From assembly GCA_041751215.1 (NCBI GenBank), contig JBGSXW010000005.1, positions 195,664-259,663 of the forward strand: a stretch of 64,000 bases of DNA, read 5' to 3'. Made by a program: the position numbers and the translations under genes. Within the stretch, counting starts at the first letter, position 1, and the number at the start of each line of letters is the position of its first letter. Below are positions 1 to 64,000 of this stretch, piece after piece. This DNA comes from Candidatus Saccharimonadales bacterium. GTDB taxonomy: Bacteria > Patescibacteriota > Saccharimonadia > Saccharimonadales > JBGSXW01. The notes beneath the pieces are model-generated. The model was not told where the DNA came from, did not search any database, and was given only the letters and a program-made list of their open reading frames with translations.

Positions 1-62
1 TCTGAGTTTCCGGCCTCGTAGACCTCAAATTCAAGCTGGATTGCTGTCTCTAGTCCTGGCAT
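1..62 (-). CDS. N-terminal fragment of an unidentified CDS that runs off the window edge
   Basis: ATG (rc of 60..62) has GGAG 6 nt upstream. The frame stays open to position 1 (MPGLETAIQLEFEVYEAGNS...). Only about 20 codons are visible, so no family can be assigned. Confidence 0.3.
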   Translation of the reverse strand, partial: MPGLETAIQLEFEVYEAGNS

Positions 63-203
63 CGCTTACTCCTGTCATCTTATTAAACATCAACGGCCTA
101 AATAATCAAGCAAATGCGGTTTGGTTTAAAATACATCGACACTACTTAAGCTTGCAAAGTTAAGCCATAGTAATAGAATATAGTCAACTAAACTGAGCTT
201 AAT

Positions 204-1040
204 GTGAATGCCCCGAAGAACATCGTATTAGTAAGACACATGCAGTCAGAAGGCAATAAGGCTCGCCAAGATGTAATTGTCAGTGGTAGTGAGGGGAGAT
301 TTACGCAGAAGTTCGAGAACGCCTCAGGTCGATACTGGGACTTAACCCCCGAAGGCCATCGGCAGGCCAAGCTAGTTGGAGCCACAGTGGTCAAGCATGT
401 TGCTCCAAAATTCGATGCATATTACGTCTCACCGGCAGTCAGGGCGGGGTTATCTGCTCATGGCATGAACTTACCTGGAGCCAGCTGGGTGGTCGATCGG
501 CGTCTGCGCGAGCGTGACTACGGAGAGATTGAAACCATGGCGCCCACAAAGATTGAATCCGAGTACCCGAGATACGCCGTACTTAGAAAGACAGACTCTT
601 TGTACGCCCGCCCGCCAGGGGGAGAGTCAATGGCTGAGGTCATGGATCGTTTTGAGGGCTTTTTATCGCATCTTCACAGCGAGCACTGCGGAGACGACGT
701 GCTAATTGTTACGCATGGCGACTTGCTGTGGTCGGCTCGAGGCATATTTGAGAGTCTTACCGACGACCAATGGGAGGAGCTTTACGACGACGCCGATGGC
801 CGTATCAGAAACGGGCAGGTGCTTCATTACTCCCGCGTTAATCCCGAGACTGGTGAGGTGGAGGATTTGATCAACTGGTTCAGAACTATTCACTACGAAA
901 CTGGCGTAACAGATTGGCAGCACATACGTCCGCTAACCTACACCAACGGTGAGCTGCTTGAGCACATGGAAAAGTTACTCGATCGCCATAACCCCTCAGC
1001 TCAAACTGTCAGCGACACAGACCAAGGTCAATTGCAGTAA
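204..1040 (+). CDS. histidine phosphatase (phosphoglycerate-mutase-like) family protein
   Basis: The 278-aa ORF has an N-terminal VLVRHMQSEGN (RHG-type phosphohistidine motif). A later LIVTHGDLL supplies the second catalytic His. GTG start. Confidence 0.75.
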   Translation: MNAPKNIVLVRHMQSEGNKARQDVIVSGSEGRFTQKFENASGRYWDLTPEGHRQAKLVGATVVKHVAPKFDAYYVSPAVRAGLSAHGMNLPGASWVVDRRLRERDYGEIETMAPTKIESEYPRYAVLRKTDSLYARPPGGESMAEVMDRFEGFLSHLHSEHCGDDVLIVTHGDLLWSARGIFESLTDDQWEELYDDADGRIRNGQVLHYSRVNPETGEVEDLINWFRTIHYETGVTDWQHIRPLTYTNGELLEHMEKLLDRHNPSAQTVSDTDQGQLQ

Positions 1041-1082
1041 TCGGCGCAGTTTAACCGCAAAAGTATTATAATATCGATAGAT

Positions 1083-1472
1083 ATGAAGAAAATTTTGTTA
1101 ATCGCACTGCCCTTTGTTCTGCTTTTTCCACTTATCGTCCCAGCGCCCGTAGCCGAGGGGGCGGGGAAGTTTAAGTTTGCTTACAGTCAAGTGACTCCAA
1201 AAGTACCTTGCCAAAATTCGACCGTTACTTACAAGGCACGAATCGTTAAAAACCAGAAGCCTATAAGCGGGATAAACATAAAATTTAAGGTTTACTATAA
1301 GACCACAACCACGCGATATTCGACTGTCAAAACTAACAAGCAAGGGGTCGTAACTAAAAAATTCCGGATCGGCCGGGCTACGCCAAACTATCAAGTCAAA
1401 GTAGTGAGCGAAGCCAAAAAGAATGGCCAAATCTTTAAAGACAGCACAACTTTTAGACCAAAAAGTTGTTAG
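1083..1472 (+). CDS. small secreted protein, unknown function
   Basis: 129 aa with an N-terminal signal-peptide-like segment (MKKILLIALPFVLLFPLIVPAPVAEG) and a Lys/Thr-rich beta-type body. TATAAT lies at 1067..1072. No family recognised. Confidence 0.55.
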   Translation: MKKILLIALPFVLLFPLIVPAPVAEGAGKFKFAYSQVTPKVPCQNSTVTYKARIVKNQKPISGINIKFKVYYKTTTTRYSTVKTNKQGVVTKKFRIGRATPNYQVKVVSEAKKNGQIFKDSTTFRPKSC

Positions 1473-1496
1473 ATTTAGCGCTCGGTAAACGATTAT

Positions 1497-1955
1497 CTAA
1501 AAGTCAGCAATAACCAGTTTTTTCATCTTCATCATATTGGCGAAGGCGTTTGGTCTTTTCATTAGTTCTTCTATGTTTTCTGGAACTACTTGCCAGCTTA
1601 GGCCGAACTTATCTTTGCACCAGCCGCACTGCTCATTTTCTGTACCTGAAGACAGTCGCTCCCAGTAGTAGTCAATTTCTTCTTGATCTTTGCAGGGGAT
1701 CACAAAGGATACAGCTTCGGTGAACTTAAATTCTGGACCAGCGTTAATCGCGGTAAAGCTGTTGCCGCTTAGTTCAAAGTCAATTGTCAGAACCTTGCCA
1801 GCTAAGTCTTTTTGAAAGTCCGCCAAGCCATCGGCTTCACTTTTTGGGTAGTAAACAGTTGCGACAATCTTCGAATCCGGAAAAACCGACAGATAAAAGT
1901 CTACGGCTTCCTGCGCGTTGCCGTTGAACCATAAGTTAGGTGTGATTTTCTTCAT
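1497..1955 (-). CDS. PhnB/YjdN-like VOC (glyoxalase-fold) family protein with a 3-demethylubiquinone-9 3-methyltransferase-type domain
   Basis: 152 aa. ITPNLWFNGNAQEAVDFYLSVFPDSKI and CGWCKDKFGLSWQV are typical of this family. AGGAGG lies 9 nt upstream of the ATG. Confidence 0.75.
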   Translation of the reverse strand: MKKITPNLWFNGNAQEAVDFYLSVFPDSKIVATVYYPKSEADGLADFQKDLAGKVLTIDFELSGNSFTAINAGPEFKFTEAVSFVIPCKDQEEIDYYWERLSSGTENEQCGWCKDKFGLSWQVVPENIEELMKRPNAFANMMKMKKLVIADF

Positions 1956-2060
1956 TGCTGAGCGCCTCCTATTTTATTCATTATCTCACAAAACCTTGGT
2001 GTAGCTATGACTTGAGCCGCCATAGGAGGATGAGCAAAGTGCGCGGCTAGAAGTCGGTAT

Positions 2061-2825
2061 TTATGGCCGCAGCGTTCCTGCAAAAACCTGCCAAGCCAAT
2101 AATGACTTAGCGACCAGACTCAGAACAATATAAGCGTATTCACCGTAGATATAGTTTTTCCAGCGCCCAACCTGTTTGTACTGGAGCGCCATATTAATTG
2201 CAAAGCAGTTAAAGAAAAGGAATATGGATACAAATATCCAGTAAACAAACGTCGGCGCACTACTACCGTTGCTCGAGCCTAGCCAAAGGTAAAATGCGAT
2301 TACCAGCCAAGGGACAGCTCCTGCTAGACACCCAACCCAATAACTCAGCCAGTTCGTCTTTTTTGTTGATTGATTGTGAACTTCCATGACAAGTCCTAGT
2401 AAGTTCATAACTGCAACCAACGCAAACAACATCAAAAGACTCATGGCATCGTATACCCCAACAAGCAGGGCAATTGCGACGATCATGACACTTGCTGAGA
2501 GCGAGTACTCAACCCAGCGCGCAACGTTCATGCCGCGCGCAAGCTGCTCGTTATACTTCTTGTTATAAACAGTAGCGATACTAAAGTGCGCAGCCGAAGA
2601 CAAAAACAAAAAGATAGCGATTAAAATAGGTAGTGAAATATCAAAAAGAATCGTTGTTGCTGGCTCCAGAGTTTCGCTTGCCTGGTTGTATTCAAGAAAA
2701 CTACCGCTAACCGGAAGGGTAAAACTTTTGCTGAGCACAAGAATGGCAAAGCCCTGAACAAGGTGTAAAAACCCCGCAATAATATTAAGTTTGCGCAAGG
2801 ACGCTGGGTTAGGTGAGGTTTTCAT
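2061..2825 (-). CDS. heliorhodopsin (7-TM retinal protein)
   Basis: 254 aa with 7 predicted TM segments. It aligns by eye along its whole length with characterised heliorhodopsins. Shared motifs are GFLHLVQ, AAHFS, RWVEYSLSASVMIV (counter-ion Glu), FLFFNCFA, and C-terminal YIVLSLVAKSLLAWQVFAGTL with the Schiff-base Lys (K240 of this ORF). The promoter is leaderless: TATAGT (rc 2832..2837), 6 nt, then ATG. Confidence 0.85.
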   Translation of the reverse strand: MKTSPNPASLRKLNIIAGFLHLVQGFAILVLSKSFTLPVSGSFLEYNQASETLEPATTILFDISLPILIAIFLFLSSAAHFSIATVYNKKYNEQLARGMNVARWVEYSLSASVMIVAIALLVGVYDAMSLLMLFALVAVMNLLGLVMEVHNQSTKKTNWLSYWVGCLAGAVPWLVIAFYLWLGSSNGSSAPTFVYWIFVSIFLFFNCFAINMALQYKQVGRWKNYIYGEYAYIVLSLVAKSLLAWQVFAGTLRP

Positions 2826-2892
2826 ACTTAAACTATAGCACTGAGTTTGGGTGCGCTTTATATAACGGTGCAGCCTAAGGTAATATGTGTTT

Positions 2893-3204
2893 ATGGCTCA
2901 AAAAACAATTTCTGCCGGTGTCGCGCACAAACTTCCAGACGATATGAAGAGTGCTCTTAATTCTGCGCCAAAAGCCCTAAAAGCCTGGGAAAGCCTTACA
3001 CCGCTTGCTCGCAATGAGTGGATTTGCTGGAATATTACCGTCAAACAAGCCCACACAAGAGAAAACCACATCAAGCGAACAATCACAGAATTACAAGAAG
3101 GTAAGCGCCGGCCTTGTTGCTGGCTGGGTTGTATTCACCGAACCGATAAGCCAATAAACGCAACTCAAAAATGGATGCTGAGTAGGCAAAAGAAGAGTAG
3201 TTAG
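2893..3204 (+). CDS. YdeI/OmpD-associated (OmdA-domain) family protein
   Basis: LTPLARNEWICWNITVKQAHTRENHIKRTITELQEGKRRPCCW resembles the YdeI/OmdA domain. The ORF track starts at GTG 2887. TAATAT (2881..2886)-N6-ATG 2893 fits the leaderless pattern better. Confidence 0.55.
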   Translation: MAQKTISAGVAHKLPDDMKSALNSAPKALKAWESLTPLARNEWICWNITVKQAHTRENHIKRTITELQEGKRRPCCWLGCIHRTDKPINATQKWMLSRQKKSS

Positions 3205-3207
3205 AAA

Positions 3208-3789
3208 CTAACTAATCTGTAGTTTAAAGTCTTTGGTGCCGTCAATAACGATGTCGGAGGTTTCTAGCGGGCGAAACTTTTTAATATGGGCGTCCTCTGC
3301 TGGTTGCCAAACTTCCTTCCACGATCTATAGCCTTGCTCTAAGGGCATTTCGTCCCTTTCTTGCCCGCGCTGCAAGGCCAAGTCGGCAGGTGCCTCTACC
3401 CAGATTTTAATATCCCAGTCTAGATCAACGGCAAATATCAAGTTTCGTTCAATTATCAAACCGTCACCGATAGTTAACTGTCTTTCTGTGATATGTGGGG
3501 TTTTGTGCCAGTCGTACGGTCGGTAAGCGATAGAGCGCTCGTGCTTTTGTAAGTGCGATACGACATCATTATGGAATCGTTCGTCGTTAAACGAACCAAA
3601 GGCGATGGTATTTTCGTCTGGCTCAAAGTAATCATCACCATTAATTACGGTAAAGTTTGGCAGAATCTTGGTTACGTACTCTGTGAGAGTAGTTTTTCCT
3701 GCCCCGCCCCGACCATCAATAGCAACCAGATAGTACTTGCCATTTTTGGGCGGGTTTTTGTGTATAGTCTTTTTTAAGTCAGTAGCCAT
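3208..3789 (-). CDS. P-loop NTPase/kinase (uridine-kinase-like)
   Basis: Walker A is LVAIDGRGGAGKTTL. The start was moved from 3813 to the ATG at 3789, which is preceded by TATTAT-N6 (rc 3796..3801). Confidence 0.6.
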   Translation of the reverse strand: MATDLKKTIHKNPPKNGKYYLVAIDGRGGAGKTTLTEYVTKILPNFTVINGDDYFEPDENTIAFGSFNDERFHNDVVSHLQKHERSIAYRPYDWHKTPHITERQLTIGDGLIIERNLIFAVDLDWDIKIWVEAPADLALQRGQERDEMPLEQGYRSWKEVWQPAEDAHIKKFRPLETSDIVIDGTKDFKLQIS

Positions 3790-3847
3790 TGGGTAATAAT
3801 AACAAAAAGGCATTTCTGCTCGTTCATGGTCTTGTGTGTTTGAGTGA

Positions 3848-4117
3848 CTACTCCGGTCGATAATTTTTGACTACTTGTTGCGCGTTGATGCCGTTGACCA
3901 AATTTGTAAATCCCATTCCTTTCAGGATTTGAATAGACGTATTAGAGCGGCTCCCGGACCTACAGTAAACAATAATCTCGGTGTCTCTATCAATGCTCTC
4001 AAGTTCAGGTGGATTTGAAAGTATTGCGGTTGGAGGAATATTAATCGCACCGCCTACGTGGCCTGACTCGAACTCAAACGGTTCTCGTACATCAATAATT
4101 AACCGGCTTAACTTCAT
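3848..4117 (-). CDS. rhodanese-domain sulfurtransferase (single domain)
   Basis: IIDVREPFEFESGHVGGAINIP together with the active-site loop VYCRSGSRS. The start was moved to ATG 4117 (MKLSRLIIDV), preceded by TATAAT-N6 (rc 4124..4129). The longer ORF to 4210 would overlap the tRNA-like gene. Confidence 0.8.
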   Translation of the reverse strand: MKLSRLIIDVREPFEFESGHVGGAINIPPTAILSNPPELESIDRDTEIIVYCRSGSRSNTSIQILKGMGFTNLVNGINAQQVVKNYRPE

Positions 4118-4182
4118 GCCTCTATTATAATCCTCACCAAGATATAGAAAAAGCAGCAACCAAATGGCTACTGCTTTTTCTA

Positions 4183-4317
4183 TGGCTCCGGGGAAAGGAT
4201 AATCGCACATTTCCTCACGTGCTCTCCGCCTAAGGCGGATGCGCGCGCTCGTTATGACCGAACCTTCGACCTAGTGGTTAACAGCCACCCGTCCGCCAAC
4301 TGGCGGACTACCCCGGA
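4183..4317 (-). pseudogene. tRNA-Asn(GUU)-like gene with about 55 nt inserted in the T arm (interrupted or degenerate tRNA)
   Basis: On the minus strand the acceptor is TCCGGGG/CCCCGGA followed by G and CCA. The D arm is GTCC-GCCAGTTGGC-GGAC. The anticodon arm is GGTGG-CTGTTAA-CCACT (GUU). T stem GAAGG/CCTTT is split by about 55 nt that contains the hairpin TCCGCC-TTA-GGCGGA. Total length is 135 nt. Confidence 0.45.
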
Positions 4318-4331
4318 TTATTAACAATTCT

Positions 4332-4406
4332 TGGCTCCGGAGGCCGGACTCGAACCGGCAGCCCTCTGATTAACAGTCAGATGCTCTACCATTGAGCTAC
4401 TCCGGA
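4332..4406 (-). tRNA. tRNA-Asn (anticodon GUU)
   Basis: A manual 75-nt cloverleaf reads TCCGGAG TA GCTC AATGGTA GAGC A TCTGA CTGTTAA TCAGA GGGCT GCCGG TTCGAGT CCGGC CTCCGGA G CCA. Confidence 0.9.
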
Positions 4407-4657
4407 TTACCAGAATTGTTAATAATTCCTTTTACGAACTGTCGTCCTCTGAAGCTTTTGAGTTGATTTTCGCGCTGTATGGCTGCCTGGCGGGTAGGTT
4501 GTTCTTCTTGATAGATTAACGTCCAGTTGCCCTTTTGCGCCGTGAAATGTTTTTCGCGCTTTGCCCTATGTTCGGATAGACGACGTTCAATGTTTGAGGT
4601 CTGACCGATATAAATGCTTTGCGTTAGGTCATTGTATATAACGTAAACAATAAACAT
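4397..4657 (-). CDS. GIY-YIG nuclease family protein (small stand-alone type)
   Basis: 86 aa. VYVIYNDLTQSIYIGQTSNIERRLSEH gives the GIY...YIG and Arg motifs, and a later RENQLK supplies the Glu. The last 10 nt including the TAG stop lie inside the 5' end of tRNA-Asn. Confidence 0.8.
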   Translation of the reverse strand: MFIVYVIYNDLTQSIYIGQTSNIERRLSEHRAKREKHFTAQKGNWTLIYQEEQPTRQAAIQRENQLKSFRGRQFVKGIINNSGNPE

Positions 4658-4671
4658 TTAGTAATTTTACG

Positions 4672-4705
4672 GCCACCTGTCCGCCAACTGGCGGACTACC
4701 CCGAT
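4672..4705 (-). repeat. orphan copy of the variant tRNA-Asn 5' half (acceptor 5' strand, D arm and 5' anticodon stem)
   Basis: The minus strand reads ATCGGGGTAGTCCGCCAGTTGGCGGACAGGTGGC. It is near-identical to 4317..4284 and diverges exactly at the start of the anticodon loop. The GIY-YIG ATG follows 12 nt downstream. Confidence 0.6.
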
Positions 4706-4726
4706 TTCTAATGTGCGTCCAAGGCT

Positions 4727-4761
4727 AGCCACCCGTCCGCCAACTGGCGGACTACCCCGGA
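4727..4761 (-). repeat. orphan copy of the variant tRNA-Asn 5' half
   Basis: The minus strand reads TCCGGGGTAGTCCGCCAGTTGGCGGACGGGTGGCT. It is identical to 4317..4283 and then diverges at anticodon-loop position 33/34. Confidence 0.6.
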
Positions 4762-4863
4762 TTACGCTAGCTAATTGTAATCGTAACCAGCTGAGGAGTA
4801 AACAGGAAAGAAAACTTGCATTGACTGATATAATTACAAGCATAAGCAGAGTCAACACAAGAT

Positions 4864-5391
4864 ATGCGCGACGATCAACACGGCTTTACTATTATCGAAG
4901 TCGTGCTGGTATTGGCTGTTGCCGGCTTGATTTTTCTGATCGTGTTCGTGGCTTTACCTCAGTTGCAGCGTGCTCGGCGCGACACTCAGCGCAAATCACA
5001 TCTAGGTCAGGTCGCCGGAGCAATTGAATCATTTGCATCAAATAATCGTGGGCTATATCCGACGACCTCAGCCGGTACGTTTGATGACTTTGTAGATGGG
5101 GTAGAAGCGAACTTCATAAGTCCCAGCACTGGTCTTCCGTACGACTATCACTATCGAAGCGTTTCGGGAGCTTGGACTGCCAACACTTCGCCCGACGAGA
5201 TTTATATGGATGGGAGCAACGCTCGTTGTCGTGATCCCGGCGAAGTCCCGATTGGCTCGGAATATAATCCATTTGAATACTTCGATGAAGATCAGCAAGA
5301 TCACCGAAGTCTTGCATCTTTTGCGGTGGTAATTGGATTAGAAACTGGCGGCTGGTACTGCCTAGACAACAGCGGCCCGCAGCTGCCTTAG
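4864..5391 (+). CDS. type IV pilin-like protein with a prepilin-type N-terminal cleavage/methylation domain
   Basis: MRDDQHG|FTIIEVVLVLAVAGLIFLIV shows the G-F-T-x-x-E prepilin motif followed by a hydrophobic helix. 175 aa. Confidence 0.8.
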   Translation: MRDDQHGFTIIEVVLVLAVAGLIFLIVFVALPQLQRARRDTQRKSHLGQVAGAIESFASNNRGLYPTTSAGTFDDFVDGVEANFISPSTGLPYDYHYRSVSGAWTANTSPDEIYMDGSNARCRDPGEVPIGSEYNPFEYFDEDQQDHRSLASFAVVIGLETGGWYCLDNSGPQLP

Positions 5392-5459
5392 CATTATTTA
5401 GTTGACCGAGTTGAGCTAGTTGCCTAAAGTAATGGGTAATTAAGCGTAAGCAAAAAACA

Positions 5460-6431
5460 ATGGATCCAAACAATCAAACCCCTGCGCCGCTAACACCGGA
5501 GCCTCAACAGCCAATGCAACCGCAGCAGCAACCGGCTTCGCCGCCAGATTTTTCTCAAGCTCCACAACCGATGCCTCCACAGGCACCAGCAGCACCTCAA
5601 CCAATGGGAGTCCAGCAGCCTCCAACCCAACAGGTGGATTCGTTTAATCAGCCTCAGGCAACTCCTCCTCAGCCTATGCCCTTGCCTCAGCCGGTCATGC
5701 CGCCACAGCCACCAGCCCCAATGCAACCCCAGCAACCCCCGCAACCATTTACGCCTGATCCGCTGCCGATGGCTCCAGCGCCAAGCAGTGGCGGACTCGG
5801 TAAAATGCCCTTTATCATCGGTGGGGCAGTGCTTTTACTGATTGTCATTGCCTTGGCGGTGTTCTTTTTAGTATTTCAGTCCGATGACTCATCCGGAAGC
5901 TCAAATAGCGAACAACCAGCTACTACAACTACCGATGAATCAACCGACCCAATCGAAGAAGAGCCCGAACCAACCAGCCACTTTATTTCCCAGCCTTGCT
6001 TTACATTCGAAATGCCTCTAGAGGTAAAACCAGACGAAAAAGCTCAGCGCTGTCGAGCACGGGCCTTAGGTCCGCTGGTGTTTGAGATTGTCTTGAATGT
6101 AGATGGCCGGAATTTTGTCGGCGCTAGAAATACTCCCAAGGCCATAATTGATGACTGGATGAACACCAAACAGCGATCGTCGTTCACAAGAACTTTAAGT
6201 AAAAAAACCATTAGTCTTGACGGCATGAAGGCAATCGAGCTGATAGTTAATGATTCAATTTACAAGCGCAAGGATTTTTTCATCGCCGTTGATGTATCCA
6301 AGAAGAACTACCGCAACAACCGCGGAGCAAAGATACCGGTGATGATCATTAACGGTGTTTATGATGACCCTGACCAGCCTGAATTAAAGAAAATTCTGCC
6401 ACTACTTAAACAAACCTGGACCTGGAAGTAG
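5460..6431 (+). CDS. Pro/Gln-rich membrane-anchored protein, unknown function
   Basis: 323 aa. The first ~110 aa are a P/Q-rich low-complexity region. A single TM segment (MPFIIGGAVLLLIVIALAVFFLVF) and an acidic S/T linker follow. The globular C-terminal domain has no motif I recognise. Confidence 0.5.
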   Translation: MDPNNQTPAPLTPEPQQPMQPQQQPASPPDFSQAPQPMPPQAPAAPQPMGVQQPPTQQVDSFNQPQATPPQPMPLPQPVMPPQPPAPMQPQQPPQPFTPDPLPMAPAPSSGGLGKMPFIIGGAVLLLIVIALAVFFLVFQSDDSSGSSNSEQPATTTTDESTDPIEEEPEPTSHFISQPCFTFEMPLEVKPDEKAQRCRARALGPLVFEIVLNVDGRNFVGARNTPKAIIDDWMNTKQRSSFTRTLSKKTISLDGMKAIELIVNDSIYKRKDFFIAVDVSKKNYRNNRGAKIPVMIINGVYDDPDQPELKKILPLLKQTWTWK

Positions 6432-6523
6432 CTCAAACCGAACGTCATTGCGATGACTTAAAACATGCTTTATCCGAGCAGTGTTTAAGTGTATACTTAA
6501 ACATATACGAGAGGATGGTTTAA

Positions 6524-7078
6524 GTGAACGAAATAAACATATTAGTAATAGAAGGCACAAAACGAGTAAAGCGAGAATCGATCAAAGTTGCGAGATTGAT
6601 CGAGAAAATCGGCCAAGAAATTGACGGCGTAACTGTTAAGTTTGCTGATCCTAACGATTTTAACCTCGAGGGTGACGGAAACGACCCCGAAGGCAAGGAC
6701 GCCAAGTACACCGAGCTTACTAAGTGGGCAGACGGTTTCTTTATTGTTGTGCCAGAGTACAATCACAGCTTTCCGGGCACGCTAAAGCGACTACTTGATA
6801 GCGAACTAGCAACTTACAATCACAAGCCCGTAGCGTTTGCAGGAGTTTCGAGCGGCGCTTTTGGCGGAGTTCGAGCAATCGAAGCTCTGGCTACTGCGGT
6901 TAGAGAGCTTGGCTTAGTTGTTCTGGGATTTGACGTGCAAGTTCCGCGCGTTCAAGAGGCGTTTAATAAAGACGGAAGCGCCAAAGATCCAATGCTGGTT
7001 GCAAAGATTGGCCAGGTCTACAATGAGCTACTTTGGTTTGCCAGAATCCTCAAAGACGCTCGAGCCAAGCTAGACTAA
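6524..7078 (+). CDS. NAD(P)H-dependent FMN reductase family oxidoreductase
   Basis: 184 aa. VVPEYNHSFPGTLKRLLD and GVSSGAFGG are typical of the FMN_red family. GAGAGGA SD upstream. Confidence 0.8.
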   Translation: MNEINILVIEGTKRVKRESIKVARLIEKIGQEIDGVTVKFADPNDFNLEGDGNDPEGKDAKYTELTKWADGFFIVVPEYNHSFPGTLKRLLDSELATYNHKPVAFAGVSSGAFGGVRAIEALATAVRELGLVVLGFDVQVPRVQEAFNKDGSAKDPMLVAKIGQVYNELLWFARILKDARAKLD

Positions 7079-7085
7079 GATCTAA

Positions 7086-7622
7086 CTACTTTTTTGCCAG
7101 CTCTTTTTCTAAGGCAGCTTCTAGCTGATCGTTACTGATTGGTCTAAGCATTTTTGCCAGCTCTGGGTCGTCATCGAGGTTGATGCCGTTTTTATCTAGC
7201 AGAATCGCAAGCATTTTCATGACCTTGGTAATTTCGCCTTCGGCCATGGTGTTAATGTAGAGATCAACTTCTTCGCGAATTTCTGCGATTTTTGCTTCAC
7301 GGTTTTGCGATATTAAGACAATAATGGCTAAAAAGATGGCCTCTAAGGAAACTACCATCGTAAGTAGTCCAAACGGAAACGGATCAAAAGGTTCAACTCC
7401 AGGAATAATGTTTGTATTCCAAACAATCCAAACACTAAACCAAATAAAGTTTAGAGCCAAGAACCACACACTTCCAAACACGCCTGTCATCCAGTCGGCA
7501 AATTTTTCGGCTACGCTTCTACGAGCGTCGGCCTTAGCCTTGTAGGTCTTAATGGCCTGACGGCGACTTTTAATCTTGTCGTCGTGCGGAAAAAGGGAAA
7601 AGTTCATTATATTCATCTCCAT
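7086..7622 (-). CDS. DUF1003 family membrane protein
   Basis: ADWMTGVFGSVWFLALNFIWFSVWIVWN...PFDPFPFGLLTMVVSLEAIFLAIIVLISQNR matches my memory of the DUF1003 core. The C-terminus looks coiled-coil. Confidence 0.65.
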   Translation of the reverse strand: MEMNIMNFSLFPHDDKIKSRRQAIKTYKAKADARRSVAEKFADWMTGVFGSVWFLALNFIWFSVWIVWNTNIIPGVEPFDPFPFGLLTMVVSLEAIFLAIIVLISQNREAKIAEIREEVDLYINTMAEGEITKVMKMLAILLDKNGINLDDDPELAKMLRPISNDQLEAALEKELAKK

Positions 7623-7659
7623 TAGTATAAATCATTCGTGGTATTATGTAAGAACTTAA

Positions 7660-7830
7660 CAAATAGGCCTGAAGTAAGTGGAATTGGGTGTAAATCCCAG
7701 ACTGTGCCGCAACTGTAATCCCTGGTCCTTTTCAACATCAAGCGAGGTCACCCTGCTCGACGGCAAAGCCGTCAACTCTGGTGACTCATCGTCAGAAGCT
7801 CCGGTGCTCACCACACAATACGTCGAAAGT
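7660..7830 (+). promoter_or_regulatory. cobalamin (B12) riboswitch aptamer; the expression platform extends to about 8010
   Basis: GGAATTGGGTGTAAATCCCAGACTGTGCCGCAACTGTAA (7680..7718) matches the conserved core GGTGnnAAnTCCnnnnCnGnnCCGCnACTGTAA. The B12-box-like CGTCAGAAGCTCCGGTG lies at 7790..7806. Downstream, the hairpin ATCCCT...AGGGAT (7973..8010) can sequester the GGAGG SD of the 8018 ORF. A possible -10 (TATTAT) is at 7642..7647. Confidence 0.65.
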
Positions 7831-8017
7831 ATTGCTTGTGCGCTCCTCGTTTCTTCCTTGCGCTTGAAGCCGAAAAGACCCAGCATCCCAGGATGTTAGG
7901 GAAAGTCAGACACACGAACTAACAGGTTAAACTCCCGAGCAGGAGGAAACAAGGTGGCTTTGTCGCCTTTATATCCCTTTTTGCTCGAGAAGTCTCGAAG
8001 TAGGAGGGATTTTTAAG

Positions 8018-9496
8018 TTGGGTATAGATACACTCGAGCATCATGACCAGTTGGCTGAATACGAAATCAGCCAGTTATCTAGAGTCGCGGCGCTGGCCGA
8101 GTGGAGCCCAGAAATTTTTGAAGCTAGAGAACAGGCCTTAGTTCAGGCGCAGCAAATATATGATCGTAATCATGAACTGTTGATGGCCGGCGAGTTTGAT
8201 AAGGTTCCAATGCCAATCGATGCTATCGGCGATGCGCGCTTTCAGGTAGAGATGGAAGAAACGCACGGACCGTTTAGTCAACAAGCATTAGAAGCCGGCG
8301 AAGCCACTGTTTTATCGGCCGATCGAGCTCTGGGCGAAGCCATGCGCGCCTTAACCTGGGAGGTGTTTAAGCCAAAGCGGCGTCGTTTTGATGATGAACA
8401 AGAAGTCTTCGTCTCGGAGGGTCGCCGACCGATAATCAAACAACTCCACAAAGGTTTAAGTCCGATTGCGTCGGCCGATGAAGTCAGCCGTCGATTTCCT
8501 GAAACAATCGAAGAGGAAACCTACAACGCCATCGCCAAACATCGCAGTTTTGATCCCAACACCTGGATACTAACACTATCGCTAGCCGGAAAAGATAAAG
8601 ATATGGGCTACGTTCATAAGACCGACAAATGGATGGCGCGCGGTGTCAGTTTTGGTGAGGACGAGCAAGGAATATACCGAGATGACGAACAAGCTGGGTT
8701 ATCCGGAAGAGGTATAACCGAAGAAATTATTGACGAAACAATCGAAGAACTTGAAATTGTTGCCCCGGGCACCAGACTCACGCGCAGCGAAAAACTGGGC
8801 CTACAAATAGAGTTGGATAAAAAATACTTTCCGACCCTACTTAGTTTTATTGAGTACCTCGACGTAAAAGCCGGAACTCATATGGGTGAGCCAATCGAGC
8901 CGGGCACAGAGCGTGATTACGCTATGGTTGTAGCTGAGGCTGAGCGCCGCCACCAAGAGCAAGAAGCCAAGCGACTAGAAGTTGCAGCCTACTCGTTAGA
9001 GCTAGCCAGAAATAAAGTTGACGCTCACACTTCAAAGCAGTTGATGCATGTATTTATTGATAAAAAAGCCCACGAAATTGTTTGTCAACAACCTGAAGCC
9101 GCCCGGGCTGTGTTTGGCGATGAAACCGCTGATCGCTATCAAGAAGCTCTAGAACTTGAGCGACTAGGAGAATACGAAGCGGCCGAGGGAATGAGAAATA
9201 CTGCCGAAGAAGAAGCTCCGCTTGTAGGTTATTGCGGTGCTGGTTCGTGCGGACTCGAAAAACTAGCGGAGTTAGATCAGGCTGCCTTAAAAGCTAGGGC
9301 CGCCGGACTAGAGGGTGAGCTGCTTCGCTCTACTGAGTCAAAATGCCGCGGTGAGTGTCTTAAAGAAGGCAAAAAAGGCGATGTTCTGGTGAATATGAAG
9401 GGCAGTAAGTTCTGCGCCGAATGCGGCAGCTCAGACATTAAAGGCATTTCGGCCGCTCTTAGCGACTTCTTTGCCTCGAAAGCTAAGAGTAACTAG
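8018..9496 (+). CDS. hypothetical acidic cytoplasmic protein with a C-terminal Cys cluster (putative zinc ribbon)
   Basis: 492 aa with a TTG start 8 nt after GGAGG. The protein is helical and acidic, with no TM segment. The C-terminus carries CGAGSCG...CRGEC...CAECG. No family recognised. It lies directly downstream of the B12 riboswitch. Confidence 0.6.
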   Translation: MGIDTLEHHDQLAEYEISQLSRVAALAEWSPEIFEAREQALVQAQQIYDRNHELLMAGEFDKVPMPIDAIGDARFQVEMEETHGPFSQQALEAGEATVLSADRALGEAMRALTWEVFKPKRRRFDDEQEVFVSEGRRPIIKQLHKGLSPIASADEVSRRFPETIEEETYNAIAKHRSFDPNTWILTLSLAGKDKDMGYVHKTDKWMARGVSFGEDEQGIYRDDEQAGLSGRGITEEIIDETIEELEIVAPGTRLTRSEKLGLQIELDKKYFPTLLSFIEYLDVKAGTHMGEPIEPGTERDYAMVVAEAERRHQEQEAKRLEVAAYSLELARNKVDAHTSKQLMHVFIDKKAHEIVCQQPEAARAVFGDETADRYQEALELERLGEYEAAEGMRNTAEEEAPLVGYCGAGSCGLEKLAELDQAALKARAAGLEGELLRSTESKCRGECLKEGKKGDVLVNMKGSKFCAECGSSDIKGISAALSDFFASKAKSN

Positions 9497-9501
9497 CCAC
9501 C

Positions 9502-10092
9502 ATGGAAGAGAAAAAAAGCAAAGTTGGAATTCTCAGCGGAACTTTTGATCCAGTCCACGACGGACACATTGCTCTAGCTGATAACGCCGCACACCAACTA
9601 GGCTTAGAAAAAGTCATCGTACTCGTTGAGCCCAAGCCTCGCCACAAACAACGCACCACTAAATACGCACACCGACTGGCTATGACTAAGATTGCGACCG
9701 GTTCGCAAAAATTTATATCGGTCCATGAGGCATCTGCGGGTGATCAGCATTCGGTCGAGCACACGCTAAAGTATCTACACTCTCGCTTTCCTGACTCGGA
9801 GCTGATAATGATCATGGGCGGTGATGTTTTTGAATATCTTCCAAAATGGGACGGGCAGGATGAGCTCAAGCAGCTAACTTTTGCGGTCGGACTACGGACT
9901 GAGGACGACGGCGAATTGGCGGTTTCAATTGCGGCTGAGAACGGCTACAAACTTAAACTTATTCAGACCGAACTCCCAAGGATTAGTTCCAGTCATATCC
10001 GCGATCTGATTAAAAGCGGTGAAAAGCCGGGACACTTAAGTCCAAAAGTCTTTGAATACATAAAGAAGCACAATCTGTATGACGGTTCATGA
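9502..10092 (+). CDS. nadD: nicotinate-nucleotide adenylyltransferase
   Basis: GILSGTFDPVHDGHIALA gives the (T/H)xGH nucleotidyltransferase motif, and the C-terminal ISSSHIR is typical of NadD. Confidence 0.85.
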   Translation: MEEKKSKVGILSGTFDPVHDGHIALADNAAHQLGLEKVIVLVEPKPRHKQRTTKYAHRLAMTKIATGSQKFISVHEASAGDQHSVEHTLKYLHSRFPDSELIMIMGGDVFEYLPKWDGQDELKQLTFAVGLRTEDDGELAVSIAAENGYKLKLIQTELPRISSSHIRDLIKSGEKPGHLSPKVFEYIKKHNLYDGS

Positions 10093-10570
10093 CTCAACCA
10101 AACCAGCTCTGCGCGAGTACTACAGCGAAATGCGCCGTGCTCTTAGTCACTACCAAGTTGAAGCCGCCAGCTTGAGTGTCTTATCTAAGCTTAAAACTGC
10201 ACTTGATTGGACTAAGATTAAGTCAGTTCATGTCTACCAGGCAATTCCGCGCGAGAATGAAATTAACACACAAAAGTTTCAAGAATGGTTAACTGCGAAT
10301 CAGTCGCAAATAAAGATATATCACCCCGAAGATTCTCTAGACTTGCCGGAAGTTGATGTCGTTATTTTGCCAGTTATTGCTTTTGACGAGCGTGGCCATC
10401 GCTTGGGCTTTGGCGGCGGCACTTACGATAAGTGGCTAGCAAGTTCTAGGGCAATCAAGATTGGCTTGGCCTACCAGTTTGCGCGGGTGCCTAATACCCT
10501 GCCCGCCGAACCACACGATCAAAAACTCGATCTTATTATTACCGACCAGCGACTTCACACAATTGACTAA
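10079..10570 (+). CDS. 5-formyltetrahydrofolate cyclo-ligase
   Basis: VILPVIAFDERGHRLGFGGGTYDKWL is the family signature. Overlaps nadD by 14 nt. Confidence 0.8.
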   Translation: MTVHDSTKPALREYYSEMRRALSHYQVEAASLSVLSKLKTALDWTKIKSVHVYQAIPRENEINTQKFQEWLTANQSQIKIYHPEDSLDLPEVDVVILPVIAFDERGHRLGFGGGTYDKWLASSRAIKIGLAYQFARVPNTLPAEPHDQKLDLIITDQRLHTID

Positions 10571-10630
10571 ACCTCGGTAATATCGTAGAATAACTCCTAC
10601 ATTTGTCGTATCGATTAAGGAGTGTGACAG

Positions 10631-11026
10631 GTGAGCACATCATCAGCTGAAGTGGATGTACTGCACCTGCAGGCAACCATCCTCTACGCCCCAAGCAGCC
10701 CAGCCGACGAACGCGAGTTCCGAACTGCAATTGCTGCGGTAGCTGCAAGTTTCGGCGCAGACCAGCGAGTCGGCCCCGCTCGAGCCAACGTCCCCCGGGT
10801 GCTGGCCGAGATCGATCCAAGCAAGACCGTTCTCGACCATTCGACCCAGGTGCTGCGTTTGCGAACTGCAACCAGAGATGCTCTCGATCTGAATCAGATC
10901 TTCACGGTTCGTGAACTTTTGAGTCGCACCGAGAAGCAAACGCTGGCGTTGCCGTACATCGGTCCGGTTCGAATAGAAGAGATCAAGAAAGCTCTGATGT
11001 TGTTGGAGCTGGAACTCCCAGAGTAG
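10631..11026 (+). CDS. stand-alone RNA polymerase alpha C-terminal-domain (HhH)-like protein, copy 1
   Basis: 131 aa. C-terminal LRLRTATRDALDLNQIFTVRELLSRTEKQTLALPYIGPVRIEEIKKAL follows the alpha-CTD helix-hairpin-helix pattern. AAGGAG SD with a GTG start. The region is visibly more GC-rich than its flanks. Confidence 0.55.
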   Translation: MSTSSAEVDVLHLQATILYAPSSPADEREFRTAIAAVAASFGADQRVGPARANVPRVLAEIDPSKTVLDHSTQVLRLRTATRDALDLNQIFTVRELLSRTEKQTLALPYIGPVRIEEIKKALMLLELELPE

Positions 11027-11051
11027 GACTACTACAGAAGAGAGGAAAACA

Positions 11052-11447
11052 ATGAGCACCACACTAGGCGCATCTCTCACTTTCGAGGGAGAGCAAGACG
11101 GTGTCGAGGACCTTGTCAGATCGATCCTTGCTCTGAAGAAGGATCACCCGGATCTGTGCTTGAGCCTTAAGGTCACTTCTGAGGCCGAGGTCGAGGTTTC
11201 GGCTGAACCAGATCCCGATCCCGATCCCGATTCAGAGGCAGTCGGTACGAGCATCAACGATCTCGATCTGACCGAGCGCCCCAGGAACTGCCTGAAGAGG
11301 GTTGGGATCACCACCATCGAACAGCTGACATCGAAGACGGAAGATGATCTTCGAGCCATCACCAACTTCGGCGAACGCAGTCTCGAAGATGTGGTGATGA
11401 AGTTGGCGCAACGAGGCCTGAAGCTGCTCTCGTCGGACCTCAGCTGA
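11052..11447 (+). CDS. stand-alone RNA polymerase alpha C-terminal-domain-like protein, copy 2
   Basis: 131 aa. INDLDLTERPRNCLKRVGITTIEQLTSKTEDDLRAITNFGERSLEDVVMKLAQRGLKL lines up residue for residue with the RpoA CTD pattern (L-L-S-R--NCLK---I-----L-----E--LL-----G-KSL-EI---L---GL-L). A PDPDPD linker is present. Confidence 0.7.
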   Translation: MSTTLGASLTFEGEQDGVEDLVRSILALKKDHPDLCLSLKVTSEAEVEVSAEPDPDPDPDSEAVGTSINDLDLTERPRNCLKRVGITTIEQLTSKTEDDLRAITNFGERSLEDVVMKLAQRGLKLLSSDLS

Positions 11448-11588
11448 TGCATCAACTTGCGGCAAGCGCAGAGATGTAGATTAAGAAGGCAACCCTTCTT
11501 GCAAAATCTATCATCGTCTCTGCGCTTCGCCCTCTACAGTCAAGAATTGTGTAATTCTTCTGACGAGCTCAAAAGAGCGAAACTGTAA

Positions 11589-13268
11589 CTAATCATGGTG
11601 TGATTGTAGATATTCCAGATGCTTCTCGCGCTGCTTTTTGAATTCGCTCTTTCGTAGGCCGTTCTTTTTAACGAAGGCGCTGATTTTTTCGCTTCCTAAG
11701 TAATGAGGCATCATTACGTAAGTTGCGCCGGCTTCGTAAAGCTCCGAAGCTTCGGTTGCCGAATCGGAGTGACAAACGGTTACCGCATGTGGGTTAACGG
11801 CCGCCAAATGCTTTATTAAGAATAGGTTCGTTGAGTGATCGGTTATAACCGAAACAACCAACTTGGATTTACTTAACTGGAGTTCTTCCAAAAACTCTGG
11901 ATCCGTAGCATCGCCGTACATATAGTGAGCTCCGGCGTGCTCTAGGCTATCGATTGCTTCTGGGTCGTAATCTACCACTACATACTTACGGCCCATTCCT
12001 TTAAAGGTACGCAGGAATTCATTGCCGCCGCGTCTGAATCCAAACAACACTAGGTCGTATTGATGCGAGTCCGTGCGCTCACTTCTGGTTTTGCGTTTCT
12101 CAAAAAGCTGTAAGTATTTTTCTAGGAAGTTATAGAGCGAATCGCTGTAAATAATCATGTATGTAGAGACCGCGATTGTAATTAAGGCAACTAGGGTCAC
12201 CAAGGCAACGGCTTCGTCGGTAACTAGTGCTCCTCGTTGGGCTAGCAAAATTAATACAAGCGAGAATTCACTGATTTGTGCCACCGCAAGGCCGGCCTTA
12301 AAGGCGGTCTTTTTGGTGTAGCCGAGCATGCCCATAATTCCCATAACTACAATTGGGTTACCGATTAGTACCAAGGCCGACAACACTATCGCTGGCACCA
12401 TGACGGCACCGAGGCTATCAAACTCTAATCTTGCTCCTAACACAATAAAGAACACAACTAAAAAGAAGTCGCGCAGCGGACGAAGACGAGATCCAATTTC
12501 GGCAGCATAGGGCAGGGGCGCCAGTGTAACACCGGCAATTAATGCTCCAACTTCGATTGAAAACCCAGCGTTTGCAAACAGAGAAGCAATTCCAAATCCC
12601 CAGCCAATAGCAAACAAGAAGAGCAGCTCCTGGTTTTTGCTAACGTGGCCAACAAGTTTAGGCAAGATCTCGATGCTAACTATTGCCAGCAGCGCTGCCA
12701 TCCAAGTGCCTTTAACAATTAGTGCCACTAATTCAGGCGTACTGATTCCACCGCCCTCGCTAGCAGCCGAGGTTACAAGTAGGGCAAAGGTAGCCACCAA
12801 GTCTTGAACCAATAAGAAGCCAATCGAAATTTTTGCGTAAAGGCGAGTCTGCTCGTGTTTGTCCGAGATCAACTTTAAAACGATAATCGTGCTACTAAAG
12901 GCCAGCGAAATTCCGACAAACAAAGCAATAATGTGCTCGTAGCCTAGAGCGCGCGTCAGGGCGTATCCAATAGAAGTTGTAAAGGCAATCTGGCCAATTC
13001 CGGTGAACAGCGCAACCTTGCCGACTTCCTTAACTACCTGAGGGTTTAAGCCGAGGCCAATAATAAATAGCAGCAGAGCAACCCCGAGGCTGGCGAACGT
13101 ATCAACGGTTGCCTCAGAATGAACCAGGTCAAGCAAGGCCGGCCCAACAATAACGCCGGTTACGATGTAGCCAATAATAAGTGGCTGCCGCAAAACCCTA
13201 ATAATTATCGACACAACAGTGGCAATGGCTAGGATAAGGCTAATTTCTAAAAAAGCGTCGTGTTCCAT
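11589..13268 (-). CDS. monovalent cation:proton antiporter-2 (CPA2, Kef-type) with a C-terminal TrkA-N/RCK domain
   Basis: 559 aa. About 12 TM helices have a Na+/H+-exchanger-type layout. A C-terminal Rossmann-like segment (YDLVLFGFRRGGNEF) follows. Confidence 0.85.
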   Translation of the reverse strand: MEHDAFLEISLILAIATVVSIIIRVLRQPLIIGYIVTGVIVGPALLDLVHSEATVDTFASLGVALLLFIIGLGLNPQVVKEVGKVALFTGIGQIAFTTSIGYALTRALGYEHIIALFVGISLAFSSTIIVLKLISDKHEQTRLYAKISIGFLLVQDLVATFALLVTSAASEGGGISTPELVALIVKGTWMAALLAIVSIEILPKLVGHVSKNQELLFLFAIGWGFGIASLFANAGFSIEVGALIAGVTLAPLPYAAEIGSRLRPLRDFFLVVFFIVLGARLEFDSLGAVMVPAIVLSALVLIGNPIVVMGIMGMLGYTKKTAFKAGLAVAQISEFSLVLILLAQRGALVTDEAVALVTLVALITIAVSTYMIIYSDSLYNFLEKYLQLFEKRKTRSERTDSHQYDLVLFGFRRGGNEFLRTFKGMGRKYVVVDYDPEAIDSLEHAGAHYMYGDATDPEFLEELQLSKSKLVVSVITDHSTNLFLIKHLAAVNPHAVTVCHSDSATEASELYEAGATYVMMPHYLGSEKISAFVKKNGLRKSEFKKQREKHLEYLQSHHD

Positions 13269-13312
13269 GGTTCTTAAGCTTAAGCATACCCTCTTAAGCT
13301 AATAGATGGCAA

Positions 13313-13852
13313 CTAGCCAGTGGTGCCACTTAAGGCCAAGCCAGCAACAAGTCCAACATTTATCACTAATCCACCCATTATGATTAACTCCAACGCTTCG
13401 GTAAGTGGCTCCTTGCGCTTTAGCCAATAGCCGCGGGTCATTCCAATTGCAAACAACAACATTAAAGTGATGGTTACAACTTGAAGCAATGCCGTTTCAA
13501 GTCGAGGTGAGTAGACTAACGGTAGCAAAATAATTACACCACCGATTGCATGGGTAATAAACTGAGCGAATCCGTCTACCATTGGCTTACGGTAGCCATC
13601 TCGCTTGTCGCTATGATCAAGTGCGTCCTCGATTCTTTGGGCGGAAACGCGTGCCATAGAGCTATTAAAAGCCTGCACTAACATTGTAAGCAGCGCGGCT
13701 GTCAGAATAAAACCACGGTTTAGTGTTCCGGTTAACATACCCGCTACGATTCCGGCAGTGGTTGCCAAACCACCCTCCAGGCCACTCATTAATGACACAA
13801 AATATTCGGAGTCAATATTCAGGACTTTTTTTGATTTTCGTCTTATTCTCAT
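13313..13852 (-). CDS. VIT1/CCC1-like membrane protein (tentative)
   Basis: 179 aa. SGLEGGLATTAGIVAGM plus three further TM helices resemble the VIT-family C-terminal domain. The assignment is weak. Confidence 0.45.
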   Translation of the reverse strand: MRIRRKSKKVLNIDSEYFVSLMSGLEGGLATTAGIVAGMLTGTLNRGFILTAALLTMLVQAFNSSMARVSAQRIEDALDHSDKRDGYRKPMVDGFAQFITHAIGGVIILLPLVYSPRLETALLQVVTITLMLLFAIGMTRGYWLKRKEPLTEALELIIMGGLVINVGLVAGLALSGTTG

Positions 13853-13917
13853 ATCGCAAAATACTCCACCCTACTATACACTAGGCCCTAGAACGCTTAC
13901 TTCGACAAAAGCTAGTT

Positions 13918-14847
13918 ATGATCAAATATTTATACAAAACCGTCCGAAGTAAGGGCTTAGAAAAGCCTGAAAAATACAAACCCGGCTCGTGGGTTTATGT
14001 TGAAGACCCAACAAACGATGAAATAAATCACCTGATCGAAGAGTATGGTTTAGACCGCGGATTAGTTGCAGATGCGCTAGACGAAGATGAAATGCCTCGC
14101 ATGGAGCACGAAGGCGATTTAACTTATATCTTTGTTCGCTATGCCAGACGTGACGATGAACTGCAGATCTCGACCTCTCCGTTATTGTTCGTAATCGGCG
14201 AAAAGCTGCTTATTACTTTAGCGCTTAATCCCATGCCGCGACTGGATCGTTTTGAAAACGGCAAACTAGACTTTAACACTACGCAACGAACCAAATTGGT
14301 TTTGCAGATTATGGATCAAATTGTCGATCAATACGAAGTCTTTTTGAATAATATCTCCAGGCAGATTAAAACCATTCGTTCTAGGCTAAGAGTTGAAGAA
14401 ATTCGCAACCAAGACTTTATTAATTTTGTAGTTATTGAAGACGAACTCAACGAGTTCTTGTCAGCCCTAACTCCCACCAACGCCATTTTGCGGCGCCTGC
14501 TGCTGGGTAAACATCTTAAGCTTTATGCCGATGACGAAGATTTGGTTGAGGATCTTTTACTCAACAACGAACAATCGATTGAAGGCTGTAAATCTAGCCT
14601 TAAGTCGATCGTTAACATCCGCGAAGCGTACTCAACGATCATGTCTAACAATCTAAACCAAGTGATCCGAGTTCTAACAGTCATAACCGTTATTATTGCC
14701 GTGCCAACACTTATTACCAGTGCTTATGGCATGAACGTTCATTTGCCGTTTGAAAACTCACCGATTGCCTTTGTGGGCGTTATGACGATAACTTTTGTGC
14801 TGGCGCTGCTGATTTTAGCAGTCTTTAAGCGCAATAAGTGGCTCTGA
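13918..14847 (+). CDS. corA: CorA family magnesium/cobalt transporter
   Basis: 309 aa. The YGMNV (GMN) motif sits between two C-terminal TM helices, after a large cytoplasmic N-domain. Confidence 0.85.
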   Translation: MIKYLYKTVRSKGLEKPEKYKPGSWVYVEDPTNDEINHLIEEYGLDRGLVADALDEDEMPRMEHEGDLTYIFVRYARRDDELQISTSPLLFVIGEKLLITLALNPMPRLDRFENGKLDFNTTQRTKLVLQIMDQIVDQYEVFLNNISRQIKTIRSRLRVEEIRNQDFINFVVIEDELNEFLSALTPTNAILRRLLLGKHLKLYADDEDLVEDLLLNNEQSIEGCKSSLKSIVNIREAYSTIMSNNLNQVIRVLTVITVIIAVPTLITSAYGMNVHLPFENSPIAFVGVMTITFVLALLILAVFKRNKWL

Positions 14848-14851
14848 CAAA

Positions 14852-15012
14852 AGCACCTTTTCAAAAAGGTGCTCCAAAACTTTTACGCTGCTGTAAAAAC
14901 GCTCTTGATCTCGCTCGAGACAAAACTCGGGCAACTGCGGAATCCGTCTGAACAGTCCTCGTCGCGCCGGGCCTTGCTCTCACGGTCTCAGAGGTTTTTT
15001 ACAGATGCGTAA
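14852..15012 (+). repeat. structured intergenic repeat, copy A (divergent)
   Basis: H1 is GCACCTTTT-CAAA-AAGGTGC. The long hairpin has outer arms CTGTAAAAA/TTTTTACAG and a conserved apex TGCGGAATCCGTCTGAACAGTCCTC. It starts 5 nt after the corA stop. Confidence 0.7.
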
Positions 15013-15109
15013 GTGCACAAGCCGGCCGGCTTGTGCATGATTGCTGAAAAGAAGGTCAGAGAGTAGCTATGCTATTGCTGCAAAAACAGATCAAAGCTAG
15101 GCGGGTGAC

Positions 15110-15138
15110 TTGACACTGCTTAAGCAATTTGAGAGAAT
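15110..15138 (+). promoter_or_regulatory. sigma70-type promoter candidate
   Basis: TTGACA (15110..15115), a 17-nt spacer, then GAGAAT (15133..15138). Confidence 0.4.
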
Positions 15139-15224
15139 CTCACTCGTTGCTCAAAAAGTCTTAGAGAGACGATTGGGAACATAAAAACAATCAAAACAAA
15201 TAATTTCCGAGGAGGAATTTAACC

Positions 15225-15329
15225 ATGCCAATTGAGGTAAGGGATTTATCTTTGCGTGCCCGACGCGTAAACGTTGATGTAAGAATGCCAGAGTGGCGCG
15301 AGTTCTTAGTAATAGAACACGCCACATAA
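15225..15329 (+). CDS. candidate 34-aa small ORF
   Basis: The ATG is preceded by GAGGAGG 8 nt upstream. The peptide is MPIEVRDLSLRARRVNVDVRMPEWREFLVIEHAT. It is below the ORF-track size cut-off and no homology can be assessed. Confidence 0.25.
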   Translation: MPIEVRDLSLRARRVNVDVRMPEWREFLVIEHAT

Positions 15330-15416
15330 TAGGAGTACGAACGGTAGTTATAGTCTTTGTCCAATCTGCTTGATGTCAATCAAGTGCTGTAAGCGCGCAC
15401 CTGCTATCATTGAGTA

Positions 15417-16181
15417 ATGATTAAAGAGTGTAAAAATCGGCACAATCAAAAAATAGTCTTTGAGCTGAGTGGTGACTTAAGTTCGGACAACTTAGTGTTT
15501 ATTGTCCATGGGCTCGGTGGTTCAAAGGATCAAAAACATATCCAGACAATCAGCAAAGCCTTTGTTGAGGCTGGATTTAAAGCTGTCGCAGTTGATACTA
15601 CAACCGGCTTTGGCGATAGCGAAGGCGACACAATAAATGTCAGTGCCACTAGCTACTTGCAGGATCTAGAAGACGTCGTAAGTTTTGCTCGGACGCAAGA
15701 TTGGTTTAGAGAGCCCTTTGTGGTTGCTGGGCATAGCTTAGGTGGAATAGCGACTTTGCTCTACGCCAATAACCATCCAGAACAAGTAAAGGGCATCTTC
15801 CCAATGAGCACGGTTGTATCGGGCAAATTATGGCGCAGCGGTAAGTCCGAGGCAAAGTTTGATGAGTGGGAGGCTCAAGGTTACTTTCTTAAAGTTAGTA
15901 AATCAATGCCAGGTCGTTCGGGGAAGATCGGCTATGGTTTAGCGCGTGATCTCGACAAGATAGATTCTCTAGAGTTTGCACCAGACATTAAATGTCCGGC
16001 GTTGCTGATAGTGGGATCAGAAGACCCAGGCACCACGCCAGCTATGCACGAGATGTTGTTTGCAAAACTTGGCGGACCTAAAGAACTCCACCTGATCGAT
16101 AAAATGGGGCACGATCCAACGTTGCAAACCGAATTAGATGAATTAACTCAGCTAATAGTTAGCTGGGCTAAGAAACTTTAG
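15417..16181 (+). CDS. alpha/beta hydrolase
   Basis: 254 aa with the GHSLGG nucleophile elbow and a C-terminal His (MGHDP). Leaderless context: TATCAT (15405..15410)-N6-ATG. Confidence 0.8.
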   Translation: MIKECKNRHNQKIVFELSGDLSSDNLVFIVHGLGGSKDQKHIQTISKAFVEAGFKAVAVDTTTGFGDSEGDTINVSATSYLQDLEDVVSFARTQDWFREPFVVAGHSLGGIATLLYANNHPEQVKGIFPMSTVVSGKLWRSGKSEAKFDEWEAQGYFLKVSKSMPGRSGKIGYGLARDLDKIDSLEFAPDIKCPALLIVGSEDPGTTPAMHEMLFAKLGGPKELHLIDKMGHDPTLQTELDELTQLIVSWAKKL

Positions 16182-16184
16182 TTG

Positions 16185-16823
16185 TTAGAGCGCCTCGTCG
16201 ATTAACTGGTTCCAAGCCTCTAGAGTTTGTGGAATGTCACTAAGCTGTTCGCCGTTTAGAATAAAGCTTGGTGTTCCAGTAATGTTCAGACTTTGCCCAC
16301 TTTTCATATCTGCCGAAATGCGCTGGAATGTACTTTCATCGGCTACATCTTGGCGGAATTGCTCGAGATTAAGTCCAAGCTCGTCGGCGTAATCTTCAAA
16401 AATTGATGCCGGGTTGGGGCTGCTTGCCCAAAGATCTTGCTGTTCGTAGAGCATATCGTGCATTGGCCAAAACTTTCCTTGTTTGTGCGCAGCCTCGGCA
16501 GCGCGGTGCGAAGCCATGGCGTTGGCGTGGATGCTAGTTAGCGGGAAATGTCTAAATATTACTGTTAAATCCTCGGCGCGGTCGGCTTCTAGCTGTTTAA
16601 TTATTGGGTAGATTGATGCACAGCCTGGGCACTGAAAGTCACCGTATTCAATTAAGACTACTGGGCCGTCACCACGTTTGTGGTCCTGTTGCTGTGCGAC
16701 CTTTGCGTCTTCGTAAGCAAAGTCGCCCGGGTTGGTAGTTTGCTCCTCACCGCCAAAGACAAAGAAAACCCCGATCATAAGAGCCATTACTCCAAGTAAT
16801 ACTAACCAAAAACCTTTTTGCAC
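16185..16823 (-). CDS. DsbA-family thiol:disulfide oxidoreductase, membrane-anchored
   Basis: An N-terminal TM segment is followed by a thioredoxin fold with FQCPGCA (CxxC). AAAGGAGG SD with a GTG start. Confidence 0.8.
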   Translation of the reverse strand: MQKGFWLVLLGVMALMIGVFFVFGGEEQTTNPGDFAYEDAKVAQQQDHKRGDGPVVLIEYGDFQCPGCASIYPIIKQLEADRAEDLTVIFRHFPLTSIHANAMASHRAAEAAHKQGKFWPMHDMLYEQQDLWASSPNPASIFEDYADELGLNLEQFRQDVADESTFQRISADMKSGQSLNITGTPSFILNGEQLSDIPQTLEAWNQLIDEAL

Positions 16824-16914
16824 TGAGAACCTCCTTTATTGCCGTACTATCATAACATTTTAACTAGGCGACAAACACAAGCAACTAAGCGCTTCTGGTG
16901 TATGATTAGCTTGT

Positions 16915-17949
16915 ATGATGTTTATCCTTACCACGCTAGCTTTACTGGCACTTTTAGCAACTGCGACTTTGGCTACTGCCATGCAAATTGGTGTGCTTGG
17001 CGTAAGTCGATACGAGCTAAAACGTCGAAGTGAAGAAGGCGATGAAGAAGCGCGCTTAGTCTACCCACTCCGCAGTCGAAGCGGAGAACTAGTTACGCTA
17101 CTAACTTTAAAGAAGGTTTTTACCGAAGTTCTGTTCGTTGTCTTGCTGGCTTGGTGGCTTCCGGGAAGCAATATATTTACCTCGTTTCTTGCAATCGTAA
17201 TTGCCTCTGCAACTCTGGCAGCCATTGTTGAACTACTGCCTAGGGCTTGGCTTAAGCCATACGGTTTTAAGTTGGCTGCGCGCACAGCACCAATGGTTGT
17301 TTACGGCATGGATTTGATCAAGCCACTGAGCCTACCGGTAGTAAACAAATTTGGGATCGACGAACCCGATGGTCCAGAAGTTCACTCGGTCGAGGAACTA
17401 GTAGACATAATTAGCAACCGACGCACTCGTAAAGAGACAAAACTCGACGCGCAGCAAATTAGTGTCATCCAGGGAGCTTTGGGTTTTGGCACAATGGCAA
17501 TCCGGGAAATCATGACCCCGCGCAGTGTTATAACCGCCATTGATCAAAAAACTGAGCTCAATACTGGCCAGCTCAAAAAACTTCACGATAGTGGACATTC
17601 GCGGTTTCCGGTGTTTGAAGAATCCATTGATCACATAGTCAGCATCCTCTATCTTCACGACCTAGTGAGTTTGCGCCAAGAGCACATCACGGCTCGACAA
17701 GCTGCTAAAGGAAAGGTCTATTACGTTAACGAGGACGAAAACCTCGAGCATGTTTTAAACGCTTTTATCAAAACTCGCCATCATTTATTTATCGTTGTTA
17801 ATGAGTTTGAGGAAGTAGTCGGCCTAGTAACTATCGAGGATGTGCTTGAGCAAATTCTTGGTCGCAAGATCGTTGATGAGTTTGATAAGTACGATGATCT
17901 TCGTGAGGTTGCCGCTAAACGTAAACCTCAGGGCCAAAAGGCCACCTAA
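16915..17949 (+). CDS. CNNM/DUF21 transmembrane domain plus CBS-pair protein (HlyC/CorC family)
   Basis: 344 aa. About 4 N-terminal TM helices are followed by IREIMTPRSVITAID and VGLVTIEDVLEQI, typical of tandem CBS domains. Confidence 0.8.
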   Translation: MMFILTTLALLALLATATLATAMQIGVLGVSRYELKRRSEEGDEEARLVYPLRSRSGELVTLLTLKKVFTEVLFVVLLAWWLPGSNIFTSFLAIVIASATLAAIVELLPRAWLKPYGFKLAARTAPMVVYGMDLIKPLSLPVVNKFGIDEPDGPEVHSVEELVDIISNRRTRKETKLDAQQISVIQGALGFGTMAIREIMTPRSVITAIDQKTELNTGQLKKLHDSGHSRFPVFEESIDHIVSILYLHDLVSLRQEHITARQAAKGKVYYVNEDENLEHVLNAFIKTRHHLFIVVNEFEEVVGLVTIEDVLEQILGRKIVDEFDKYDDLREVAAKRKPQGQKAT

Positions 17950-17974
17950 TTTATCTTCAGTACAAACCGACCTG

Positions 17975-18170
17975 CTTTGTCGCTCCCGCGACGGGGGTTG
18001 TTGCCACTTTTTAAAAAGTGGCTCAAAACCTACCCGCTACTATAAAAACTCTCATGAGCCTGCTTCATCCAAACCTCGGGCGGCTGCGGAGTTCGTCCGC
18101 CAACTGGCGGACAGTCCTCGCCGCTCCGGGTTTTGACCTCGCAAGCTCAGAGGTTTTTACAGATGCGGAG
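17975..18170 (+). repeat. structured intergenic repeat, copy B (with an 11-nt apical insertion)
   Basis: It shares a 5' module (CTTTGTCGCTCCCGCGACGGGGG) with copy C. H1 is GCCACTTTT-TAAA-AAGTGGC. Helices are TCCAAACC/GGTTTTGA and GCGGC/GCCGC. The apex carries the perfect hairpin GTCCGCC-AACT-GGCGGAC (18095..18112). Confidence 0.7.
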
Positions 18171-18245
18171 GTGAAAAAGAGTTTCATGCCCTGTCTGCGA
18201 TTCGGACTCTGAGATCGGACCTGACTTCTGTTATAATTGGTCGCA

Positions 18246-19568
18246 ATGAGAACGTTAGCTAGAGACATCGCCGAACAGGTCGGCAAACCAACAACAATTC
18301 AGGGTTGGTTACATAAAAAACGCTTGCTTGGTGGACTGGCCTTTATTTTAGTTCGAGATCGCAGCGGTGTAGTTCAGGTTGTAGTGGAGGACAAAGACGA
18401 AGTCGAGAAGCTCCGAGGTTTGCAAATCGGAACAGTTCTAGAAGTTTCGGGCGACGTCACTAAAGAAGATCGAGCACCTGGCGGTGCCGAGATTCACGAG
18501 CCAAAGTTAAATGTTCTAGTTCCGGTGACCGACGAGCCCCCAATCGAAATCGATAAGCCTATTAGTCACAAGTCAGAAAACCTCGATACGCTGCTCGACT
18601 ATCGTCCGCTGACCCTGCGTAACCTACAAGAAAAAGCTATTTTTAAAGTTCAGGCAACAGTCTTAAAGGCTTTTCGTGAGTTTTTTGCCGACAACGATTT
18701 TACAGAGATAAATAGCCCCAAGCTTTTGGCCGAAGCCACCGAGGGCGGAGCCGAAACTTTCAAGCTAGACTACTTCGGCAAAACCGCCACGCTTGCACAA
18801 TCGGCTCAGTTTTATAAGCAAATGATGGTCGGTGTTTTTGAGCGAGTCTTTGAGACAAACCCAACTTATAGAGCCGAGCCAAGTGCCACGACTCGCCACA
18901 TGACCGAGTACATAACAATTGATGCCGAGATCGGGTTAATTGAGTTTGAAGAACTCATGAACTACGCCGGCGACTGCCTGGCTTACATAATCAAGACCGT
19001 CCAGTCTGAGTGTGCCCAGGAACTAAAATCTTGGAACGTGCAGTCCTTTACATTGCCAGAGAGTGGCAAAGATATTCCGCGACTTACCATTACTGAAATC
19101 CACGAACTTTTCTTACAGGCTACTAAAGAAGATCACACCGGTGAGGATGATTTGGCGCCCGCTGAAGAGAAATGGATTTGCGAACACGCCAAGAAAAATC
19201 TCAATTCCGAAGCCGTGTTTGTTGTAGGTTGGCCGGCAAAAAGTAAAACCTTTAAGTTTTATCATCGGGCAAACGAACAAGATCCTGAACTTGCTGATCG
19301 CGCCGACTTGCTATTCCGCGGAGTCGAGATCACCACCCTTAGCATGCGCGAAAACCGCTACGACAAGCTAATAGAACAACTCAAAGCCAATGGCGGCGAT
19401 CCAGATAGCGCCGGTTACGCACCGTTACTTAGCGCCTACAAGTACGGCATGCCACCGCACGGCGGGTGGGGTTGGGGACTAGAACGAACCGTGCAGCGTA
19501 TTTTAGGACTCAATAACGTCAAAGAAGCCACGCTTTTCCCACGGGATATTAATCGACTGAGCCCGTAG
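18246..19568 (+). CDS. aspS: aspartate--tRNA ligase, archaeal/eukaryal type (possibly non-discriminating)
   Basis: The N-terminal OB fold is IQGWLHKKRLLGGLAFILVRDRSG. Class IIb motifs are YRAEPSATTRHMTEY and GMPPHGGWGWGLERTV, ending in LFPRDINRLSP. At about 440 aa it matches archaeal-type AspRS length. The start is set at ATG 18246, 8 nt after TATAAT (18232..18237). The ORF track begins at TTG 18237. Confidence 0.85.
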   Translation: MRTLARDIAEQVGKPTTIQGWLHKKRLLGGLAFILVRDRSGVVQVVVEDKDEVEKLRGLQIGTVLEVSGDVTKEDRAPGGAEIHEPKLNVLVPVTDEPPIEIDKPISHKSENLDTLLDYRPLTLRNLQEKAIFKVQATVLKAFREFFADNDFTEINSPKLLAEATEGGAETFKLDYFGKTATLAQSAQFYKQMMVGVFERVFETNPTYRAEPSATTRHMTEYITIDAEIGLIEFEELMNYAGDCLAYIIKTVQSECAQELKSWNVQSFTLPESGKDIPRLTITEIHELFLQATKEDHTGEDDLAPAEEKWICEHAKKNLNSEAVFVVGWPAKSKTFKFYHRANEQDPELADRADLLFRGVEITTLSMRENRYDKLIEQLKANGGDPDSAGYAPLLSAYKYGMPPHGGWGWGLERTVQRILGLNNVKEATLFPRDINRLSP

Positions 19569-19570
19569 CT

Positions 19571-20524
19571 ATGAGTAATAGGATACTAATAACCGATAGC
19601 TTATTTATTAAAGAGGAACATGCTAGAAAGCTGACTGATGCGGGTTTTGAGGTTGAGCGATTAGACAAACCGGCCGCCACAGAAGATGAACTATGCGCAG
19701 CCGTAAAGGGTAAAGCTGGTTACATTTTAGGCGGCGTAGAAAAGGTGACAAAGAAAGTCATTGAGTCCGCCGATCAACTCAAGGCAATTGTATTTACAGG
19801 CACAGCTTGGGATGGATTTATTCCAGGGCACGAGCTTGCTACCCAAAAAGGGATTGCCATTGGTGCTGCGCCCCACCTGAATGCTTACGCGGTTGCCGAG
19901 TTTGGCTTTGCAACTACCCTGCTAATGACCCGCGACTTGATTGGTTTGCAGCGAGGAGGCAATAAGACATTTGAAACAACTAAGTCATTGCCAGATTTAA
20001 AAATAGGCATCGTGGGGCTCGGACATATCGGCAGACAGTACGCACAAATGGTTAGAGGCGCGGGTGCTAAACGCCTTTTTTATTACAACCGAAGCTCTCG
20101 TCCTGAATTCGAGAAAGAATTAGACATAAAGGCTCTTGATAAGGACCAGTTATTCGCAACCTGTGATGTCATCTTTGTAGCCCTTCATGTTGGTGCCGGG
20201 AAGCACTATATAGACCGAGATGATATTAATGCTATGAAGTCGAACTCACTGTTGGTTTCTATTGCCGACCCACTACTATTCGATCTTGACGCACTTCACG
20301 CTCGCTTAGTAAAAGATGAAATAAGAGGCGCATTTGACGAAAATATTAAAGAAGAAAGATTTACGAAGTTACCTCTTGATATTTGGTACACACCAAACGA
20401 ATCTTCAGCCTTTAATACCGGCAGAACAGTTCAAGAAGTAAGCGACAGTTGTGTGGATACAATGATCAATTTATTAAATACTGGCGAAGATAAGTATTTA
20501 ATGAATCCTGATTATAGAAAATGA
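19571..20524 (+). CDS. D-isomer-specific 2-hydroxyacid dehydrogenase family protein
   Basis: 317 aa with the NAD-binding segment IGIVGLGHIGRQYA. It starts 2 nt after aspS. Confidence 0.8.
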   Translation: MSNRILITDSLFIKEEHARKLTDAGFEVERLDKPAATEDELCAAVKGKAGYILGGVEKVTKKVIESADQLKAIVFTGTAWDGFIPGHELATQKGIAIGAAPHLNAYAVAEFGFATTLLMTRDLIGLQRGGNKTFETTKSLPDLKIGIVGLGHIGRQYAQMVRGAGAKRLFYYNRSSRPEFEKELDIKALDKDQLFATCDVIFVALHVGAGKHYIDRDDINAMKSNSLLVSIADPLLFDLDALHARLVKDEIRGAFDENIKEERFTKLPLDIWYTPNESSAFNTGRTVQEVSDSCVDTMINLLNTGEDKYLMNPDYRK

Positions 20525-21225
20525 AGCACGCCGATCAGCAACGCATTTGGGACGAGGAGCATGCAAATCCAACTGTTTTAATGCCAATGGATGAAGAGCG
20601 GCCGTCGGGTGCGATCGAACCCTTTTATGAATACATGCAAAGTTTGCCTGAGGCCGACAGTTATCAGACTGGTTTTGAGATTGGCTGCGGCAAAGGCCGA
20701 AACGTAAACTGGCTGGCTAATAAAGGTCTTGACGTCACTGGCTTAGATTTTTCGCCCAACGCAATAGCCGAGGCCCAAAAGCGAGCCAAGGCCCAGCATC
20801 TGAGCAGCGCCCACTTTATTGTTCATGACGTAATCAACCGTCTACCTTTTGCCGACGCTTCTTGCGACTTTGCCATAGATTGCTATGCCAGCACCGACAT
20901 CGAGAAGATTGCCGGACGGCAAAATGCTCGAGCCGAAATTACTCGCACACTGCGCTTGGGCGGCTTGTACCTGCTTTGTGTTATGGCCAGCGACAGTGAG
21001 TTTCACGAACAGATGGCACAAAAATATCCCGGCGATGAGCCTGGAAGTTTTCATCACCCAGAAAACGGCAAGTTTGAAAAAGCCTTTAGCGATGACGAGA
21101 TTAGCGATAACTTTATTGGTCAGGAATTTACCGTCGCTAAACGCGAAATTTATGAACGACAAACCGAGTTTGCCGGCCAAGCCTACAACACCCGGATGCA
21201 CCTTCTGATTATGAGAAAAAACTAA
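20521..21225 (+). CDS. class I SAM-dependent methyltransferase
   Basis: Motif I is FEIGCGKGRN and the post-I segment is VTGLDFS. An ATGA overlap with the upstream gene suggests translational coupling. Confidence 0.8.
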   Translation: MKHADQQRIWDEEHANPTVLMPMDEERPSGAIEPFYEYMQSLPEADSYQTGFEIGCGKGRNVNWLANKGLDVTGLDFSPNAIAEAQKRAKAQHLSSAHFIVHDVINRLPFADASCDFAIDCYASTDIEKIAGRQNARAEITRTLRLGGLYLLCVMASDSEFHEQMAQKYPGDEPGSFHHPENGKFEKAFSDDEISDNFIGQEFTVAKREIYERQTEFAGQAYNTRMHLLIMRKN

Positions 21226-21263
21226 ACCTGTTCTAAACAAACCGCTAACGGTATACTGCTAGC

Positions 21264-23087
21264 ATGCCAGAAAAAGACCTAGAGCCGAACGCAGACAAGG
21301 AAGAAACGTCGGTTGCACCAGAACCTGAAGAAACTCAGGACGATTCTGATGTTACCGAATCGGACGAGGATCAAGACGACTCCGAACTAGCAGAGGCCTT
21401 CGAGGATAAAGATAACGATAACGATAATGATGCTGACGAGCAAGAGTCAGAAGAACAGACCGAGGATGAGTCAGATGAAAAGTCAGATACAACGTCAAAT
21501 AAAAAGCCCAACGTCTTTAAGCGTTTTTGGGCTCACAAGAAGCTTCGTTACAGTGTAATAATCGCTATCTTGGCCGTAACCGGACTAATGATATTTGTGC
21601 CTAGTGCACGCTTTGCAACACTTGGCGCGCTGGGTTTTAGAGGTACGGTGATAGTTACCGTCAAAGACGCCGAGACTAGCCAGCCACTTAAAGATGTAAA
21701 AGTTTCGATCAATGGGCAAGACTCGAGTACTAACGAAGAAGGTTTAGCAACTATTAACGAAGTTAAACTGGGCAATCATAATCTAGAAGTTTCTAAAACG
21801 GCTTACGCTACCAGCTCCCAAACTTTGACAGTTAGTGTCGGTGATACCAGGCCTGACGAAGTTTTGTTGGCTCCTACCGGAACACCGTTTACATTTAACG
21901 TGACCGACTGGATATCAGACGCGGCCATTGTTAAAGCCGAAGTTAGCTATCAAGATAGTAGCGCGTTTTCTGACGAGGACGGACAAGTTCGATTAACTGT
22001 GCCACCGCTTAACGAATCTGAGTTTATCGTTTCTATTAAGGCCGAGGGTTTTAAGCCGGCTGAGGCCAAGATTCAAGCCAGCGTAGTCGAACCCACCAGC
22101 GTTAAACTTGTGCCCGTTGGTAAACGAGTGTTTATATCCAAGCGGGGTGGGGTCTACGATTTGTATAAATCTGACCTCGACGGTAAGCGCGAGCAAAAGC
22201 TTGTAGCCGGAACTGGCAAAGAGCGAGATGAACTGGCCTTAAGTGTTAACTACAAAGCTAACCGTGCCATCTTGGTTTCTAGCCGTGAAGGAAAACGAAA
22301 CACCAACGGTGAGCTAATGGATGGAATTTTCTCGGTCGATCTCAAAAGCGGTGAACTAACAAAAATTGCCGAGGCTTACCGAATTCAGTTGATCGGCTGG
22401 GTTGGAGATGCGGTTGTTTATACAAAATATTCATATCTTGCCCCCGTCAATAAACAGTATGTGATCAGTTCTTATAACGTAAGTGACGGTGCTACTGCCA
22501 ATATTGCTAACGCCTCTGGTTTTAGCGACATTTTAACAACTGATAGCTACGTTTTTTACATACCGGTTAGCTATAGTACCCCTGCAATCAAGCCATACCT
22601 TTACCGTAAAGACGTTAACGGCACAAATCGAACCATTATTCGAGCTTCCGAGACTTGGAGTGTGTTAAGGCAGGGCAGCAACAGCCTAATCATTAGTGCA
22701 CCTGACAATACTTGGCTAGAAGCAGACTTAACCGGCGCTAACTTGCTAACCCTAGACGGACCTCCGGCGCGCGCTTACCGCTCAGTGTCTCATCTTTATG
22801 TAGCTAATCCCGACAGCAACGAATCACTTTGGGTTGATCAGCGCGACGGCAAAGGGGTGCTCTTGCTCCATAAGCCCGGAACTCCCGATAGCAGCGACAA
22901 GGCCCTAGTCCGACAATCTGGGCTTCGCACTCCAGTGGCCTGGGTCGACAACACACGCGTGATTTTTAGGGTTAATACCGATCAAGAAACCGCCGACTAC
23001 ATCGTCAGCATAAACGGCGGCGAGGCAAAGAAAATTAGCGACGTTAGCGACGTAGGCTCAGAAGATCGCTATCACTACTATTACTAA
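21264..23087 (+). CDS. membrane-anchored surface protein with an acidic N-tail, carboxypeptidase-regulatory-like beta-sandwich repeats and a TolB-like beta-propeller region
   Basis: 607 aa. The order is a D/E-rich N-terminus, one TM segment, VIVTVKDAETSQPLKDVKVSINGQ-type repeats, then DLYKSDLDGKREQKLV / SSREGKRNTNGE propeller-like blades. The domain calls are pattern-based. Confidence 0.55.
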   Translation: MPEKDLEPNADKEETSVAPEPEETQDDSDVTESDEDQDDSELAEAFEDKDNDNDNDADEQESEEQTEDESDEKSDTTSNKKPNVFKRFWAHKKLRYSVIIAILAVTGLMIFVPSARFATLGALGFRGTVIVTVKDAETSQPLKDVKVSINGQDSSTNEEGLATINEVKLGNHNLEVSKTAYATSSQTLTVSVGDTRPDEVLLAPTGTPFTFNVTDWISDAAIVKAEVSYQDSSAFSDEDGQVRLTVPPLNESEFIVSIKAEGFKPAEAKIQASVVEPTSVKLVPVGKRVFISKRGGVYDLYKSDLDGKREQKLVAGTGKERDELALSVNYKANRAILVSSREGKRNTNGELMDGIFSVDLKSGELTKIAEAYRIQLIGWVGDAVVYTKYSYLAPVNKQYVISSYNVSDGATANIANASGFSDILTTDSYVFYIPVSYSTPAIKPYLYRKDVNGTNRTIIRASETWSVLRQGSNSLIISAPDNTWLEADLTGANLLTLDGPPARAYRSVSHLYVANPDSNESLWVDQRDGKGVLLLHKPGTPDSSDKALVRQSGLRTPVAWVDNTRVIFRVNTDQETADYIVSINGGEAKKISDVSDVGSEDRYHYYY

Positions 23088-23119
23088 GACTGATTTCTTT
23101 TCAGAATGAACCGAAGTGT

Positions 23120-23303
23120 CTTTGTCGCTCCCGCGACGGGGGTATTGCCACTTTTCATAAAGTGGCTCAAAACTCCCCCGCTAACTACCAAAACACTCTT
23201 GAAACTAGTTCAGCCAGACCTCGGGTAGCTGCGGAGTCCGTCCGAACAGTCCTCGCTACGCCGGGCTTTGGCTTCCTAGTCTCAGAGGTTTTGGTAGAGG
23301 CGG
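23120..23303 (+). repeat. structured intergenic repeat, copy C
   Basis: Very similar to copy D, with helices CTACCAAAAC/GTTTTGGTAG and GTAGC/GCTAC and apex TGCGGAGTCCGTCCGAACAGTCCTC. It also carries the 5' module shared with copy B. Confidence 0.7.
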
Positions 23304-23346
23304 TAAGGAGAAAATGCACCGGACCGAGTAATGATAGAATAAGGGT

Positions 23347-23637
23347 ATGTCTAAGCTACTAGCAGCAGATGAAATTCAAACGAACTTGGCGAAGCTTGAT
23401 CTTGAATGGGCAACACCTGGGCAAGCTACACTAACCCGAGTTTTTAACTTCGATGACTTTAAGCAAGCTTTAGCCTTTGTAAATAAAATCGGGGACCTGG
23501 CCGAAGAGCTAAACCACCACCCAGACATTGAACTTAACTACGGTAAAGTGGTAGTTAACTTGACTACTCATAGCGCCGGCGGTTTAACGAGCAAGGACTT
23601 CGAGCTAGCCAACCAGATTGATCAGCTGGTAAGTTAG
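23347..23637 (+). CDS. phhB: 4a-hydroxytetrahydrobiopterin dehydratase (PCD/DCoH)
   Basis: 96 aa. ELNHHPDIELNYGKVVVNLTTH is the family signature. Leaderless context: TAGAAT (23335..23340)-N6-ATG. Confidence 0.85.
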   Translation: MSKLLAADEIQTNLAKLDLEWATPGQATLTRVFNFDDFKQALAFVNKIGDLAEELNHHPDIELNYGKVVVNLTTHSAGGLTSKDFELANQIDQLVS

Positions 23638-23822
23638 TCTTCGATCCAGTCTTCAATAACTAGCTTATTGCGGGACTTTTTTATGACTAGCTTCTGGCCG
23701 TCTTTCCATTTGAGCTGACGAACTAAAGCAATAGGCAAGGTTACGAAGTAAGAAGGACTATCGGTGTTACCGGTTGTTCCGAGCTTACGAATCTGACGGG
23801 TGCGGTTGTTTGGTCTTGGCAT
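23634..23822 (-). CDS. AbrB/SpoVT-like DNA-binding domain protein (tentative)
   Basis: 62 aa. YFVTLPIALVRQLKWKDGQKLVIKKSRNKLVIED resembles the swapped-hairpin AbrB/MazE fold pattern. Confidence 0.5.
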   Translation of the reverse strand: MPRPNNRTRQIRKLGTTGNTDSPSYFVTLPIALVRQLKWKDGQKLVIKKSRNKLVIEDWIED

Positions 23823-23920
23823 CTTACCCTCACTTAGTTTGGTTAATTATATAACTAATTATATAACTTTCAAAACTCTCGGTTTTAACTTATGCGCACA
23901 GACTTTGCTATAATTTCAAC

Positions 23921-24247
23921 ATGAGAGAAGTAGTAAAAGTTGCAGTAACAGTACCCGAAAAGGACGCCGATAAACTTAGACTGGCTATCGGCAACGCCGG
24001 AGGCGGTGCAATTGAAGATTATTCTCACACTAGTCTTTCTGTTAAAGGTGTAGGTCGTTTTAAGCCGCTTGATGATGCAAACCCGACCATCGGCAAGTCT
24101 GGCAAGTTTGAAGAAGTAGCCGAGGAAAGAATTGAAGTCACTTGCTTTAAAGACGAGCTAAGCAAAATTATGCAGGCAATTAGAGACAACCACCCCTACG
24201 AGGTGCCAGTGATCGACGTCTATCCTTTACTGGCAATTAACGAATAG
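23921..24247 (+). CDS. stand-alone NIF3-insert (PII-like, COG3323-type) domain protein
   Basis: KVAVTVPEKDADKLRLAIGNAGGGAIEDYSHTSLSVKGVGRFKP...HPYEVPVIDVYPL follows the pattern of the insert domain of NIF3/YqfO proteins. Confidence 0.55.
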   Translation: MREVVKVAVTVPEKDADKLRLAIGNAGGGAIEDYSHTSLSVKGVGRFKPLDDANPTIGKSGKFEEVAEERIEVTCFKDELSKIMQAIRDNHPYEVPVIDVYPLLAINE

Positions 24248-24500
24248 CGTCTAGCGCCCGGCCGGCACGGTGGCTGGCGTCGTTGCTTTCATCAACAGTT
24301 TTTTGAGCTTCTTCGATGGTGCTAGTGTCGGGATTATTGTCGGTGTCAGCCTGATTCTGAGCAGTCATTACGCGGTACGTAAGCAACGAAATCATTCCAA
24401 CCAGCACAATGATGACGAAGATTATTATGCCGCTCTCATCATTTTTTATATTTGTGCGCTTCATGACGATAATATTACGACTATCTAGCTGGTTTGTCAT
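24237..24500 (-). CDS. small single-pass membrane protein, unknown function
   Basis: 87 aa with one TM segment (GIIIFVIIVLVGMISLLTY). No family recognised. Confidence 0.4.
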   Translation of the reverse strand: MTNQLDSRNIIVMKRTNIKNDESGIIIFVIIVLVGMISLLTYRVMTAQNQADTDNNPDTSTIEEAQKTVDESNDASHRAGRALDAIR

Positions 24501-24573
24501 GTCAAAATGTTTGCGCTTAATACTAAATGCTTAACCTTGCTACTTCTTCAAATAGATACCAGAATAGTTAATT

Positions 24574-25068
24574 ATGAGCTTTGAAGCACCAGAACCGGTT
24601 GATCCGAGCGACGTTAGGGCTGTCGCGGGACTAGACCCTCAAGTTAGGGCTTTTCTTGAGGGCATGCTCGCTGACGTTAACTTTGACCCCTCGCAAATTG
24701 AAAACTTTTATGCGCTACTGGGCGAAAGCGAATTTGCAGTCGATGCCATAGACGAGGAGGCACGGCGTAGCGATGTTCACTGGTATAACATCCAAGGTTC
24801 GTGGTCGGTCTACATTTTTGCCATTGGCATCGAGCCAGAAGGCGGAGCTGGTCACTTTAGACATCGACAATTTGGAAACCAAAATCGCTTTGATCAGGCG
24901 GCAACACTGGGCCAAAGTCCAGAAGCTAGAGCAAGACTCTATTCGGAACTAGATGACCGCGATAGCGAATCTATCAGGCAATCACTGGCAGCGTTGTTTC
25001 ACGCTTATAGCGGCCAGAAACAAATGTTTCCAACTGGACGCAACGAGAACGGGGAGAGATACCTTTAA
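24574..25068 (+). CDS. hypothetical protein
   Basis: 164-aa acidic ORF with no recognisable motif. Confidence 0.45.
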   Translation: MSFEAPEPVDPSDVRAVAGLDPQVRAFLEGMLADVNFDPSQIENFYALLGESEFAVDAIDEEARRSDVHWYNIQGSWSVYIFAIGIEPEGGAGHFRHRQFGNQNRFDQAATLGQSPEARARLYSELDDRDSESIRQSLAALFHAYSGQKQMFPTGRNENGERYL

Positions 25069-25949
25069 GACTTTTTAGCGGTCCTTTTTGGTTGGTGAAT
25101 AATTCTTTGAGGATAAGGGATCTCGATTCCGGCCTTCTCGAACGCAACTTTTATTCGCTTGCGGTATTCGCCGGCTAGCGCCCATTGCTGTGACGGGCGA
25201 ACTTTAGCAACAACCTTAACTTCAACGGCTGAGTCGGCAAAGTTGTCTACACGCAAGAATTCAGGAGGGTCAATAATGTGCTTAGCCCAATCCTCGTCTT
25301 TGGCCATGGCTTGACCGACTTCATTTATGACCTTGGTGACTTTATCGATATCAGCATCGTAACTAACGCTGATGTTTAAGTTAAGATTTGCGTACTCCAT
25401 GGTTAGGTTTGTCGCCACGTTTATTAGACCGTTTGGTACGTGATGAACGTGGCCGTCTAAGTCTCTTAGTACAGTTTCTCGTAGGGTTATTTTGCTAACG
25501 ACACCATCAACTCCTGCTATCTTAACCACATCGCCAACACGGTACTGGTTTTCGAGCACAATAAAAATGCCGTTAGAAATGTCTTTAATCATCGCTTGGG
25601 CTCCCAGCCCAATTGCAATCGCGGCCGCACCAGCTCCAGCGATCAAGGCAGCTAGGTCAACTCCTAGCAAGTAAAAAATTATCGCTCCACCGACCAGCCA
25701 AGATAAAAAGTGAGATGTGGCCTCAACCATGCTAAGGATGGTGTTGGCACGCTGCTCGACGTCGTGCTTATTGGTAAATGAACCACGTTCTATGGCGTGG
25801 TGGACTGCTCGAGAGGCAATCATCATGCCAAAGTGTCGAACCACCGCAACTACTAACAGGACTATGCCGATTTTTAAGCCAGTTGACGACAGCCATTCTA
25901 AGGCATCAGTAAAAATCTGTTCAATTGCTGGTACATCTTCCATCACCAT
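25065..25949 (-). CDS. MscS-family small-conductance mechanosensitive channel
   Basis: Three TM helices are followed by YRVGDVVKIAGVDGVVSKITLRETVLRDLDGHVHHVPNG, the MscS beta-domain signature. Confidence 0.85.
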   Translation of the reverse strand: MVMEDVPAIEQIFTDALEWLSSTGLKIGIVLLVVAVVRHFGMMIASRAVHHAIERGSFTNKHDVEQRANTILSMVEATSHFLSWLVGGAIIFYLLGVDLAALIAGAGAAAIAIGLGAQAMIKDISNGIFIVLENQYRVGDVVKIAGVDGVVSKITLRETVLRDLDGHVHHVPNGLINVATNLTMEYANLNLNISVSYDADIDKVTKVINEVGQAMAKDEDWAKHIIDPPEFLRVDNFADSAVEVKVVAKVRPSQQWALAGEYRKRIKVAFEKAGIEIPYPQRIIHQPKRTAKKS

Positions 25950-25981
25950 TAGTTTATCATGGAGGTAAAAGGGAGAGCTTT

Positions 25982-26314
25982 ATGAATTTTAATGATTATC
26001 AAAATAAAAGTGCTAAAACTATGATTGTTGAGGGCCCGGGCTTAACCAGGCTGTATTACTGCGCACTAGGCTTGGCAAATGAGAGTGGAGAAGTGGCCGG
26101 AAAAGTTAAGAAAGTAATTCGTGACCGCGACGGAAAAGTGGACGACGAGGCTAAAAGTTTAATCGGTGCCGAACTCGGAGACGTTTTGTGGTATCTAGCT
26201 CGCCTAGCCGACGAAATCGACTTAAAGCTAGACGACGTAGCCCAGGAGAATTTAGACAAACTTTTATCAAGGCTAGACAGAGGTACGATAAAGGGCGACG
26301 GTGACAAGCGTTAA
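25982..26314 (+). CDS. MazG-like nucleotide pyrophosphohydrolase
   Basis: GLANESGEVAGKVKKVIRD and ELGDVLWYLARLADEI give the ExxE / ExxD helices. The start was moved to ATG 25982 after GGAGG, which avoids overlap with MscS. Confidence 0.8.
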   Translation: MNFNDYQNKSAKTMIVEGPGLTRLYYCALGLANESGEVAGKVKKVIRDRDGKVDDEAKSLIGAELGDVLWYLARLADEIDLKLDDVAQENLDKLLSRLDRGTIKGDGDKR

Positions 26315-26427
26315 GAGATTTTTCATTTGTTTTTCATCCTACGCTAAGCAAACTTTAGCTAAAGTTGCATTGAAGGTAGGTTTGCCCCCTGGGAGGGCGG
26401 GGCTGTGCCAAGAAGCCAAGAGGTGCT

Positions 26428-27069
26428 ATGGCTGGTCGTAACATGCAACAACGAGTCAGAGAGTTCAATGAGCTTAGCAACTGCTTTAGCGAACTCCGCC
26501 CGCCAAAAGACTGGCAAGTTATTTTTGGGAACGAACACCCAATTAATCTAGAACTGGGCTGTGGAAAAGCCGAAGTCAGTGTCGCTCTGGCTAGTTTGCA
26601 CCCAGAACACAATTTTGTTGGAGTTGATCTTAAGGCCACCAGACTTTGGCGACCAGCTAAAACCGCGCTAGCAAATAACCAAACCAACCTAGCTTTTTTG
26701 CAGCTACACATTTTAACGCTTGGTGAGTTTTTTGCCGATAATTCTGTTGATTCGATCTGGATTACGTTTCCCGATCCATATCCCAAAGCCAGGCAAGCCA
26801 AGCATCGAATGCTAAACAATAACTTCCTAGACCTTTACAAACAGCTTTTAAAGCCCGGCGGGTCGGTTAACTTTAAAACCGATAACTTAAAATTGTTTGA
26901 GTATTGTCTAGAAGTACTAGCTGAGCGCCCAGACATAACAACTCATGAACTGTCTTTTGATTTGCACAACAGTGATCTGCCGGCTGCCACCAAGATCGAA
27001 ACAACTTACGAAAAAAAGTTTCGAGCAATGGGTGAGACTATTAACTATGTTCAGTTTACGTTTTCTTAA
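26428..27069 (+). CDS. trmB: tRNA (guanine46-N7)-methyltransferase
   Basis: LELGCGKAE (the SAM motif) and WITFPDPYPK are typical of TrmB. Confidence 0.85.
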   Translation: MAGRNMQQRVREFNELSNCFSELRPPKDWQVIFGNEHPINLELGCGKAEVSVALASLHPEHNFVGVDLKATRLWRPAKTALANNQTNLAFLQLHILTLGEFFADNSVDSIWITFPDPYPKARQAKHRMLNNNFLDLYKQLLKPGGSVNFKTDNLKLFEYCLEVLAERPDITTHELSFDLHNSDLPAATKIETTYEKKFRAMGETINYVQFTFS

Positions 27070-28348
27070 AGTTTTTATTAAAGTTTTCCCGGGCCCAATC
27101 GTCCAAATCTCCGGCCGCCATCAATATTACAATTCCCTGTGATCTAAAGCTATCAATGTTTTGCTTGAGATCTTCATTCATGTTCGCTTCTTGATAGCTT
27201 GGCCCGGGGCTAAGTCCGCTAATCATCTCGGTAGGAGTCAAAACGCGCTTGTTATCCTCTCGACTTAAGTAGGTCGGCAGCCAATAGACTTGGCTTGCGG
27301 CTGCAAAACAGTCTTGGTATTCGTTTTTAAGTTCGTGCTGGCGCATGTTTTGGTGGGGCTGATACACCACACAGATGTCCTTGCCGAGCTCAGACAAGGC
27401 CTGCAGGGTGGCTTTGATCTCAGCCGGGTGATGGGCATAGTCGGTATAGAGATTGCTAGCTAGGAGCTCCAGACGTCGCTCGGTTCCTGGGAAGCGATTT
27501 AAAGCGTCGGTAACTTTGTCGTAAGGAGCCAGCTCTAGATCTGTTATGGCCGTTCTAACTAAAGCCGCATTTTGTCGATTATGATCGCCCAGTTGCTCCA
27601 AACCCTCTAGGCTTGGCGCCCCCATTTCTAGCATGTGCCGATTGTCAGAAGGCTTTAGCTGCAGGTAGTTGGCGATTTGTTGCCACGTTATTACTTTTAG
27701 TGATTGGTCGGCAAACTGGTTAAAGGCTTGTTTGTAGTCATTGACTGTCGGGTAGATGTCGGCGTGATCGTAATCGACTGCAGTTAAGATTGATAGTTCC
27801 GGCCTAAAGGCAAGAAAGTTGCGATCATATTCATCGGCTTCATAAACAAAGTAACTACTATCTTCTCTAAATTGCCCGTTCGGGCCAAAGCTGATGTGCG
27901 TGCCGATTGAGTAGCTAACTGGGATGCCAAGGTCTTTAAAAGCCCAAACCAACATGGCCGTAGTCGAAGTTTTACCGTGCGTGCCGGCAATCGCAATTAA
28001 GTTGAGCCCGGTCTCTTTGATTAAATTGGCAATGAATTCATCGCGCTTACTGGTTTTAACGTTGTTTTCTAATGCAAATTTAAGCTGAGGATTATCTTCT
28101 GGCAGGGCCGAGCTGTAGACGAACCAATCAATCGGCTGCTCCTTGTGCAGCTGAGCAATCGAATCAGCAGTCTGGTCGAGGATGACTTTAATCCCGTCAG
28201 CCTCTACGCCGTCGGTGTACCGACTTTGGCTAAGATCAGAACCACTAACCTTGTAGCCCACATCTTTAGCGATCCGAGCTAGAGGACCGATCGCCACTCC
28301 GCCTACGCCGGCAAAGAATATGTGCGTATCTTTTGGGCTCTGTTTCAT
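27056..28348 (-). CDS. Mur ligase family protein (MurC/Mpl-like UDP-N-acetylmuramate ligase)
   Basis: The N-terminal Rossmann segment is FFAGVGGVAIGPLA and the ATP-binding P-loop is AIAGTHGKTSTTAML. I cannot separate MurC from Mpl by eye. Confidence 0.8.
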   Translation of the reverse strand: MKQSPKDTHIFFAGVGGVAIGPLARIAKDVGYKVSGSDLSQSRYTDGVEADGIKVILDQTADSIAQLHKEQPIDWFVYSSALPEDNPQLKFALENNVKTSKRDEFIANLIKETGLNLIAIAGTHGKTSTTAMLVWAFKDLGIPVSYSIGTHISFGPNGQFREDSSYFVYEADEYDRNFLAFRPELSILTAVDYDHADIYPTVNDYKQAFNQFADQSLKVITWQQIANYLQLKPSDNRHMLEMGAPSLEGLEQLGDHNRQNAALVRTAITDLELAPYDKVTDALNRFPGTERRLELLASNLYTDYAHHPAEIKATLQALSELGKDICVVYQPHQNMRQHELKNEYQDCFAAASQVYWLPTYLSREDNKRVLTPTEMISGLSPGPSYQEANMNEDLKQNIDSFRSQGIVILMAAGDLDDWARENFNKNFKKT

Positions 28349-28503
28349 GATTACATTTTATCCTAACGGTGCTAATTCGCGACGAAGCGCGCATGACTTA
28401 AAGTTCGTATCAATATTTGCGACCCTCATGACTAAACAGGGAACTAGCTAAATAGGGTCTAATTATACTTCACTCAGAGTGTATACTAAACTTAAGCATT
28501 AGC

Positions 28504-29112
28504 ATGAATAAGCTCAAAAACATCTTAGAACAGGTTAAACTTTGGCAGCTCATGCTTGCCTTTGTTGTTTCGTTGCCAATTAGCGCTTGGTTGCTTAGAC
28601 AAAACAATCTCGAGATGATCGAATTACGAGAAGCAGTAATTTTAGCCGACGAAGCAACCGGGGACATTGAGCAAGTTGAGCCAGCCTTAATCGATCTTCA
28701 AAATTACGTTACAAGTCATATGAATACCGATTTAGGGCAACCTCTTGAATTGCCTGGAGTTTATAACAGGGCGGTTAAGCAAATTCAAAATAATCTAAAG
28801 AGCGACACGGTAAAGCGTGCTTACCGACAGGCCGAACTGCAGTGTAGTAGGCCAAGCATTCCGATTAGCAACCAGGCTCAGTGTATTCAAGATTATGTTA
28901 TTAGTCGCGGAGGACCAGCCGCTCAGTCACTAGTATTCCCGCCCAAAGAGCGCTTTAGCTATTCATTTATTTCGCCTAGATGGTCGCTCGATCTTGCGGG
29001 ACTCAGCGTCTTAATCAGTGCCCTGCTGGGTCTGGCGATCATCGGCCAGTTGTTACTAGAGTTTGCTGCTCCAAGAATTGCTCGCTCACTAACCGATGAC
29101 GATTTGAGATAG
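28504..29112 (+). CDS. hypothetical membrane protein
   Basis: 202 aa with N- and C-terminal TM segments. No family recognised. Confidence 0.45.
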   Translation: MNKLKNILEQVKLWQLMLAFVVSLPISAWLLRQNNLEMIELREAVILADEATGDIEQVEPALIDLQNYVTSHMNTDLGQPLELPGVYNRAVKQIQNNLKSDTVKRAYRQAELQCSRPSIPISNQAQCIQDYVISRGGPAAQSLVFPPKERFSYSFISPRWSLDLAGLSVLISALLGLAIIGQLLLEFAAPRIARSLTDDDLR

Positions 29113-29113
29113 A

Positions 29114-29662
29114 TTATTCTGAGTCTTTTTGATCGACGTACTTCTCGATGGCTTCAACAACTTTGCTGCTGTCCTGGCTCTTGAGGTTTTCCCAGAACAT
29201 AACGCTTTCGCGGCTAAAGACAATTGTGTCTTCGGGGCCATGGAGTTCGTTACCAAGTTTTACTAGAGTGATCTTTGGCTGTTGCTCGCCGGCTTCTTTG
29301 CCTTTGGGTTGAATTTGCTGCTCAATTTGCAAGTAGTAAACATCTTCTAGGGTTAGCCAGCTGCTGTCGACGCTAGAGATTTTACCAAAGTAGACTTGCC
29401 GACCATCGTTTAGAAAGACGGCCTGGTATTGATCTTTATTAACTAGCGATCCAGGGTTAGTGCTGAGGTCATCGCTGCTATTTACAATAGCGTAACCTAC
29501 AAATGCAGTGACGGCGACTGAAACTACAATCAATGAAATCACTAAAAGCTTGCCAATAACACCAGACTTCTTAGCGGTGGCCGATGCCATTTCGGAGAAT
29601 GTTTCTCCGTTGTTACGATTCTTTGATTGGTCACCCTTTGGTGCTCTAAATCCTTCCATCAC
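29114..29662 (-). CDS. hypothetical membrane-anchored protein
   Basis: 182 aa with a basic N-tail, one TM segment and an extracytoplasmic domain. No family recognised. Confidence 0.45.
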   Translation of the reverse strand: MMEGFRAPKGDQSKNRNNGETFSEMASATAKKSGVIGKLLVISLIVVSVAVTAFVGYAIVNSSDDLSTNPGSLVNKDQYQAVFLNDGRQVYFGKISSVDSSWLTLEDVYYLQIEQQIQPKGKEAGEQQPKITLVKLGNELHGPEDTIVFSRESVMFWENLKSQDSSKVVEAIEKYVDQKDSE

Positions 29663-29780
29663 CCCTCCTAATTAGGTTGCTTGTGGTCAACCAACAGTTT
29701 AGCGTAAAAGCACTACCACAATCAATGCTTACTTTCTTAGAGTCCCAATACTGATGAAGTGTTTAAACTTTAAATAAGAA

Positions 29781-29808
29781 AACCGGCGGATTTTTGGTCC
29801 GCCGGTTT
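29781..29808 (-). terminator. Rho-independent terminator candidate (usable in both directions)
   Basis: The hairpin ACCGGCGGA-TTTTTGG-TCCGCCGGT is flanked by T-rich runs on both strands. It lies just downstream of the 29837..30037 gene. Confidence 0.6.
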
Positions 29809-29836
29809 ATGTTTGTTTGCGCTTACTGTTATACGC

Positions 29837-30037
29837 CTAGGCGCGCTTAAGAGTCAAGAAGCCATTGCGTGGGTTCTCAACAACTTGGCGGTCGCTAGGT
29901 ACAGCGTCGACTGCATCACCAGGACGCTCGTCCTTGGCAAAGTAGTAAATTCTCTGTTCCTTACCACCACGTAGGACAACGTCCTTAGCGTGTAGATAGT
30001 ACGTCACCCCTTTAGAGTTTGTGTGTGAATACGCCAT
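29837..30037 (-). CDS. small basic hypothetical protein
   Basis: 66 aa with GGAGG upstream. No family recognised. Confidence 0.5.
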   Translation of the reverse strand: MAYSHTNSKGVTYYLHAKDVVLRGGKEQRIYYFAKDERPGDAVDAVPSDRQVVENPRNGFLTLKRA

Positions 30038-30231
30038 GTCACCTCCTTAAAGTTTCTTGCGTACCCCTAAAATACGCTCGGCTCGGAGCCTTTGTCAACT
30101 AAATTCTCAGATCAAGGATTATTTCTTGAGTGGTTTTAACAGAGGCCAGAAGCGGCGGAATAATCCGCAGTTTAATTCCGGAAATTTTAGGGCTTTAGCG
30201 ACAGGTAATAGAGCGCTATACTGGCTGGGAA

Positions 30232-31014
30232 ATGACTAAAAAATCAAGCAAATCGGCCAAGCGTGACGTCGTAGTTGTTAAAGATCTTAAGAAGACCTAC
30301 GGCAAAAAAGACGTCGTTAAGGGTGTTAGCTTCTCGGTTCATGAAGGCGAAATCTTTGGAATTCTTGGCCCGAATGGGGCGGGTAAAACGACTACGCTTG
30401 AGATGATCGAAGCTTTGCGTCCGATCGATGGCGGCTCGGTTACGCTAGCTGGGATCGATGTAGCGGCAAATCCAATGGCCATTAAGGAAGTAATCGGCGT
30501 CCAACTTCAGGCCAGCGCTTTCTTTGAAAAGCTCAATCTTATCGAACAGCTTAATATGTTTGCCGCGCTTTACGGTGATACCGTTGACCCTAAGCAGCTG
30601 CTCGAAGAGGTCCAGTTAAGCGACAAGGCTAAGAGCTACGTTGAAACCATGTCCGGTGGGCAGAAGCAACGTTTTAGCATTGCCAGTGCACTTGTTCATA
30701 AGCCTAAAGTGCTGTTCCTAGACGAGCCGACAACTGGGCTGGATCCGCAGGCTCGGCGAAATCTCTGGGACCTTATCAAGGGCGTAAAAAAGAAGGGCAT
30801 CACCGTCATCATGACCTCTCACTACATGGAAGAAGCGCAGCTGCTCTGTGACCGTGTGGCAATTATGGACGATGGCAAAATTGTTGCGCTCGATTCGCCG
30901 TCTAAGTTGATCAAAGACCTGCTAGATTCTGGCTTTAAGAAATCCCAGCATGTAGAACAGGCCGATCTAGAAGACGTATTTATTCAGCTGACGGGTAAGG
31001 ATCTGAGGGAATAG
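30232..31014 (+). CDS. ABC transporter ATP-binding protein (ABC-2/DrrA-like)
   Basis: Walker A is GPNGAGKTT, the signature is MSGGQKQR, and Walker B is LFLDEPTTGLD. TATACT (30217..30222) lies 9 nt before the ATG. Confidence 0.9.
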   Translation: MTKKSSKSAKRDVVVVKDLKKTYGKKDVVKGVSFSVHEGEIFGILGPNGAGKTTTLEMIEALRPIDGGSVTLAGIDVAANPMAIKEVIGVQLQASAFFEKLNLIEQLNMFAALYGDTVDPKQLLEEVQLSDKAKSYVETMSGGQKQRFSIASALVHKPKVLFLDEPTTGLDPQARRNLWDLIKGVKKKGITVIMTSHYMEEAQLLCDRVAIMDDGKIVALDSPSKLIKDLLDSGFKKSQHVEQADLEDVFIQLTGKDLRE

Positions 31015-31015
31015 C

Positions 31016-32125
31016 ATGACTAGGCGATATCTAATCGGCGTAAGATCGTTAACCATCTCTTACATAAAGCGCTTTTTCCGCGACAAAATCGCGCTATTCT
31101 TTGTGTTTCTTTTCCCGCTGATGTTTTTGCTAGTTTTTGGCGCGCTCAACCGCGATGAAGGCGGCATTAGTTTTGAAGTGGCGTTGATTAACAAGTCTCA
31201 GAGCCAATTTGCTACGGAATTTGTAGCTAATTCCAAGGAGTCAACATCGCTCAAACTAAACGAGGAAATAACCGATATCGAGGACGCCAAGGAACGCATG
31301 GGCCGCGGCGAGCTTGATAGCATCATTGAGCTACCAGAGACTTTCGGTAATCCAAACACTGATGGCCTGCCGAGTGGCGAGATGATCGTTTACTACGAAG
31401 AGGCTAACCCTCAAACAGGCAAAACACTCGCTTCGGCCCTTCAAGGCGAGTTAGACGTAATTAACCGCAAACTAACTAAGGTTAAAGATCCGTTTGTGGT
31501 TAAAACTCAATCGACGGCAACCGCTAACCTGAGTTCGTTTGACTATGTATTCTCGGGCTTGCTTGGATTTTCATTGCTTAGCCTTGGGATCTTTGGAATG
31601 GCCAACAGCTTTCCGGCCGAGAAAAAGACTGGCGCCCTGCGTCGACTACGCGTTGCACCAATCGGCGCCTCGCAGCTTATTTTTGCAAACGGACTAAGCT
31701 ATCTGGTTAGTGGTCTGCTCAGTGCAGCGACTATGGTGATAGCGGCGTTGGTGATCTTTGATTTCAATATGCGCGGCGATTATCTGAGCTTGTCGTTGTT
31801 TGTGATTATCTCAATTGTGATGTTGTTTGGTTTCGGTCTAGCCATTGGTGGTTGGGCAAAGAACGAAAACCAAGCCGCACCACTTAGCAATATCGTCGCC
31901 TTTCCAATGATGTTCTTGTCGGGAGTCTTTTTCCCTCGATTCTTGATGCCAGAATGGCTGCAAATGGTTACCGATTATCTGCCTTTAACTCCAGTTGTCG
32001 ATGGCTTACGCGAGATAACTGCCGAGGGAGCAACAATTCTTGACCTCGGGCCAGAGTTGGCAATTATGGCGGGCTGGATTTTGGTTATTTACTTTGTTGC
32101 TATTCGCGTCTTTCGCTGGGAGTAG
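31016..32125 (+). CDS. ABC-2 type transporter permease
   Basis: 369 aa with an N-terminal TM segment, a large loop and 5 C-terminal TM helices. It starts 1 nt after the ATPase gene. Confidence 0.85.
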   Translation: MTRRYLIGVRSLTISYIKRFFRDKIALFFVFLFPLMFLLVFGALNRDEGGISFEVALINKSQSQFATEFVANSKESTSLKLNEEITDIEDAKERMGRGELDSIIELPETFGNPNTDGLPSGEMIVYYEEANPQTGKTLASALQGELDVINRKLTKVKDPFVVKTQSTATANLSSFDYVFSGLLGFSLLSLGIFGMANSFPAEKKTGALRRLRVAPIGASQLIFANGLSYLVSGLLSAATMVIAALVIFDFNMRGDYLSLSLFVIISIVMLFGFGLAIGGWAKNENQAAPLSNIVAFPMMFLSGVFFPRFLMPEWLQMVTDYLPLTPVVDGLREITAEGATILDLGPELAIMAGWILVIYFVAIRVFRWE

Positions 32126-32130
32126 AAGAT

Positions 32131-32288
32131 TGCCACTTTTTAAAAAGTGGCTCAAAACTTTCCCGCTGCTACCAAAACACTCTTGAAACTAGTTCAGCCA
32201 GAGCTCGGGTAGCTGTGGAGTCCGTCCGAACAGTCCTCGCTACGCCGGGCTCTGGCTTCCAAGTCTCAGAGGTTTTGGTAGGGGCGGG
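32131..32288 (+). repeat. structured intergenic repeat, copy D
   Basis: It starts 6 nt after the permease stop. H1 is GCCACTTTT-TAAA-AAGTGGC. Helices are CCCGC..CTACCAAAAC..CTCT/AGAG..GTTTTGGTAG..GCGGG, GCCAGAGC/GCTCTGGC and GTAGC/GCTAC. Confidence 0.7.
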
Positions 32289-32334
32289 CTCTAGCTTAAT
32301 TCTCCCCTGCCTGCAGGCAAGCTTGCATTGCATC

Positions 32335-32405
32335 GCTGAAAAGTGGTCAGTAACAATATCGTCATTCCTGCGCTCCTAGCTTCAGATGTTTTGGTAGGGG
32401 CGGGG
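32335..32405 (+). repeat. internally deleted second copy of the structured repeat
   Basis: AAAAGTGGTCAGTAAC resembles the H1 3' half. CTAGCTTCAGATGTTTTGGTAGGGGCGGGG duplicates the right arm of copy D (32258..32288). Confidence 0.55.
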
Positions 32406-32426
32406 TTGAGTTATAATCACAAAACT

Positions 32427-33368
32427 ATGAATATTTGGCAGGAATTAAAGAAACCATTTTTCGTATTGGCGCCGATGGACGACGTTACGGACACTGTGTT
32501 CAGGCAAGTGGTTGCTGAGTGCGCCCGACCTGATTTGTTTTTTACTGAGTTTGTCTCGGTTGACGGGCTGCAGTCCAAGGGACGGGAAGCGCTTCTGAAT
32601 AAACTTAAATTCACCGACCAAGAGACCCCACTGATTGCTCAGATTTGGGGCATGAATCCAGACAACTATGCTAAGACTAGCAAGCAACTTTACAAGATGG
32701 GTTTTGCAGGCGTTGATATAAACATGGGCTGTCCGGTTCCGAAGGTGATAAAACTAGGCGCCTGCTCTGCGTTAATGAAGGATCGGCCCTTAGTTACCGA
32801 GATCATCCAGGCCACCAAACAGGGCCGACTGCCGGTTAGCGTTAAAACCCGCCTTGGCTTTAACGAGATTGATTTGAGTTGGATCGAGTTTTTACTTGAG
32901 CATCAATTAGCTGCTCTGACTATCCACGTTAGAACCGTAAAAGAACTCTCTAAAGCTCCGGCCAAGTGGGAGTTATTGCCCGAGATCATTAAACTACGAG
33001 ACAAAATTTCGCCCGAAACCTTAATTATTGGCAACGGAGACGTGTTAAGCCACAAACAGGGCCTAGAGCTGGCCGCGGAAACTGGCGTGGGCGGTATTAT
33101 GATCGGCCGCGGAGTGTTTCAGGATCCGTATGTGTTTACACCAAAATCGCCGTGGCCAAAGCAGGATAAGAGCGCTCGACTTAAGTTGTTTGCTCGACAT
33201 CTCGATCTGTTTATTGACACTTGGAATGGCAATCAAAATCCGGCAGCATTAAAAAAGTTTGCCAAGATTTACATCAACGGATTTGCTGGCGCTTCGGATC
33301 TAAGGTCAAGGCTAATGGACTGCAAAACTGCTCAAGACATGAAGACTCTTGTGCTTAGTGAAGTTTAA
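32427..33368 (+). CDS. dus: tRNA-dihydrouridine synthase
   Basis: FFVLAPMDDVTDTVFR and GVDINMGCP are Dus family motifs. The start was moved to ATG 32427, 9 nt after TATAAT (32412..32417). The upstream part of the tracked ORF lies in the repeat. Confidence 0.85.
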   Translation: MNIWQELKKPFFVLAPMDDVTDTVFRQVVAECARPDLFFTEFVSVDGLQSKGREALLNKLKFTDQETPLIAQIWGMNPDNYAKTSKQLYKMGFAGVDINMGCPVPKVIKLGACSALMKDRPLVTEIIQATKQGRLPVSVKTRLGFNEIDLSWIEFLLEHQLAALTIHVRTVKELSKAPAKWELLPEIIKLRDKISPETLIIGNGDVLSHKQGLELAAETGVGGIMIGRGVFQDPYVFTPKSPWPKQDKSARLKLFARHLDLFIDTWNGNQNPAALKKFAKIYINGFAGASDLRSRLMDCKTAQDMKTLVLSEV

Positions 33369-33385
33369 GTTGGTAAAATTATCTA

Positions 33386-34258
33386 ATGAGCGAACAGTGG
33401 CGCTTTATAGATCCCAACTTTGAGTTAGCCGAGGCAATCGACGGCTTTGAACTCGTGGTTCATCCTAGTGAGACTGTTTTTAGACCTAATGCCGAACTTT
33501 TGCCGGATAGCGAAGTCGATGAGCGAGCAGTCATAGACGCGCTAAACGGAGTGGAATATGCTGTCGCGACTCCCGATGCTGGATACCGTTTCTTAGGTAA
33601 TCGAGACCTGCCTCACATACGAAACATGGCAGCCTACCTAGAGGGTTCAAGAAAGCGAGCCGCTAAGGATCTTGACCAAGATTATGATTCCGATCGTATC
33701 TGGAACAATCAGCAAGCAGCCGAGCGATCAGTTAGGCGCTTCCACCAAGATGACCTTTCCATGCGAGGTTTAGCTGCCCAGTGGCAGCACGATTTACTAT
33801 TTGAAGCTATTTGGTCTTTTGATGATAGAACCAAAACGCAAACGGATACCAGCGAAGCAAAAACTAGGCCTCGCCCAGAGGGCTACAACCTAGAAGAGCT
33901 CATCGGTATAGAGCTCATCAGGCGCATGCTCAATGACTTTAATGACGCCGCAGCTCGGCGTCCTTCGGCCCGTGACGAGCAGTTTGTTAACAAAGAAAAC
34001 CTTAGCCTGTTAGAGCGAGGCTTAAATCAGGCGGTTGCCCTTAATGATCTTGATATGCTAATGAGATTTAGTACTGTAGCTATGGCCCACTATGAAAAGA
34101 AAGCTCGGTGCATATACCTGGAACTGGTTCGCTTAACAGATTCTCGCAAAGGCGGCACTGAGCGACGAAGTCCAGAGGTCAGAGAAGCAGTGTTCTTGTA
34201 TCAGCAGGAACGCCAGCATGTGCGAAGGCAAGTTCCCTCTCGGTATAGCGCATCATAA
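33386..34258 (+). CDS. hypothetical cytoplasmic protein
   Basis: 290 aa, charged and helical. No motif recognised. Confidence 0.45.
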   Translation: MSEQWRFIDPNFELAEAIDGFELVVHPSETVFRPNAELLPDSEVDERAVIDALNGVEYAVATPDAGYRFLGNRDLPHIRNMAAYLEGSRKRAAKDLDQDYDSDRIWNNQQAAERSVRRFHQDDLSMRGLAAQWQHDLLFEAIWSFDDRTKTQTDTSEAKTRPRPEGYNLEELIGIELIRRMLNDFNDAAARRPSARDEQFVNKENLSLLERGLNQAVALNDLDMLMRFSTVAMAHYEKKARCIYLELVRLTDSRKGGTERRSPEVREAVFLYQQERQHVRRQVPSRYSAS

Positions 34259-34285
34259 GCCGCTAGCTGCCCAGAAACTCTCCAG

Positions 34286-34900
34286 CTAAAGTGCTACAAC
34301 TGTGTAAAGAACTGTCTGAGTATAGGTATCGGGAGCAACCCCGAAGTCAGCTCGAGCTCCATACCAAACGTAGGTTGTGTCGCCTAAGGTTGCACTTGAT
34401 GACGTGGTCTTGATGGTTGCCGCGCTACCAAGCAGGGGCATGCCAGCAAAAGTGAGACTAGATGACGGCTGATTAGTAACGGCAGAGGTTGGGCCAGCCC
34501 CAAAACCAGAGAAATCATCAATTCTATAGCCCCACTCATTGCCCGTTAAAACACTCGGGCTTGCTGGGGTTCCAGAAACAGCCGTCAGCTCATCGACTAC
34601 TCCTTCAAGGGAGTTTTCTGTAGCTGATGATGATTCGAGTGTCATGGTATAGCCTGCAGAGCTGTTTGTGATAACGTTGACTTCATCTTCATCAATTGTA
34701 ATGACACCGTCTACGGTTGGCTCGACCGTTAGGCTAACATTACTTATAGTTGCTATGCTAATTTGGCAAGCATCGTTGTAACTGCACCGCCCGTACATAC
34801 TGCGCCCGTACAAGCTCGCGGAGGTAAGTTCATTCTGGGCAACGACTAGTCCACTCAACAGAACAAACCCCAAAACAAGCCTTGATAACGGTCTCTTCAT
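34286..34900 (-). CDS. secreted WxL-like beta-rich surface protein, paralog 1
   Basis: The start is set at MKRPLSRLVLGFVLLSGLVVAQ (signal peptide). SAGYTMTLESSSATENSLEG, GNEWGYRI, TTYVWYGARADFGVAPDTYTQTVLYTVV parallel the two paralogs at 40.4-41.7 kb and the general WxL-domain layout. Confidence 0.55.
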   Translation of the reverse strand: MKRPLSRLVLGFVLLSGLVVAQNELTSASLYGRSMYGRCSYNDACQISIATISNVSLTVEPTVDGVITIDEDEVNVITNSSAGYTMTLESSSATENSLEGVVDELTAVSGTPASPSVLTGNEWGYRIDDFSGFGAGPTSAVTNQPSSSLTFAGMPLLGSAATIKTTSSSATLGDTTYVWYGARADFGVAPDTYTQTVLYTVVAL

Positions 34901-34961
34901 GAGCACTATGTTACCATGCTTATGTATTACAATAGTAGCGATAATCAGGGGAGAAGCAGCG

Positions 34962-35180
34962 ATGCAGAAGCACTTTGAAGCATTGTCACAGCGACACATG
35001 ACTCGGAGAGAATTTCTCCGCAACGTAGGCTTAGTCACATTATCCATTATTGGCGTCGGACGCTTCATAAAGTATTTGGACCAGCCTGGAAAAACTCCAA
35101 GCGGCCCAACAAGAGGCTATGGGCGCAACTCGTTTGGTGGCCGCGGCCGCAAAGCCGTCAAAGCCCAGTCAAAAACTTAG
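34962..35180 (+). CDS. small protein with an RR-containing hydrophobic N-terminus and a Gly/Arg-rich tail
   Basis: MQKHFEALSQRHMTRREFLRNVGLVTLSIIGVG looks like a twin-arginine-type signal. The start choice is uncertain (34962 or 34998). Confidence 0.35.
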   Translation: MQKHFEALSQRHMTRREFLRNVGLVTLSIIGVGRFIKYLDQPGKTPSGPTRGYGRNSFGGRGRKAVKAQSKT

Positions 35181-35257
35181 TAACTTATATCTGTGAAAAA
35201 GTACTTTGAGAGGTGTTTTTCTGCTAGAATAATGCTAATGACTTGGGGAAACAAATA

Positions 35258-37708
35258 ATGCCTAGACTACCCATACCTGGTGGCGACGAAGATACTTGGG
35301 GTGATATCCTCAATGAGTTCTTAGAAGTTGAGCATAACGCTGACGGCACTCAAAAGACAGTGGCTGTCACAAAGGGCGGTACAGGGCGAACCACCGGTAC
35401 TACAGCCTACGGTATTATTGCTGCCGGTACGACCGACACTGGAGCTCAACAAACCATCTCGCCCGGCTCAAGCGGCCAAATCCTAAAGTCCAACGGTGCT
35501 AGCGCGCTGGCTTCATTCCAAACTGGCGCACCAGGGGACGTGGGCTTGGGCAACGTTACCAACGACCTGCAGCTCAAAGCAGCTGATCTTGATATTGACG
35601 ATACGCTAGCGGCCAATAGTGACACTAAAATTGCCAGCCAGCAGGCCACCAAAGCCTATGTAGATAACTTGACTATCGATACTGCTCTCAGCACCGCTGG
35701 CCAACTACTAAAGTCTACTGGCCCAAGCACACTTCCAGCTTTCTCTACTGGCGCACCAGGCGATGTGGGGCTTGGTAATGTTACGAACGACCTCCAACTG
35801 AAAGCCGCTGATCTTGATATCGACGATACGCTAGCGGCCAATAGTGACACTAAAATTGCCAGCCAGCAGGCCACAAAAGCCTACGTAGACACTAATGTTT
35901 CTGGCATTGACGCAGACATCACTACCCTCGAGTCCAAAACTACACCCCTTGATGGTGGCATCTATTTGCGTGACCCCAATTTGCAAGCCTGGTTTGATGA
36001 TATCGATGATCCGGTGGCTAACCCTGTCGACCTGGTGGTTATTGGTGACTCTATTGCCCAGCTTTCTGCCTGGCCAGACGTATTGTATGGACAGCTGGCC
36101 ACTCGATTCAACGTGAATAACAGCAAGACAGTTACTCCAATCGTTGGTTTAAGACACCCCGCCTCAGGTATTGGCATCCCCAAGTTCACCTCTACCATTA
36201 ACGGCACCCAGGTAAGCGGTGCTGGGTCTGGTTTTGCCGGTTGGGCAGTGACTATGACTAATGGCCAGTCTAACGAAACAGTTCATATCTGTGATGGGGT
36301 ATTTATTATCTGGACAGAAGGTACTGGATCACTAATAGTGAAGGATGGTGGGTCTGGCGGTAGCACTGTTGCTACTATTGACACCAGTACTGGCAGTGGC
36401 TATAGCAACATTACGTCTATAGATCTTACGACCTACGCCAGCCACACTATTTACATAGAGTCTTCTGGTAACACCAAGCTTGAGGCTGTTATGCCAACTG
36501 TAGGGAACCGAACGGTGGGAATTCGCGTCTGGCGGGCTGCTCACGCTGGGTACACCACCGCCGGTTTTAACGATCAGCCGGAGTACGCTCTTGATTTTAT
36601 TGATAAACTCAAAGTTCTTTCGGGTAGAGAGCCTCACGTAATCGTGGCCACCGGCTATAACGACGCTGACGGTGCAACCTACGAAACTGAGATAACCGAA
36701 CTGATTACCACCATTCAAACTAAAACTACCGGCTCAATTGCTCTTTGGGTACCTTGGGGTAGGGCCGTGCCACAAGAGCGTCCAACACGAGCCAAACAGA
36801 TAGCTGAAAGCATGGGGTTGGGTCTAATTGATGCCAACAGAGCCTTCGGGAGTGTCTCCAGTGTTGCAGATTTAAACAACCTATCGGATGATCACATTCA
36901 TCCCAATAACAATGGTGTTGCAGCTCTCGCCACGCAGGCGCTGGCGGTATTAAGTGGCGATCCACTCGGCTCGCTCGTGACCATGATTCAGGGCAACACT
37001 GGTCTACAGTTTCGTGGCAACCTAACCGGTAACGTTACGGGTAATGTGACTGGTGCCTTTGACCTGGACTTAGGGGCAACAGGACGCTTGCAAGCAGCTA
37101 ATATATTCGGTTATCCTGGATTAACGCTACATAACGACTCGGCTGACGCTCAAGCATCAATGGCCTTCTACCCAGCCGGCCTAGCCGCATTCTTGTCTTA
37201 TCCAGCTGCATCACTTGCTTTTGGAGCTGGTGGAGCTACGTCACTTGATGTAGCGTTGTCTCGGTCTGCAGCAGGAGTTTTAACAGTCTATGGGGGGTCT
37301 GGCGCATCCCTCGGAAATATTGTGACAAGTTTAATTCGAAATAGCGCTGGTTCACCAGAATCAGTAGTCAGCGCACCAGTTGGTGCAATCTGCCACGACA
37401 CCACAAACGGTGATTTATACGTGAAAGAATCAGGCACGGGCAATACAGGTTGGGTGGCTTTAAGCACAGGAGGGGGTGGTGGATCTGTTTCTGACACCGC
37501 ATACGCCGACTCATGGAATGGGGTAACAACTGACGCGCCATCAAAGAACGCGGTATACGATGCCCTTAACACCAACGGCAAAGGGTTTGTAAATCACGGC
37601 TCAACTGCTAGTACCGCCAGACCGGAAGGCTTCGCATCGGTCGAATGGTACGGTACAGTCGAGCCAGATAACATAGCAGCAGGAGATACTTGGATTGACC
37701 CAAGTTAA
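35258..37708 (+). CDS. phage tail-fibre-like protein with a central SGNH/GDSL hydrolase domain
   Basis: The N-terminus MPRLPIPGGDEDTWGDILNEFL and the motifs DTKIASQQATKAYVD (x2), LYVKESGTGNTGWVAL and AYADSWNGVTTDAPSKNAVYDAL resemble actinophage minor-tail/tail-fibre proteins. VVIGDSIAQ (the GDS block) and DDHIHPNNNG (DxxH) define the SGNH esterase. ATG 35258 is preferred over TTG 35243. Confidence 0.7.
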   Translation: MPRLPIPGGDEDTWGDILNEFLEVEHNADGTQKTVAVTKGGTGRTTGTTAYGIIAAGTTDTGAQQTISPGSSGQILKSNGASALASFQTGAPGDVGLGNVTNDLQLKAADLDIDDTLAANSDTKIASQQATKAYVDNLTIDTALSTAGQLLKSTGPSTLPAFSTGAPGDVGLGNVTNDLQLKAADLDIDDTLAANSDTKIASQQATKAYVDTNVSGIDADITTLESKTTPLDGGIYLRDPNLQAWFDDIDDPVANPVDLVVIGDSIAQLSAWPDVLYGQLATRFNVNNSKTVTPIVGLRHPASGIGIPKFTSTINGTQVSGAGSGFAGWAVTMTNGQSNETVHICDGVFIIWTEGTGSLIVKDGGSGGSTVATIDTSTGSGYSNITSIDLTTYASHTIYIESSGNTKLEAVMPTVGNRTVGIRVWRAAHAGYTTAGFNDQPEYALDFIDKLKVLSGREPHVIVATGYNDADGATYETEITELITTIQTKTTGSIALWVPWGRAVPQERPTRAKQIAESMGLGLIDANRAFGSVSSVADLNNLSDDHIHPNNNGVAALATQALAVLSGDPLGSLVTMIQGNTGLQFRGNLTGNVTGNVTGAFDLDLGATGRLQAANIFGYPGLTLHNDSADAQASMAFYPAGLAAFLSYPAASLAFGAGGATSLDVALSRSAAGVLTVYGGSGASLGNIVTSLIRNSAGSPESVVSAPVGAICHDTTNGDLYVKESGTGNTGWVALSTGGGGGSVSDTAYADSWNGVTTDAPSKNAVYDALNTNGKGFVNHGSTASTARPEGFASVEWYGTVEPDNIAAGDTWIDPS
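35474..35892 (+). repeat. intragenic tandem duplication (2 x 225 nt, 75 aa) within the tail-fibre-like gene
   Basis: GQ(I/L)LKS..GAPGDVGLGNVTNDLQLKAADLDIDDTLAANSDTKIASQQATKAYVD occurs twice. The 3' ~75 nt of each unit are nearly identical at the DNA level, whereas the 5' parts differ at synonymous sites. Confidence 0.85.
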
Positions 37709-37714
37709 ATAATT

Positions 37715-38593
37715 ATGGCAAAGAGATACGTATATGACGGAACGGATTTAAAACGATTGGACGCACCAATCAGCTTTATGACACCCCTTCTACCCGACAA
37801 TGTGGATCCAGCTACCACTGGTGTTACTGCAATAACCTGTGTTGGTTCAGCTTCTCCTAATCAGTTTTCTACTCCTGGCTCATGGGTAGAGATAGACGCC
37901 TCATTGTCGGCTGATGCAGCCGGAATAATGTTTACACCAAGCGCCAATGTATTCTCCTCAGGCGTTAACACTTCAACTTTGATCCAAATCGGAACCGGTG
38001 CAGCCGCCGCGGAAACAGTGTGGGCTACAGTCTGTGTGTCCCAACTCACAACTTCACCAATTCTCTACATACCTGGATACATTGCTGCTGGCACTAGAGT
38101 TTCGGTTAGAGTGTTTAGTGCAGCACAGACAAGTAAAAGTGCCAGCATAAAGTACACTTTTGCTTCAGGGTCTAACATTTCTGCTCCGACAACCTATAAC
38201 GGGGCGAGTCCGGCCTCAAATGCTCAGGGTGTCAGCGTCCCATGGTCTGGAGCGGTCAACACAGAGGGCGACTGGACAGAAATTGTAGCCTCAACCACGG
38301 ACGACATTGATGTTATTGGTTTATTCGTAGGAACGGCTGGCGACGCTGCGACTGGTAACGCACAGTTTCAGGTAGATGTTGGATACGGCGCAGCTAGCTC
38401 AGAAGTTGCCTTAGCCGAGCATGTTACTTTTACCGTCGGAACAGCTGAGCAGCTCACTCCCCAATCAGTAAACGCATTTCAATTGCCAGAAACTATACCA
38501 GCAGGTTCGCGTTTAGTCGCAAGACTGCAGACTGGAACAGGTGCATCGGTTTCAGCTGTTGACGTAACCTTGGTAACGGCGAAAAAGCCCTAA
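37715..38593 (+). CDS. hypothetical protein with an internal two-domain duplication, coupled to the tail-fibre-like gene
   Basis: 292 aa, Ala/Thr/Ser/Gly-rich. The halves share W-EI-AS...D..GI/L, IQIGTGAAAAE vs QVDVGYGAASSE, and IAAGTRVSVRV vs IPAGSRLVARL. It starts 7 nt after the upstream stop. Confidence 0.5.
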   Translation: MAKRYVYDGTDLKRLDAPISFMTPLLPDNVDPATTGVTAITCVGSASPNQFSTPGSWVEIDASLSADAAGIMFTPSANVFSSGVNTSTLIQIGTGAAAAETVWATVCVSQLTTSPILYIPGYIAAGTRVSVRVFSAAQTSKSASIKYTFASGSNISAPTTYNGASPASNAQGVSVPWSGAVNTEGDWTEIVASTTDDIDVIGLFVGTAGDAATGNAQFQVDVGYGAASSEVALAEHVTFTVGTAEQLTPQSVNAFQLPETIPAGSRLVARLQTGTGASVSAVDVTLVTAKKP

Positions 38594-38678
38594 CTATCAA
38601 AGACAACTTAGTTTACGAGCTACACTAGAGCACTTATTAGCAACTTAAAACCACTTCTAACAAGCTGCTCCTGCAGCG

Positions 38679-39461
38679 CTAAGTAAACAGTAGAATCAAC
38701 AGCACAATAAAAGCAATCAAGGAAACTAACCTAACAACTCGAGTTAGAGGCACTCCCCAGAGAAGAGTGGTGTTGCTGATTCCAAAATCTGATAACAACC
38801 TGACAGCAAAGAACATCACACCCACTAAAAGAATGCTTGTAACAAAGCCAGTCCAATAAACAATTGGGCTAACTAAGCTATCGATAATGGTTGAGGCATT
38901 TTTGCTATCAATATCAATACGAAGTTTATCCCACAGCCTCTCAATAGGCGGGACATCTTCAGGCTCTTGCTCGCTCGTTACCACCACGCCTCCATCACTG
39001 TCATCGTCCCCAGAGGAAGGATCGGGTACACCGGTATCAATATCTCCACCATCTGAAGGTTGAGCAGCCGGTCTGTATGTTACGACAACAGTACTAACCG
39101 AAGAAGTTTGATTACAGCTAAAATATCCTTCAACACGGATCAAGTTGTCTCCTTCCAGTAGTGCAATCGTAGTTTCAAAATCCCCATCGGGTTCAATAGC
39201 CAACGACTGTGAATAGCTGTCGTTGATGAAAATGTCAATCTGGGTGGTACGCTGAGTTGTGCCGCCTAAGCCTACATTAGCGGTTGAGACGATACTGTCA
39301 GACACCGGCTCCTCTATGGTAATTTCCGGTGTGGATACTTCATCGCACAGTGTTGTGCGCACAGTGTTACTCTCTGCGTGAGCAGTGGAATTTGCTAAGG
39401 CAGAGACTCCGAGCATAACCAGTAACAGAGCATAGAAGCCGGTCTTTGTAAGTAGCTTCAT
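38679..39461 (-). CDS. membrane protein with a signal peptide, an Ig-like beta domain, an acidic linker and a C-terminal multi-TM anchor
   Basis: 260 aa. The order is MKLLTKTGFYALLLVMLGVSALANSTAHA, a beta-rich domain, a D/G/S/E-rich linker and 3 C-terminal TM segments. No family recognised. Confidence 0.5.
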   Translation of the reverse strand: MKLLTKTGFYALLLVMLGVSALANSTAHAESNTVRTTLCDEVSTPEITIEEPVSDSIVSTANVGLGGTTQRTTQIDIFINDSYSQSLAIEPDGDFETTIALLEGDNLIRVEGYFSCNQTSSVSTVVVTYRPAAQPSDGGDIDTGVPDPSSGDDDSDGGVVVTSEQEPEDVPPIERLWDKLRIDIDSKNASTIIDSLVSPIVYWTGFVTSILLVGVMFFAVRLLSDFGISNTTLLWGVPLTRVVRLVSLIAFIVLLILLFT

Positions 39462-39473
39462 GCATCCACCGAT

Positions 39474-40385
39474 TTATTTCTTCTTGTGTGTCGTCCGACG
39501 CTTTTGTGCCTGTGGTTTAACTACAAACCACAGGAAGCCTGCCGCGGCTAAGCCTGCAAGTATCCTCATCAACGAAGTTGGGAACAGGATAATCCACTGC
39601 TGTTCCAATTCTTCTGTGCCATCGAGCAAGCTTACGGTACCGCTCGCTTTGTAAATTCCAAAATACGGCGCACTATCCCAGTCGAAGACTACTCTTCTGG
39701 TTGTGCCTGGCAAGACCAGCACTTGCTGGTTGTTTTCATACTGCTTTTTGCCAAATATACTTGTGTACGTAACGCTAATATCAGATTGGAAGTGAACGTT
39801 ACCGGTGTTTTCAACACGAATGCTACTGGAAACGGGCTGTTTGGTCTGGAGTGTTTCTACGTCCCAGCTCGCCAGGCTACCCTTTTCAATTATGTCACCG
39901 GCGATTGTCATGTAGAGTAGTGACCCGACCCGTTTCTTACGTGCAACACTACTGTCTTCTTCTGGCGGTTGGGTTTCAGCAAACAGCACCGAGTAATGAC
40001 CGCCTGGAGCGGCGTCATCCGGCACCGTTACGGTGTAGCTTACCTCTACGCGCTGACCTGCCTTAAGTGATATCTTTGTTCGTGCAAACTCGACCCATTG
40101 ATAAGCCTCGGTGCGCTCGTTAACTTCAGTGTAATTTGGTTCGTAGGCTTCGTTACTAACAGAGAAAGGCCTTGCGTAAAGTAAGAATGTATATGGCACT
40201 GTACCGTCGTTGATGATAGTCAGTTTACCTTTGGCTTTTTGACCAGCAGCAAGTTCTGGTCTAGCAATTGCCGGAGAAAGAGTTATTCTCTCTTCGTTTG
40301 CCTCTTGAGCGGATGCTCTGTCTGGTATAAAAATCCCCCCTAATATAGCAACGCCAAGCGCTGCAATTATCAGCAGTTTCTTCAT
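39474..40385 (-). CDS. DUF916/DUF3324-like cell-surface protein (CscA-like)
   Basis: 303 aa. A signal peptide is followed by two beta-sandwich-like halves (ITLSPAIARPELAAGQKAKGKLTIINDGTVPYTF...; IRVENTGNVHFQSDISVTY...). The C-terminus has a TM segment plus the basic tail KRRTTHKKK. This layout is the one found next to WxL genes in Firmicutes. Confidence 0.55.
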   Translation of the reverse strand: MKKLLIIAALGVAILGGIFIPDRASAQEANEERITLSPAIARPELAAGQKAKGKLTIINDGTVPYTFLLYARPFSVSNEAYEPNYTEVNERTEAYQWVEFARTKISLKAGQRVEVSYTVTVPDDAAPGGHYSVLFAETQPPEEDSSVARKKRVGSLLYMTIAGDIIEKGSLASWDVETLQTKQPVSSSIRVENTGNVHFQSDISVTYTSIFGKKQYENNQQVLVLPGTTRRVVFDWDSAPYFGIYKASGTVSLLDGTEELEQQWIILFPTSLMRILAGLAAAGFLWFVVKPQAQKRRTTHKKK

Positions 40386-40447
40386 TCACAACTCCTTTTC
40401 TTTCCTGCAACTACGTTAAAGTATACAGTAAAAACTTCACCAGAAAA

Positions 40448-41044
40448 TCAGTTTGTTGTTGCGGTATAAGTAACAGTATCGCTGTAAGTACCGTTCGGGT
40501 TGGAGGTATCGGCCTTAACTGAGTACCAAACTGTTGTGGTGTCGTTCGAAGCAGTTGTACCAGTGGTCTTGATGGTGTTTGCCGCGCCATCGGCTGGTAC
40601 GCCGGCCCACACAGTAGAGCTGCTGGCAACGTTGTCTAGTGCGGAGTAGCTTCCATCAAAACCACCGACAGTCGCGACAGCGTAGCCCCAGGTATTGTTG
40701 GCTAGTGCACTTGGTGAAGCTTGGGTGCCAGCGTGAGCAGGTATGTCGTTGCCGCCGTTAACAAGATCGGTATTGGCATCGCTATCTGCGAGAGTCAAGT
40801 TATATCCAGATGCGTTATTCGTCGAAACGGTTACGGTGTCTGAAGCACTGGTTTGTGAACCACCACTGACAGGAGTGACGTTAAGCGTAACGGTACCGGA
40901 AGAACTGATGCTGATAACAGATGCGATACTGGCATTAATGGTAGTAGTATCAGAGTCAGTAGCAGCCATAACTGTTACGGGGGTTAGTATTAGTGATCCA
41001 AGACCTAAAGAGGCTCCTAGTACTAGTTTGCTTTTTTTACTCAT
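40448..41044 (-). CDS. secreted WxL-like beta-rich surface protein, paralog 2
   Basis: The start is set at MSKKSKLVLGASLGLGSLILTPVTVMA. The N-terminal ~125 aa are almost identical to paralog 3. It ends in TVWYSVKADTSNPNGTYSDTVTYTATTN. Confidence 0.6.
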   Translation of the reverse strand: MSKKSKLVLGASLGLGSLILTPVTVMAATDSDTTTINASIASVISISSSGTVTLNVTPVSGGSQTSASDTVTVSTNNASGYNLTLADSDANTDLVNGGNDIPAHAGTQASPSALANNTWGYAVATVGGFDGSYSALDNVASSSTVWAGVPADGAANTIKTTGTTASNDTTTVWYSVKADTSNPNGTYSDTVTYTATTN

Positions 41045-41115
41045 ATGATGATCGCTCCCTTTTATGTTGTTCTTCGTATGTTGTTTAGTATAAAACATAA
41101 GCTGTTTGGCGGCAA

Positions 41116-41730
41116 TCAGTTTGTTGTTGCGGTATAAGTAACAGTATCGCTGTATGTACCGTTAGGATTGGAGGTATCGGCCTTAACTGCATACCAAACT
41201 GTTGTAGTGTCGCCAGCGGCAGTTGTACCAGTGGTCTTGATGGTGTTTGGGGCACCACTAGCTGGCACACCGGCGTAAGTTATCGTGCTGGTTGTAACGT
41301 TACTCTCAACTGCACCGCCAGTAGAAAAGCCACCGATGCTGTCTACTCGGTAGCCCCAGGTATTGTTGGCTAGTGCACTTGGTGAAGCTTGGGTGCCAGC
41401 GTGAGCAGGTATGTCGTTGCCGCCGTTAACAAGATCGGTATTGGCATCGCTATCTGCGAGAGTCAAGTTATATCCAGATGCGTTATTTGTCGAAACGGTT
41501 ATTGTGTCCGAAGCACTGGTTTGTGAGCCGCCACTGACAGGAGTAACGTTGAGTGTGACGGTGCCAGAAGAACTGATGCTAATAGTTGAGCCGAGGTTGG
41601 CATTAATTGTAGTGGTGTCGGAGTCGGTAGCAGCCAGAACTGTTACGGGTAGTGCAATAACGCCTACCAGCAACAACAATGCGTTTACGCTAAAGAGTTT
41701 CAAGATTGATTTCTGATTTGATTGAGCCAT
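41116..41730 (-). CDS. secreted WxL-like beta-rich surface protein, paralog 3
   Basis: 204 aa with a signal peptide. NASGYNLTLADSDANTDLVNGGNDIPAHAG, NNTWGYRV and TVWYAVKADTSNPNGTYSDTVTYTATTN are present. Confidence 0.6.
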   Translation of the reverse strand: MAQSNQKSILKLFSVNALLLLVGVIALPVTVLAATDSDTTTINANLGSTISISSSGTVTLNVTPVSGGSQTSASDTITVSTNNASGYNLTLADSDANTDLVNGGNDIPAHAGTQASPSALANNTWGYRVDSIGGFSTGGAVESNVTTSTITYAGVPASGAPNTIKTTGTTAAGDTTTVWYAVKADTSNPNGTYSDTVTYTATTN

Positions 41731-41830
41731 GCTCGCTCCTGTTTAAGATATGCTTTATTGTCATTAAACCATAAGCGTCTGTTTTGGTAAAGAATGACGT
41801 TTTACAAAAACAGAACGAAGGACGGAGCCA

Positions 41831-41859
41831 TTGACAGATCATAAGCAGTATGGTATATT
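41831..41859 (+). promoter_or_regulatory. sigma70-type promoter driving a leaderless mRNA
   Basis: TTGACA (41831..41836), a 17-nt spacer, TATATT (41854..41859), then 6 nt to ATG 41866. Confidence 0.65.
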
Positions 41860-41865
41860 GCTACT

Positions 41866-42195
41866 ATGACATTACGCTCACCTGAGTCAACCGGCTTCGA
41901 ACCAGACGCCTACCAAGACGCCAAAGGCAGAACTGACGTTGATGATGCTCAGATTGCTAGGTACCGTGCCGCTGCAGCTGGCCGCCCCGACCAAGATTGG
42001 CGCCTCACGGACGCTGAACGCAAAGCAACTCCACCAGGTTTAGAGGGCGCTCGTGCCAAGCTTGGACCGGTTGAGAAGCTTGAGATAAAAGGCTATGACA
42101 GCCTTCACTACTACCGCGAATACTCTGGGGACAACCCGACACTAGCTGGTCAGCAAGAGCTGGTGGTTGAAGATCTTGACAGCGACGCTGCCTGA
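41866..42195 (+). CDS. hypothetical small acidic protein
   Basis: 109 aa with a leaderless start. No motif recognised. Confidence 0.5.
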   Translation: MTLRSPESTGFEPDAYQDAKGRTDVDDAQIARYRAAAAGRPDQDWRLTDAERKATPPGLEGARAKLGPVEKLEIKGYDSLHYYREYSGDNPTLAGQQELVVEDLDSDAA

Positions 42196-42235
42196 AAATC
42201 GCTTAAACTGATATAATCGTAAGCGTAATTAAGAG

Positions 42236-43471
42236 GTGGACTTGGCGCTTGGTCAGATAGTTGAACCAGCTTTACCCAGTAAGCGAGAAAAGCACGAAAT
42301 ATTTAGTGCGATTTTTGTTATTGTCTTAATTCCGACAGTAATTATGGTGGCAGCCTGGTTGGTACTGGCGGCTCAGCGCGATTTTGCTAGAAGTACAATG
42401 TCGAGTTTTGCTGCCTCAACCGCTAAAACTTCTGAACGAGTCCTCAGCCCCGAACTAGATAATCCAGCACAACTTGAGCAGATTGCAGCTCAGCTAGTTG
42501 ATGAAGATTTGGTTAGAATAATGGTTTTAAAGCCGGTAGGTGATCGCGGCAATCTACAAGTAGTTACAAGTACCGACCCATCCTTTGACAGCAGCTTGCC
42601 TGCAGAATCTATTTACAGGCTGGCAAACAGCGAGCAGCGAACAATTACCCGTGAACTTGCTCAGCTTCCGGGAACCGGTTTGCTTTGGCAGGGAGTCACG
42701 CCAGTTATCGAGGACGGAAAGGCCATCGCCTTTATCAACAGCACAGTGGTTGTTGAAGACATTGCCCAGTATTCAGATGATTTTGCGGCGCGATTGATTC
42801 TTATAAGCACAGCGTTAGTAATCGCCGTGATTTTCTTATTGGCGGCTCACTTCCGAATACTCGACTATGCCGAGCTGATTCAGCAGAAGAAACAAAACGA
42901 AAGTTTACGCCGCGACCTGCTTAAGGTGGTTGGTGGAGATGTCCATAAGGCTGTAACTGCACTTAATAAAGACCTCGGCAAATTGGAACAAACAAAAAGT
43001 CCAGCCGTAAGAAGGCAGGCGATTGCCGATCTTGAATCTAAGACGCAGGAACTGAGCAAAGACTTGTCGCTATGGAGGGCTGTGAGGGAAGTTGAAGACG
43101 GAGATGTTAAATACCAGCTAAAGCATGTGTCGTTGCCGAAACTACTAGAGCAGGTTGCCGACCGAAATCAGATAGTCAAACTCGATATTCCAAGCGGAGA
43201 TCATTTCGTTAACGTCGACAAAAAACATCTTCTAAAATCGATAGAGCTGGTGATCGATACCATTAAGGACGACAAGCCTCGATCGATCGAAGTCGGCTAC
43301 CGGGATCACGGAAGCTCGGTAGAGTTAATCTTAGAGCGATTACACAGCACACATCCGGGCGACCCGCGGCTTATTATCGCGCGCTACCACGTCGATGGTA
43401 TGGGCGGCAGCTTTAGGCGAGCTCGGCACGGCGATATCTGCATCAGCCTACCTGTAGTTGCCAACCGCTAG
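42236..43471 (+). CDS. membrane-anchored sensor-like protein, possibly a degenerate histidine-kinase fold
   Basis: 411 aa. The order is TM, a periplasmic-type domain, a second TM and a coiled coil. The C-terminal alpha/beta region is only vaguely HATPase-like (GMGGSF). No clear H-box or N/G boxes. Confidence 0.4.
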   Translation: MDLALGQIVEPALPSKREKHEIFSAIFVIVLIPTVIMVAAWLVLAAQRDFARSTMSSFAASTAKTSERVLSPELDNPAQLEQIAAQLVDEDLVRIMVLKPVGDRGNLQVVTSTDPSFDSSLPAESIYRLANSEQRTITRELAQLPGTGLLWQGVTPVIEDGKAIAFINSTVVVEDIAQYSDDFAARLILISTALVIAVIFLLAAHFRILDYAELIQQKKQNESLRRDLLKVVGGDVHKAVTALNKDLGKLEQTKSPAVRRQAIADLESKTQELSKDLSLWRAVREVEDGDVKYQLKHVSLPKLLEQVADRNQIVKLDIPSGDHFVNVDKKHLLKSIELVIDTIKDDKPRSIEVGYRDHGSSVELILERLHSTHPGDPRLIIARYHVDGMGGSFRRARHGDICISLPVVANR

Positions 43472-43536
43472 ACTTGACTAGCAATCGGCTCAGGTATAAA
43501 GTTTAAGCAGATACTTAATCTTTAGGGAGCAAAGAC

Positions 43537-43851
43537 ATGGCACTAAAACTTACCGACCAAGACTTTAAAGACAAAACCGCCAAAGGGTTGGTGCTAGTTG
43601 AGTTTTGGGCAGATTGGTGCGCTCCTTGCCATGCGCTGGCTCCAATACTCGAACAGGTTGAAGAAGAAGTAAAAGACAAAGCGGTGATCGCTAAGCTTAA
43701 TGTTGATGTAAACCCTAAGACATCAATGGAACACCGAGTAACTTCGATTCCAACTGTTAAGCTTTTTAAAGACGGCGAAGTTGTCGAAGAATTTATCGGC
43801 GTAAACCCCAAGCCAACTTACATCGAGATGATTAAGAAGCACTCAAGCTAA
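43537..43851 (+). CDS. trxA: thioredoxin
   Basis: 104 aa with the WCAPC active site and canonical thioredoxin length. Confidence 0.9.
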   Translation: MALKLTDQDFKDKTAKGLVLVEFWADWCAPCHALAPILEQVEEEVKDKAVIAKLNVDVNPKTSMEHRVTSIPTVKLFKDGEVVEEFIGVNPKPTYIEMIKKHSS

Positions 43852-45500
43852 GACTTTTTGGTGTTTCTTTTAGATTCTGATTTTGATTTAGATTTCGGCT
43901 TGACGAGTTTTTGCTTACGCAGACCTAATAATCCAATTAACAAAACAGCTCCAATACTTAAGTAAGCAAAAATTTCGCCGGCCAGGGTATAAAAGCTAGT
44001 TTGATTAGACAGTTTTAAATCAGAGGTTATGAGCTCAACAGGCCTATCGGCGTTCTCTGAGCGGGCTAGCCAGCTTCCGTTGCGATCAAGTATGAAGCTG
44101 TTTCCTTGTGCGGCAGATTGAACAAACGGTTTGTTATTGGCGACAGCATGAAAGCGCGCCATCTGCATGGCCTGGTTAAAGTACTTCGAGTTCTTCCCGA
44201 ATGCAGCCAGCGAAGCGCTGTTAGTTAAAACATTTGGGTTTTGCTGAGCTAAACGCTGGTACTGAAATGGCGATACCACTCCAGAACAAATCAGCGCGCC
44301 AATTTTTAGCTGGTCTTGAATAAAGATTGTCTCAAACGAACTGCCCTTTTTGACTGCTCCTTGAACGTAGAACTCATTAACTAGCGACTGGTGGCCTAGC
44401 AGCGATAATGCCCACTCGGTTCCAATCGGTAAGTACTCGCTGCCAGGGCTCAGCAAAGACTTATCATTCCATGCGAGCTCCTGGCCTGATCGGTCATAAA
44501 AGAACTGTCGGTTAGTCGTTAAGCTCGATTCGTCACTTTGATAAGCTGAGCTAGAAATAATTACAGTATCCGGTTTAGTAATCAGGTACAGTGCTTGGTC
44601 GCGCTCGCGGGTCTCCTGCATCTCAAACAAGTTTAAATATTCTGGAGTTACCAATAAGTCTAGCTTCAAATCGGCTTCTTGGCTCTTTGCTTTTGCCAGC
44701 AGTCCTGGCATGTACTCCTCAAGCAGAGGCGAATTTAGTTGGATGGCTCCCGCTTTAATAACCGCCCCGTCGTTTCTGTAGGGCACCGTCGATACTAAAA
44801 CTAAAATCACGATTCCAGCAGCTGCTAAAAGTGCTGGCTTAAAATTGCGATTCAAAATTTCGAGTAAGCAAGCGTTAATAGCTACTACTAACAAGCTAAG
44901 TCCGTAAACTCCTACCGTTCTTGCGATAATCACTAATGGTGTGGCTGAGGAAAAAAATCCCAGAGCGCCAAAGCCCCAATGAGCTCCGACTAGTGAATCC
45001 GGAGACCAAACTAATAACGACGCCAAGAAGGCCCTCAGCCACTCGGTTGCAACCCAGCCAGAAGCAAAAACAAGGTAAAGTCTAAAGCTACTTTTTTTGG
45101 ACCATTTTTGCGAAATCGAGAGTATATAACTGAGCGCGAGCCAGCTTGTTGCGCTTAGGGCAATCGCTAAAATGTAAAAAACATACAGTAAAACGCGGGC
45201 CTCGGATCCCTCAACCGGAACCCAGGTCACCGGGTCTGAGTAGGGGATCCAAATTAATACGCCAGCAAAAAAAAGCGAGCCGCCCAAGAACATATGTAGG
45301 CGATCCCTTACTTGCCAGTCTTGTCTTTGTCGGCGCCGAACAAACTCAAGCATCGGAACTAATGCAAATAAGCTTATCCAACCGAGACTATAACTTTGTG
45401 CCGCTAGGGCTAATAAAATGGCCGATAGGTAAATAGGCCAATACGGTTTAAAAAAACCAGAGAGCCGCTTAAACGGCGTGGTTGTAGTTTGGCTTTTCAT
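43848..45500 (-). CDS. lnt: apolipoprotein N-acyltransferase-like protein (multi-TM N-domain plus carbon-nitrogen hydrolase domain)
   Basis: About 7 TM helices are followed by a CN-hydrolase-like domain with LLVTPEY (Glu) and GALICSG (Cys), then a C-terminal TM segment. The start is uncertain: ATG 45500 (MKSQTTT) is preferred and the tracked ORF extends to 45575. Confidence 0.55.
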   Translation of the reverse strand: MKSQTTTTPFKRLSGFFKPYWPIYLSAILLALAAQSYSLGWISLFALVPMLEFVRRRQRQDWQVRDRLHMFLGGSLFFAGVLIWIPYSDPVTWVPVEGSEARVLLYVFYILAIALSATSWLALSYILSISQKWSKKSSFRLYLVFASGWVATEWLRAFLASLLVWSPDSLVGAHWGFGALGFFSSATPLVIIARTVGVYGLSLLVVAINACLLEILNRNFKPALLAAAGIVILVLVSTVPYRNDGAVIKAGAIQLNSPLLEEYMPGLLAKAKSQEADLKLDLLVTPEYLNLFEMQETRERDQALYLITKPDTVIISSSAYQSDESSLTTNRQFFYDRSGQELAWNDKSLLSPGSEYLPIGTEWALSLLGHQSLVNEFYVQGAVKKGSSFETIFIQDQLKIGALICSGVVSPFQYQRLAQQNPNVLTNSASLAAFGKNSKYFNQAMQMARFHAVANNKPFVQSAAQGNSFILDRNGSWLARSENADRPVELITSDLKLSNQTSFYTLAGEIFAYLSIGAVLLIGLLGLRKQKLVKPKSKSKSESKRNTKKS

Positions 45501-45540
45501 GCTAATGTTAAGCATAAGCAAGCAGCATGCGTAAAGCAAC

Positions 45541-45771
45541 ATGAGAGACATTAAGCCACAGTCCAAAACTATCAACAGCGATGTAATTAAGCACAGTCAG
45601 CTTAATCGTCAGACCTTGAGTTCAATTGAACACGAGCATGGCGGTTCAGTTAAATCCAGCGGCACCAAGATTAGCCCCCAGGCCATTAAGCTAATTGCGC
45701 TTGGTGGAGCCCTGATAGCACTGATTATTTTGGTTGCTGTGGCTTGGATATTTATGAAGGTATTATTCTGA
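45541..45771 (+). CDS. small C-terminally anchored membrane protein
   Basis: 76 aa with a C-terminal TM segment (LIALGGALIALIILVAVAWIF). Its stop overlaps the next ATG (TGATG), suggesting translational coupling. Confidence 0.4.
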   Translation: MRDIKPQSKTINSDVIKHSQLNRQTLSSIEHEHGGSVKSSGTKISPQAIKLIALGGALIALIILVAVAWIFMKVLF

Positions 45772-46373
45772 TGGATAAGGAGCGTTTCTTTCTTACCGAT
45801 TTGTTGGCGTCTAGCACCGGGGCTATATTTGTTTCTGGTTTGATCAGTGTTTTGCTGCCGATTTTTGTCTTGTGGGACGGAATCAATCAACGCTACATAA
45901 GTCAGGGCCTAATTGCCTTTGAAGTTAAAGCTGGCGACACCTCGGAGTTGCTTTTTGCTTACATTCCAAAAGAAGCACTAGGGACTATTAGTACGGCGAT
46001 TTTTTGGGGCCTGGCTGCAATGCTCGGCATCTTTATTGTTTGGATAGTAGAGTCAACGTATCGGCGAATTGTTTCAGTGTTAACTGTCGCGGCAGATTAC
46101 GAAAACAAATCACTTGGCTATATGGGTGAGGTTGCAAAGCTACTTATTGAGCGCATTGTTGTTGCAATTGTTGCAATGGGAGCACTGCTAGTTGTTTTGA
46201 AGTTAGTGATTCCTAAAATAATATCGCTCATTAGTCTTAGCTTACTTGCGAGTGAGGTCACGGTTTTTAGCGTATTGCTCACGCTATTTTGGATAGCGAT
46301 GCTTTGGCTGCTGTTGGTTGCCAGTTGGCTGATCGCAAAATTAACGTTTCAGAGCGTGAGCGCTGACGTTTAG
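45771..46373 (+). CDS. hypothetical polytopic membrane protein
   Basis: About 200 aa with 5-6 TM segments. ATG 45771 is preferred over TTG 45744. Confidence 0.5.
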   Translation: MDKERFFLTDLLASSTGAIFVSGLISVLLPIFVLWDGINQRYISQGLIAFEVKAGDTSELLFAYIPKEALGTISTAIFWGLAAMLGIFIVWIVESTYRRIVSVLTVAADYENKSLGYMGEVAKLLIERIVVAIVAMGALLVVLKLVIPKIISLISLSLLASEVTVFSVLLTLFWIAMLWLLLVASWLIAKLTFQSVSADV

Positions 46374-46385
46374 TTTATAGTTTGG

Positions 46386-47069
46386 CTAAAGGGGATAAAA
46401 TCTAAACAGCGCAGAGCCTTGGATTAGTTCAAGTGGCACAGTTCCTAGTCCGGTTCGTGAATCGTATGACCCGCCCGGCGAGCGGTTGTCGCCGGCAACA
46501 AAGATGTGATCAGCCGGAACAAACGTCTCGGCGTCGCCAGTTAGAGGGTGCTTTAGCTGGTCTAGGTAAGCTTCATCTGGATTAAATCCATCAGGGTTAG
46601 CATCGTTATAGACAGTGACAACTCCGCCCCTTAAGACTACTCGCTCGTCGGGGAGTCCGATCACTCGTTTTACAAATTGCTCGTCTGGGTTTTCTGGACT
46701 AATAAAGGTTATGATTTCGCCGCGCTTGGGTATAAAAGTCGAGCCAGTTATCGAAGAAATAGTTCGACCAAAAGCGTTTATGATCAATCGATCGCCGTCC
46801 TCATAAGTCGTTAACATGCTAGTGCCGTCTACCTGGTAGGTTCTTAAGCCCCACTGCAGCAGCGCGACAAAAAATAGCAAGATAAGCACCAAGAAGCCCA
46901 GATATTTTACAAGAGCAGACAGCAGGGTCGGCTCAACATTGCTGATTGTACCTACAGCTCCATCTGCATCTGGGCTGATCTTAGTAAAAGCATCGTAGGC
47001 TTCTGGTCGAATGTGGATGGAGCCGTCGTTGTCGTGTGATGGTTGTTGGTTGGGTTGTGGTGAATCCAT
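46386..47069 (-). CDS. lepB: signal peptidase I
   Basis: GTSMLTT carries the catalytic Ser and VKRVIGLPDERV the Lys box. GDNRSPGGSYDSR is also present. One N-terminal TM segment. Confidence 0.85.
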   Translation of the reverse strand: MDSPQPNQQPSHDNDGSIHIRPEAYDAFTKISPDADGAVGTISNVEPTLLSALVKYLGFLVLILLFFVALLQWGLRTYQVDGTSMLTTYEDGDRLIINAFGRTISSITGSTFIPKRGEIITFISPENPDEQFVKRVIGLPDERVVLRGGVVTVYNDANPDGFNPDEAYLDQLKHPLTGDAETFVPADHIFVAGDNRSPGGSYDSRTGLGTVPLELIQGSALFRFYPL

Positions 47070-47188
47070 ATCATAAGGATGATAGCACTCTTGAGGTTAT
47101 TCTGCTTGCGCTTAGAGTCCAGTCGTGGTTTACTGATGGCATATTGTAAAAATAAACACAAAATAAAACACAAAAAGGGGAAACTCTA

Positions 47189-47797
47189 ATGCCCGCCAAA
47201 AAAAAGCCAGAAACAAGCAAAACTGCTAAGAAGCAGCCAGCACCTACATTAAAGTCATCAAACAAGAATAAACTTCTATTAGCAGTCGTAGTATTAGCGG
47301 TTGCGTTAGTGGCTGGATTCTTTGTTTACAGAAGCCAAGCAGCTACTCACGTAGCTACAGTGGTGGCAACCAACTCGCTTACTTCAGAACGCAATATCAC
47401 AAAGTATAGAAACGGGGCGTTCAGGAAATTATCTGCGAACTTAGGTAAAAGCGCTGTTGATGTTGTGTGGATAAAAAAGGGGTATGATTTTTGGATGATC
47501 GCTCCGACATCAACCGATGGACGGCACAAGGCCTGCTTCGAGCTCTTTCTTTCTAAAAAGGCAACCCAGGTTAGACTTGATGTATACAGGCAGCAAACGG
47601 CCACAAATAATTTTCAGCCTTCGCCTTATATCCTAACGTTCAACGATCCCACGAAGACAATACCGGCTAAAAAGACTCTTCAGACTCACTGTGTTGAGTT
47701 CTACTCAAATATCAAAAATACTAAAGCGTATTATGGTGTCGTGACACCTATTGGCGGCAACGTTAACGTGCGCAAAGTAACCGTAATAAAGCTTTAG
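47189..47797 (+). CDS. secreted/anchored protein of unknown function, tandem family member 1
   Basis: A Lys-rich N-tail and a TM/signal segment end in YRSQAATHVATVVA. Conserved Cys residues are KACFELF and THCVEF. The C-terminus is RKVTVIKL. Confidence 0.6.
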   Translation: MPAKKKPETSKTAKKQPAPTLKSSNKNKLLLAVVVLAVALVAGFFVYRSQAATHVATVVATNSLTSERNITKYRNGAFRKLSANLGKSAVDVVWIKKGYDFWMIAPTSTDGRHKACFELFLSKKATQVRLDVYRQQTATNNFQPSPYILTFNDPTKTIPAKKTLQTHCVEFYSNIKNTKAYYGVVTPIGGNVNVRKVTVIKL

Positions 47798-47806
47798 GGA
47801 ATAGCC

Positions 47807-48355
47807 ATGGCTAACAAAAAAACCAAAAACATTTCTTTACCCAAAAACCGCAAGAAAATCTTGATCTTAATATCAATTCTGCTGGTATCGCTAGTTGGTA
47901 CATTCTTTTTATATCGCAGCCAGGCGGCAACGCATGTTGCGACTATAGTTGCATACCACAATTTTCCGGGCCATCTTAATAGCAAGTATTATCGACCCGT
48001 AACTATTCCGGTAGGCAAGAGCACCGATAAAGCGGTCTGGATAGCTAAAAGTACTACGGCGTACAATACCGGATTCAGCATTAAAAGTGGTGTTAAGTTT
48101 TCATCAGGGGTTTCCTACCGAGCCTGCTTTCAGTTCTACAACAAGAATCCCAATACCATTTTGCTTACAGTTAGCGATGGAGATTACGTTAGGCGTGAAG
48201 TCAATCGGGTCACAGTGAATACTCAGGGTAGCCCAAGTATCCAACAGCGATGCATGGACTTTAGACTTAGCAATCCCAGTTCTGAATTATGGTTTAAGCA
48301 CAAACCACTTGCCTATAACGGGATTTTCTATAAAGTAACCGTAATCAAACTCTAA
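47807..48355 (+). CDS. tandem family member 2
   Basis: The N-terminus is MANKKTKNISLPKNRKKILILISILLVSLVGTFFLYRSQAATHVATIVA. Also RACFQFY, QRCMDF and a C-terminal YKVTVIKL. Confidence 0.6.
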   Translation: MANKKTKNISLPKNRKKILILISILLVSLVGTFFLYRSQAATHVATIVAYHNFPGHLNSKYYRPVTIPVGKSTDKAVWIAKSTTAYNTGFSIKSGVKFSSGVSYRACFQFYNKNPNTILLTVSDGDYVRREVNRVTVNTQGSPSIQQRCMDFRLSNPSSELWFKHKPLAYNGIFYKVTVIKL

Positions 48356-48364
48356 GTAACAACC

Positions 48365-48919
48365 ATGGCTAACAAAAAAACTAACAAGATCTCTTTACCC
48401 CGAAATCGTAATAAAATTCTTGTTATCGCAACAATTCTGTTGGTATCCGTAGTCGGTACGTTCCTGGTATATCGCAGCCAAGCAGCAACGCATGTTGTAA
48501 CTATCGTGGCGAAAGATCAGGCAACTACCCTAGATGGTTACGGTAGCACTGTTAAACTCTTCACAATTCCTGCGGGCAAAGGTACCTTGCCCGGACTCTG
48601 GGTCAAGAAAGGAAAAGGCGTAGGCCTAAGCCACCAAGCTTCTTATGCCAAAGGCGCTACATATCAAGCCTGCTTTGCGCTATATAACACCAAAGACAAT
48701 AAAGTTAGGCTAAAGGTCACAGGATGGAATGGTACTGGCTATAATTCAGACATCGTTGACTTATCTGAACGGATAATCAGCATAGCTGGGCAGAAGAATA
48801 AAACCCAAAGTCACTGCGTTAAATTCAAGCCAGACCAACCTTATTCGCGGGTCATGCTTGGGTATGAGCCACTTGGAATGAATGGAGTTATTCATAAAGT
48901 AACGGTCATCAAACACTAA
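48365..48919 (+). CDS. tandem family member 3
   Basis: The N-terminal 49 aa are about 80% identical to member 2. Also QACFALY, SHCVKF and a C-terminal HKVTVIKH. Confidence 0.6.
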   Translation: MANKKTNKISLPRNRNKILVIATILLVSVVGTFLVYRSQAATHVVTIVAKDQATTLDGYGSTVKLFTIPAGKGTLPGLWVKKGKGVGLSHQASYAKGATYQACFALYNTKDNKVRLKVTGWNGTGYNSDIVDLSERIISIAGQKNKTQSHCVKFKPDQPYSRVMLGYEPLGMNGVIHKVTVIKH

Positions 48920-48931
48920 GAGGAAATAATT

Positions 48932-49516
48932 ATGCCAAGCAAAAAAAACAGCAAGCCCAAGGCAACTCCAAAGACATCCGCTTCAAGCCCAAAATTAAAT
49001 GTTAATAGGGCAACCAAGCAGAAAATACTGATGACGGTAGTTGTACTTCTAGTAGCACTAACAGCGGGACTGTTCGTGTACAGGAGTCAGGCAGCCGCTG
49101 GTGACATCAAGCGTTCCGCCCCACAAATGAACGGGGGAGTTTGTGTCTATGTTAACACCGGTAAAAGCTACAAGTGCATAGAGCGCACCCTGGTAAGACC
49201 GGTAAGCGTAACGATACCTGTTTATAGCGGCAGTAACGGCTCGGCCAAAAAAGTTTGTATTAACGGACGGGATGCGCGCAACGTGATTAACAAAATCCAT
49301 GCCAGTCTTTCAATCCGAAACGGAGTAAACCGAGGCTATGACGACGGAGTAAATGTTCGTTCGGGCTGGGTGCAAAGCTGGAGCTTTGGTTTGCCATCAG
49401 GAACTTCATACGTAACTCTTAAATTTGCTGGTACAAAATCTGGTGGATCAGACAGTTTAGCTCGCATACGCGATGTTGTAATCCGCAATACAAGCAAAGC
49501 CGGCTGTCAGCCGTAA
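48932..49516 (+). CDS. tandem family member 4 (divergent)
   Basis: It has the same N-tail/TM layout ending in VYRSQAAAG. The body differs and carries 4 Cys, ending in VVIRNTSKAGCQP. Confidence 0.5.
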   Translation: MPSKKNSKPKATPKTSASSPKLNVNRATKQKILMTVVVLLVALTAGLFVYRSQAAAGDIKRSAPQMNGGVCVYVNTGKSYKCIERTLVRPVSVTIPVYSGSNGSAKKVCINGRDARNVINKIHASLSIRNGVNRGYDDGVNVRSGWVQSWSFGLPSGTSYVTLKFAGTKSGGSDSLARIRDVVIRNTSKAGCQP

Positions 49517-49517
49517 A

Positions 49518-50102
49518 CTAAATCCTATCAATTTTTTGCTGGTGCTTATTGCTTGGTTTTGAGTAGGTTTTATAGACAATAAATACCGAAAGCAACACAA
49601 CATATAGCGGAAACAGAACTGTCTCGGCGTTGTAAGTGGTAAGCGACATCAAGCCTAACACACCAGATAACACCGCAATCGCCCAAAAGCTGCGAGACTC
49701 AGAAGTCGGATCAATAGTAAGTTTTCTGATTGTTAAGGTTGCCCCAATACCGTCAATGAAGAGCGCCAACAACAGACTAACTAACACGCCTTCTAGTACA
49801 AACAGCAAGACAAAGGCCGCTAAAGCCAGCACCAGAGAGTAGATGTCGAATCGGCTTTTGCCGCCCACCCCGTACTTTAGTGACAGTAGCAAGATAATTC
49901 CGGGTCCGATTAGTTCTCCGAACGTCATTAGGATCGCACCGTCCTCAAAGACGGCAGAAAAAAAGTAGGTTCCACCAAGCAAGGTCCACAATAGCCAAGA
50001 AATTCTCTCAGGTCTGGCTTGACCTTTTAGAATCTCGAATACGTAGGGAATATTGGCTGATAACGATGCAATTAGCGCTGCTACCGCTAAGGCTTCTTTC
50101 AT
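49518..50102 (-). CDS. hypothetical polytopic membrane protein
   Basis: 194 aa with about 6 TM segments. No family recognised. Confidence 0.5.
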   Translation of the reverse strand: MKEALAVAALIASLSANIPYVFEILKGQARPERISWLLWTLLGGTYFFSAVFEDGAILMTFGELIGPGIILLLSLKYGVGGKSRFDIYSLVLALAAFVLLFVLEGVLVSLLLALFIDGIGATLTIRKLTIDPTSESRSFWAIAVLSGVLGLMSLTTYNAETVLFPLYVVLLSVFIVYKTYSKPSNKHQQKIDRI

Positions 50103-50169
50103 GCGTTTAGTCTAGCATCTAAAGACGGCACTTAAAAAAGTGCCGTCTTGTGCCCATTTCGCTACCTGA

Positions 50170-50739
50170 CTATTTCTTGTCTTGACTGCCCTTGACGGCC
50201 GATTCTACGGCGTCGCGTGGTAAGGAAGCTGCTGAGAGCAGAGCTTCTCGAACTGTATCTATCGCATCGCCACCCACGCTGGTTGCGGCGTCTAAAGCGC
50301 CACCAACTGCGGATTTGGCTGCTTCTGAAGTATCGCCGCCAACATCACCGGCTGCCTTAACAGCACCCTGGACGGCGGCTACAGCTGCCGTACCAATGTC
50401 ACCACCGGTGTCGGCAGTTCCTTTTACAATACCTTCGGCACCGCCGCGTACTGCGTCGATTACATCACCGCCAACTTGGCTGACACCGTTTACGATGCCG
50501 CTCATAGTGCTGGTTGCCGTGTCAGTTAGTGATGAACCAACATCACCGGCACCCTTAATTGCGCCGCTGGCAACCGATGCGATTGCTTCGACTCCAGACC
50601 CGCCGATCTCGCCTGTACCTTTTAGTACATTAACGACTTGGTCTTTTACGCTACCAGTAATTGCGTCTAAAATATTATCTACACCCGTAACTGCTGTAGT
50701 TACTGCGTTTGCTGTCTCTTCGATTATTTTTGCAAGCAT
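50170..50739 (-). CDS. Gly/Ala/Val/Asp-rich tandem-repeat protein
   Basis: 189 aa with no signal peptide. Repeats of about 19-27 aa are of the type GGD(V/I)..A(V)..GA..(I/V)KG(A/T). AAGGGGG SD 4 nt upstream. The opposite-strand ORF 50192..50806 is its mirror image. Confidence 0.55.
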   Translation of the reverse strand: MLAKIIEETANAVTTAVTGVDNILDAITGSVKDQVVNVLKGTGEIGGSGVEAIASVASGAIKGAGDVGSSLTDTATSTMSGIVNGVSQVGGDVIDAVRGGAEGIVKGTADTGGDIGTAAVAAVQGAVKAAGDVGGDTSEAAKSAVGGALDAATSVGGDAIDTVREALLSAASLPRDAVESAVKGSQDKK

Positions 50740-50850
50740 CTTGCCCCCTTTGGCTAGTTTGTATTCGTACCTCTATTTTAACATGGGCTACAAGAAGGGT
50801 TATTAGAGGGGGTATCGCCTAGAACTAAAGGACTTTAATTGAAGCCTTTA

Positions 50851-51390
50851 TTATTTAGCCCGAACACCACTCGGCTTGATTACCCACCACAGACCTCCAT
50901 GGGTGCTGATGTTGTGGCACTCTACCTCTCCCGGCCCCTCATGGGCGTAGTAGTAGAGAGGGTGGCCGTTGTATGTAACCTGAGTGCTGCCGTCAGTGCG
51001 TTTGGTGGTGCCAAGCAAGTCAGCCTTGACGCTACCCGTTGCACGTGGTGCTCCGTTTGTAAGTACAGGTGGCCAGGCTTTGGCACAGTCCCCATAACAC
51101 TCAGCTTTGCTTGACTCTTCTACTTCCCAGATGTAGATGGCCTGCTGTTCATCGTTAAACAGCATCGGACCAAACTCACTGTCGCTAGTGGTTATGACTG
51201 TTCCGGTTGCTTCTTTCTTTTCTTCAGGCTCATTCTCTTGCGGCTCTTCGGTAGTTTCCTGGCTGCTTACAGGTTCACTGCTATCAGTGTTTGCTTGGTA
51301 TAAGAAATACCCAGCACCGGCAATTCCGATCACAGAGACAATCACAACCAACAAGACCAAACCAAAGCCGTTCTCGCTTTTGAGTATCAT
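50851..51390 (-). CDS. secreted-repeat protein (COG4315/lipoprotein_15-like), membrane-anchored
   Basis: The start is set at MILKSENGFGLVLLVVIVSVIG. CYGDCAKAWPP and QVTYNGHPLYYYAHEGPGE...GGLWWVIKPSG match the Y-x-Y-x-x-D secreted-repeat family pattern. Confidence 0.6.
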   Translation of the reverse strand: MILKSENGFGLVLLVVIVSVIGIAGAGYFLYQANTDSSEPVSSQETTEEPQENEPEEKKEATGTVITTSDSEFGPMLFNDEQQAIYIWEVEESSKAECYGDCAKAWPPVLTNGAPRATGSVKADLLGTTKRTDGSTQVTYNGHPLYYYAHEGPGEVECHNISTHGGLWWVIKPSGVRAK

Positions 51391-51480
51391 GAACTGATTA
51401 TATAACATAAGCATCAAAGCCGGGGCAGGATAAATCTCAGCGGCAGTAAGTGTGGCTCGGCAGGATAGTACAATGTATGT

Positions 51481-51945
51481 ATGACCGAGTTTGAAAACGA
51501 ATTTGTAGAAGCTGCACGCTCTCACTTAGGTGAGCCATTTTTGCACCATTTTATTCCAGAAGATTTATGTGATCGTGGTGCTAGGACTGAGGATGACTGT
51601 ATGGAACGTGGTTTGGGCGAGGATGGCTTTGATTGTAGTGGGCTGGTGGTTGTAAGTGCCTGCGAAGTCTTGGGAGTTAACGCAAGCGATTGGCCGCGCG
51701 AGTTCAGACACGCGAGACAGCTCGAGAGCTTAGCCGAAGAAAGGGAGCCAAACTTTGGCGAGGTAGGCCTGTTCTACTCGGCAAAGAGCCCCTACCCCCA
51801 CATGGGAATCTTGGTCACTAAACGAAGCATTATACATGCAGACGGACTTGACCCAAGAATGGTAGTGGAGCGTGAAGTCGCTGGAGGAGTTACGGCAGTT
51901 AAAGCAATCTCTACCTCTAGCCTTTTGGAGGCGGGGAGCAAGTAG
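51481..51945 (+). CDS. NlpC/P60 (C40) family peptidase-like protein, no signal peptide
   Basis: GFDCSGLVV carries the catalytic Cys, with PHMGILV (His) and IIHAD also present. Confidence 0.65.
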   Translation: MTEFENEFVEAARSHLGEPFLHHFIPEDLCDRGARTEDDCMERGLGEDGFDCSGLVVVSACEVLGVNASDWPREFRHARQLESLAEEREPNFGEVGLFYSAKSPYPHMGILVTKRSIIHADGLDPRMVVEREVAGGVTAVKAISTSSLLEAGSK

Positions 51946-52049
51946 GGCCTGGTTTGGGGCAGGATGAACCTGCGGTCCGTTTCCTCGCATGCTCGAACCC
52001 ATACTGGTCTATGCTTAACTTAAGCATGCTTATTAACTAGATCGCTAGA

Positions 52050-52337
52050 GTGTGGAAGTTTGCTAAAGTAGAGTACATGGGATTGTTTAGAAAAAAATAT
52101 CGCGCAGAAGGTTGTCATGTGTGTGGAGGCGAGCTGTCAAAGGTCGGAAACTACACTAATATGATTTTATCTGGAGTCAAGGACCCAAAAGTGTTCGACG
52201 AGTCTTATGGTATGAAGTGCGCAAAACACAGCTCTGAGCTGACAGACCTCATCATGAGCGAGGGAAAAATTAATGAAGCAGAATTCGAGGAAGCATTTAA
52301 GCAAGCCGAAAAACTAGCATACAAAGATATGGTTTAG
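52050..52337 (+). CDS. hypothetical small protein
   Basis: 95 aa with a CHVCGG...C..H pattern. The start is uncertain. Confidence 0.4.
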   Translation: MWKFAKVEYMGLFRKKYRAEGCHVCGGELSKVGNYTNMILSGVKDPKVFDESYGMKCAKHSSELTDLIMSEGKINEAEFEEAFKQAEKLAYKDMV

Positions 52338-52524
52338 CTTGTAGGGGGTACTTATTAGCGCGTGTTCTTCGCGAACTCGCTTGCGGAGGCAGGAGCGTGC
52401 TTGCTAACGCTCGCACTTCTTCCTGCGGTACTCGGCAAAGCTAAAAACAAGTTTTCGCTTTGGCCTGTGTTCCTCGTTCGCCGAACCTACGGTTCGGTTC
52501 CTGCCCACGATGCCGAGTGCAAAT

Positions 52525-52548
52525 GAAAAAACCACCCGTAAAGGGTGG
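52525..52548 (-). terminator. Rho-independent terminator downstream of tRNA-fMet
   Basis: The minus strand reads CCACCC-TTTAC-GGGTGG followed by TTTTTTC. It is nested in a larger inverted repeat, GTGCAAATG...CATTTGCAC. Confidence 0.7.
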
Positions 52549-52561
52549 ATCCATTTGCACT

Positions 52562-52636
<75 letters not shown>

Positions 52637-52695
52637 TTACTTGTGCTGCAAGTTACCGTAACAGACATAATTACCCCTGTCAATAAGGTAGGTGG

Positions 52696-52926
52696 CTAGC
52701 TGTTTACTCGCCAGTTTCCGTTACCGTCTCTTTCGTACACCTGCTTCACTGCTCCCCAGGCTACTTTGTGAGCTGTGGTCTCTAGATCTTCGTCTTCGCG
52801 GCGTTTAGAAGAACTTTTATATTGCTCTAACGCACTGTTATAGGCTTTCCTATAAATTTCCTGCGCCTTAACTGGTAGTGAATTTCTAACGCCCCGCGGC
52901 AGTTGAGTAATTTTTTGATAAGGCAT
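52696..52926 (-). CDS. ChaB family protein
   Basis: 76 aa. LPVKAQEIYRKAYNSALEQY...AHKVAWGAVKQVYERDGNGNW matches the ChaB domain pattern. Confidence 0.7.
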   Translation of the reverse strand: MPYQKITQLPRGVRNSLPVKAQEIYRKAYNSALEQYKSSSKRREDEDLETTAHKVAWGAVKQVYERDGNGNWRVNS

Positions 52927-52927
52927 T

Positions 52928-53251
52928 TTACTTAGTCCGCTTCGGACGATCTTCTGACAAAGGACTTAGGAGTATGGTTAAAAGGAATCCAACGATTAAC
53001 GCTACTAGTGTATAAGCTAACATTGCAAACAGAGTTGAAAATTCTAGTACATACCCGCCCTCGACGTTTTGCTGAGGGAATATCCCTCTGAACGGAGCCA
53101 ACACATCACCTGATGTGCGGTAAATCCATTCTACGAAGTCGTTACTTGCGTTTGCACCAAAGAGTTTGAGTACAAATCTAAGGCCCAGTAGGGTCAGAGC
53201 AATCGCTAGGATTACCCCGACCAAACTGTTAACAAATCGGCCTAGGTCCAT
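52928..53251 (-). CDS. YggT-like membrane protein
   Basis: 107 aa with 2 TM segments. LRFVLKLFGANASNDFVEWIYRTSGDVLAPFRGIFP resembles the YggT family. Confidence 0.5.
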   Translation of the reverse strand: MDLGRFVNSLVGVILAIALTLLGLRFVLKLFGANASNDFVEWIYRTSGDVLAPFRGIFPQQNVEGGYVLEFSTLFAMLAYTLVALIVGFLLTILLSPLSEDRPKRTK

Positions 53252-53484
53252 GAAGCCTCCTTTTGTTGTAGCAACTGCTTTCTTCGGATCTCTTTTAATT
53301 GAATGCCTCTTTCTATGCGAGCAGCGCTGCGCAAGCGATTCTGATTGGCTGCGATCAACAAAGCTCGGCCCACCACTCTCATTAACTTATGAATTGGCAT
53401 TTTTGCCTCTCGCGGCGCCTCATGCTCGCTGTTATAAAGTGGCTCCACGATGTACTTAGGTTGAAATTCATTACTCTCTTGCAT
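53242..53484 (-). CDS. hypothetical small protein
   Basis: 80 aa. It overlaps both neighbours by a few nt, giving an operon-like arrangement. No motif recognised. Confidence 0.35.
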   Translation of the reverse strand: MQESNEFQPKYIVEPLYNSEHEAPREAKMPIHKLMRVVGRALLIAANQNRLRSAARIERGIQLKEIRRKQLLQQKEASWT

Positions 53485-53740
53485 GGTGACGTACTCCCTT
53501 CCATACGAACAGTACGATTACCGCACCGATGAATGCTACTAATAGCTCGCCGATCAACGACATCTCTGAGGTTTCAGCCCCAGTTAGTCCTCGAACCAAG
53601 AAGCCACCAACAAAGGCTCCTAATATACCGACTATGATGTTGCCAAAGCCACCTTGCTCATCATCGGTATTCATTACGATTGATGCTAACCAACCCACAA
53701 GGGCTCCTAGCACAATCCACATTAATATTGATGTAATCAT
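53471..53740 (-). CDS. GlsB/YeaQ/YmgE family stress-response membrane protein
   Basis: 89 aa. WIVLGALVGWLASIVM and GNIIVGILGAFVGGFL are typical Gly-zipper TM helices of this family. Confidence 0.8.
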   Translation of the reverse strand: MITSILMWIVLGALVGWLASIVMNTDDEQGGFGNIIVGILGAFVGGFLVRGLTGAETSEMSLIGELLVAFIGAVIVLFVWKGVRHHARE

Positions 53741-53896
53741 CTTCCCTCCTTATTTATTAGCAACGGGAGGGGCGACTTAATTGCACCCCCGTTACCCATT
53801 GCTACCTCATAGTAACCAAGTTAATAAGGCTGCGCAGTTTCCTACTTCATAGGCAGCATGAGACAATGTACACACTGACTAAGTGAGGTATTTAAC

Positions 53897-54538
53897 ATGA
53901 AGAAAGTTGAGTCCTTCTTTGGAGACGGCACCCAGAGAGAATACCCAAACAAGCAAATCATTTTATACCAGGGCGAAAAAGCCCACGATATTTATCAAAT
54001 AAAAAGCGGATATATAAAGGCATACAACATAAACAGCCAGGGAACCGAGCAGCTTCTTCTCATATTGGGTCCTGGAGATATATATCCTCTCATCTGGTCT
54101 TATAAGAAGCCACCAATCAGCCATTATTTTTATGAAACAATTGGCGATACAGCAATTTCAGTAATAAGTCGCGAAGACTTCTTTGAAAAAATTGATGGCG
54201 ATCATGTAGCCACGAAAGAGCTTCTGTATTATTTCGCAGAGCAGTGGATGAACTTAATGTCTCGCCTTGAGACCATCGAAGCTTCCGATGCCAGCCATAA
54301 AGTTAAGCAGGTCTTTGCGTATCTAACCTTGGCGCATGCAAATCGAAAAGTAGACGGAAAAGCGCGGATTAAGGTCCAGCTAACGCAGCAACATGTAGCG
54401 GACATGGCAGGAGTTACAAGAGAGACCGCCAATGTTCAAATAAGGGAGCTTATGGCGGCAAAAATTTGCGAATACGATAAAGACGGACTTTTCGTCGTAG
54501 ACAGTAAGGCGTTAAACAAAGCTATCGAGAAGAGCTAA
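53897..54538 (+). CDS. Crp/Fnr family transcriptional regulator
   Basis: 213 aa. The N-terminal cNMP-binding beta-barrel is ILYQGEKAHDIYQIKSGYIKAY. The C-terminal HTH is QQHVADMAGVTRETANVQIRELM. Confidence 0.85.
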   Translation: MKKVESFFGDGTQREYPNKQIILYQGEKAHDIYQIKSGYIKAYNINSQGTEQLLLILGPGDIYPLIWSYKKPPISHYFYETIGDTAISVISREDFFEKIDGDHVATKELLYYFAEQWMNLMSRLETIEASDASHKVKQVFAYLTLAHANRKVDGKARIKVQLTQQHVADMAGVTRETANVQIRELMAAKICEYDKDGLFVVDSKALNKAIEKS

Positions 54539-54948
54539 GGTTGCTCGCGACCGCTTAAAAAGTCTAGCCAGGCGTTAAAGTTCGACGTTACCCCAGTTTG
54601 CTCGGGTAGCGGTGTTGGAGCTGATAGGTCCTCTTCAAAGGTAATTTCTGGATTAATGTCTTTTGGCAGTAAAACCACAGACTCGTTTGTATCCGCCTTG
54701 TTGAACTTGGCCCTGGCTTCTAATTCTAAAAATGCGTCGGTCTTAAAGTATTCGATGTTGAGCTTAAGATTGATATTCTCAAGATCCAACAGAGCCACTT
54801 CTTCTTCTAAAGTTTGAACCTGCTGCTGCAGATCGTAGTTTTTTTGGATAACCTTAATAGTGCTCCAAGAAAGCGAAAAGGCAATTAAAATAAACAAAAA
54901 GAAAGTTATGTTTTTGGTCTCAAAATAGGTGCGGAGTTTTTCTAGCAT
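54535..54948 (-). CDS. FtsB/DivIC-like septum formation initiator
   Basis: 137 aa. An N-terminal TM segment is followed by a leucine-zipper coiled coil (QQQVQTLEEEVALLDLENINLKLNIEY). Confidence 0.6.
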   Translation of the reverse strand: MLEKLRTYFETKNITFFLFILIAFSLSWSTIKVIQKNYDLQQQVQTLEEEVALLDLENINLKLNIEYFKTDAFLELEARAKFNKADTNESVVLLPKDINPEITFEEDLSAPTPLPEQTGVTSNFNAWLDFLSGREQP

Positions 54949-54999
54949 GTTTGTTTAAGTTTAACGTGACATAATTATAGCATCTTTAAGGAGTTAGCA

Positions 55000-55551
55000 A
55001 TGAGCCTGGATAGCAATAAACGCTGGAAGAAGCTAAGCGAGAAAGTCCTGCTTGAGAATAAGTGGATTAACGTGGTTGAAGACGAAGTTCAAACGCCGAG
55101 CGGCCACCGCACCAAGTACATTCGACTCGTCAATACAAAAGATGCCGTTACTGTTATTGCCATCAACAATCAAGATGAGGTTTTGCTCCAGCGACAGTAT
55201 TCGTATCCGTTAGATAAGGTAATTCTAGAAATGCCAGGCGGCGGAGTAGACGGCAACGAAACTCTAGAGTCAGCTGCGGCTCGGGAACTTGCCGAAGAAA
55301 CTGGCTACAGCGCAAAGCAATTCAAACATTTAGGCAGCTATTATATGGCTAACCGACGCCACAACGCCAAGATGCACGTCTTTTTAGCCAAGGATCTATC
55401 TAAAGGCAAAAGCAGCCTGGACGAGACTGAAGATATCGAAGTTCAGTGGCATAAGGTCTCAGACATCGATCGAATGATTCTGAGCGGCGAAATTGAGAAC
55501 GGATCACTGGTAGCCGCTTGGGCTTATTTTCGCGTCCACATGCGTAGTTAG
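55000..55551 (+). CDS. NUDIX hydrolase (ADP-ribose pyrophosphatase-like)
   Basis: The Nudix box is GGGVDGNETLESAAARELAEETG. Confidence 0.85.
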   Translation: MSLDSNKRWKKLSEKVLLENKWINVVEDEVQTPSGHRTKYIRLVNTKDAVTVIAINNQDEVLLQRQYSYPLDKVILEMPGGGVDGNETLESAAARELAEETGYSAKQFKHLGSYYMANRRHNAKMHVFLAKDLSKGKSSLDETEDIEVQWHKVSDIDRMILSGEIENGSLVAAWAYFRVHMRS

Positions 55552-55579
55552 ATCTGTTATACTCATCTCTGTTAGACGT

Positions 55580-55655
55580 GGGGGCGTAGCTCAGTGGTTA
55601 GAGCAGCCGGCTCATAACTGGTTGGTCGTAGGTTCAAGTCCTACCGCCCCCACCA
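55580..55655 (+). tRNA. tRNA with anticodon CAU, elongator type (Met, or Ile2 if lysidine-modified)
   Basis: The 76-nt cloverleaf reads GGGGGCG TA GCTC AGTGGTTA GAGC A GCCGG CTCATAA CTGGT TGGTC GTAGG TTCAAGT CCTAC CGCCCCC A CCA. Position 1:72 is paired and there is no GGG/CCC anticodon stem. Confidence 0.88.
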
Positions 55656-55674
55656 ATTCTTGAAAGGAAGCCCC

Positions 55675-57033
55675 ATGGCCAAGATAGACAGCAAGAAACT
55701 AGCCAATGCACTTAACTACCTAGACCGCTGGCTTGAGTTTAACGCTCAAGATTCTGAACACCTGGTTGGCGTGTCTGTGGCAATTCAACATAAGGACAAG
55801 ATCGTCTTTTCAAAGGCCTATGGTTATGCAAATTTGCAAAGCAAAGAGAAGATGACTCCAGATCATGCCTTTCGCATTGCTTCTCACTCTAAAACTTTTA
55901 CAGCCACCGCAATCTCACTTCTTTACGAACAAGGAAAACTGAGGCTAGATGACAAGGTCAGCGCTCATCTTGAATGGTTCCGCTCCGAGAACGATCCAGA
56001 AGTTGCCAACATCACTATCCGAGAGTTGCTCAATCACACATCTGGATTAAGCAGAGATAGTGAAGATGCCGACTTCTGGCAAAACAAACGAGCTTTTCCT
56101 GACGACAATGAGCTTAAAGAATACATAAAGACCGCCAAGCTGGTCATTCCTAGAAATGCTAGGTTCAAGTATTCAAATTATGGCTATGGTTATCTGGGTA
56201 TGGTGGTGACTGCGGCTAGCGGACAAACCTATAACGAGTTCGTTACCGAAAACATTATCAAGCCATTGGCCCTGAAACGCACCGCTCCTGAGCTTGATGA
56301 CCGCTTTGAAGAAATTGGCGCGACTGGTTACGGAAACAACTTCTTTGGACAGGGCCGAGAAGAAATGAAAAATCGAAACACCAAAGCTCTATCCTCGGCG
56401 GCTGGTTTTTACTCAACTGCCGAAGAAATGTGTAAGTTCTATGCGTCTCACTTTCATGGCAACGAATCTTTACTAAAAGACTCTACCAAGCGCGAAGTTC
56501 ATCACGGCTATTGGGAGGTTGGTAATAACAGCGGGCGATACGGTCTTGGTTTTGAAAACATTGATACCTCGGGCAACACGTGGGTTAGTCACGGTGGTGG
56601 CTTTCCCGGCTTCATTACCAACACACGCTTCTTGCCCGAGGAAGAACTAGTTATTGTGGTTTTGACCAACAATAATGGCAGCCCGCTTCTATTTATAAAA
56701 CAAGGCATAACCTCGATCATTAATTACTTTCAAATCACATCGCCAGACCATAAGGGTTTGGAGAAGTTGCAGGGTCGGTTTGAAAGCCTATGGGAAGTAT
56801 GCGATGTCCTAAATGTTAACGGCAAACTTGTTAAAATTGAGCCTCGTTTCTGGACGTCTTTTGACGACCCCGACTGTCTTGAGCCTACTAAGGACAGCAA
56901 TGCATTTCTACTTAAGACTGATTACGGTTTTTCCTCGCCGGAAGAAAAAGTTGAGTTTAGCTTTAACGATGACGGCAAGTTGTCCGGAATGAACTATGCC
57001 GGTACAAGCATGAAGTTTAAAGAAAAGCTTTAA
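55675..57033 (+). CDS. serine hydrolase (beta-lactamase/DD-peptidase, class C-like family)
   Basis: SxxK is ASHSKTF, YxN is YSNYGY, and the third box is HGGGFPG. ATG 55675 after AAAGGAAG is preferred over TTG 55660. Confidence 0.8.
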   Translation: MAKIDSKKLANALNYLDRWLEFNAQDSEHLVGVSVAIQHKDKIVFSKAYGYANLQSKEKMTPDHAFRIASHSKTFTATAISLLYEQGKLRLDDKVSAHLEWFRSENDPEVANITIRELLNHTSGLSRDSEDADFWQNKRAFPDDNELKEYIKTAKLVIPRNARFKYSNYGYGYLGMVVTAASGQTYNEFVTENIIKPLALKRTAPELDDRFEEIGATGYGNNFFGQGREEMKNRNTKALSSAAGFYSTAEEMCKFYASHFHGNESLLKDSTKREVHHGYWEVGNNSGRYGLGFENIDTSGNTWVSHGGGFPGFITNTRFLPEEELVIVVLTNNNGSPLLFIKQGITSIINYFQITSPDHKGLEKLQGRFESLWEVCDVLNVNGKLVKIEPRFWTSFDDPDCLEPTKDSNAFLLKTDYGFSSPEEKVEFSFNDDGKLSGMNYAGTSMKFKEKL

Positions 57034-57440
57034 TGAAAGCATTTATAGCCTACCGGCATACCGGCGAGAAGGAAGAAGATTTGCGTCAGCTTCTGACTGT
57101 GGTTTGTGATGCGCTAAAAAGTGCTGGGGTCGATAATTACTGCACCTTTTTTGACGAAGAGAACTTTAAGGCTCGCAGCAATTCTGCTCGCGAAATAATG
57201 GATCACGCCTTCGAGATTCTAGAAAACTCAGACGTTTTATTCGTGGTTCAAACCTCCAATGAAAAAAGCGAAGGCATGCTAATGGAAGTTGGTTTTGCTC
57301 GAGCCAGGGGAATCAGGGTTGTTGTTGCAACCAAGGACGGCGTAAGCAACAGCTATTTGCCCGCAATGGGCGATCTAAACTTTGGCTGGTCTGATCACTC
57401 AGATCTCAGTGCTAAAATTGCCGAACTGAACCTAGCCTAA
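57033..57440 (+). CDS. nucleoside 2-deoxyribosyltransferase-like (flavodoxin-fold) protein
   Basis: 135 aa. SDVLFVVQTSNEKSEGMLMEVGFARARGIRVVV resembles the NDT/Rcl motif with a conserved Glu. The N-terminal KAFIAYRH also recalls TIR-like domains. Its start overlaps the upstream stop by 1 nt. Confidence 0.45.
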   Translation: MKAFIAYRHTGEKEEDLRQLLTVVCDALKSAGVDNYCTFFDEENFKARSNSAREIMDHAFEILENSDVLFVVQTSNEKSEGMLMEVGFARARGIRVVVATKDGVSNSYLPAMGDLNFGWSDHSDLSAKIAELNLA

Positions 57441-58814
57441 CTGGGCACAGGCTACGCGCACGGCCTCTGACCAAGTCGGAAAAGCGTGGATGGTGCTAGC
57501 AACGTCATCGGCAGTCAGGCCGTGATTGATAGCCAAACCGAGTTCGTGAATCATTTCACCGGCGCGCGGCGCAACTATAGCAGCGCCAATAATCTTTTTG
57601 GATTGTTTAGATACGATGACTTTAACAAAACCATCCCTAAAGTTGGACGTGTTTGAGCGACCAATAACCGAGATTGGGACTACAACCTTCTCGACTGAGA
57701 TTTTTTGCTGAGCGATTTCAAATTCGGTTAAACCAACGGCTGCAACTTCAGGCCATGTAAAGATACATCGGGGCACAGCCTTATAGCTAGCCGATACCTT
57801 ATTGCTGCTAAACATATTATGGGCGGCAATGCGGCTCTGGTAAGAAGCCATGTGCGTAAATGCGAACGGCCCGGCTACGTCACCGGCAGCGTAAATGTGT
57901 TTGGCCGAAGTTTGCATCCGATCATTAACCTTGATTCCGCGGGCATCATACTTAACGCCGGCGTTCTCGAGGCCCAAATCGGTGTTCGGGCGCATACCAG
58001 CAGCTAGCAAAATCTCATCAGCGCGAACAGTTTTAGTTTTGCCGCTAGACTCCCACGACACGACCTTTTTTCCTTTTTCCATGCGAATTCCGGATACGTT
58101 GGCTCCAACCTGAACATCGATGCCATCAGCTTCAAACAAGTCTTTAATTATGTCTCCAACTTCTGGATCTTCGTGAGCAATTAAACGGGAGAGTCGCTCC
58201 AAGATCACAACTTTGCTGCCAAAACTGTTAAAAATATGGGCAAACTCGCAGCCAATTGGCCCGCCGCCAATAATTACTAGCGTGTGCGGTGGTTTTAAGT
58301 CGATGGCCTGACGGTGAGTTATAAAGCCAGCATCACCCAAACCTGGAATAGGCGGCACAGCATTGGTTGTTCCAGTAGCTAAGATGAATTTGCGCGCACT
58401 AAAGCGACGTCCGCCAACTGATATCTCATAAGGTGACAAAAAGTGAGCGCGGCCTTTAATGACATGAATTCCATCCTCTTCGTACATGGCCTCACCGTGA
58501 TCTACTCCAGTGCGGGCAATAGCCTTATCTTTCCAGCGCATGATCGCAGTGTGGTTAGCCGTTACCCCAGGAGAGCGGATACCAAAAGCGTTGCCCTTGA
58601 GCGCTGTATTAAAAGTATCAGCTGCTTGCAGCAACGCCTTAGTCGGTACGCAGCCATAATTTGGACATTCGCCTCCGGGCTTATCTTCTTCGACAATGGC
58701 AACCTTTTTTCCTTGGCCGGCAATAATATGAGACGCCACGCTACCACCAGCACCGCTGCCAATTGCAATTAAGTCATAGTCAAAGACATCGGGTTTGCGC
58801 CCACCCATGACCAT
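57432..58814 (-). CDS. class I FAD-dependent pyridine nucleotide-disulfide oxidoreductase (dihydrolipoyl dehydrogenase/glutathione reductase family)
   Basis: The FAD motif is AIGSGAGGS and the redox-active disulfide is GGECPNYGCVPTK. The NAD motif is IIGGGPIGCEFA, and the C-terminal dimer-interface segment is HAFPTWSEA. Confidence 0.85.
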   Translation of the reverse strand: MVMGGRKPDVFDYDLIAIGSGAGGSVASHIIAGQGKKVAIVEEDKPGGECPNYGCVPTKALLQAADTFNTALKGNAFGIRSPGVTANHTAIMRWKDKAIARTGVDHGEAMYEEDGIHVIKGRAHFLSPYEISVGGRRFSARKFILATGTTNAVPPIPGLGDAGFITHRQAIDLKPPHTLVIIGGGPIGCEFAHIFNSFGSKVVILERLSRLIAHEDPEVGDIIKDLFEADGIDVQVGANVSGIRMEKGKKVVSWESSGKTKTVRADEILLAAGMRPNTDLGLENAGVKYDARGIKVNDRMQTSAKHIYAAGDVAGPFAFTHMASYQSRIAAHNMFSSNKVSASYKAVPRCIFTWPEVAAVGLTEFEIAQQKISVEKVVVPISVIGRSNTSNFRDGFVKVIVSKQSKKIIGAAIVAPRAGEMIHELGLAINHGLTADDVASTIHAFPTWSEAVRVACAQLG

Positions 58815-59089
58815 TAGCCTCTTGCCACGTTACGGTGATTGCTGTAGATGTAACCGGCATCTGGCTGAATGACGCCTAAATGTTTTGCGGCGTGTCTAAA
58901 AATGTCTGCAGAAGTTACCTCGTGCTTGTCTCCGAGCCACGCCTCGACATGCTTACAGACCTCACTAGCTATTAATTCAGCCGAGCCTGCTGGTTCGCGA
59001 ACCGCTAAGCAAGCAGCAAAGATGCTAGCGTAGAGCTTTCTTTGATCGTATTGCTCGTTGTGACCGGCTCGCTTAACAATAAGTTTCAT
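58814..59089 (-). CDS. stand-alone ATP-cone domain protein
   Basis: 91 aa. IVKRAGHNEQYDQRKLYASIFAA matches the ATP-cone N-terminal pattern (V-KR-G--E-FD--KI--SI). Its stop overlaps the downstream ATG (TAATG). Confidence 0.65.
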   Translation of the reverse strand: MKLIVKRAGHNEQYDQRKLYASIFAACLAVREPAGSAELIASEVCKHVEAWLGDKHEVTSADIFRHAAKHLGVIQPDAGYIYSNHRNVARG

Positions 59090-59292
59090 CTCGCCCCCTG
59101 AACGCTTCTTGCTTCCAACGAGCCAAGCTCGCTGCGCCCAAGAAGCTTGCGACGCGCCGCTTTGTCACCAGCTCCAGTACTCGGGAGCGGTGCCATTTGC
59201 ACGGCACCACTGCGTGCTTCGCTGCTTCCTCGCTGCACCTTCACTTCAGTGGCCGAGCTGAAATTTTTGCTTGTCTTGGAATAAATACTCAT
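59086..59292 (-). CDS. possible small Ser/Arg-rich ORF
   Basis: It sits between the CcdA-like and ATP-cone genes with an ATGA overlap at its 3' end. There is no SD and no homology signal, so it may not be coding. Confidence 0.25.
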   Translation of the reverse strand: MSIYSKTSKNFSSATEVKVQRGSSEARSGAVQMAPLPSTGAGDKAARRKLLGRSELGSLEARSVQGAR

Positions 59293-59299
59293 ATTGTCA

Positions 59300-60004
59300 T
59301 TACCCAAAGTTAATTGTACCGTTAGCAATCAATATTAGGATCCAGCCGAGCGCTATCAGTAGCGAACCGATTGCCAGGCGCATTCCACCCTTACTTTCTT
59401 CTTTCCATTTGGCAATGTCGCTGACCTTGGTGCCGCCAGCGATTGAAAACAGGATAATAATGAGCGGAGCAACAAATATGAGGTTATAGAGAACCATTAA
59501 CAAGAATGCCCAGATACTAAAATCAACTCTTAGGATTGTAATAATCGCTAGGTAGGGCGCACCGGTGCACGGCAGTTCAACAGCTGCGACAAAGGCACCA
59601 AGCAACATCACACCGTAGACGCTTTTAGTGGAAGTTGAGTACTCATGAATTTTTTTAGCAAAGTAGGGAGGGATCTGTAAGCTCACACCTTTGCCGTACC
59701 AAAAGTAGTCTTTGATTTCGAGCAAACCGGCCAATATCACTAGCGTACCGACGGCGATCGATAGGTACTCGGCAAGTACAATCGGAATCTCGGAAAAGAA
59801 GTAAACCAGACCAAGGCCAGCAATTAAGTAAGTCATAAAGATTGCAAAAATGTAGGCGCTGCCCATGATAACCAGTCTTCTGGTGGAGCCGCCACCGCCT
59901 AGAATCACTGAGACCATCAGAATTAAGACACCAATAGCGCAGGGGTTAACCGAGTCAATCGCGGCTGATCCGACTACTAATCCGAGGGTTGGTAGGTCTA
60001 ACAT
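59300..60004 (-). CDS. ccdA: CcdA/DsbD-family thiol:disulfide transmembrane electron-transfer protein
   Basis: 234 aa with 6 TM segments. Conserved Cys residues lie in DSVNPCAIGVL and VELPCTGAPY. Confidence 0.8.
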   Translation of the reverse strand: MLDLPTLGLVVGSAAIDSVNPCAIGVLILMVSVILGGGGSTRRLVIMGSAYIFAIFMTYLIAGLGLVYFFSEIPIVLAEYLSIAVGTLVILAGLLEIKDYFWYGKGVSLQIPPYFAKKIHEYSTSTKSVYGVMLLGAFVAAVELPCTGAPYLAIITILRVDFSIWAFLLMVLYNLIFVAPLIIILFSIAGGTKVSDIAKWKEESKGGMRLAIGSLLIALGWILILIANGTINFG

Positions 60005-60972
60005 TAAACTTCCTCCCCAGGCTCTGGAGTTACATCTTTGCTGGTACAGAATTCCTTGGCCACATCTGCTTCCACGCCAAACTCAAGGCAGCGATCCACG
60101 TCTCTTACTCCGTATTGCTCGCAGAGTTTGTCGGTTCTATCACGTGCTGGACCAAACTCAAAGATCACGCAATCTCCTGGTGGAATGTTTGGATTGTCGC
60201 GAATCACGTAACTAGCTGGGTCTTCAAGTTTTGTTTGCTCGTAGGTGTTGTCGGTTTCGTTGTATTGATATACAAACACTTGAGCTTCGCTAGGCACACC
60301 GTTACACTCGCCGCCGTTCACAAAGCGTGCGGTTACTTTGCCGTCTTTTTTGACTAAATACGGCTCAATTGCTTCTTGGTTAGTGTCGCTCGGGCCGTCT
60401 CCATCGAGCTCGTCCTCAAAGTAGCGAGATGGTTCGAGCGGGACAATCATACTGTCTTTAGTTATTGAGCCATCTATTACATGCATAAATTTGCCAAGCG
60501 TTGCATCAACTTTTTCATCAACCACCACTCCTTCTAGGTGGATACGACGATCGTCGTGCTCGTGGAGCGTAGCCGTTCCAATCTTATTAGAAAGTCCAGT
60601 TGGGTTTCTAAGTTCCAGTTCGTTATCACATGCCCAGATTTCAATGTCGGCATGCCAGTGAACTGGCCCGCCTGAATCTGAGACCACGTTCAGGTATATC
60701 GTCAAAGACACCAGCAAAGTCGAGACGGCAACCGTAGTAAAGGCAATAAGTACAAAAACCGGAACCATTAACTTTTTTGCCCATTTTCTGCGCTTGAGCA
60801 CCATGCCAAAGGCAATTAACGACACCAAGGCAATGGTACCAATGAGTACGCTGCGCAAAGAAGTGCTAGAAATATCCCCCTCGAGGTCGTAACGGGAAGA
60901 GTAGTCGTAGCCCATTGCATCTTGGGCCGTTGAGGCAAACTTGAAGGCTTTTGCTACTAAATCATTGAACAT
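60004..60972 (-). CDS. membrane-anchored extracytoplasmic Cys-containing protein, unknown function
   Basis: 322 aa with two N-terminal TM segments. The extracytoplasmic domain contains VHWHADIEIWACDNELE and several Cys. Its stop overlaps the ccdA-like start by 1 nt. Confidence 0.5.
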   Translation of the reverse strand: MFNDLVAKAFKFASTAQDAMGYDYSSRYDLEGDISSTSLRSVLIGTIALVSLIAFGMVLKRRKWAKKLMVPVFVLIAFTTVAVSTLLVSLTIYLNVVSDSGGPVHWHADIEIWACDNELELRNPTGLSNKIGTATLHEHDDRRIHLEGVVVDEKVDATLGKFMHVIDGSITKDSMIVPLEPSRYFEDELDGDGPSDTNQEAIEPYLVKKDGKVTARFVNGGECNGVPSEAQVFVYQYNETDNTYEQTKLEDPASYVIRDNPNIPPGDCVIFEFGPARDRTDKLCEQYGVRDVDRCLEFGVEADVAKEFCTSKDVTPEPGEEV

Positions 60973-61078
60973 GTAAGTATATTTTTCTCACTCTAAGACG
61001 TTAAACCGCAAATTGTTAAGCGGACTATTAGCGCTTACGCTTGAGGCCAATATACCATATACTGAGATCTGAAATAAG

Positions 61079-63808
61079 GTGCAATTAGGAACTCTGGTGG
61101 CTGTTGAATGGTATAAAAAATCAGACAAAGAAGTATTTTCTAAGCTCGGCGTAAAACCACAACTGGGGTTAAGTATCGCTGAAGCGGCTCAGCGCTTGGA
61201 AAAATCTGGCAAAAACGAGCTTCATGCCGGAGCCAAAATTAATCCGCTAAAACTCTTTATTTCTCAGTTTCAGGACATTCTCATAGCGGTCTTGATTGTT
61301 GCAGCCATCGTCTCGTTAGTTTTGAGTTTGGTTGAAGGTCACAGCATGCCAACCGAGTCGATTTTAATTTTTGTAATTGTTCTAGCTATTGCAGTAATTG
61401 GATTTCTTAACGAGTACAAGGCGGAAAAAACGGTCGAAGCACTAAAAAAACTCGTTGGCCAAACAGCGCGAGTGCGCCGCGGCGGCAAAGAAATAGATAT
61501 TGATACTTCCGAACTAGTGCCAGGTGACATAGTACTTTTAAGCGAAGGCCAAAAGGTTCCAGGCGACCTAAGGCTATATCAAGTGAGATCACTGCAAATT
61601 AACGAGGCTTCGTTAACTGGAGAATCAGTTCCTGTTAGTAAAAAAACCTTTGCCATTAATAAAACGGCGGCACTAGGCGATCAAAAGTGCATGGCTTTTT
61701 CGGGAACAATTGTTACAACCGGTACAGCCGAGGGAGTCGCGGTTGAAACCGGCCAAGCCACTCAAATGGGTCACATAGCTGACTTAGTAAACGGAGTTCA
61801 AACCGAAGAAACACCCATGCAGCGAAAACTGGATTCACTCGGTCGCAAACTCAGCGTCTTAATTTTGGCAATTTGTGTGGTGGTATTCGCTGTAGTGTTT
61901 TTAGTCGATAACGACATAGCTGATGATCCACTCTTTGAGAGGCTAATATTTGCCTTTACGGTGGCAGTGGCACTAGCAGTTGCTGCAATTCCCGAGGGCT
62001 TGAGCTTTGTGGTTCGGATATCGCTAGCACTTGGTGCGCGTCGAATGGCCGCCAAGAACGCGTTGGTTCGTAAGCTCTCCGCCGTAGAAGCCTTAGGCTC
62101 AACAAACATTATTTGCTCAGATAAAACCGGCACCCTAACGCGGGGCGAGATGACAGTAAGAGAAGCCTGGACCGGTTCGATGTATGAGGTAGAGGGCAGC
62201 GGATACGGCGTCGAGGGTGGCTTTAAAAGTAGTGGCAAAGCTACAAAGCCTGATGCCCAGTTAGAGTTGCTGCTGCGCGTTGGGGTGCTTTGTAATAACG
62301 CCGCCCTAAAAGGCAAAGACACAATCAGTGGGGACCCAACCGAGGCTGCAATGTTGGTTTCTGGCGCCAAAGCCGGCCTGGAAAAGGCCGCGCTTAACAC
62401 TAAGTACAAACGCGTTAATGAGTTTCCGTTTAGCTCAGAGCGCAAACGTATGAGCACTGTCCATCACGGCGAACGAAACTATTTTGTTGCGACCAAAGGT
62501 GCTCCAGATGTCATTTTAGATTACTGTGATCAGATTATGATCAACGGCAAAGTCCAGAAACTAACCGACGCGCTTCGCAAACAAGTCTTAGATGCAAACG
62601 AACAAATGGCTAAGAACGCACTGAGAGTTCTCGGGTTTGCGTACAAAGAATCCAGCGCTCAACCTAAGTCTGCCAAAGACGGCGAGGCTGGGCTTGTCTT
62701 TGTTGGCTTGCAAGGAATTATGGATCCGCCCCGTGAAGAAGTAGCTGAAGTAATTAACCGTGTTCAAAGCGAAGCGGGCATGCGCGTAATCATGATCACG
62801 GGTGACTATATCGAAACTGCCAAGGCCGTTGCCGCCGAGATTAACATCAAAGGCGAGGCAATCTCGGGCCTTGAGCTAGATGAACTTAGCCAAGAAGAGT
62901 TCGAGAAAAAGGTTAATAAAATATCGGTTTACGCCCGGGTTAACCCCGAGCATAAGATCCGCATCGTGAAGGCCCTAAAGGCTCATGGACATCAAGTAGC
63001 GATGACTGGTGATGGGGTAAACGATGCGCCGGCCATTAAAGCAGCCGACATCGGAATTGCCATGGGAATAACTGGAACAGACGCCACCAAAGAAGCTGCA
63101 GATCTTATACTGCTAGACGACCAGTTCTTGACTATCATCAGCGCAATCGAGGAAGGCCGCGGGATTTTTGATAATGTGCGCAAGTTTGTGGCCTATTTGC
63201 TCGGCGCAAACATTGCCGAAGTAATGGTGGTATTTGGTGGCATTGTAATCCTGCAAGACCCAATCATGACGGCTACGCAGATTCTCTTCATTAACATCAT
63301 AACCGATGGCTTGCCGGCGGTGGCGCTGGGCTCAGACCCGGCAGAAAGGGGCATCATGCGCTACAAGCCCGTTCACTTTCAGGAGCAAATTATTAATCTC
63401 CGGATGTGGATCGAAATGTTTATCTTTGGCATAACTGCTGGGGCATTCTGCATTTGGCAGTTTTGGACACTCAGAGACGAGAACTACCAAGTTGCCGTGT
63501 CAGCCGTCTTTATGGCTATCGTCGTGTATGAACTGGTGCGATTGGTGGTGCTCAGAACGAATTACAAAATCAAATGGTTTAGCAATCCATGGTTGACGGT
63601 CGCAATTGTCGCATCGCTTATTGTACAGTTGGCAGTAATCTACATAACGCCAATTGCAAATCTGTTTAAGGTACAGCCAATACCCGCAAGTGCCTGGTTG
63701 GTAATTGCTGTGTGTTCAGTATTGTTATTAGTAATCATGAAAGTCTCGCGGCGTGTATTGATGGCTTTGATTCCAGAAGTTGCACCTAGAACTACCACTG
63801 TGCAATAA
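61079..63808 (+). CDS. P2-type cation-transporting P-type ATPase (Ca2+-ATPase-like)
   Basis: 909 aa. Motifs present are TGES, PEGL (AIPEGLSFVV), CSDKTGTLT, MITGD and MTGDGVNDAPAIKAADIG, with 10 predicted TM segments. GTG start. Confidence 0.9.
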   Translation: MQLGTLVAVEWYKKSDKEVFSKLGVKPQLGLSIAEAAQRLEKSGKNELHAGAKINPLKLFISQFQDILIAVLIVAAIVSLVLSLVEGHSMPTESILIFVIVLAIAVIGFLNEYKAEKTVEALKKLVGQTARVRRGGKEIDIDTSELVPGDIVLLSEGQKVPGDLRLYQVRSLQINEASLTGESVPVSKKTFAINKTAALGDQKCMAFSGTIVTTGTAEGVAVETGQATQMGHIADLVNGVQTEETPMQRKLDSLGRKLSVLILAICVVVFAVVFLVDNDIADDPLFERLIFAFTVAVALAVAAIPEGLSFVVRISLALGARRMAAKNALVRKLSAVEALGSTNIICSDKTGTLTRGEMTVREAWTGSMYEVEGSGYGVEGGFKSSGKATKPDAQLELLLRVGVLCNNAALKGKDTISGDPTEAAMLVSGAKAGLEKAALNTKYKRVNEFPFSSERKRMSTVHHGERNYFVATKGAPDVILDYCDQIMINGKVQKLTDALRKQVLDANEQMAKNALRVLGFAYKESSAQPKSAKDGEAGLVFVGLQGIMDPPREEVAEVINRVQSEAGMRVIMITGDYIETAKAVAAEINIKGEAISGLELDELSQEEFEKKVNKISVYARVNPEHKIRIVKALKAHGHQVAMTGDGVNDAPAIKAADIGIAMGITGTDATKEAADLILLDDQFLTIISAIEEGRGIFDNVRKFVAYLLGANIAEVMVVFGGIVILQDPIMTATQILFINIITDGLPAVALGSDPAERGIMRYKPVHFQEQIINLRMWIEMFIFGITAGAFCIWQFWTLRDENYQVAVSAVFMAIVVYELVRLVVLRTNYKIKWFSNPWLTVAIVASLIVQLAVIYITPIANLFKVQPIPASAWLVIAVCSVLLLVIMKVSRRVLMALIPEVAPRTTTVQ

Positions 63809-63848
63809 TAAGCATTAGCTTAACGAAATAACATATAAAACAAAACTA

Positions 63849-63877
63849 TTGACAAATAAGCAAAAGCACTATATAGT
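63849..63877 (+). promoter_or_regulatory. sigma70-type promoter
   Basis: TTGACA (63849..63854), a 17-nt spacer, then TATAGT (63872..63877). Confidence 0.6.
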
Positions 63878-63913
63878 AAGAGCTGTCATAAACAAAACAA
63901 AAGGAAAAAAATC

Positions 63914-64000
63914 ATGGCCACAGCAACCAAGAAAAAAACCAGCACCACAAATAGCGATGAGGCTAAAGAACTCTTAGCAAAAATGGATATAAAGAAGAAC
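63914..64000 (+). CDS. N-terminal fragment of an unidentified CDS running off the window
   Basis: The ATG follows AAGGA. The frame is open to the window end (MATATKKKTSTTNSDEAKELLAKMDIKKN...). Confidence 0.35.
   Translation, partial: MATATKKKTSTTNSDEAKELLAKMDIKKN

What the first reader, a model, noticed from the sequence alone, without database searches (positions are those of the whole stretch)
10631..11447. GC-rich islet encoding two tandem 131-aa stand-alone RNA polymerase alpha-CTD-like proteins
The two adjacent ORFs have identical length, and both start with MST. Each ends in a helix-hairpin-helix domain matching the RpoA C-terminal domain pattern. The second is very clear: DLDLTERPRNCLKRVGITTIEQL...FGERSLEDVVMKLAQRGLKL. 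Their N-terminal ~60 aa are unrelated to RpoA NTD and to each other. The ~0.9-kb segment is visibly more GC-rich than the flanks, with G/C-ending codons and long spurious antisense ORFs that are not seen elsewhere in the window. It ends in a nested inverted repeat, GCGCAGAGA...AAGAAGG-CAAC-CCTTCTT...TCTCTGCGC, at about 11466-11524. Free alpha-CTD modules could compete for UP elements or activator contacts, as phage- or plasmid-style transcription modulators do. The composition suggests horizontal acquisition.
Basis: partly seen in the sequence, partly recalled or inferred. Interest (0 to 1): 0.55.

Follow-up and report, generated by a model that had tools for sequence, protein, structure and literature searches.

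The report
Accessory alpha-CTD gene pair with hammerhead ribozyme

Summary
Two 131-aa ORFs (10631-11026, 11052-11447) occupy the GC-richest stretch of the window (GC 0.56 vs 0.47; GC3 0.61/0.66 vs 0.47±0.05).

ORF2 carries a genuine alpha-CTD (Pfam E 4e-19; the model superposes on solved alpha-CTDs at 0.5-0.9 Å) and keeps the DNA-binding residues. Its closest relatives are housekeeping RpoA of 68-70% GC, actinobacterium-like organisms. ORF1 is a diverged alpha-CTD-like protein that has lost those residues.

The ribozyme has the same geometry as 23 distinct hammerheads on phage contigs.

The whole unit (promoter, two genes, hairpin, ribozyme) recurs at the same site in one other Saccharibacterium. 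There the proteins are only about 25-30% identical, but the hairpin base and ribozyme are 82-93% identical, with compensatory changes in all three stems. Four closer or similarly related genomes have an empty site.

It is therefore a real, patchily distributed accessory cassette. Its function is inferred, not shown: most likely free alpha-CTD modules that modulate transcription, expressed from a ribozyme-processed mRNA. Interest is moderate.

The parts
10563..10591 (+). Sigma-70-type promoter-like site: -35 TTGACT (10563-10568, overlapping the FTHFCL stop codon), 17-nt spacer, -10 TAGAAT (10586-10591)
   Evidence: Consensus scan gives 10/12 matches. The -10 region ATCGTAgAATAAC is conserved in the L074 cassette (TTGATG-17-TATAAT). 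It is a consensus match only; no transcription data.
10617..10622 (+). Shine-Dalgarno AAGGAG, 8 nt before the ORF1 GTG start
   Evidence: Read directly from the sequence. An AAGGAG is also present upstream of L074 geneA.
10631..11026 (+). ORF1, 131 aa: N-terminal ~60 aa of unknown fold, then a diverged alpha-CTD-like helix-hairpin-helix domain (residues ~66-129, nt 10826-11017)
   Evidence: Pfam RNA_pol_A_CTD 17.7 bits, below gathering. Exhaustive phmmer gives 39 hits, all via residues ~49-130; all 10 scanned carry RNA_pol_A_CTD. BLASTP vs true RpoA P0005: E 7e-6. BLASTP vs L074 geneA: 28% over 129 aa, E 1.7e-8. DNA-binding residues are replaced (alignment). The AF2 single-sequence model is poor (pLDDT 55.6).
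11041..11046 (+). Shine-Dalgarno-like AGAGGA, 5 nt before the ORF2 ATG
   Evidence: Read directly from the sequence.
11052..11447 (+). ORF2, 131 aa: N-terminal region with one predicted helix (residues 15-31), a disordered acidic Pro/Asp linker (41-63), and a canonical alpha-CTD (residues ~62-127, nt 11235-11432)
   Evidence: Pfam E 4.3e-19. PDB phmmer hits to RpoA at E 5e-16 to 1e-14. The AF2 model has CTD pLDDT ~85. Foldseek: rmsd 0.5-0.9 Å over 59 residues to solved alpha-CTDs. 58-65% identical to housekeeping RpoA C-termini from 68-70% GC contigs.
11461..11531 (+).
   Evidence: Fold of 11440-11560 (hairpin plus hammerhead): -45.5 kcal/mol, z -5.4, 0/200 shuffles fold as well. Exact-arm pattern unique in the window. 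Base of the stem is 83-93% identical in L074, while the apical stem is kept by different sequence. No terminator-like T run.
11534..11588 (+). Type III hammerhead ribozyme: stem III UACAG/CUGUA, cleavage triplet GUC (predicted cut 3' of C11541), stem I of 7 bp with GUGU loop, CUGACGA core, stem II GCUC-AAAA-GAGC, GAAA. It ends 1 nt before the stop codon of the convergent Kef gene.
   Evidence: Rfam RF00008: 45.7 bits (gathering 48.5), E 8.4e-7 for the whole window, model positions 1-54 of 54. The MFE fold gives the three-way junction. My own motif scan finds it only here and in the identical L001. Same geometry as 23 distinct phage-contig hammerheads. Covariation: 99.6% of cells paired, slid controls 33-47%. 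The L074 copy scores 46.2 bits and differs by 4 double compensatory changes.

Best explanation
Window 10563-11588 is a self-contained accessory expression cassette, acquired laterally and inserted between the convergent 5-FTHF cyclo-ligase and Kef-type antiporter genes of a Saccharibacterium.

Shown:
- It consists of a sigma-70-like promoter, two Shine-Dalgarno-preceded genes for ~131-aa proteins whose C-terminal halves are alpha-CTD-type helix-hairpin-helix domains, a 71-nt hairpin, and a type III hammerhead ribozyme of a kind common on phage contigs.
- The same unit occurs at the same site in one other Saccharibacterium and is absent from closer relatives.

Inferred:
1. The cassette is transcribed as one mRNA. 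The hammerhead cuts 3' of C11541, so the mature mRNA ends about 10 nt after the protective hairpin instead of reading antisense into Kef.
2. ORF2 keeps the alpha-CTD '265 determinant'. It acts as a free alpha-CTD that binds A/T-rich, UP-element-like DNA and/or alpha-CTD-binding regulators without being part of RNA polymerase. That makes it a competitor or decoy that re-tunes transcription.
3. ORF1 has lost those residues and serves as a protein-binding partner or adaptor, possibly pairing with ORF2 through the N-terminal regions to give a two-CTD assembly resembling the alpha dimer.
4. The ORF2 CTD was captured secondarily from an actinobacterium-type rpoA.
For: Anatomy.

Alpha-CTD identity:
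- ORF2: Pfam E 4e-19; rmsd 0.5-0.9 Å to solved alpha-CTDs.
- ORF2 aligned to B. subtilis and M. tuberculosis alpha keeps the residues equivalent to E. coli R265, N268, C269, N294, G296 and S299, with K298 changed to R (residue roles from established E. coli alpha-CTD genetics).
- ORF1: 39 exhaustive hits, the 10 scanned all alpha-CTD proteins. It has A, D, A, Y, V, R at the positions of R265, N268, C269, N294, K298, S299.

Foreign origin:
- GC and GC3 are outliers.
- Empty sites in L073 (Kef 85%), L076 (65%), L081 and L082 (61%).
- The cassette is present in L074 (71%), where its GC3 equals that of its flanks.

Selection on the RNA module: coding DNA is 41-45% identical, but the hairpin base is 83-93% and the hammerhead 82% identical, with 4 double compensatory changes and no disruption. 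The hammerhead is absent from empty-site relatives.

Phage-type module: 58 viral contigs carry the same core. 23 unique type III copies have identical geometry and mostly a stem-loop 0-4 nt upstream (upstream MFE -16.6 vs -7.3 kcal/mol, p 1.5e-7). Perreault et al. 2011 report bacterial hammerheads flanking short gene blocks in prophages (PMC3088659).

Precedent for a free alpha-CTD: Bacillus phage Goe8 gp005.

ORF2 CTD as an outlier: local alignment score 200 against RpoA, versus 64-82 for the other three cassette CTDs. Its nearest relatives lie in rpsM-rpsK-rpsD-rpoA-rplQ operons on 68-70% GC contigs whose alpha-NTD best matches mycobacterial and Streptomyces alpha.
Against: - No functional data of any kind: no transcript ends, no cleavage assay, no DNA or protein binding.
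- Both hammerheads score about 2-3 bits below Rfam's gathering threshold.
- Only two instances of the cassette are known. Pattern and profile scans of viral and JGI metagenome contigs found no more.
- No phage, integrase or transposase genes lie nearby, and none of the 58 phage loci with related hammerheads encodes an alpha-CTD protein. The phage link therefore rests on the ribozyme type alone.
- The L074 proteins are poor alpha-CTD matches (25.6 and 17.9 bits). Mimicry of RpoA is thus not a conserved property of the family.
- N-terminal homology between the two cassettes is only suggestive (z 2-2.6), and ORF1-ORF2 pairing is pure inference.
- The resident rpoA of this genome could not be retrieved. 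'Closer to actinobacterial RpoA than to its own' is therefore inferred from composition and search behaviour, not measured.
Confidence: 0.5

Rival explanations
1. Conflict module (anti-phage decoy or counter-defence). The free alpha-CTDs act as bait or decoy for phage proteins that target the host alpha-CTD (modifying enzymes, alpha-CTD-binding takeover factors). Alternatively they are phage-derived takeover factors kept as a moron.
For: - Very fast protein divergence (24-33% identity) against 71% for the flanking Kef.
- Patchy presence at a variable junction that holds a different ORF in L075.
- A phage-type hammerhead module.
- ORF1's best single-domain relative, P0032, lies on a 240-kb contig of small ORFans with an SNF2 helicase, which looks phage-like.
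- Phage Goe8 encodes a free alpha-CTD protein among its early genes.
- The defence kinase PglW contains an alpha-CTD-like region.
Against: - There are no PADLOC or PHROGs family matches apart from the generic PglW alpha-CTD region.
- No effector, nuclease or toxin gene lies in or next to the cassette.
- Fast divergence could also reflect relaxed constraint.
Confidence: 0.17
2. Host-directed mimic. ORF2 imitates the alpha-CTD of the actinobacterial host on which Saccharibacteria live. After delivery into the host, it titrates host activators or UP elements.
For: - The ORF2 CTD is 58-65% identical to RpoA C-termini from 68-70% GC contigs whose alpha-NTD best matches mycobacterial and Streptomyces alpha.
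- Cultivated Saccharibacteria grow as epibionts on Actinobacteria (abstract of PMC10633639).
Against: - No signal peptide or secretion signal is evident in either protein (sequence), and no secretion genes are adjacent.
- The L074 homologues are not RpoA-like.
- The host of this organism is unknown.
Confidence: 0.1
3. Non-functional debris. The two ORFs are decaying fragments of foreign DNA (including a piece of an rpoA 3' end) that happen to remain open. The hairpin and hammerhead are the only selected parts.
For: - There are no full-length homologues of either protein among 5.8 billion clustered proteins.
- Coding DNA is near-random between the two cassettes, while the RNA module is conserved.
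- ORF1 and L074B fall below Pfam's threshold.
Against: - Two intact ORFs of about 131-138 aa are kept in the same order, with Shine-Dalgarno sites and a conserved promoter, in two species whose synonymous sites are saturated.
- ORF2 keeps 33 columns that are invariant among RpoA CTDs, including the DNA-binding residues.
- L074A and L074B are clear paralogues that retain the fold signature.
Confidence: 0.1
4. General DNA-binding or nucleoid proteins (HhH proteins in the manner of ComEA or other minor-groove binders), unrelated to RNA polymerase or transcription initiation.
For: - HHH_5 matches accompany the alpha-CTD matches.
- Alpha-CTD-like modules occur in many non-RpoA architectures, including proteins with 2-11 tandem repeats.
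Against: - The ORF2 CTD is specifically RpoA-type (63% identity to true RpoA), not a generic HhH domain.
- ORF1 lacks the basic DNA-contact residues.
Confidence: 0.08

Closest known systems
RNA polymerase alpha subunit C-terminal domain (Pfam PF03118; e.g. E. coli alpha-CTD 1LB2/3N4M, B. subtilis alpha-CTD 1Z3E)
   Same: ORF2 residues ~62-127 have the same fold (rmsd 0.5-0.9 Å). They keep the residues that contact the DNA minor groove (the R265, N268, C269, G296, S299 equivalents). A flexible linker precedes the domain, as in alpha.
   Different: There is no alpha-NTD, so no dimerisation or beta/beta' assembly surface. The genes are not in the ribosomal-protein/rpoA operon. ORF1 has replaced the DNA-contact residues.
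Bacillus phage vB_BmeM-Goe8 gp005 (YP_009849950.1, annotated 'RNA polymerase subunit alpha', uncharacterised)
   Same: It is a small protein with an unrelated N-terminal part plus a C-terminal alpha-CTD that resembles the RpoA CTD of the phage's host group. It is encoded on a mobile genome among small early genes.
   Different: It is 210 aa with a longer, unrelated N-terminus. It is a single gene, not a tandem pair, and no hammerhead was examined there. ORF1 has no match in annotated phages.
Type III hammerhead ribozymes of phages and prophages (Rfam RF00008; Perreault et al. 2011, PMC3088659)
   Same: The core, three-helix topology, stem lengths and loop sequences are the same (7-bp stem I with GUGU, stem II GCUC-AAAA-GAGC). 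A stem-loop sits just upstream, and the element lies in an intergenic position flanking a short gene block.
   Different: It sits in a CPR bacterial chromosome with no prophage genes nearby. It lies at the end of a convergent gene pair rather than between co-directional genes, so no downstream gene is released by cleavage. I found no paper linking hammerheads to CPR bacteria.
Multi-repeat alpha-CTD proteins (e.g. P0012, 1031 aa with 11 RNA_pol_A_CTD repeats; uncharacterised)
   Same: These are ORF1's best sequence matches. Their alpha-CTD-like modules also exist outside RNA polymerase.
   Different: They carry many tandem domains, often behind a signal-peptide-like N-terminus. ORF1 has one domain and no such N-terminus.

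Membership tests
RNA_pol_A_CTD domain (PF03118) | Profile match above Pfam's gathering score | tested here: met
   ORF2 scores 68.5 bits against a gathering score of 23.8. ORF1 alone does not meet it (17.7 bits). L074A meets it (25.6 bits) and L074B does not (17.9 bits).
RNA_pol_A_CTD domain (PF03118) | Compact helical fold with two helix-hairpin-helix motifs, superposable on solved alpha-CTDs | tested here: met
   The ORF2 model (CTD pLDDT ~85) superposes on 1Z3E, 1LB2 and 3N4M at 0.5-0.9 Å over 59 residues, TM-score 0.78-0.86 normalised to the target. For ORF1 the test is inconclusive because the model has pLDDT 55.6.
RNA_pol_A_CTD domain (PF03118) | DNA-binding '265 determinant' residues (E. 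coli R265, N268, C269, G296, K298, S299) | tested here: met
   ORF2 keeps R, N, C, G and S, with K298 changed to R (alignment to B. subtilis and M. tuberculosis alpha; numbering from established knowledge). ORF1 does not meet this: it has A, D, A, G, V, R.
Bona fide RNA polymerase alpha subunit (RpoA) | N-terminal dimerisation/assembly domain (RNA_pol_L / RNA_pol_A_bac) | tested here: not met
   There is no Pfam hit to alpha-NTD families. hhalign of either N-terminal half against a profile covering the end of the alpha-NTD gives probability below 1%.
Bona fide RNA polymerase alpha subunit (RpoA) | Location in the rpsM-rpsK-rpsD-rpoA-rplQ gene cluster | tested here: not met
   The neighbours are NadD, 5-FTHF cyclo-ligase and a Kef-type antiporter. 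The true RpoA relatives P0009 and P0005 do sit in that cluster.
Hammerhead ribozyme, type III (RF00008) | Invariant catalytic core (CUGANGA ... GAAA) and an NUH cleavage triplet | tested here: met
   CUGACGA, GAAA and GUC are present in the window. The L074 copy has CUGAUGA, GAAA and AUC.
Hammerhead ribozyme, type III (RF00008) | Three helices around the core, with stems I and II closed by loops and stem III open, supported by covariation | tested here: met
   The Rfam alignment covers model positions 1-54 of 54 and the MFE fold agrees. Across 17 sequences, 99.6% of cells are paired and 8 pairs change on both sides (caveat: stem II was fixed by the search pattern and my filter required pairing). 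Window and L074 differ by 4 double compensatory changes and no disruption.
Hammerhead ribozyme, type III (RF00008) | Score at or above Rfam's gathering threshold | tested here: not met
   The scores are 45.7 bits (window) and 46.2 bits (L074) against a gathering score of 48.5. The E-values are 8.4e-7 and 4.7e-7.
Hammerhead ribozyme, type III (RF00008) | Self-cleavage activity | not testable with these tools
   This needs in vitro transcription of about 11440-11600, or mapping of RNA ends in vivo.
Prophage / phage moron | Adjacent phage genes (integrase, structural or replication genes) or attachment sites | tested here: not met
   There are no such Pfam families within about 6-7 kb on either side, no PHROGs hits for the cassette proteins, and no flanking direct repeats of note. 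Only the ribozyme type links the cassette to phages.
Intrinsic (Rho-independent) terminator | GC-rich hairpin followed by a U-tract | tested here: not met
   The terminator scan does not call the 11461-11531 hairpin, and no T run follows it.

The most novel reading that the evidence does not exclude
An episymbiotic CPR bacterium carries a fast-evolving, horizontally exchanged module whose product is a free copy of an actinobacterium-type RNA polymerase alpha-CTD. The product would work either as a molecular mimic aimed at the transcription machinery of its actinobacterial host or as a decoy in phage conflict. Its expression would be set by a conserved hairpin-hammerhead element. That would give a bacterial chromosomal hammerhead a defined gene-expression role (ribozyme-made mRNA 3' ends) and free alpha-CTDs a defined biological function.
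Probability: 0.12. Interest if true: 0.85.

Novelty: new variant of a known kind. Interest (0 to 1): 0.55.

Why it matters
- **Free alpha-CTD proteins.** They are widespread in sequence databases (single-domain, phage-borne and multi-repeat forms), but I found no paper describing their function. A small, portable pair, one copy of which keeps every DNA-contact residue, is a tractable entry point.
- **Bacterial hammerheads.** They have been catalogued for 15 years without a clear role. Here one sits in a fixed position after a conserved hairpin at the end of a two-gene mRNA, and it is better conserved than the genes themselves. That gives a concrete, testable hypothesis: ribozyme-defined mRNA 3' ends.
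- **Saccharibacteria.** I found no report of hammerheads in CPR bacteria. The cassette also marks a recombination-prone accessory site, and it hints that rpoA-derived sequence has moved from high-GC bacteria into an epibiont lineage.

Tried and rejected
1. **"Each ORF is a truncated rpoA C-terminal third" (last NTD helix + linker + CTD).** HMMER alignments to full alpha subunits reached back to ORF2 residues 24-31. But BLASTP supports only residues 68-127, and hhalign of both N-terminal halves against a profile of the end of the alpha-NTD gives probability below 1%. Rejected.
2. **PglW (Pgl/BREX type 2) relationship.** L074A and ORF2 hit PglW. True RpoA CTDs hit the same profile region, and the N-terminal segments alone do not. 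The hit is a generic alpha-CTD-like domain, not a specific link.
3. **Remnant of the cassette in L073's 72-bp empty site** (shared CTCTGCGCTT). Not significant: 83/500 shuffles score as well.
4. **More copies of the cassette.** ORF2 vs viral contigs: none. Ribozyme-apex pattern vs viral contigs: none. Hairpin+core pattern vs JGI metagenomes and viral contigs: 4 hits, all chance matches in AT-rich DNA with no GAAA core and no homologous genes. Four-protein profile vs viral contigs: none.
5. **Alpha-CTD genes next to related phage hammerheads.** None in 510 kb.
6. **Phage and plasmid tblastn.** Almost all hits are real rpoA in mislabelled chromosome fragments. The Streptomyces 'plasmid' hit I examined (H34) is a full-length second rpoA.
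7. **N-terminal domain.** No PDB relative by profile search. No PHROGs hits. The single-sequence AF2 model of ORF1 is too poor to use.
8. **Resident rpoA of this genome.** It is not in the window and I could not retrieve it.
Full report
**1. The observation**

The two ORFs exist exactly as described: 10631-11026 (GTG start, 131 aa) and 11052-11447 (ATG start, 131 aa), both on the + strand and both beginning MST.

The 817-bp segment is the GC maximum of the 64-kb window: 0.559 against a mean of 0.469 (z 3.7, top 0.05% of windows). In the correct frames GC3 is 0.606 (ORF1) and 0.659 (ORF2), against 0.471 ± 0.047 for the other 69 long ORFs. The long antisense ORFs are a by-product of this composition.

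The inverted repeat GCGCAGAGA…TCTCTGCGC lies at 11466-11525 and is unique in the window. It belongs to a 71-nt hairpin at 11461-11531 (the fold of 11440-11560 has z -5.4). No T-tract follows, so it is not a canonical intrinsic terminator.

**2. The proteins**

*ORF2.* It has a canonical alpha-CTD:
- Pfam RNA_pol_A_CTD E 4.3e-19.
- PDB hits to RpoA of C. difficile, B. subtilis and M. tuberculosis at E 5e-16 to 1e-14.
- The AlphaFold model has pLDDT ~85 over residues 66-125 and a disordered acidic linker at 41-63.
- Foldseek superposes the model on solved alpha-CTDs at 0.5-0.9 Å over 59 residues.

In the HMMER alignments ORF2 keeps the residues equivalent to E. coli R265, N268, C269, N294, G296 and S299, with K298 changed to R. 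This is the DNA minor-groove determinant. The residue roles come from established E. coli alpha-CTD genetics, not from a test here.

*ORF1.* It is below Pfam's threshold (17.7 bits) and is an orphan in the word-indexed search. Other evidence shows it is alpha-CTD-like:
- An exhaustive phmmer search gives 39 hits, all through residues ~49-130. All 10 that I scanned carry RNA_pol_A_CTD, several as 2-11 tandem repeats.
- 20 of its 23 weak PDB hits are RpoA.
- BLASTP against a true RpoA C-terminus gives 35% identity over 51 aa, E 7e-6.

ORF1 is therefore a diverged alpha-CTD-like domain. It has A, D, A, Y, V and R at the positions of R265, N268, C269, N294, K298 and S299, so DNA binding in the alpha-CTD manner is unlikely.

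*N-terminal halves.* Neither matches the alpha-NTD, and they do not match each other. Neither protein is an RNA polymerase subunit.

**3. The organism and the origin of the ORF2 CTD**

Relatives of the flanking Kef-type gene are all Candidatus Saccharibacteria / Saccharimonadales. Their loci have 40-48% GC.

ORF2 has no full-length homologue among 5.8 billion protein clusters. The eight other hits cover only the CTD at 57-65% identity. Two of them were traced to rpsM-rpsK-rpsD-rpoA-rplQ operons on contigs of 68-70% GC. One of those contigs has an alpha-NTD that best matches mycobacterial and Streptomyces alpha (E 1e-75, against 1e-61 for Thermus and Bacillus).

The ORF2 CTD is therefore closest to housekeeping RpoA of a high-GC, actinobacterium-like clade. 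I could not retrieve the resident rpoA of this genome (it is not in the window), so the comparison with 'self' remains open.

**4. The hammerhead**

An Rfam scan of the region found a full-length type III hammerhead at 11534-11588 on the coding strand: 45.7 bits (gathering 48.5), E 8.4e-7 for the whole window, and the only one in the window. Its elements are:
- stem III: UACAG/CUGUA;
- cleavage triplet: GUC, with the predicted cut 3' of C11541;
- stem I: AAGAAUU-GUGU-AAUUCUU;
- core: CUGACGA;
- stem II: GCUC-AAAA-GAGC;
- GAAA.

The sequence folds into the three-way junction without constraints. It starts 2 nt after the hairpin and ends 1 nt before the stop codon of the convergent Kef gene.

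A core+stem II pattern matched 58 viral contigs. 23 distinct sequences there are type III with the same geometry: a 7-bp stem I, a 4-nt GUGU/GUGA-type loop and the same stem II. The remainder look like type II.

Stems I and III covary strongly across these sequences: 99.6% of cells are paired, 8 pairs change on both sides, and slid controls give 33-47%. Two caveats apply. Stem II was fixed by my search pattern, and my filter required pairing.

Most phage copies have a stem-loop 0-4 nt upstream (upstream MFE -16.6 vs -7.3 kcal/mol for controls, p 1.5e-7). Most also have an ATG within about 25 nt downstream, preceded by an RBS-like sequence in those I inspected. 'Hairpin then type III hammerhead' is thus a recurrent phage intergenic module. 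This agrees with Perreault et al. 2011, who found bacterial hammerheads flanking single genes or short gene blocks in prophages (PMC3088659).

**5. Presence and absence**

Using Kef homologues I read the same junction in closer relatives.

| Locus | Kef identity | Junction between Kef and FTHFCL |
|---|---|---|
| window | 100% | cassette |
| L073 | 85% | empty, 72 bp |
| L074 | 71% | cassette |
| L075 | 66% | unrelated 229-aa ORF |
| L076 | 65% | empty, 188 bp |
| L081 | 61% | empty, 25 bp |
| L082 | 61% | empty, 11 bp |
| L003, L007 | 55% | Kef abuts NadD (no FTHFCL) |

L074 (NCBI GCA_964349695.1) carries, at exactly this site, a promoter-like TTGATG-17-TATAAT, two tandem genes of 138 and 132 aa, a hairpin and a hammerhead. 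Rfam scores that hammerhead at 46.2 bits, E 4.7e-7, and finds none in L073, L075 or L076.

The L074 proteins are clear paralogues of each other (N-terminal halves z 14, CTDs 34/78 identical). One passes Pfam's alpha-CTD threshold. ORF1 aligns to L074A at 28% over 129 aa (E 1.7e-8), and ORF2 to L074B at 24% over 123 aa (E 2e-5).

Between the two cassettes the coding DNA is 41-45% identical. The hairpin base is 83-93% identical and the hammerhead 82%. The hammerhead differences comprise four double compensatory changes (one in stem III, one in stem I, two in stem II), one G-C to G-U change and the free N7 position; no pair is broken. The apical stem of the hairpin is maintained by different sequence. 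The RNA module is therefore under stronger purifying selection than the proteins.

In L074 the cassette's GC3 (0.61-0.66) equals that of its flanking genes (0.60-0.66). In the window genome the same composition stands out against a GC3 of 0.47. The simplest reading is lateral acquisition from a ~55% GC Saccharibacterium-like lineage, probably by recombination through the conserved flanks.

The ORF2 CTD is an outlier within the family. Its local alignment score to RpoA is 200, against 64-82 for the other three CTDs, and its GC3 is 0.74. This suggests a secondary capture or replacement by an actinobacterium-type rpoA 3' end. That step is inference.

**6. How it most likely works**

*Shown.* The anatomy of a compact expression unit: promoter, two Shine-Dalgarno-preceded genes, hairpin and ribozyme. 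Its accessory, patchy distribution. The alpha-CTD nature of the C-terminal domains. Selection on the RNA module.

*Inferred.*
- The unit is transcribed as one mRNA, possibly also by read-through from NadD-FTHFCL.
- The hammerhead cleaves after C11541, leaving an mRNA that ends in the hairpin and is uncoupled from antisense read-through into Kef.
- ORF2 acts as a free alpha-CTD, competing for A/T-rich UP-like DNA and/or for alpha-CTD-binding partners.
- ORF1, without DNA-contact residues, is a protein-binding partner.

I give the composite explanation about 0.5. The structural parts are well above that; the decoy/modulator function is about 0.35-0.4.

*Rivals.* A conflict module in phage defence or counter-defence (0.17); a host-directed mimic of actinobacterial alpha-CTD (0.10); non-functional debris (0.10); generic HhH DNA-binding proteins (0.08).

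**7. Comparison with known systems**

The proteins are members of the alpha-CTD domain family (ORF2 firmly, ORF1 marginally). They are not RpoA: the alpha-NTD and the operon context were both tested and not met.

The nearest precedent for a free alpha-CTD is the uncharacterised gp005 of Bacillus phage Goe8. Multi-repeat alpha-CTD proteins are ORF1's nearest sequence relatives.

The ribozyme is an ordinary member of the phage-associated type III hammerheads. Its setting is unusual: a CPR chromosome, the end of a convergent gene pair, and coupling to a conserved hairpin.

I found no paper linking hammerheads to CPR bacteria and none describing a function for free alpha-CTD proteins. These are negative results from a limited library, not proof of novelty.

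**8. Verdict**

It is a new variant of known kinds, not a new category. Interest is moderate (0.55), because both components (free alpha-CTDs and bacterial hammerheads) lack known functions and this locus makes both directly testable.

Noticed in passing
window 7680-7751 (+), upstream of ORF 8018-9496; L073 5654-5787 (-); L076 12568-12646 (-): A cobalamin-riboswitch-like element lies upstream of the 492-aa protein that has no Pfam family. The window match is 26 bits, partial and below gathering. The orthologous 486-488-aa genes in relatives have clearer ones: Cobalamin at 29.8 bits in L073, and AdoCbl-II at 48.8 bits (above gathering) in L076. This orphan protein, which has C-terminal Cys clusters, is probably B12-regulated.
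   Followed up: partly
Kef/FTHFCL junction: window 10571-11588; L075 9740-10429: The convergent junction between Kef and 5-FTHF cyclo-ligase is a variable spot. It is empty (11-188 bp) in four relatives, holds the alpha-CTD cassette in two genomes, and holds an unrelated 229-aa ORF with no family hits in L075.
   Followed up: partly
PADLOC profile PDLC02512 (PglW), profile positions ~796-858: Genuine RpoA CTDs (P0005, a Streptomyces RpoA, phage Goe8 gp005) all hit an internal region of the PglW kinase of the Pgl/BREX type 2 defence system at E 2e-5 to 3e-6. PglW therefore appears to contain an alpha-CTD-like module.
   Followed up: partly
P0012, P0013, P0014, P0016 and others (hits): There is a large set of proteins made of 4-11 tandem RNA_pol_A_CTD repeats. 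Some have signal-peptide-like N-termini (e.g. MFQNKNIKLYFIALLLFTFATDSMAC...). I know of no described function.
   Followed up: no
P0032 context (Logan SRR26290409, 240-kb contig; no DNA held): ORF1's best single-domain relative (181 aa, 40% identity over residues 49-130) lies among a run of small ORFan genes near an SNF2-type helicase on a 240-kb contig. This looks like a large phage.
   Followed up: no
window 10334-10358 and 11450-11474: A 25-nt imperfect inverted repeat (21/25 complementary) has one arm inside the FTHFCL coding region and the other just after the ORF2 stop, overlapping the foot of the hairpin. It is the longest inverted repeat in the 1.6-kb region. By my rough estimate a chance match this good is unlikely (~1e-3). 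Its meaning is unknown, and I did not check whether it is present in L074.
   Followed up: no
L076 16549-16805 (+): A group I catalytic intron (Rfam 88.7 bits, E 2e-21) is present in a related Saccharibacterium contig.
   Followed up: no
L009 9286-10237: The rpoA of this 70% GC contig is split by a frameshift, so its CTD was called as a separate 78-aa protein (P0009). This is probably an assembly error. It explains why several 'stand-alone alpha-CTD' database entries are really RpoA fragments.
   Followed up: yes
window 55580-55653 (-): An Rfam Plastid-ycf2 hit (44.4 bits, below gathering) lies exactly antisense to a tRNA gene. It is almost certainly an artefact of tRNA-like structure.
   Followed up: no

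Follow-up and report, generated by a model that had tools for sequence, protein, structure and literature searches.

A dispersed structured palindromic repeat upstream of aspS in a Saccharimonadales genome, with a GC hairpin shared with tRNA remnants

The closest described counterparts of the sequence considered here are the Rickettsia palindromic elements (RPE), dispersed long-hairpin repeats of ~100-150 nt that occur in a reduced genome both between genes and in-frame in essential genes, and the ERIC/IRU sequences of enterobacteria, imperfect palindromes of ~130 nt in transcribed intergenic regions that are best conserved at their centre and in some copies enlarged by additional internal segments at set positions. 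For yersiniae, the ERIC RNA hairpin has been reported to affect the stability of the flanking mRNA. REP/BIME sequences, found between genes that run in the same direction, are composed of hairpin modules in mosaic fashion, and REP, BIME and ERIC structures protect upstream mRNA from 3′ exonucleases or serve as partial terminators or insulators. Two further systems resemble the locus in particular respects, namely integron attC sites, which are imperfect hairpins just after open reading frames with conserved unpaired stem bases, capped by a "variable terminal structure", and T-box leaders, which are found upstream of aminoacyl-tRNA synthetase genes and have a connection with tRNA.

The region at positions 17975-18236 of the window (the whole stretch of DNA analysed, 64 kb of a Candidatus Saccharimonadales genome) belongs to a kind of sequence already known, the dispersed structured palindromic repeats, but forms a new family among them, and it carries at its variable tip a GC hairpin that tRNA remnants share. 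Four co-oriented copies (A to D) of a structured palindrome of ~165 nt are present in the window together with one partial copy (Table 1). Each of the four begins just past the stop codon of a plus-strand gene and precedes another plus-strand gene, and each is laid out as the palindrome GCCACTTTTTAAAAAGTGGC, a CAAAAC linker and an irregular long hairpin of ~135 nt. An extra upstream hairpin is common to copies B and C and a downstream module to copies A and D in the alignment, so that the repeats are mosaics of modules. Several non-coding copies shorter than 300 nt, a hairpin architecture and presence/absence polymorphism at orthologous sites are all observed, as is characteristic of dispersed palindromic repeats.

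Table 1. Features of the repeat family, the aspS locus and the tRNA-Asn locus in the window.
Feature	Position	Strand	Remarks
Full tRNA-Asn-like variant	4175..4320	-	Acceptor stem TCCGGGG/CCCCGGA; GTT anticodon arm, loop CTGTTAA
Canonical tRNA-Asn	4332-4406		Called by ARAGORN and Rfam
GIY-YIG ORF	4397-4657		Abuts canonical tRNA-Asn; two tRNA-like 5′ fragments just upstream
Two 5′ fragments of tRNA-Asn-like variant	4671-4708 and 4727-4764 (span 4671..4764)	-	18-mer in each
Copy A	14851..15014	+	After corA, before alpha/beta hydrolase gene; without apical hairpin
CNNM/CBS-domain gene	16915..17949	+	Upstream of aspS; repeat in its 3′ flank
Upstream hairpin module CTTTGTCGCTCCCGCGACGGGGGT	17975..17999	+	Shared only with copy C (23119-23144), from alignment and fold
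Copy B	17999-18173	+	After CNNM/CBS-domain gene, before aspS; apical hairpin present
Small perfect-palindrome hairpin GCCACTTTTTAAAAAGTGGC, then TCAAAAC	18003..18022	+	First conserved module of repeat
Long imperfect hairpin of copy B, ~135 nt	18034..18168	+	Conserved core CTCGGGCGGCTGCGGA ... ACAGTCCTCGCCG
Apical hairpin of copy B, GTCCGCC-AACT-GGCGGAC	18095..18112	+	Variable tip of repeat family; adds ~ -12.7 kcal/mol
Predicted aspS promoter	18209..18237	+	-35-like CTGAGA, 17-nt spacer, extended -10 TGTTATAAT (TATAAT with TG)
aspS, archaeal-type AspRS, 440 aa	18246..19568	+	Pfam tRNA-synt_2 (class II core) and OB fold
Copy C	23143..23308	+	After CarboxypepD_reg protein gene, before pterin-4a-carbinolamine dehydratase gene; without apical hairpin
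Copy D	32128..32289	+	After ABC-2 permease gene, before dus; without apical hairpin
Partial duplicate of 3′ arm of copy D	32368-32408

Over copies A-D, RNAalifold gave 51 base pairs, 12 of them compensatory with changes on both sides. In an explicit count over the same four copies 95% of cells were paired, compared with 34-47% when the 3′ partners were slid, and the observed covariation score was reached by none of 500 shuffles. The folding z-score of the 291-nt copy B region is -6.3, and the long hairpin of this copy folds at -70.0 kcal/mol, or at -57.3 kcal/mol without the 10 nt peculiar to its apex, the tip alone contributing -12.9 kcal/mol. The counts of G-U and A-C combinations (8 vs 6 cells) are uninformative on the strand of folding. 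Rfam 15 contains no family for the repeat, as judged from a gathering-threshold scan of the window, a scan of 17950-18250 at E ≤ 10 and scans of six related loci; the Rfam scans of the window, copy B, the tRNA locus and the six related loci returned three tRNAs only. By blastn, copy B had no match in phages and copy C none in plasmids, and a full-text search of the literature on the core and hairpin sequences and on Saccharibacteria repeats returned nothing relevant.

Copy B does not belong to the ERIC sequence family, for blastn with a word size of 11 found no match to it in 5,426 E. coli genomes; the host is also a different one, and the four copies within 64 kb share a single orientation. 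Like REP/BIME sequences, the repeat would be expected to place a stem-loop barrier at the 3′ end of the upstream mRNA, but REP units are 20-40 nt long and tied to RAYT transposases, whereas the present unit is ~165 nt long and no such gene was seen. Identity as an attC site was rejected, since the base of the repeat (CCCGCT.../...GCGG) does not correspond to the R″ (RYYYAAC) and R′ (GTTRRRY) boxes, its neighbours are housekeeping genes spaced 3-9 kb apart and no IntI gene is adjacent; moreover, conservation in the repeat lies near the tip rather than at the base. RPE are unrelated in sequence and reside in another host phylum, and they differ from the present family in that its inner core is conserved across very different genomes while its tip is variable. 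Conservation of the core over such a range of genomes may be a sign of further function.

The likeness to RPE extends to insertion within a coding region. In a low-GC group of family members (L121 and similar loci) the repeat lies inside an uninterrupted topA ORF of 829 aa, on the opposite strand, and homologues place the hosts of this topA among the oral Saccharibacteria (oral taxon 488, Nanosynbacter). Residues 386-438 of the query TopA have no counterpart in solved TopA structures in a PDB alignment, the corresponding segment of ~55-57 aa is present or absent among proteins that are 96-98% identical elsewhere, and one lineage carries a different insert at the same site. A family member thus adds ~55 aa to the TopA of oral Saccharibacteria that close relatives do without, and because the segment is missing from otherwise nearly identical proteins its members resemble mobile palindromic elements in their behaviour, the term "mobile" referring here to presence and absence. 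No transposase was found near the repeat copies, nor were target-site duplications identified.

Further members were sought in metagenome and viral contigs with a core pattern that left the apex free (CTCGGGNNNCTGNGGA N8-38 ACAGTCCTCG), which returned 14 metagenome loci and one UViG. All of these carry GCGGAACTC before the apex and CTCAGACAGTCCTCGCCG after it, and between GGAACTC and TCAGACAGTCC each lineage has a hairpin of its own, namely GCTTCGC, GCGCTATGCGC, GGCCCTTCGGGCC or GGCCCGGCGATGAAACTGCCGGTCC. The apex is the variable position of the repeat family, and the inner core is conserved in sequence. The hairpin of copy B starts at the equivalent position, after GGAGTTC; since the relatives carry a tip hairpin at this same apical position, copy B has the layout typical of the family and copies A, C and D are nearly tipless. 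In the high-GC members L124, L127, L132 and L133 a CACTTTTC...GAAAAGT hairpin followed by CAAAAG lies upstream of the core, as in the window, and the same module precedes the core in L142. By blastn L124 matched only unannotated DNA in replicons of Variovorax, Ralstonia and Iodobacter, and a related repeat copy in unannotated DNA of a Variovorax paradoxus chromid suggests that the high-GC members are probably from Burkholderiales. The repeat therefore represents an uncurated structured family that is not in Rfam, with an irregular, sequence-conserved inner helix, found in Saccharibacteria and high-GC bacteria and in-frame in topA. Conservation of a repeat core between a CPR genome and high-GC sequences is unusual for a mere selfish repeat.

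The apical hairpin of copy B had been described in an earlier note on this DNA as shared with tRNA-Asn-like 5′ halves, and the search of the window bears this out, as the 18-mer GTCCGCCAACTGGCGGAC occurs on its plus strand at exactly four sites, 18095-18112, 4291-4308, 4679-4696 and 4735-4752. With up to two mismatches allowed, 8 matches were observed (four sites on two strands) against 0.01 expected from dinucleotide-preserving shuffles. With a leading C the identity extends to a 19-mer at 18094-18112, 4290-4308 and 4734-4752; the first tRNA-like range previously given for this 19-mer is correct and the second (4735-4753) was off by one. In the remaining tRNA-Asn-like fragment the base preceding the hairpin is T and not C and, as had been noticed, only the 18 nt are shared. 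The 11-nt insertion reported at the apex of copy B corresponds, in a MAFFT alignment with copies A, C and D, to 10 extra nt and one A-to-G difference.

At the tRNA-Asn locus the 18-mer occupies the D-arm position of a full tRNA-Asn-like variant (at 4291-4308), whose T loop is interrupted by an insert of ~60 nt. A second hairpin, TCCGCC-TAA-GGCGGA, is situated at 4225 within that insert. ARAGORN and Rfam (RF00005) made no tRNA call in copy B, in the variant or in either of its two fragments, the canonical gene being the only one called at this locus, and copy B was rejected as a tRNA gene because its fold is recognised as a cloverleaf by neither program. The variant and its fragments read on the minus strand, and the plus-strand 18-mer is indeed antisense to their D-arm position, as first proposed; on the aspS-sense strand the stem alone equals the D arm, and the loop there is complementary to the D-loop sequence. 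Chance cannot explain the identity of the 18-mer between copy B and the tRNA-Asn-like fragments. Two independent perfect hairpins of 7 bp with 4-nt loops would agree with a probability of ~4^-11 (our own arithmetic), which makes a shared origin the reasonable reading.

That the tip of copy B was created in assembly, from reads mis-joined at the palindrome, is scarcely credible. An independent Logan contig (L001, covering window positions 18101-23151) does begin inside the hairpin, at 18101, but it holds the loop, the 3′ hairpin arm and the right flank of copy B in one piece, and the tip is in register with the architecture of the family. The additional 3.4 kb of this genome that two Logan contigs (5 kb and 14.6 kb) provide beyond the window contains neither the hairpin nor the repeat.

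Taken together, copy B is probably best explained as belonging to a structured palindromic repeat of the MITE/RPE/ERIC kind that is dispersed between genes, with a tip hairpin that was either copied within the genome or is itself portable. The repeat would have inserted between the CNNM/CBS-domain gene and aspS in this lineage, and the identity with the tRNA-like fragments would have arisen by a DNA-level event within the genome, either templated copying from an ectopic site or gene conversion, with the microhomology CGTCCG...AC already in the repeat loop as the seed, or alternatively by the arrival of the same portable GC hairpin at both sites. Identity between copy B and the tRNA-like fragments is confined to the hairpin itself, with unrelated sequence on either side. 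The loops of copies C and D already read CGTCCG-A-ACAG, those of A, C and D contain CGTCCG/CGTCTG and AACAG, and only CCAACTGGCG(G) is new in copy B; these new bases are bracketed by 6 + 2 nt of microhomology, as would fit an ectopic templated copy or gene conversion. The tRNA-like contexts of the hairpin in other CPR genomes would favour transfer from the tRNA-like sequences to copy B, whereas features of copy B taken up in the next paragraph would fit an older tip there. We infer both the mechanism and the direction of copying, as well as the effect on RNA considered below.

A history in which the founder of the family in this genome already carried the TCCGCC-AACT-GGCGGA tip, retained in copy B, copies A, C and D descend from one that slippage between CG...CG repeats had shortened by 10 nt, and the tRNA-like fragments acquired their hairpin from the repeat (unless a third source supplied both) appears rather improbable. 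It would account for the tip hairpin found at that position in every out-group family member, and since GACAGTCC is common to copy B and the out-groups, with the derived AACAGTCC common to A, C and D, and removal of CCAACTGGCG from copy B leaves CGTCCGGACAG, one substitution away from the C/D loop CGTCCGAACAG, the tip of copy B could be older and lost by the others. The tips are, however, wholly different between lineages, nothing attests to the age of this one, and the same hairpin occurs in tRNA-like contexts of other CPR genomes that show no such repeat.

Among 185,579 species-representative genomes the 18-mer was found at at least 119 unrelated loci, with one match each; by our own arithmetic ~17 would be expected of a random 18-mer. 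The occurrence at many unrelated sites that the earlier note regarded as evidence against its proposal is therefore seen across genomes, whereas within this genome ~67 kb were covered. The matches listed come from Bacteroidota, Patescibacteria, Verrucomicrobiota, Actinomycetota, Pseudomonadota and other phyla; none of those listed falls in an ARAGORN tRNA and they have no flank consensus, several are plainly coding (VRQLAD in GntR-like genes), and 28 of 117 extend into and cap longer stems, compared with ~5% expected. As D arms of tRNAs in general the listed matches were rejected, the anticodon-arm test being passed only by L080 and by the full variant in the window, and a general link between GIY-YIG genes and the hairpin was likewise rejected, such genes being near only two of the ~119 matches listed.

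Individual loci do place the hairpin in tRNA-like sequence. In L080, from another Saccharibacteria MAG, the 18-mer stands precisely in place of the D arm of a tRNA-Arg(TCG) duplicate, the loop of the 18-mer reading in the other direction; the duplicate, whose T loop is disrupted, equals the neighbouring canonical tRNA-Arg in the acceptor strand and anticodon arm as well as in the variable region and the 5′ T stem. L023, from a Roizmanbacteria MAG, contains an Asn-like fragment with the hairpin in D-arm position, L038 a tRNA-Ser 3′ fragment carrying the 18-mer hairpin, and L051, from Chitinophagales, tRNA-Met remnants arranged in an array, every one of them with a TCCGCC-loop-GGCGGA hairpin. 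The exact 18-mer as D arm in L080 speaks less for a single accident of copying than for a module that recurs and is perhaps selected.

These contexts can be read in terms of a small independent palindrome that is portable, either the 18-mer or more broadly hairpins of the class (G)TCCGCC-N3-6-GGCGGA(C). Such a unit would time and again enter existing stem-loops, among them tRNA duplicates and the tips of repeats and terminators, or take the place of their loops and arms, and copy B and the tRNA-like fragments would have acquired it separately. The capping of longer stems speaks for this, as do 24 further TCCGCC...GGCGGA hairpins in ~1.1 Mb, against 0-6 for nine control stems, although the loci concerned were chosen for the 18-mer. 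Separate acquisition of this kind is nevertheless doubtful, if worth keeping in view. In viral contigs the 18-mer is as frequent as two composition-matched control hairpins (3 vs 3 and 2), so that its recurrence across genomes is what would be seen with any perfect hairpin rich in GC; for the AGCT palindrome, the enrichment (55 vs 9) is confounded by the coding motifs IRQLAE/VRQLAD, to which it is largely due; the flanks of the listed matches agree on no consensus; and no enzyme or mechanism was identified, GIY-YIG genes being scarce near the matches. The recurrence of the 18-nt hairpin in place of the D arm in CPR tRNA duplicates is a modest lead, as is the irregular core of the repeat.

A bolder proposal is that the 18-nt hairpin is a selected portable module across CPR, which turns tRNA duplicates into elbow-less look-alikes, with the D arm locked in a 7-bp stem, the T loop disrupted and the acceptor and anticodon arms kept, and which on the repeat ties the aspS locus to the factor that recognises them. 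The Asn-like sequences of the window and the Roizmanbacteria MAG and the Arg-like one of the other Saccharibacteria MAG would be examples. This is a long shot; if it were true, a factor recognising the look-alikes, for instance a processing nuclease or the non-discriminating AspRS, would make up a new kind of tRNA-decoy circuit.

As the earlier note had it, copy B sits in front of an archaeal-type AspRS gene, the repeat ending ~75 nt before the ATG at 18246. Homologues in Saccharimonadales are annotated by their sources (NCBI, JGI) as aspartate--tRNA(Asn) ligase or non-discriminating AspRS, and the product of aspS is probably, to judge from these homologues, a non-discriminating AspRS; neither asnS nor gatCAB was found among the ten large ORFs scanned. 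A single sigma-70-like promoter site, CTGAGA-17-TATAAT extended by TG, is seen between 17800 and 18400. Its extended -10 element (18229-18237) lies downstream of the repeat and ends 8 nt before the ATG, and TGTTATAAT also precedes aspS in the relative L137. The predicted promoter suggests that the aspS mRNA would be leaderless or near-leaderless.

In Saccharimonadales relatives whose AspRS is 79-82% identical the pair of CBS gene and aspS is kept and no repeat lies between the two genes. The spacer upstream of aspS is only 7 nt long in L139, comprises 134 nt of unrelated sequence in L140, holds a small ORF in L136 and contains only the promoter-like TGTTATAAT in L137, the last two also being unrelated to the repeat; an nhmmer profile of the four copies found no match in ~80 kb of these four loci. 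As the repeat is missing from the aspS loci of relatives, copy B is a lineage-specific insertion.

No terminator-like site was found by scanning at the long hairpin or its tip, the only one detected being weak and located at 17988-18004. The tip is followed by AGTCCTCG rather than a U tract, and copy B was rejected as an intrinsic terminator since no U tract directly follows the GC-rich hairpin. Read-through from the CBS gene into aspS is possible, because no terminator-like site follows the long hairpin, and a cis effect on aspS expression is thus conceivable.

A regulatory reading is that the tRNA-Asn-derived hairpin might let AspRS, tRNA-Asn or antisense pairing with the tRNA-like RNAs tune aspS. 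Such a device would suit a position next to a probably non-discriminating AspRS with no strong terminator intervening between the upstream gene and aspS, and the D-arm region of the tRNA-like transcripts would have its full complement in the plus-strand RNA. It is nonetheless very unlikely: both antisense partners are locked in 7-bp GC stems (-12.9 kcal/mol), the repeat is absent from the aspS loci of relatives and lies upstream of the predicted promoter, the 18-mer itself is scattered over many unrelated loci, and the other three copies precede genes for a hydrolase, a pterin dehydratase and dus. What is shared with tRNA is a hairpin at the D-arm position and not the anticodon or acceptor determinants. 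Among class IIb synthetases, AspRS reads anticodon and acceptor determinants.

Identity as a T-box or other tRNA-sensing leader was rejected, there being no covariance-model match in Rfam (in the window, or at E ≤ 10 on 17950-18250) and no conservation in L136, L137, L139 or L140; copy B also differs from T-box leaders in having no specifier loop, T-box sequence or antiterminator and in lying upstream of the predicted promoter. The aspS connection is positional only, and copy B is unlikely to be a tRNA-sensing device. Of the two possibilities raised at the outset, a coincidence from a small mobile hairpin comes close to the evidence, which is of a variable tip on a dispersed repeat and of the same hairpin at scattered loci and in arms of tRNA duplicates, while the regulatory link to aspS finds no support in view of the relatives, the predicted downstream promoter, the unrelated genes behind the other three copies, the lack of a T-box or other Rfam match and the restriction of the D-arm match to the stem. 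As part of a repeat that looks selfish, copy B should accordingly be annotated neither as a leader of aspS nor as a riboswitch.

For the dispersed repeat with a copied or portable tip, the effect of the hairpin would be structural. In the 3′ flank of the transcript from the CBS gene, the repeat RNA would fold into a stem-loop of high stability, ~13 kcal/mol of it due to the tip, and this stem-loop may act as a barrier or insulator through 3′-end protection or partial termination, with aspS transcribed from its own extended -10 promoter. The repeat and the hairpin also affect gene calling in CPR MAGs, where pseudo-tRNAs are missed and spurious ORFs are called, as at 17840-18136.

In topA of oral Saccharibacteria (Nanosynbacter and oral taxon 488), a copy of the family to which the window's palindromic repeats belong forms an in-frame insertion of ∼55 aa, which some TopA proteins have and others lack although they are 96-98% identical elsewhere. 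In one lineage, another insert occupies this position. Relatives of the repeat were also detected in high-GC metagenome contigs and in a Variovorax paradoxus chromid, with the 16 + 13-nt core and the upstream small hairpin of the window repeat; a non-coding core is common to a CPR genome and to probable Burkholderiales. The four window copies, A to D, are themselves mosaics of modules, some of them shared between copies (see table).

Features of the repeat family, tRNA-derived loci and neighboring genes
Feature	Position	Remarks
topA copy of the repeat family	L121:10194-10368 (and L122-L135)	oral Saccharibacteria (Nanosynbacter / oral taxon 488)
High-GC relatives of the repeat	L124:1711-1883, L127:719-870, L133:210-393, L142:1500-1700	unannotated
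Extra upstream hairpin (GTCGCTCCCGCGAC...)	window 17975-17999 / 23119-23144	common to copies B and C
Downstream module (hairpin + GCTGAAAAGnnGGTCAG)	window 15016-15060 / 32310-32360	common to copies A and D
Duplicated 3′ arm of copy D	window 32368-32408	
98-aa ORF	window 17840-18136	plus strand
Extended -10 (TGTTATAAT) before aspS	window 18229-18246; L137:141-158	
tRNA-Arg(TCG) duplicate	L080:3560-3810	minus strand; another Saccharibacteria MAG
tRNA-Met remnant array	L051:3224-3960	Chitinophagales MAG
GIY-YIG protein gene, 86 aa	window 4397-4657	minus strand
Tyrosine integrase (Phage_integrase) + HTH_17 excisionase-like gene	L215:13068-14493	

Copy B, which precedes aspS, is crossed by an ORF that runs from the end of the upstream CNNM/CBS-domain gene to the apical hairpin; almost certainly, the repeat has produced a false gene call here. 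Downstream, the extended -10 is identical in the window and in the relative L137 and lies 8-10 nt upstream of the ATG, suggesting that the aspS mRNAs of these Saccharimonadales are leaderless or near-leaderless.

The 18-nt hairpin at the apex of copy B recurs in L080, where, with its loop inverted, it stands exactly in the place of the D arm in a promoter-proximal tRNA-Arg(TCG) duplicate, the T loop of which holds an insert of ∼70 nt. The canonical gene, located 200 nt downstream, matches the duplicate except in the D arm and T loop. The duplicate shares its design with the tRNA-Asn-like variant of the window (4175-4320). The canonical tRNA-Lys of L080 is likewise preceded by a tRNA-Lys 5′ fragment. 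Downstream of a canonical tRNA-Met, L051 has a tandem array of five or six ∼120-nt units. Each unit is a degenerate tRNA-Met copy whose 3′ anticodon stem and variable region have given way to a TCCGCC-loop-GGCGGA hairpin with its own, different loop, and a GIY-YIG gene comes after the array. The GIY-YIG gene of the window is positioned between the canonical tRNA-Asn, whose 5′ end it overlaps by 10 nt, and two tRNA-like 5′ fragments; taken together, the arrangement resembles a tRNA gene that has been rearranged or invaded. Approximately 1.7-3.1 kb past the right end of the window, the tyrosine integrase and excisionase-like genes point to an integrative element nearby.

Follow-up and report, generated by a model that had tools for sequence, protein, structure and literature searches.

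Copies of the element and their neighbouring genes

The window, the whole 64,000-nt stretch of a Saccharimonadales contig that was analysed, contains four full copies (A–D) of an intergenic element and a truncated copy, D', which adjoins copy D (Table 1). All pieces lie on the + strand and are co-oriented with the flanking genes. Copy A is located downstream of the CorA gene and is followed by a 34-aa ORF and then by an alpha/beta hydrolase gene. Copy B is positioned between the CNNM+CBS gene and the gene for class II AspRS, and copy C between the genes for a 607-aa CarboxypepD_reg surface protein and pterin-4a dehydratase. The pair of copy D and D' separates the ABC-2 permease gene from Dus. 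The Pfam assignments agree with the names that the earlier note had given to the neighbouring genes. The four full + strand copies reported there were recovered at their positions by direct reading, by alignment, and by a covariance model, and the upstream stop codons precede them by 4–32 nt, where 4–30 nt had been noticed.

Table 1. Positions of the repeat copies, their parts, and associated features in the window
Feature	Position	Strand	Distance from upstream stop codon (nt)	Model score (bits)	Description
Copy A	14852..15012	+	4 (CorA)	156	Short form; fold z -3.2
Copy B	17950..18172	+	25	169	Long form
Copy B, 5' extension	17950-18001	+			
Copy B, core	18002-18171	+			H1/H2
Copy C	23095..23306	+	32	182	Long form
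Copy C, core	23146-23306	+			
Copy D	32131..32290	+	5 (ABC-2 permease)	185	Short form
Copy D, H1	32132-32151	+			
Copy D, linker	32152-32158	+			
Copy D, H2	32162-32288	+			
Copy D, apex	~32213-32240	+			
Region upstream of D'	32296-32369				Degenerate left arm (CTCCCCTGCC)
D'	32370..32406	+			3' arm of a second copy; 87-96% identity to 32258-32288
19-nt hairpin	18094..18112	+			CGTCCGCCAACTGGCGGAC; apex of copy B
19-mer, recurrences	4290-4308, 4679-4696, 4734-4752				Within the 38-nt repeat
38-nt hairpin repeat, three copies	4283-4320, 4671-4708, 4727-4764 (within 4283..4764)	+			
Promoter-like match downstream of A	15110-15138				TTGACA-17-GAGAAT; outside the repeat
Promoter-like match downstream of B	18209-18237				Extended -10 TATAAT; outside the repeat

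Repeat detection in the window grouped the copies as families of 99, 119, and 61 nt, and the four cores aligned with MAFFT have a mean column identity of 81%. The conserved pattern of the 3' half occurs four times in the window, compared with 0.00 occurrences expected from shuffled sequences. The four cores were combined into a covariance model, R1, which has 160 positions and 51 pairs and scores copies A–D at 156–185 bits, with E-values of 1e-29 to 1e-35. When R1 was run over the whole window, the only hits beyond A–D were weak self-hits on the reverse strand (27–40 bits). The unit is hence asymmetric, and its orientation is defined.

Repeats in metagenome bins can be mis-assembled, which is the sole reason to suspect that the copies are an artefact. 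In a second assembly (Logan, SRR28170463), contigs are 100% identical to the window over copy A, the halves of copy B, and copies C, D, and D', and the identity extends into the unique flanks of the copies. Contig ends fall within shared repeats: at 4239 and 4735 in the 38-nt hairpin repeat, at 18101/18104 in the same small hairpin at the apex of copy B (contigs L090/L089), at 23151 (H1) and 23238 (apex) in copy C, and at 32158 (H1) and 32222 (apex) in copy D. Copy A is crossed unbroken by contig L090 at 100% identity. The identity and the positions of the contig ends confirm the copies as genuine repeats at which assemblies break. With the shuffled-sequence expectation and the R1 E-values also standing against it, the probability that the family reflects chance similarity or an assembly artefact is practically nil, and this explanation is already refuted for practical purposes.

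Modular architecture and mosaic composition of the element

The element can be divided into an optional 5' extension of ~50 nt, a short hairpin H1, an unpaired linker with the sequence TCAAAAC, and a long hairpin H2. H1 is a perfect palindrome of 20 nt. H2 is an imperfect hairpin of ~125 nt, the arms of which constitute a 43-bp imperfect inverted repeat that continues up to the 3' end of the element; H1 and the linker are located outside this inverted repeat, on its 5' side. The H2 stem is flanked by invariant A4 and T4-6 (U4-6) tracts. The conserved apex has the sequence GGAnTnCGTC...ACAGTCCTCG and contains three GTCC motifs. The CGTC is invariant in all five pieces (A–D and D'), whereas GTAG is present in the arms of copies C and D and missing from A and B. 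The inner helix and apex are the most conserved parts, at about 80–86% between divergent copies, and the outer arms and internal loops the least conserved, at 33–75%.

H1, the linker, the three helices of H2, the conserved apex, and the 1-nt indel between copies C and D are all as described in the earlier note. A single change had been reported in H1 of copy C, which in fact differs from H1 of B and D at two loop-proximal positions. The middle helix of copy B contains one C·T mismatch in the register that was proposed for it.

The 5' extension is common to copies B and C, begins directly past the stop codon, and is 92.7% identical over 55 nt. Its sequence, TTTaTcTTCAG..AACCGA..CTTTGTCGCTCCCGCGACGGGGGT, includes a small hairpin, which in copy B is GTCGC-TCCC-GCGAC. 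The element thus occurs in a long form of ~210–220 nt (B and C) and a short form of ~160 nt (A and D). The outer helix is TAAAAA/TTTTTA in copies A and B, and ACCAAAAC/GTTTTGGT in C and D, which are 93–96% identical to each other over H2. H1 is identical in copies B and D. Since the outer helix pairs A with B and C with D, the extension links B to C, H1 links B to D, and copy B additionally contains a second repeat, the copies are mosaics. Copy A, which shares ~67% identity with B, is the most diverged and has a partly degraded hairpin. Next to copy D, an extra copy with an internal deletion had been proposed at 32335–32405. Its homology to the element is secure only over the 3' arm, the last ~35 nt; the 5' part is weak, and D' is not detected by R1. 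The degenerate left arm upstream of D' is still able to pair with the fragment.

The apex of copy B is 10 nt longer than those of A, C, and D, and the extra nucleotides complete a perfect hairpin, GTCCGCC-AACT-GGCGGAC. Together with the preceding C, this hairpin makes up a 19-mer that is the core of a separate 38-nt repeat with three copies elsewhere in the window; the small hairpin is also given by sequence as the GTCCGCCAACTGGCGGAC hairpin. The 38-nt repeats bracket the tRNA-Asn gene and an 86-aa GIY-YIG ORF at 4.4–4.66 kb, and are tied to the main element only via the 19 nt in the apex of copy B. The small hairpin was considered as a CGTC-tagged REP and rejected: its 7-bp stem opens with G-C, not A-T, and the tag is paired.

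Folding and covariation

Copy D folded as + strand RNA is predicted to form H1 and a single long hairpin with an energy of -85.2 kcal/mol (z -8.7), and the - strand reaches -87.0 kcal/mol (z -10.2). With DNA parameters the same fold is obtained, at -47.5 kcal/mol (z -8.7). Double changes that keep the pairing occur at 12 of the 51 pairs, and 95.6% of cells are paired across the four copies. None of 500 column shuffles matched the covariation values, and sliding the partners by 1–3 columns left 0–1 double changes and 35–47% pairing. This confirms the compensatory substitutions reported earlier; with only four copies from one genome, the statistics represent few independent events.

The very stable predicted fold and the 12 covarying pairs are consistent with a cis-acting structured RNA module of the 3' UTR, which would be selected as + strand RNA and the copies of which would have arisen by duplication or recombination, not by transposition. 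However, in REPINs, which are REP doublets that form hairpins and are mobilised by RAYT, compensatory changes are common on both sides of the hairpin (Bertels & Rainey 2011, PMC3116915). Since such changes are documented for these DNA repeats, covariation alone does not single out RNA. Furthermore, the fold energy of the element is without strand asymmetry. A transition in a Watson-Crick pair gives G·U or A·C equally, and selection on the + strand RNA should therefore deplete A·C. Within H2, G·U occurs on the + strand in six cells; four of these are one U·G that is invariant in the four copies, and the variable G·U amount to 2 events. The A·C pairs, which are G·U on the - strand, represent 5 events, all at different positions. 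The numbers are small, and A·C is not depleted relative to variable G·U. The invariant U·G would be C·A on the other strand and speaks for the RNA reading. Because the fold energies are equal and A·C is not depleted, the pairing leans towards constraint at the DNA level or without strand preference, in keeping with what has been described for REPINs.

Insertion of the copies and absence from related genomes

All the copies are located between 14.85 and 32.41 kb, a span of 17.6 kb of the ~76 kb sampled, and the remaining ~58 kb of sampled sequence (the rest of the window with 8.5 kb to its left and 3.2 kb to its right from the second assembly) contain no copy. According to our own calculation, four random points in ~75.7 kb have a probability of about 0.04 of falling within a span of <=17.4 kb. 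The expectation of dozens of copies per genome, put forward in the earlier note, is unsupported by this distribution.

The AspRS gene beside copy B places the genome in the Saccharimonadales (Saccharibacteria, Patescibacteria/CPR). The best 80 species loci in GTDB, selected by AspRS, belong almost all to Saccharibacteria/Saccharimonadales, with 57–79% protein identity and one partial match at 87%; in a collection of 5.8 billion proteins, the nearest non-self AspRS relatives are 82% identical. Relatives have kept the gene order DsbA(-)-CNNM-AspRS ... surface protein-pterin dehydratase. R1 detected no copy in the loci of the 80 related species (1.36 Mb) or in the closest relatives (L084–L088; 82% AspRS identity), and with all filters off it detected none in the nearest relatives or in the left flank of the source genome. 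Across 75 relatives, the median spacer between the CNNM stop codon and the AspRS start codon is 97 nt, and about half of them have 30–60 nt, compared with 287 nt here. The surface protein and pterin dehydratase genes are separated by 259 nt here, whereas four of six relatives have a spacer of -64 to +6 nt. In one relative (L006), DsbA is located ~25 nt past CorA, whereas copy A, the 34-aa ORF, and the hydrolase gene intervene in the source genome. The absence of the element from relatives and the shortness of the orthologous junctions indicate that the copies are lineage-specific insertions. The simplest reading of this comparison, which is one between species, is that the copies would have been gained in this lineage after its split from all sampled relatives.

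The presence/absence comparison of orthologous junctions had been proposed as a test of mobility, together with a search for target-site duplications. In the latter, any direct repeat at the plausible boundaries of copies A–D was limited to 2 nt or less, and no duplication was visible. Sliding-window folding of 1.5 Mb, aimed at structurally analogous elements in relatives, identified a few unrelated long hairpins, none of which is repeated or similar to the element. They are located at L068, L005, L083, and 52.5 kb of the window.

Database searches and coding potential

No Rfam 15 family matches the element, and the only matches in the whole window are three tRNAs. A permissive scan of copy D and D' (E up to 10) returned nothing credible; the only matches were OmrA-B with 22 bits (gathering threshold 40) and the KDPG-aldolase RNA with 13.6 bits (gathering threshold 54.6). 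Sensitive blastn against 72,556 plasmids, 50,697 phage records, and 5,426 complete E. coli genomes was without a match. Exact-pattern scans for the apex and 3' arm found none in GTDB species genomes, JGI metagenomes, and viral contigs, in which copies may be lost since short-read bins break at repeats. Our literature search did not find any account of MITEs or palindromic repeats for Saccharibacteria or other CPR. As far as these collections and the literature reach, the element is undescribed, as the earlier note had supposed.

A protein-coding gene was rejected as an explanation. All shared reading frames are broken: C and D differ by the 1-nt indel, copy B carries one of 10 nt, and copy A contains a stop codon. 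This is in line with the earlier conclusion that the conservation is not protein-coding. The translated element gave 16 candidates among 5.8 billion proteins, none of which was scored as a match. Pfam analysis of ~40 ORFs of the window and the Logan gene tables, which together cover most ORFs of the ~76 kb, revealed no transposase, RAYT, IS200-type or HUH enzyme, or integron integrase. The only nucleases or recombinases in the ORFs covered are the 86-aa GIY-YIG ORF and a phage-type integrase ~3 kb beyond the right end of the window.

Position relative to transcription signals

The copies sit between the stop codon of the upstream gene and promoter-like -10/-35 matches of the next gene, which are located outside the repeat downstream of copies A and B (Table 1). 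TATAAT or TAGAAT boxes can be seen by eye 8–12 nt before the start codons of Dus and pterin dehydratase. The T4-6 tract after the CTCAGAGG stem is invariant, yet it is paired with the invariant A4 in the outer helix. H2 was not called by a simple terminator scan, which allows loops of <=8 nt. H1 was rejected as a canonical terminator, since a U tail follows it only on the - strand of copy A. A T-box or riboswitch serving the downstream genes was also rejected: the functions of these genes are unrelated, and Rfam returned nothing.

The position of the copies, co-oriented with the upstream gene, 4–32 nt past its stop codon, and before the promoter-like matches, is where an RNA module of the 3' UTR could act as a putative terminator, 3'-exonuclease block, or, via its GTCC-rich apex, protein platform. 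The invariance of the A4 and U4-6 tracts and the better conservation of the apex and inner helix than of the outer arms are also consistent with such a role. However, the upstream genes are functionally unrelated, no canonical terminator was called at the sites, and the Rfam result stands against it as well. Additionally, the element is missing from the same junctions in 75–80 relatives, and those genes evidently need no such module. We consider an RNA module selected as such unlikely.

Comparison with known hairpin repeats

The element resembles REPINs in being a non-coding, extragenic, multi-copy hairpin of the order of that family (about 100 nt) with compensatory changes. Both have tandem or higher-order arrangements and decayed remnants, and the REPIN hairpin was proposed to form in ssDNA or mRNA (PMC3116915). 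A REP is a sequence of 20–40 nt with a conserved unpaired GTAG/CGTC head, and is arranged in inverted doublets (PMC3733652, PMC3116915). In contrast, the element has no conserved GTAG head, as GTAG occurs only in copies C and D; its CGTC is apical, it carries the extra 5' palindrome H1, and it is present in a single orientation. The arms of REPINs are conserved and their spacer or apex is variable, whereas in the element the variable part is the outer arms, and conservation is best at the apex and inner helix. REPINs have an RAYT, and none was seen in the ~76 kb sampled.

The GTAG/CGTC-tagged REPs are 20–40 nt long and have an unpaired tag, stems of 8–9 bp starting with A-T, and a CCA tail (Di Nocera et al. 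2013, PMC3733652). Tagged REPs and BIME-like mosaics are, like the element, found mostly downstream of coding regions and between co-directional genes (PMC3733652). They also form mosaics with other small repeats, and share with the element the CGTC of all copies and the GTAG of the C and D arms. However, the unit described here has 160–220 nt, its CGTC is apical and overlaps the stem in copy B, and copies A and B are without GTAG.

The ERIC or IRU sequences of enterobacteria are imperfect palindromes of ~127 bp in transcribed intergenic regions, and have a conserved central inverted repeat. To our knowledge, their mobility has never been directly shown. The element is similar to ERICs in its size, its imperfect palindrome, its strictly intergenic location near gene ends, a core that is better conserved than the ends, and size variants that result from internal deletions or insertions. 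It belongs to another phylum and has no blastn similarity in the 5,426 E. coli genomes. The element occurs in one orientation, whereas ERICs are found in both and are present in far more copies.

Classical MITEs (Correia/NEMIS, RUP, bcr1 and others) are, like the element, short, non-coding, multi-copy sequences with a long stem-loop; they are located near gene ends, may supply terminators or promoters, and include truncated and nested copies. In contrast to classical MITEs, the element is without target-site duplication, and its termini are not the conserved part. The features that it shares with MITEs comprise terminal inverted repeats, formed by the H2 arms, and presence/absence between species. 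We know of no parent IS with terminal inverted repeats that match those of the element. Reviews of classical MITEs are available (PMC10969869, PMC3184786).

Recognition sites of the attC type (e.g. Vibrio VCRs) are likewise imperfect palindromes downstream of ORFs, in one orientation, with conserved unpaired bases, and are read as a folded single strand. They differ from the element in having RYYYAAC/GTTRRRY boxes, in the syntenic housekeeping genes that flank the element, and in the integron integrase, which is missing here. An assignment to attC was rejected: the outer arms, CCAAAAC/GTTTTGG or TAAAAAC/GTTTTTA, are off consensus, the flanking genes are core genes that are syntenic in relatives and not cassettes, and the window contains no IntI. 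The earlier note had not recognised the element as REP/BIME or attC either.

The absence of target-site duplications, the termini that are less conserved than the apex, and the single orientation make elements that act as a folded single strand (REP/RAYT, IS200/IS605 ends, attC) a better fit, even though the sequence features that define these families are missing. The element may serve as the site recognised by a recombinase or nuclease that is specific for single strands. The folded strand and its conserved unpaired apex would be read by a putative enzyme (perhaps HUH, tyrosine or GIY-YIG) with a gene elsewhere. This would explain why there is one orientation and why terminal repeats and duplications are missing. 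The stability of the hairpin with DNA parameters, the conservation of the apex and of some unpaired or wobble positions, and the CGTC invariant in five pieces are consistent with such a site. The apex of copy B is the small hairpin repeat that brackets the GIY-YIG gene, and the phage-type integrase lies ~3 kb beyond the right end of the window. However, the link to the GIY-YIG gene consists of the shared 19-mer only, and neither an HUH transposase nor an integron integrase was found among the ORFs covered, which are most of those in the ~76 kb. The boxes R'' and R' of the attC consensus are missing, the flanks are syntenic housekeeping genes instead of cassettes, and the rules for GTAG- and CGTC-tagged REPs (PMC3733652) do not hold. 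We regard a recombinase site as doubtful.

A functional hairpin whose apex (GGAnTnCGTC...ACAGTCCTCG) would be read sequence-specifically by a candidate protein, either as a 3'-UTR RNA module or as the cis site of a hairpin-targeting mobile system, is quite improbable. In the first form, a new 3'-UTR module would define the 3' ends of mRNAs in a CPR organism with a reduced genome. In the second form, it would be a system of Saccharibacteria that recognises the apex and not the ends, and that might be linked to the hairpin repeat at 4.3–4.8 kb and the GIY-YIG gene.

A probable lineage-specific palindromic repeat

We favour, with a probability of about 0.55, the interpretation that the copies are lineage-specific, non-coding, palindromic intergenic repeats of the MITE/REPIN/ERIC kind in an uncultured Saccharimonadales genome. 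The earlier note had left the choice between a structured RNA and a palindromic mobile repeat. The repeat or insertion reading is better supported, because the copies are absent from relatives with short junctions, are mosaic, and include a truncated neighbouring copy, whereas the RNA reading is without specific support. Judged from the sequence comparisons, the copies look like an undescribed family within a familiar category, and a new kind of RNA gene is less favoured. Mobility itself is inferred.

The family would have spread locally, within about 18 kb, after the split of the lineage from the sampled relatives. The likely route is that an enzyme with its gene elsewhere copied the element via a hairpin intermediate of single-stranded DNA, together with recombination or gene conversion between copies. 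The integrity of the hairpin is probably kept at the DNA level. One candidate cause, which has been proposed for REPINs, is that hairpins able to be copied are selected; alternatively, quasi-palindromes may be corrected with the hairpin as the template. Template switching in quasi-palindromes can copy a change from arm to arm without selection. The REP and ERIC sequences and several MITEs are thought to act as terminators or as hairpins that protect 3' ends. The position of the copies in the 3' UTR zone and the invariant A4, stem, and U4-6 suggest that H2 is probably also a putative secondary bidirectional terminator or 3'-end protecting hairpin.

Some features of the copies depart from such a repeat. 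The termini are less conserved than the apex, which is the reverse of classical MITEs and REPINs. The divergence of up to about 33% with pairing kept could equally reflect a function selected at each locus, and the single orientation and stop-codon adjacency of the five pieces would also fit a role as RNA.

The genomes of Saccharibacteria and other CPR are streamlined, with a size of ~1 Mb and tight gene junctions, and their repeat families are essentially undescribed. The finding is a modest one: this kind of element is well known, and there are four copies in one uncultured genome. It is of interest as the first family of its kind to be noted in CPR, with an architecture that is conserved at the apex and has a single orientation. 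As a hairpin repeat recently expanded into four core-gene junctions, it would indicate that streamlined genomes are still open to the spread of selfish or structural DNA, which here splits gene pairs that are much closer or even overlap in relatives. From the copies, a small natural data set, it can also be seen how pairing in long palindromes persists through a divergence of 30%; at the practical level, they are a cause of assembly breaks in metagenome bins.

Sequences flanking the repeat copies

AspRS, pterin dehydratase, and Dus, the genes downstream of copies B, C and D of the palindromic intergenic hairpin repeat, each have a -10-like box only ~8-12 nt 5' of the start codon. This short spacing, read from the sequence, suggests that the corresponding mRNAs would be very short-leadered or leaderless. 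The -35-like box for Dus could be supplied by the 3' arm (TTGGTA) of D', the 3'-arm fragment located between copy D and the gene. A 34-aa ORF positioned 3' of copy A is preceded by the promoter-like site TTGACA-17-GAGAAT. The junction between AspRS and CNNM, the gene upstream of copy B, is occupied by different DNA in the closest relative, and seems to be a recurrent site of DNA gain.

Other repeats, hairpins, and genes

The tRNA-Asn(GTT) and a small GIY-YIG ORF, the 3' end of which overlaps the 5' end of the tRNA by ~10 nt, are bracketed by copies of a 38-nt hairpin repeat. The apex of copy B (18094-18112) is the same 19-nt core as that of the 38-nt repeat, and the contigs of the second assembly, Logan (SRR28170463), break both at the 38-nt repeat sites and at this apex. 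The 38-nt repeat may constitute a second small repeat family, or its copies may be terminators belonging to a mobile GIY-YIG/tRNA unit. Two long imperfect hairpins have no sequence relation to the palindromic repeat or to each other; one of them adjoins tRNA-Met, and the other is located 5' of a canonical terminator.

Tandem paralogues form a group of two ORFs of ~210 aa on the - strand and a group of four ORFs of ~185-200 aa on the + strand, and an 821-aa ORF contains an internal 191-nt repeat. None of the scanned ORFs among the tandem paralogues and the 821-aa repeat ORF had a Pfam match. Beyond the right end of the window, the HTH_17 gene and the phage-type integrase lie where a Logan contig ends, and may represent the edge of an integrated element.

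Features noted besides the hairpin repeat, in window positions unless a contig or locus is named
Feature	Position	Strand	Remarks
254-aa ORF	2061-2825	-	Pfam Heliorhodopsin (PF18761) match, Logan gene table for L082
38-nt hairpin repeat AGCCACCCGTCCGCCAACTGGCGGACTACCCCGGATTA	4283-4320, 4671-4708, 4727-4764		three copies, single orientation
tRNA-Asn(GTT)	4332-4406	-	
Stand-alone GIY-YIG nuclease-domain ORF, 86 aa	4397-4657	-	Pfam E 2.5e-17
34-aa ORF	15226-15330	+	strong AGGAGG ribosome-binding site; gene call in Logan assembly, L090 8311-8415
TATAAT/TAGAAT -10-like boxes	18226-18246, 23329-23347, 32413-32428		
Tandem paralogous small genes and internal repeat	40446-41625, 47189-49516, 35474-35889		
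Long imperfect hairpin	~52490-52565		150-nt windows, -75 to -77 kcal/mol (range for both hairpins)
Long imperfect hairpin	L083 3062-3150 (about 64.07-64.16 kb)		immediately beyond the right window edge; same range
HTH_17 gene and phage-type integrase	L083 138-1563 (about 65.7-67.1 kb)		right of window, adjoining NUDIX gene
Unrelated 98-aa ORF	L084 6227-6523		in place of repeat at CNNM-AspRS junction; closest relative, 82% AspRS identity
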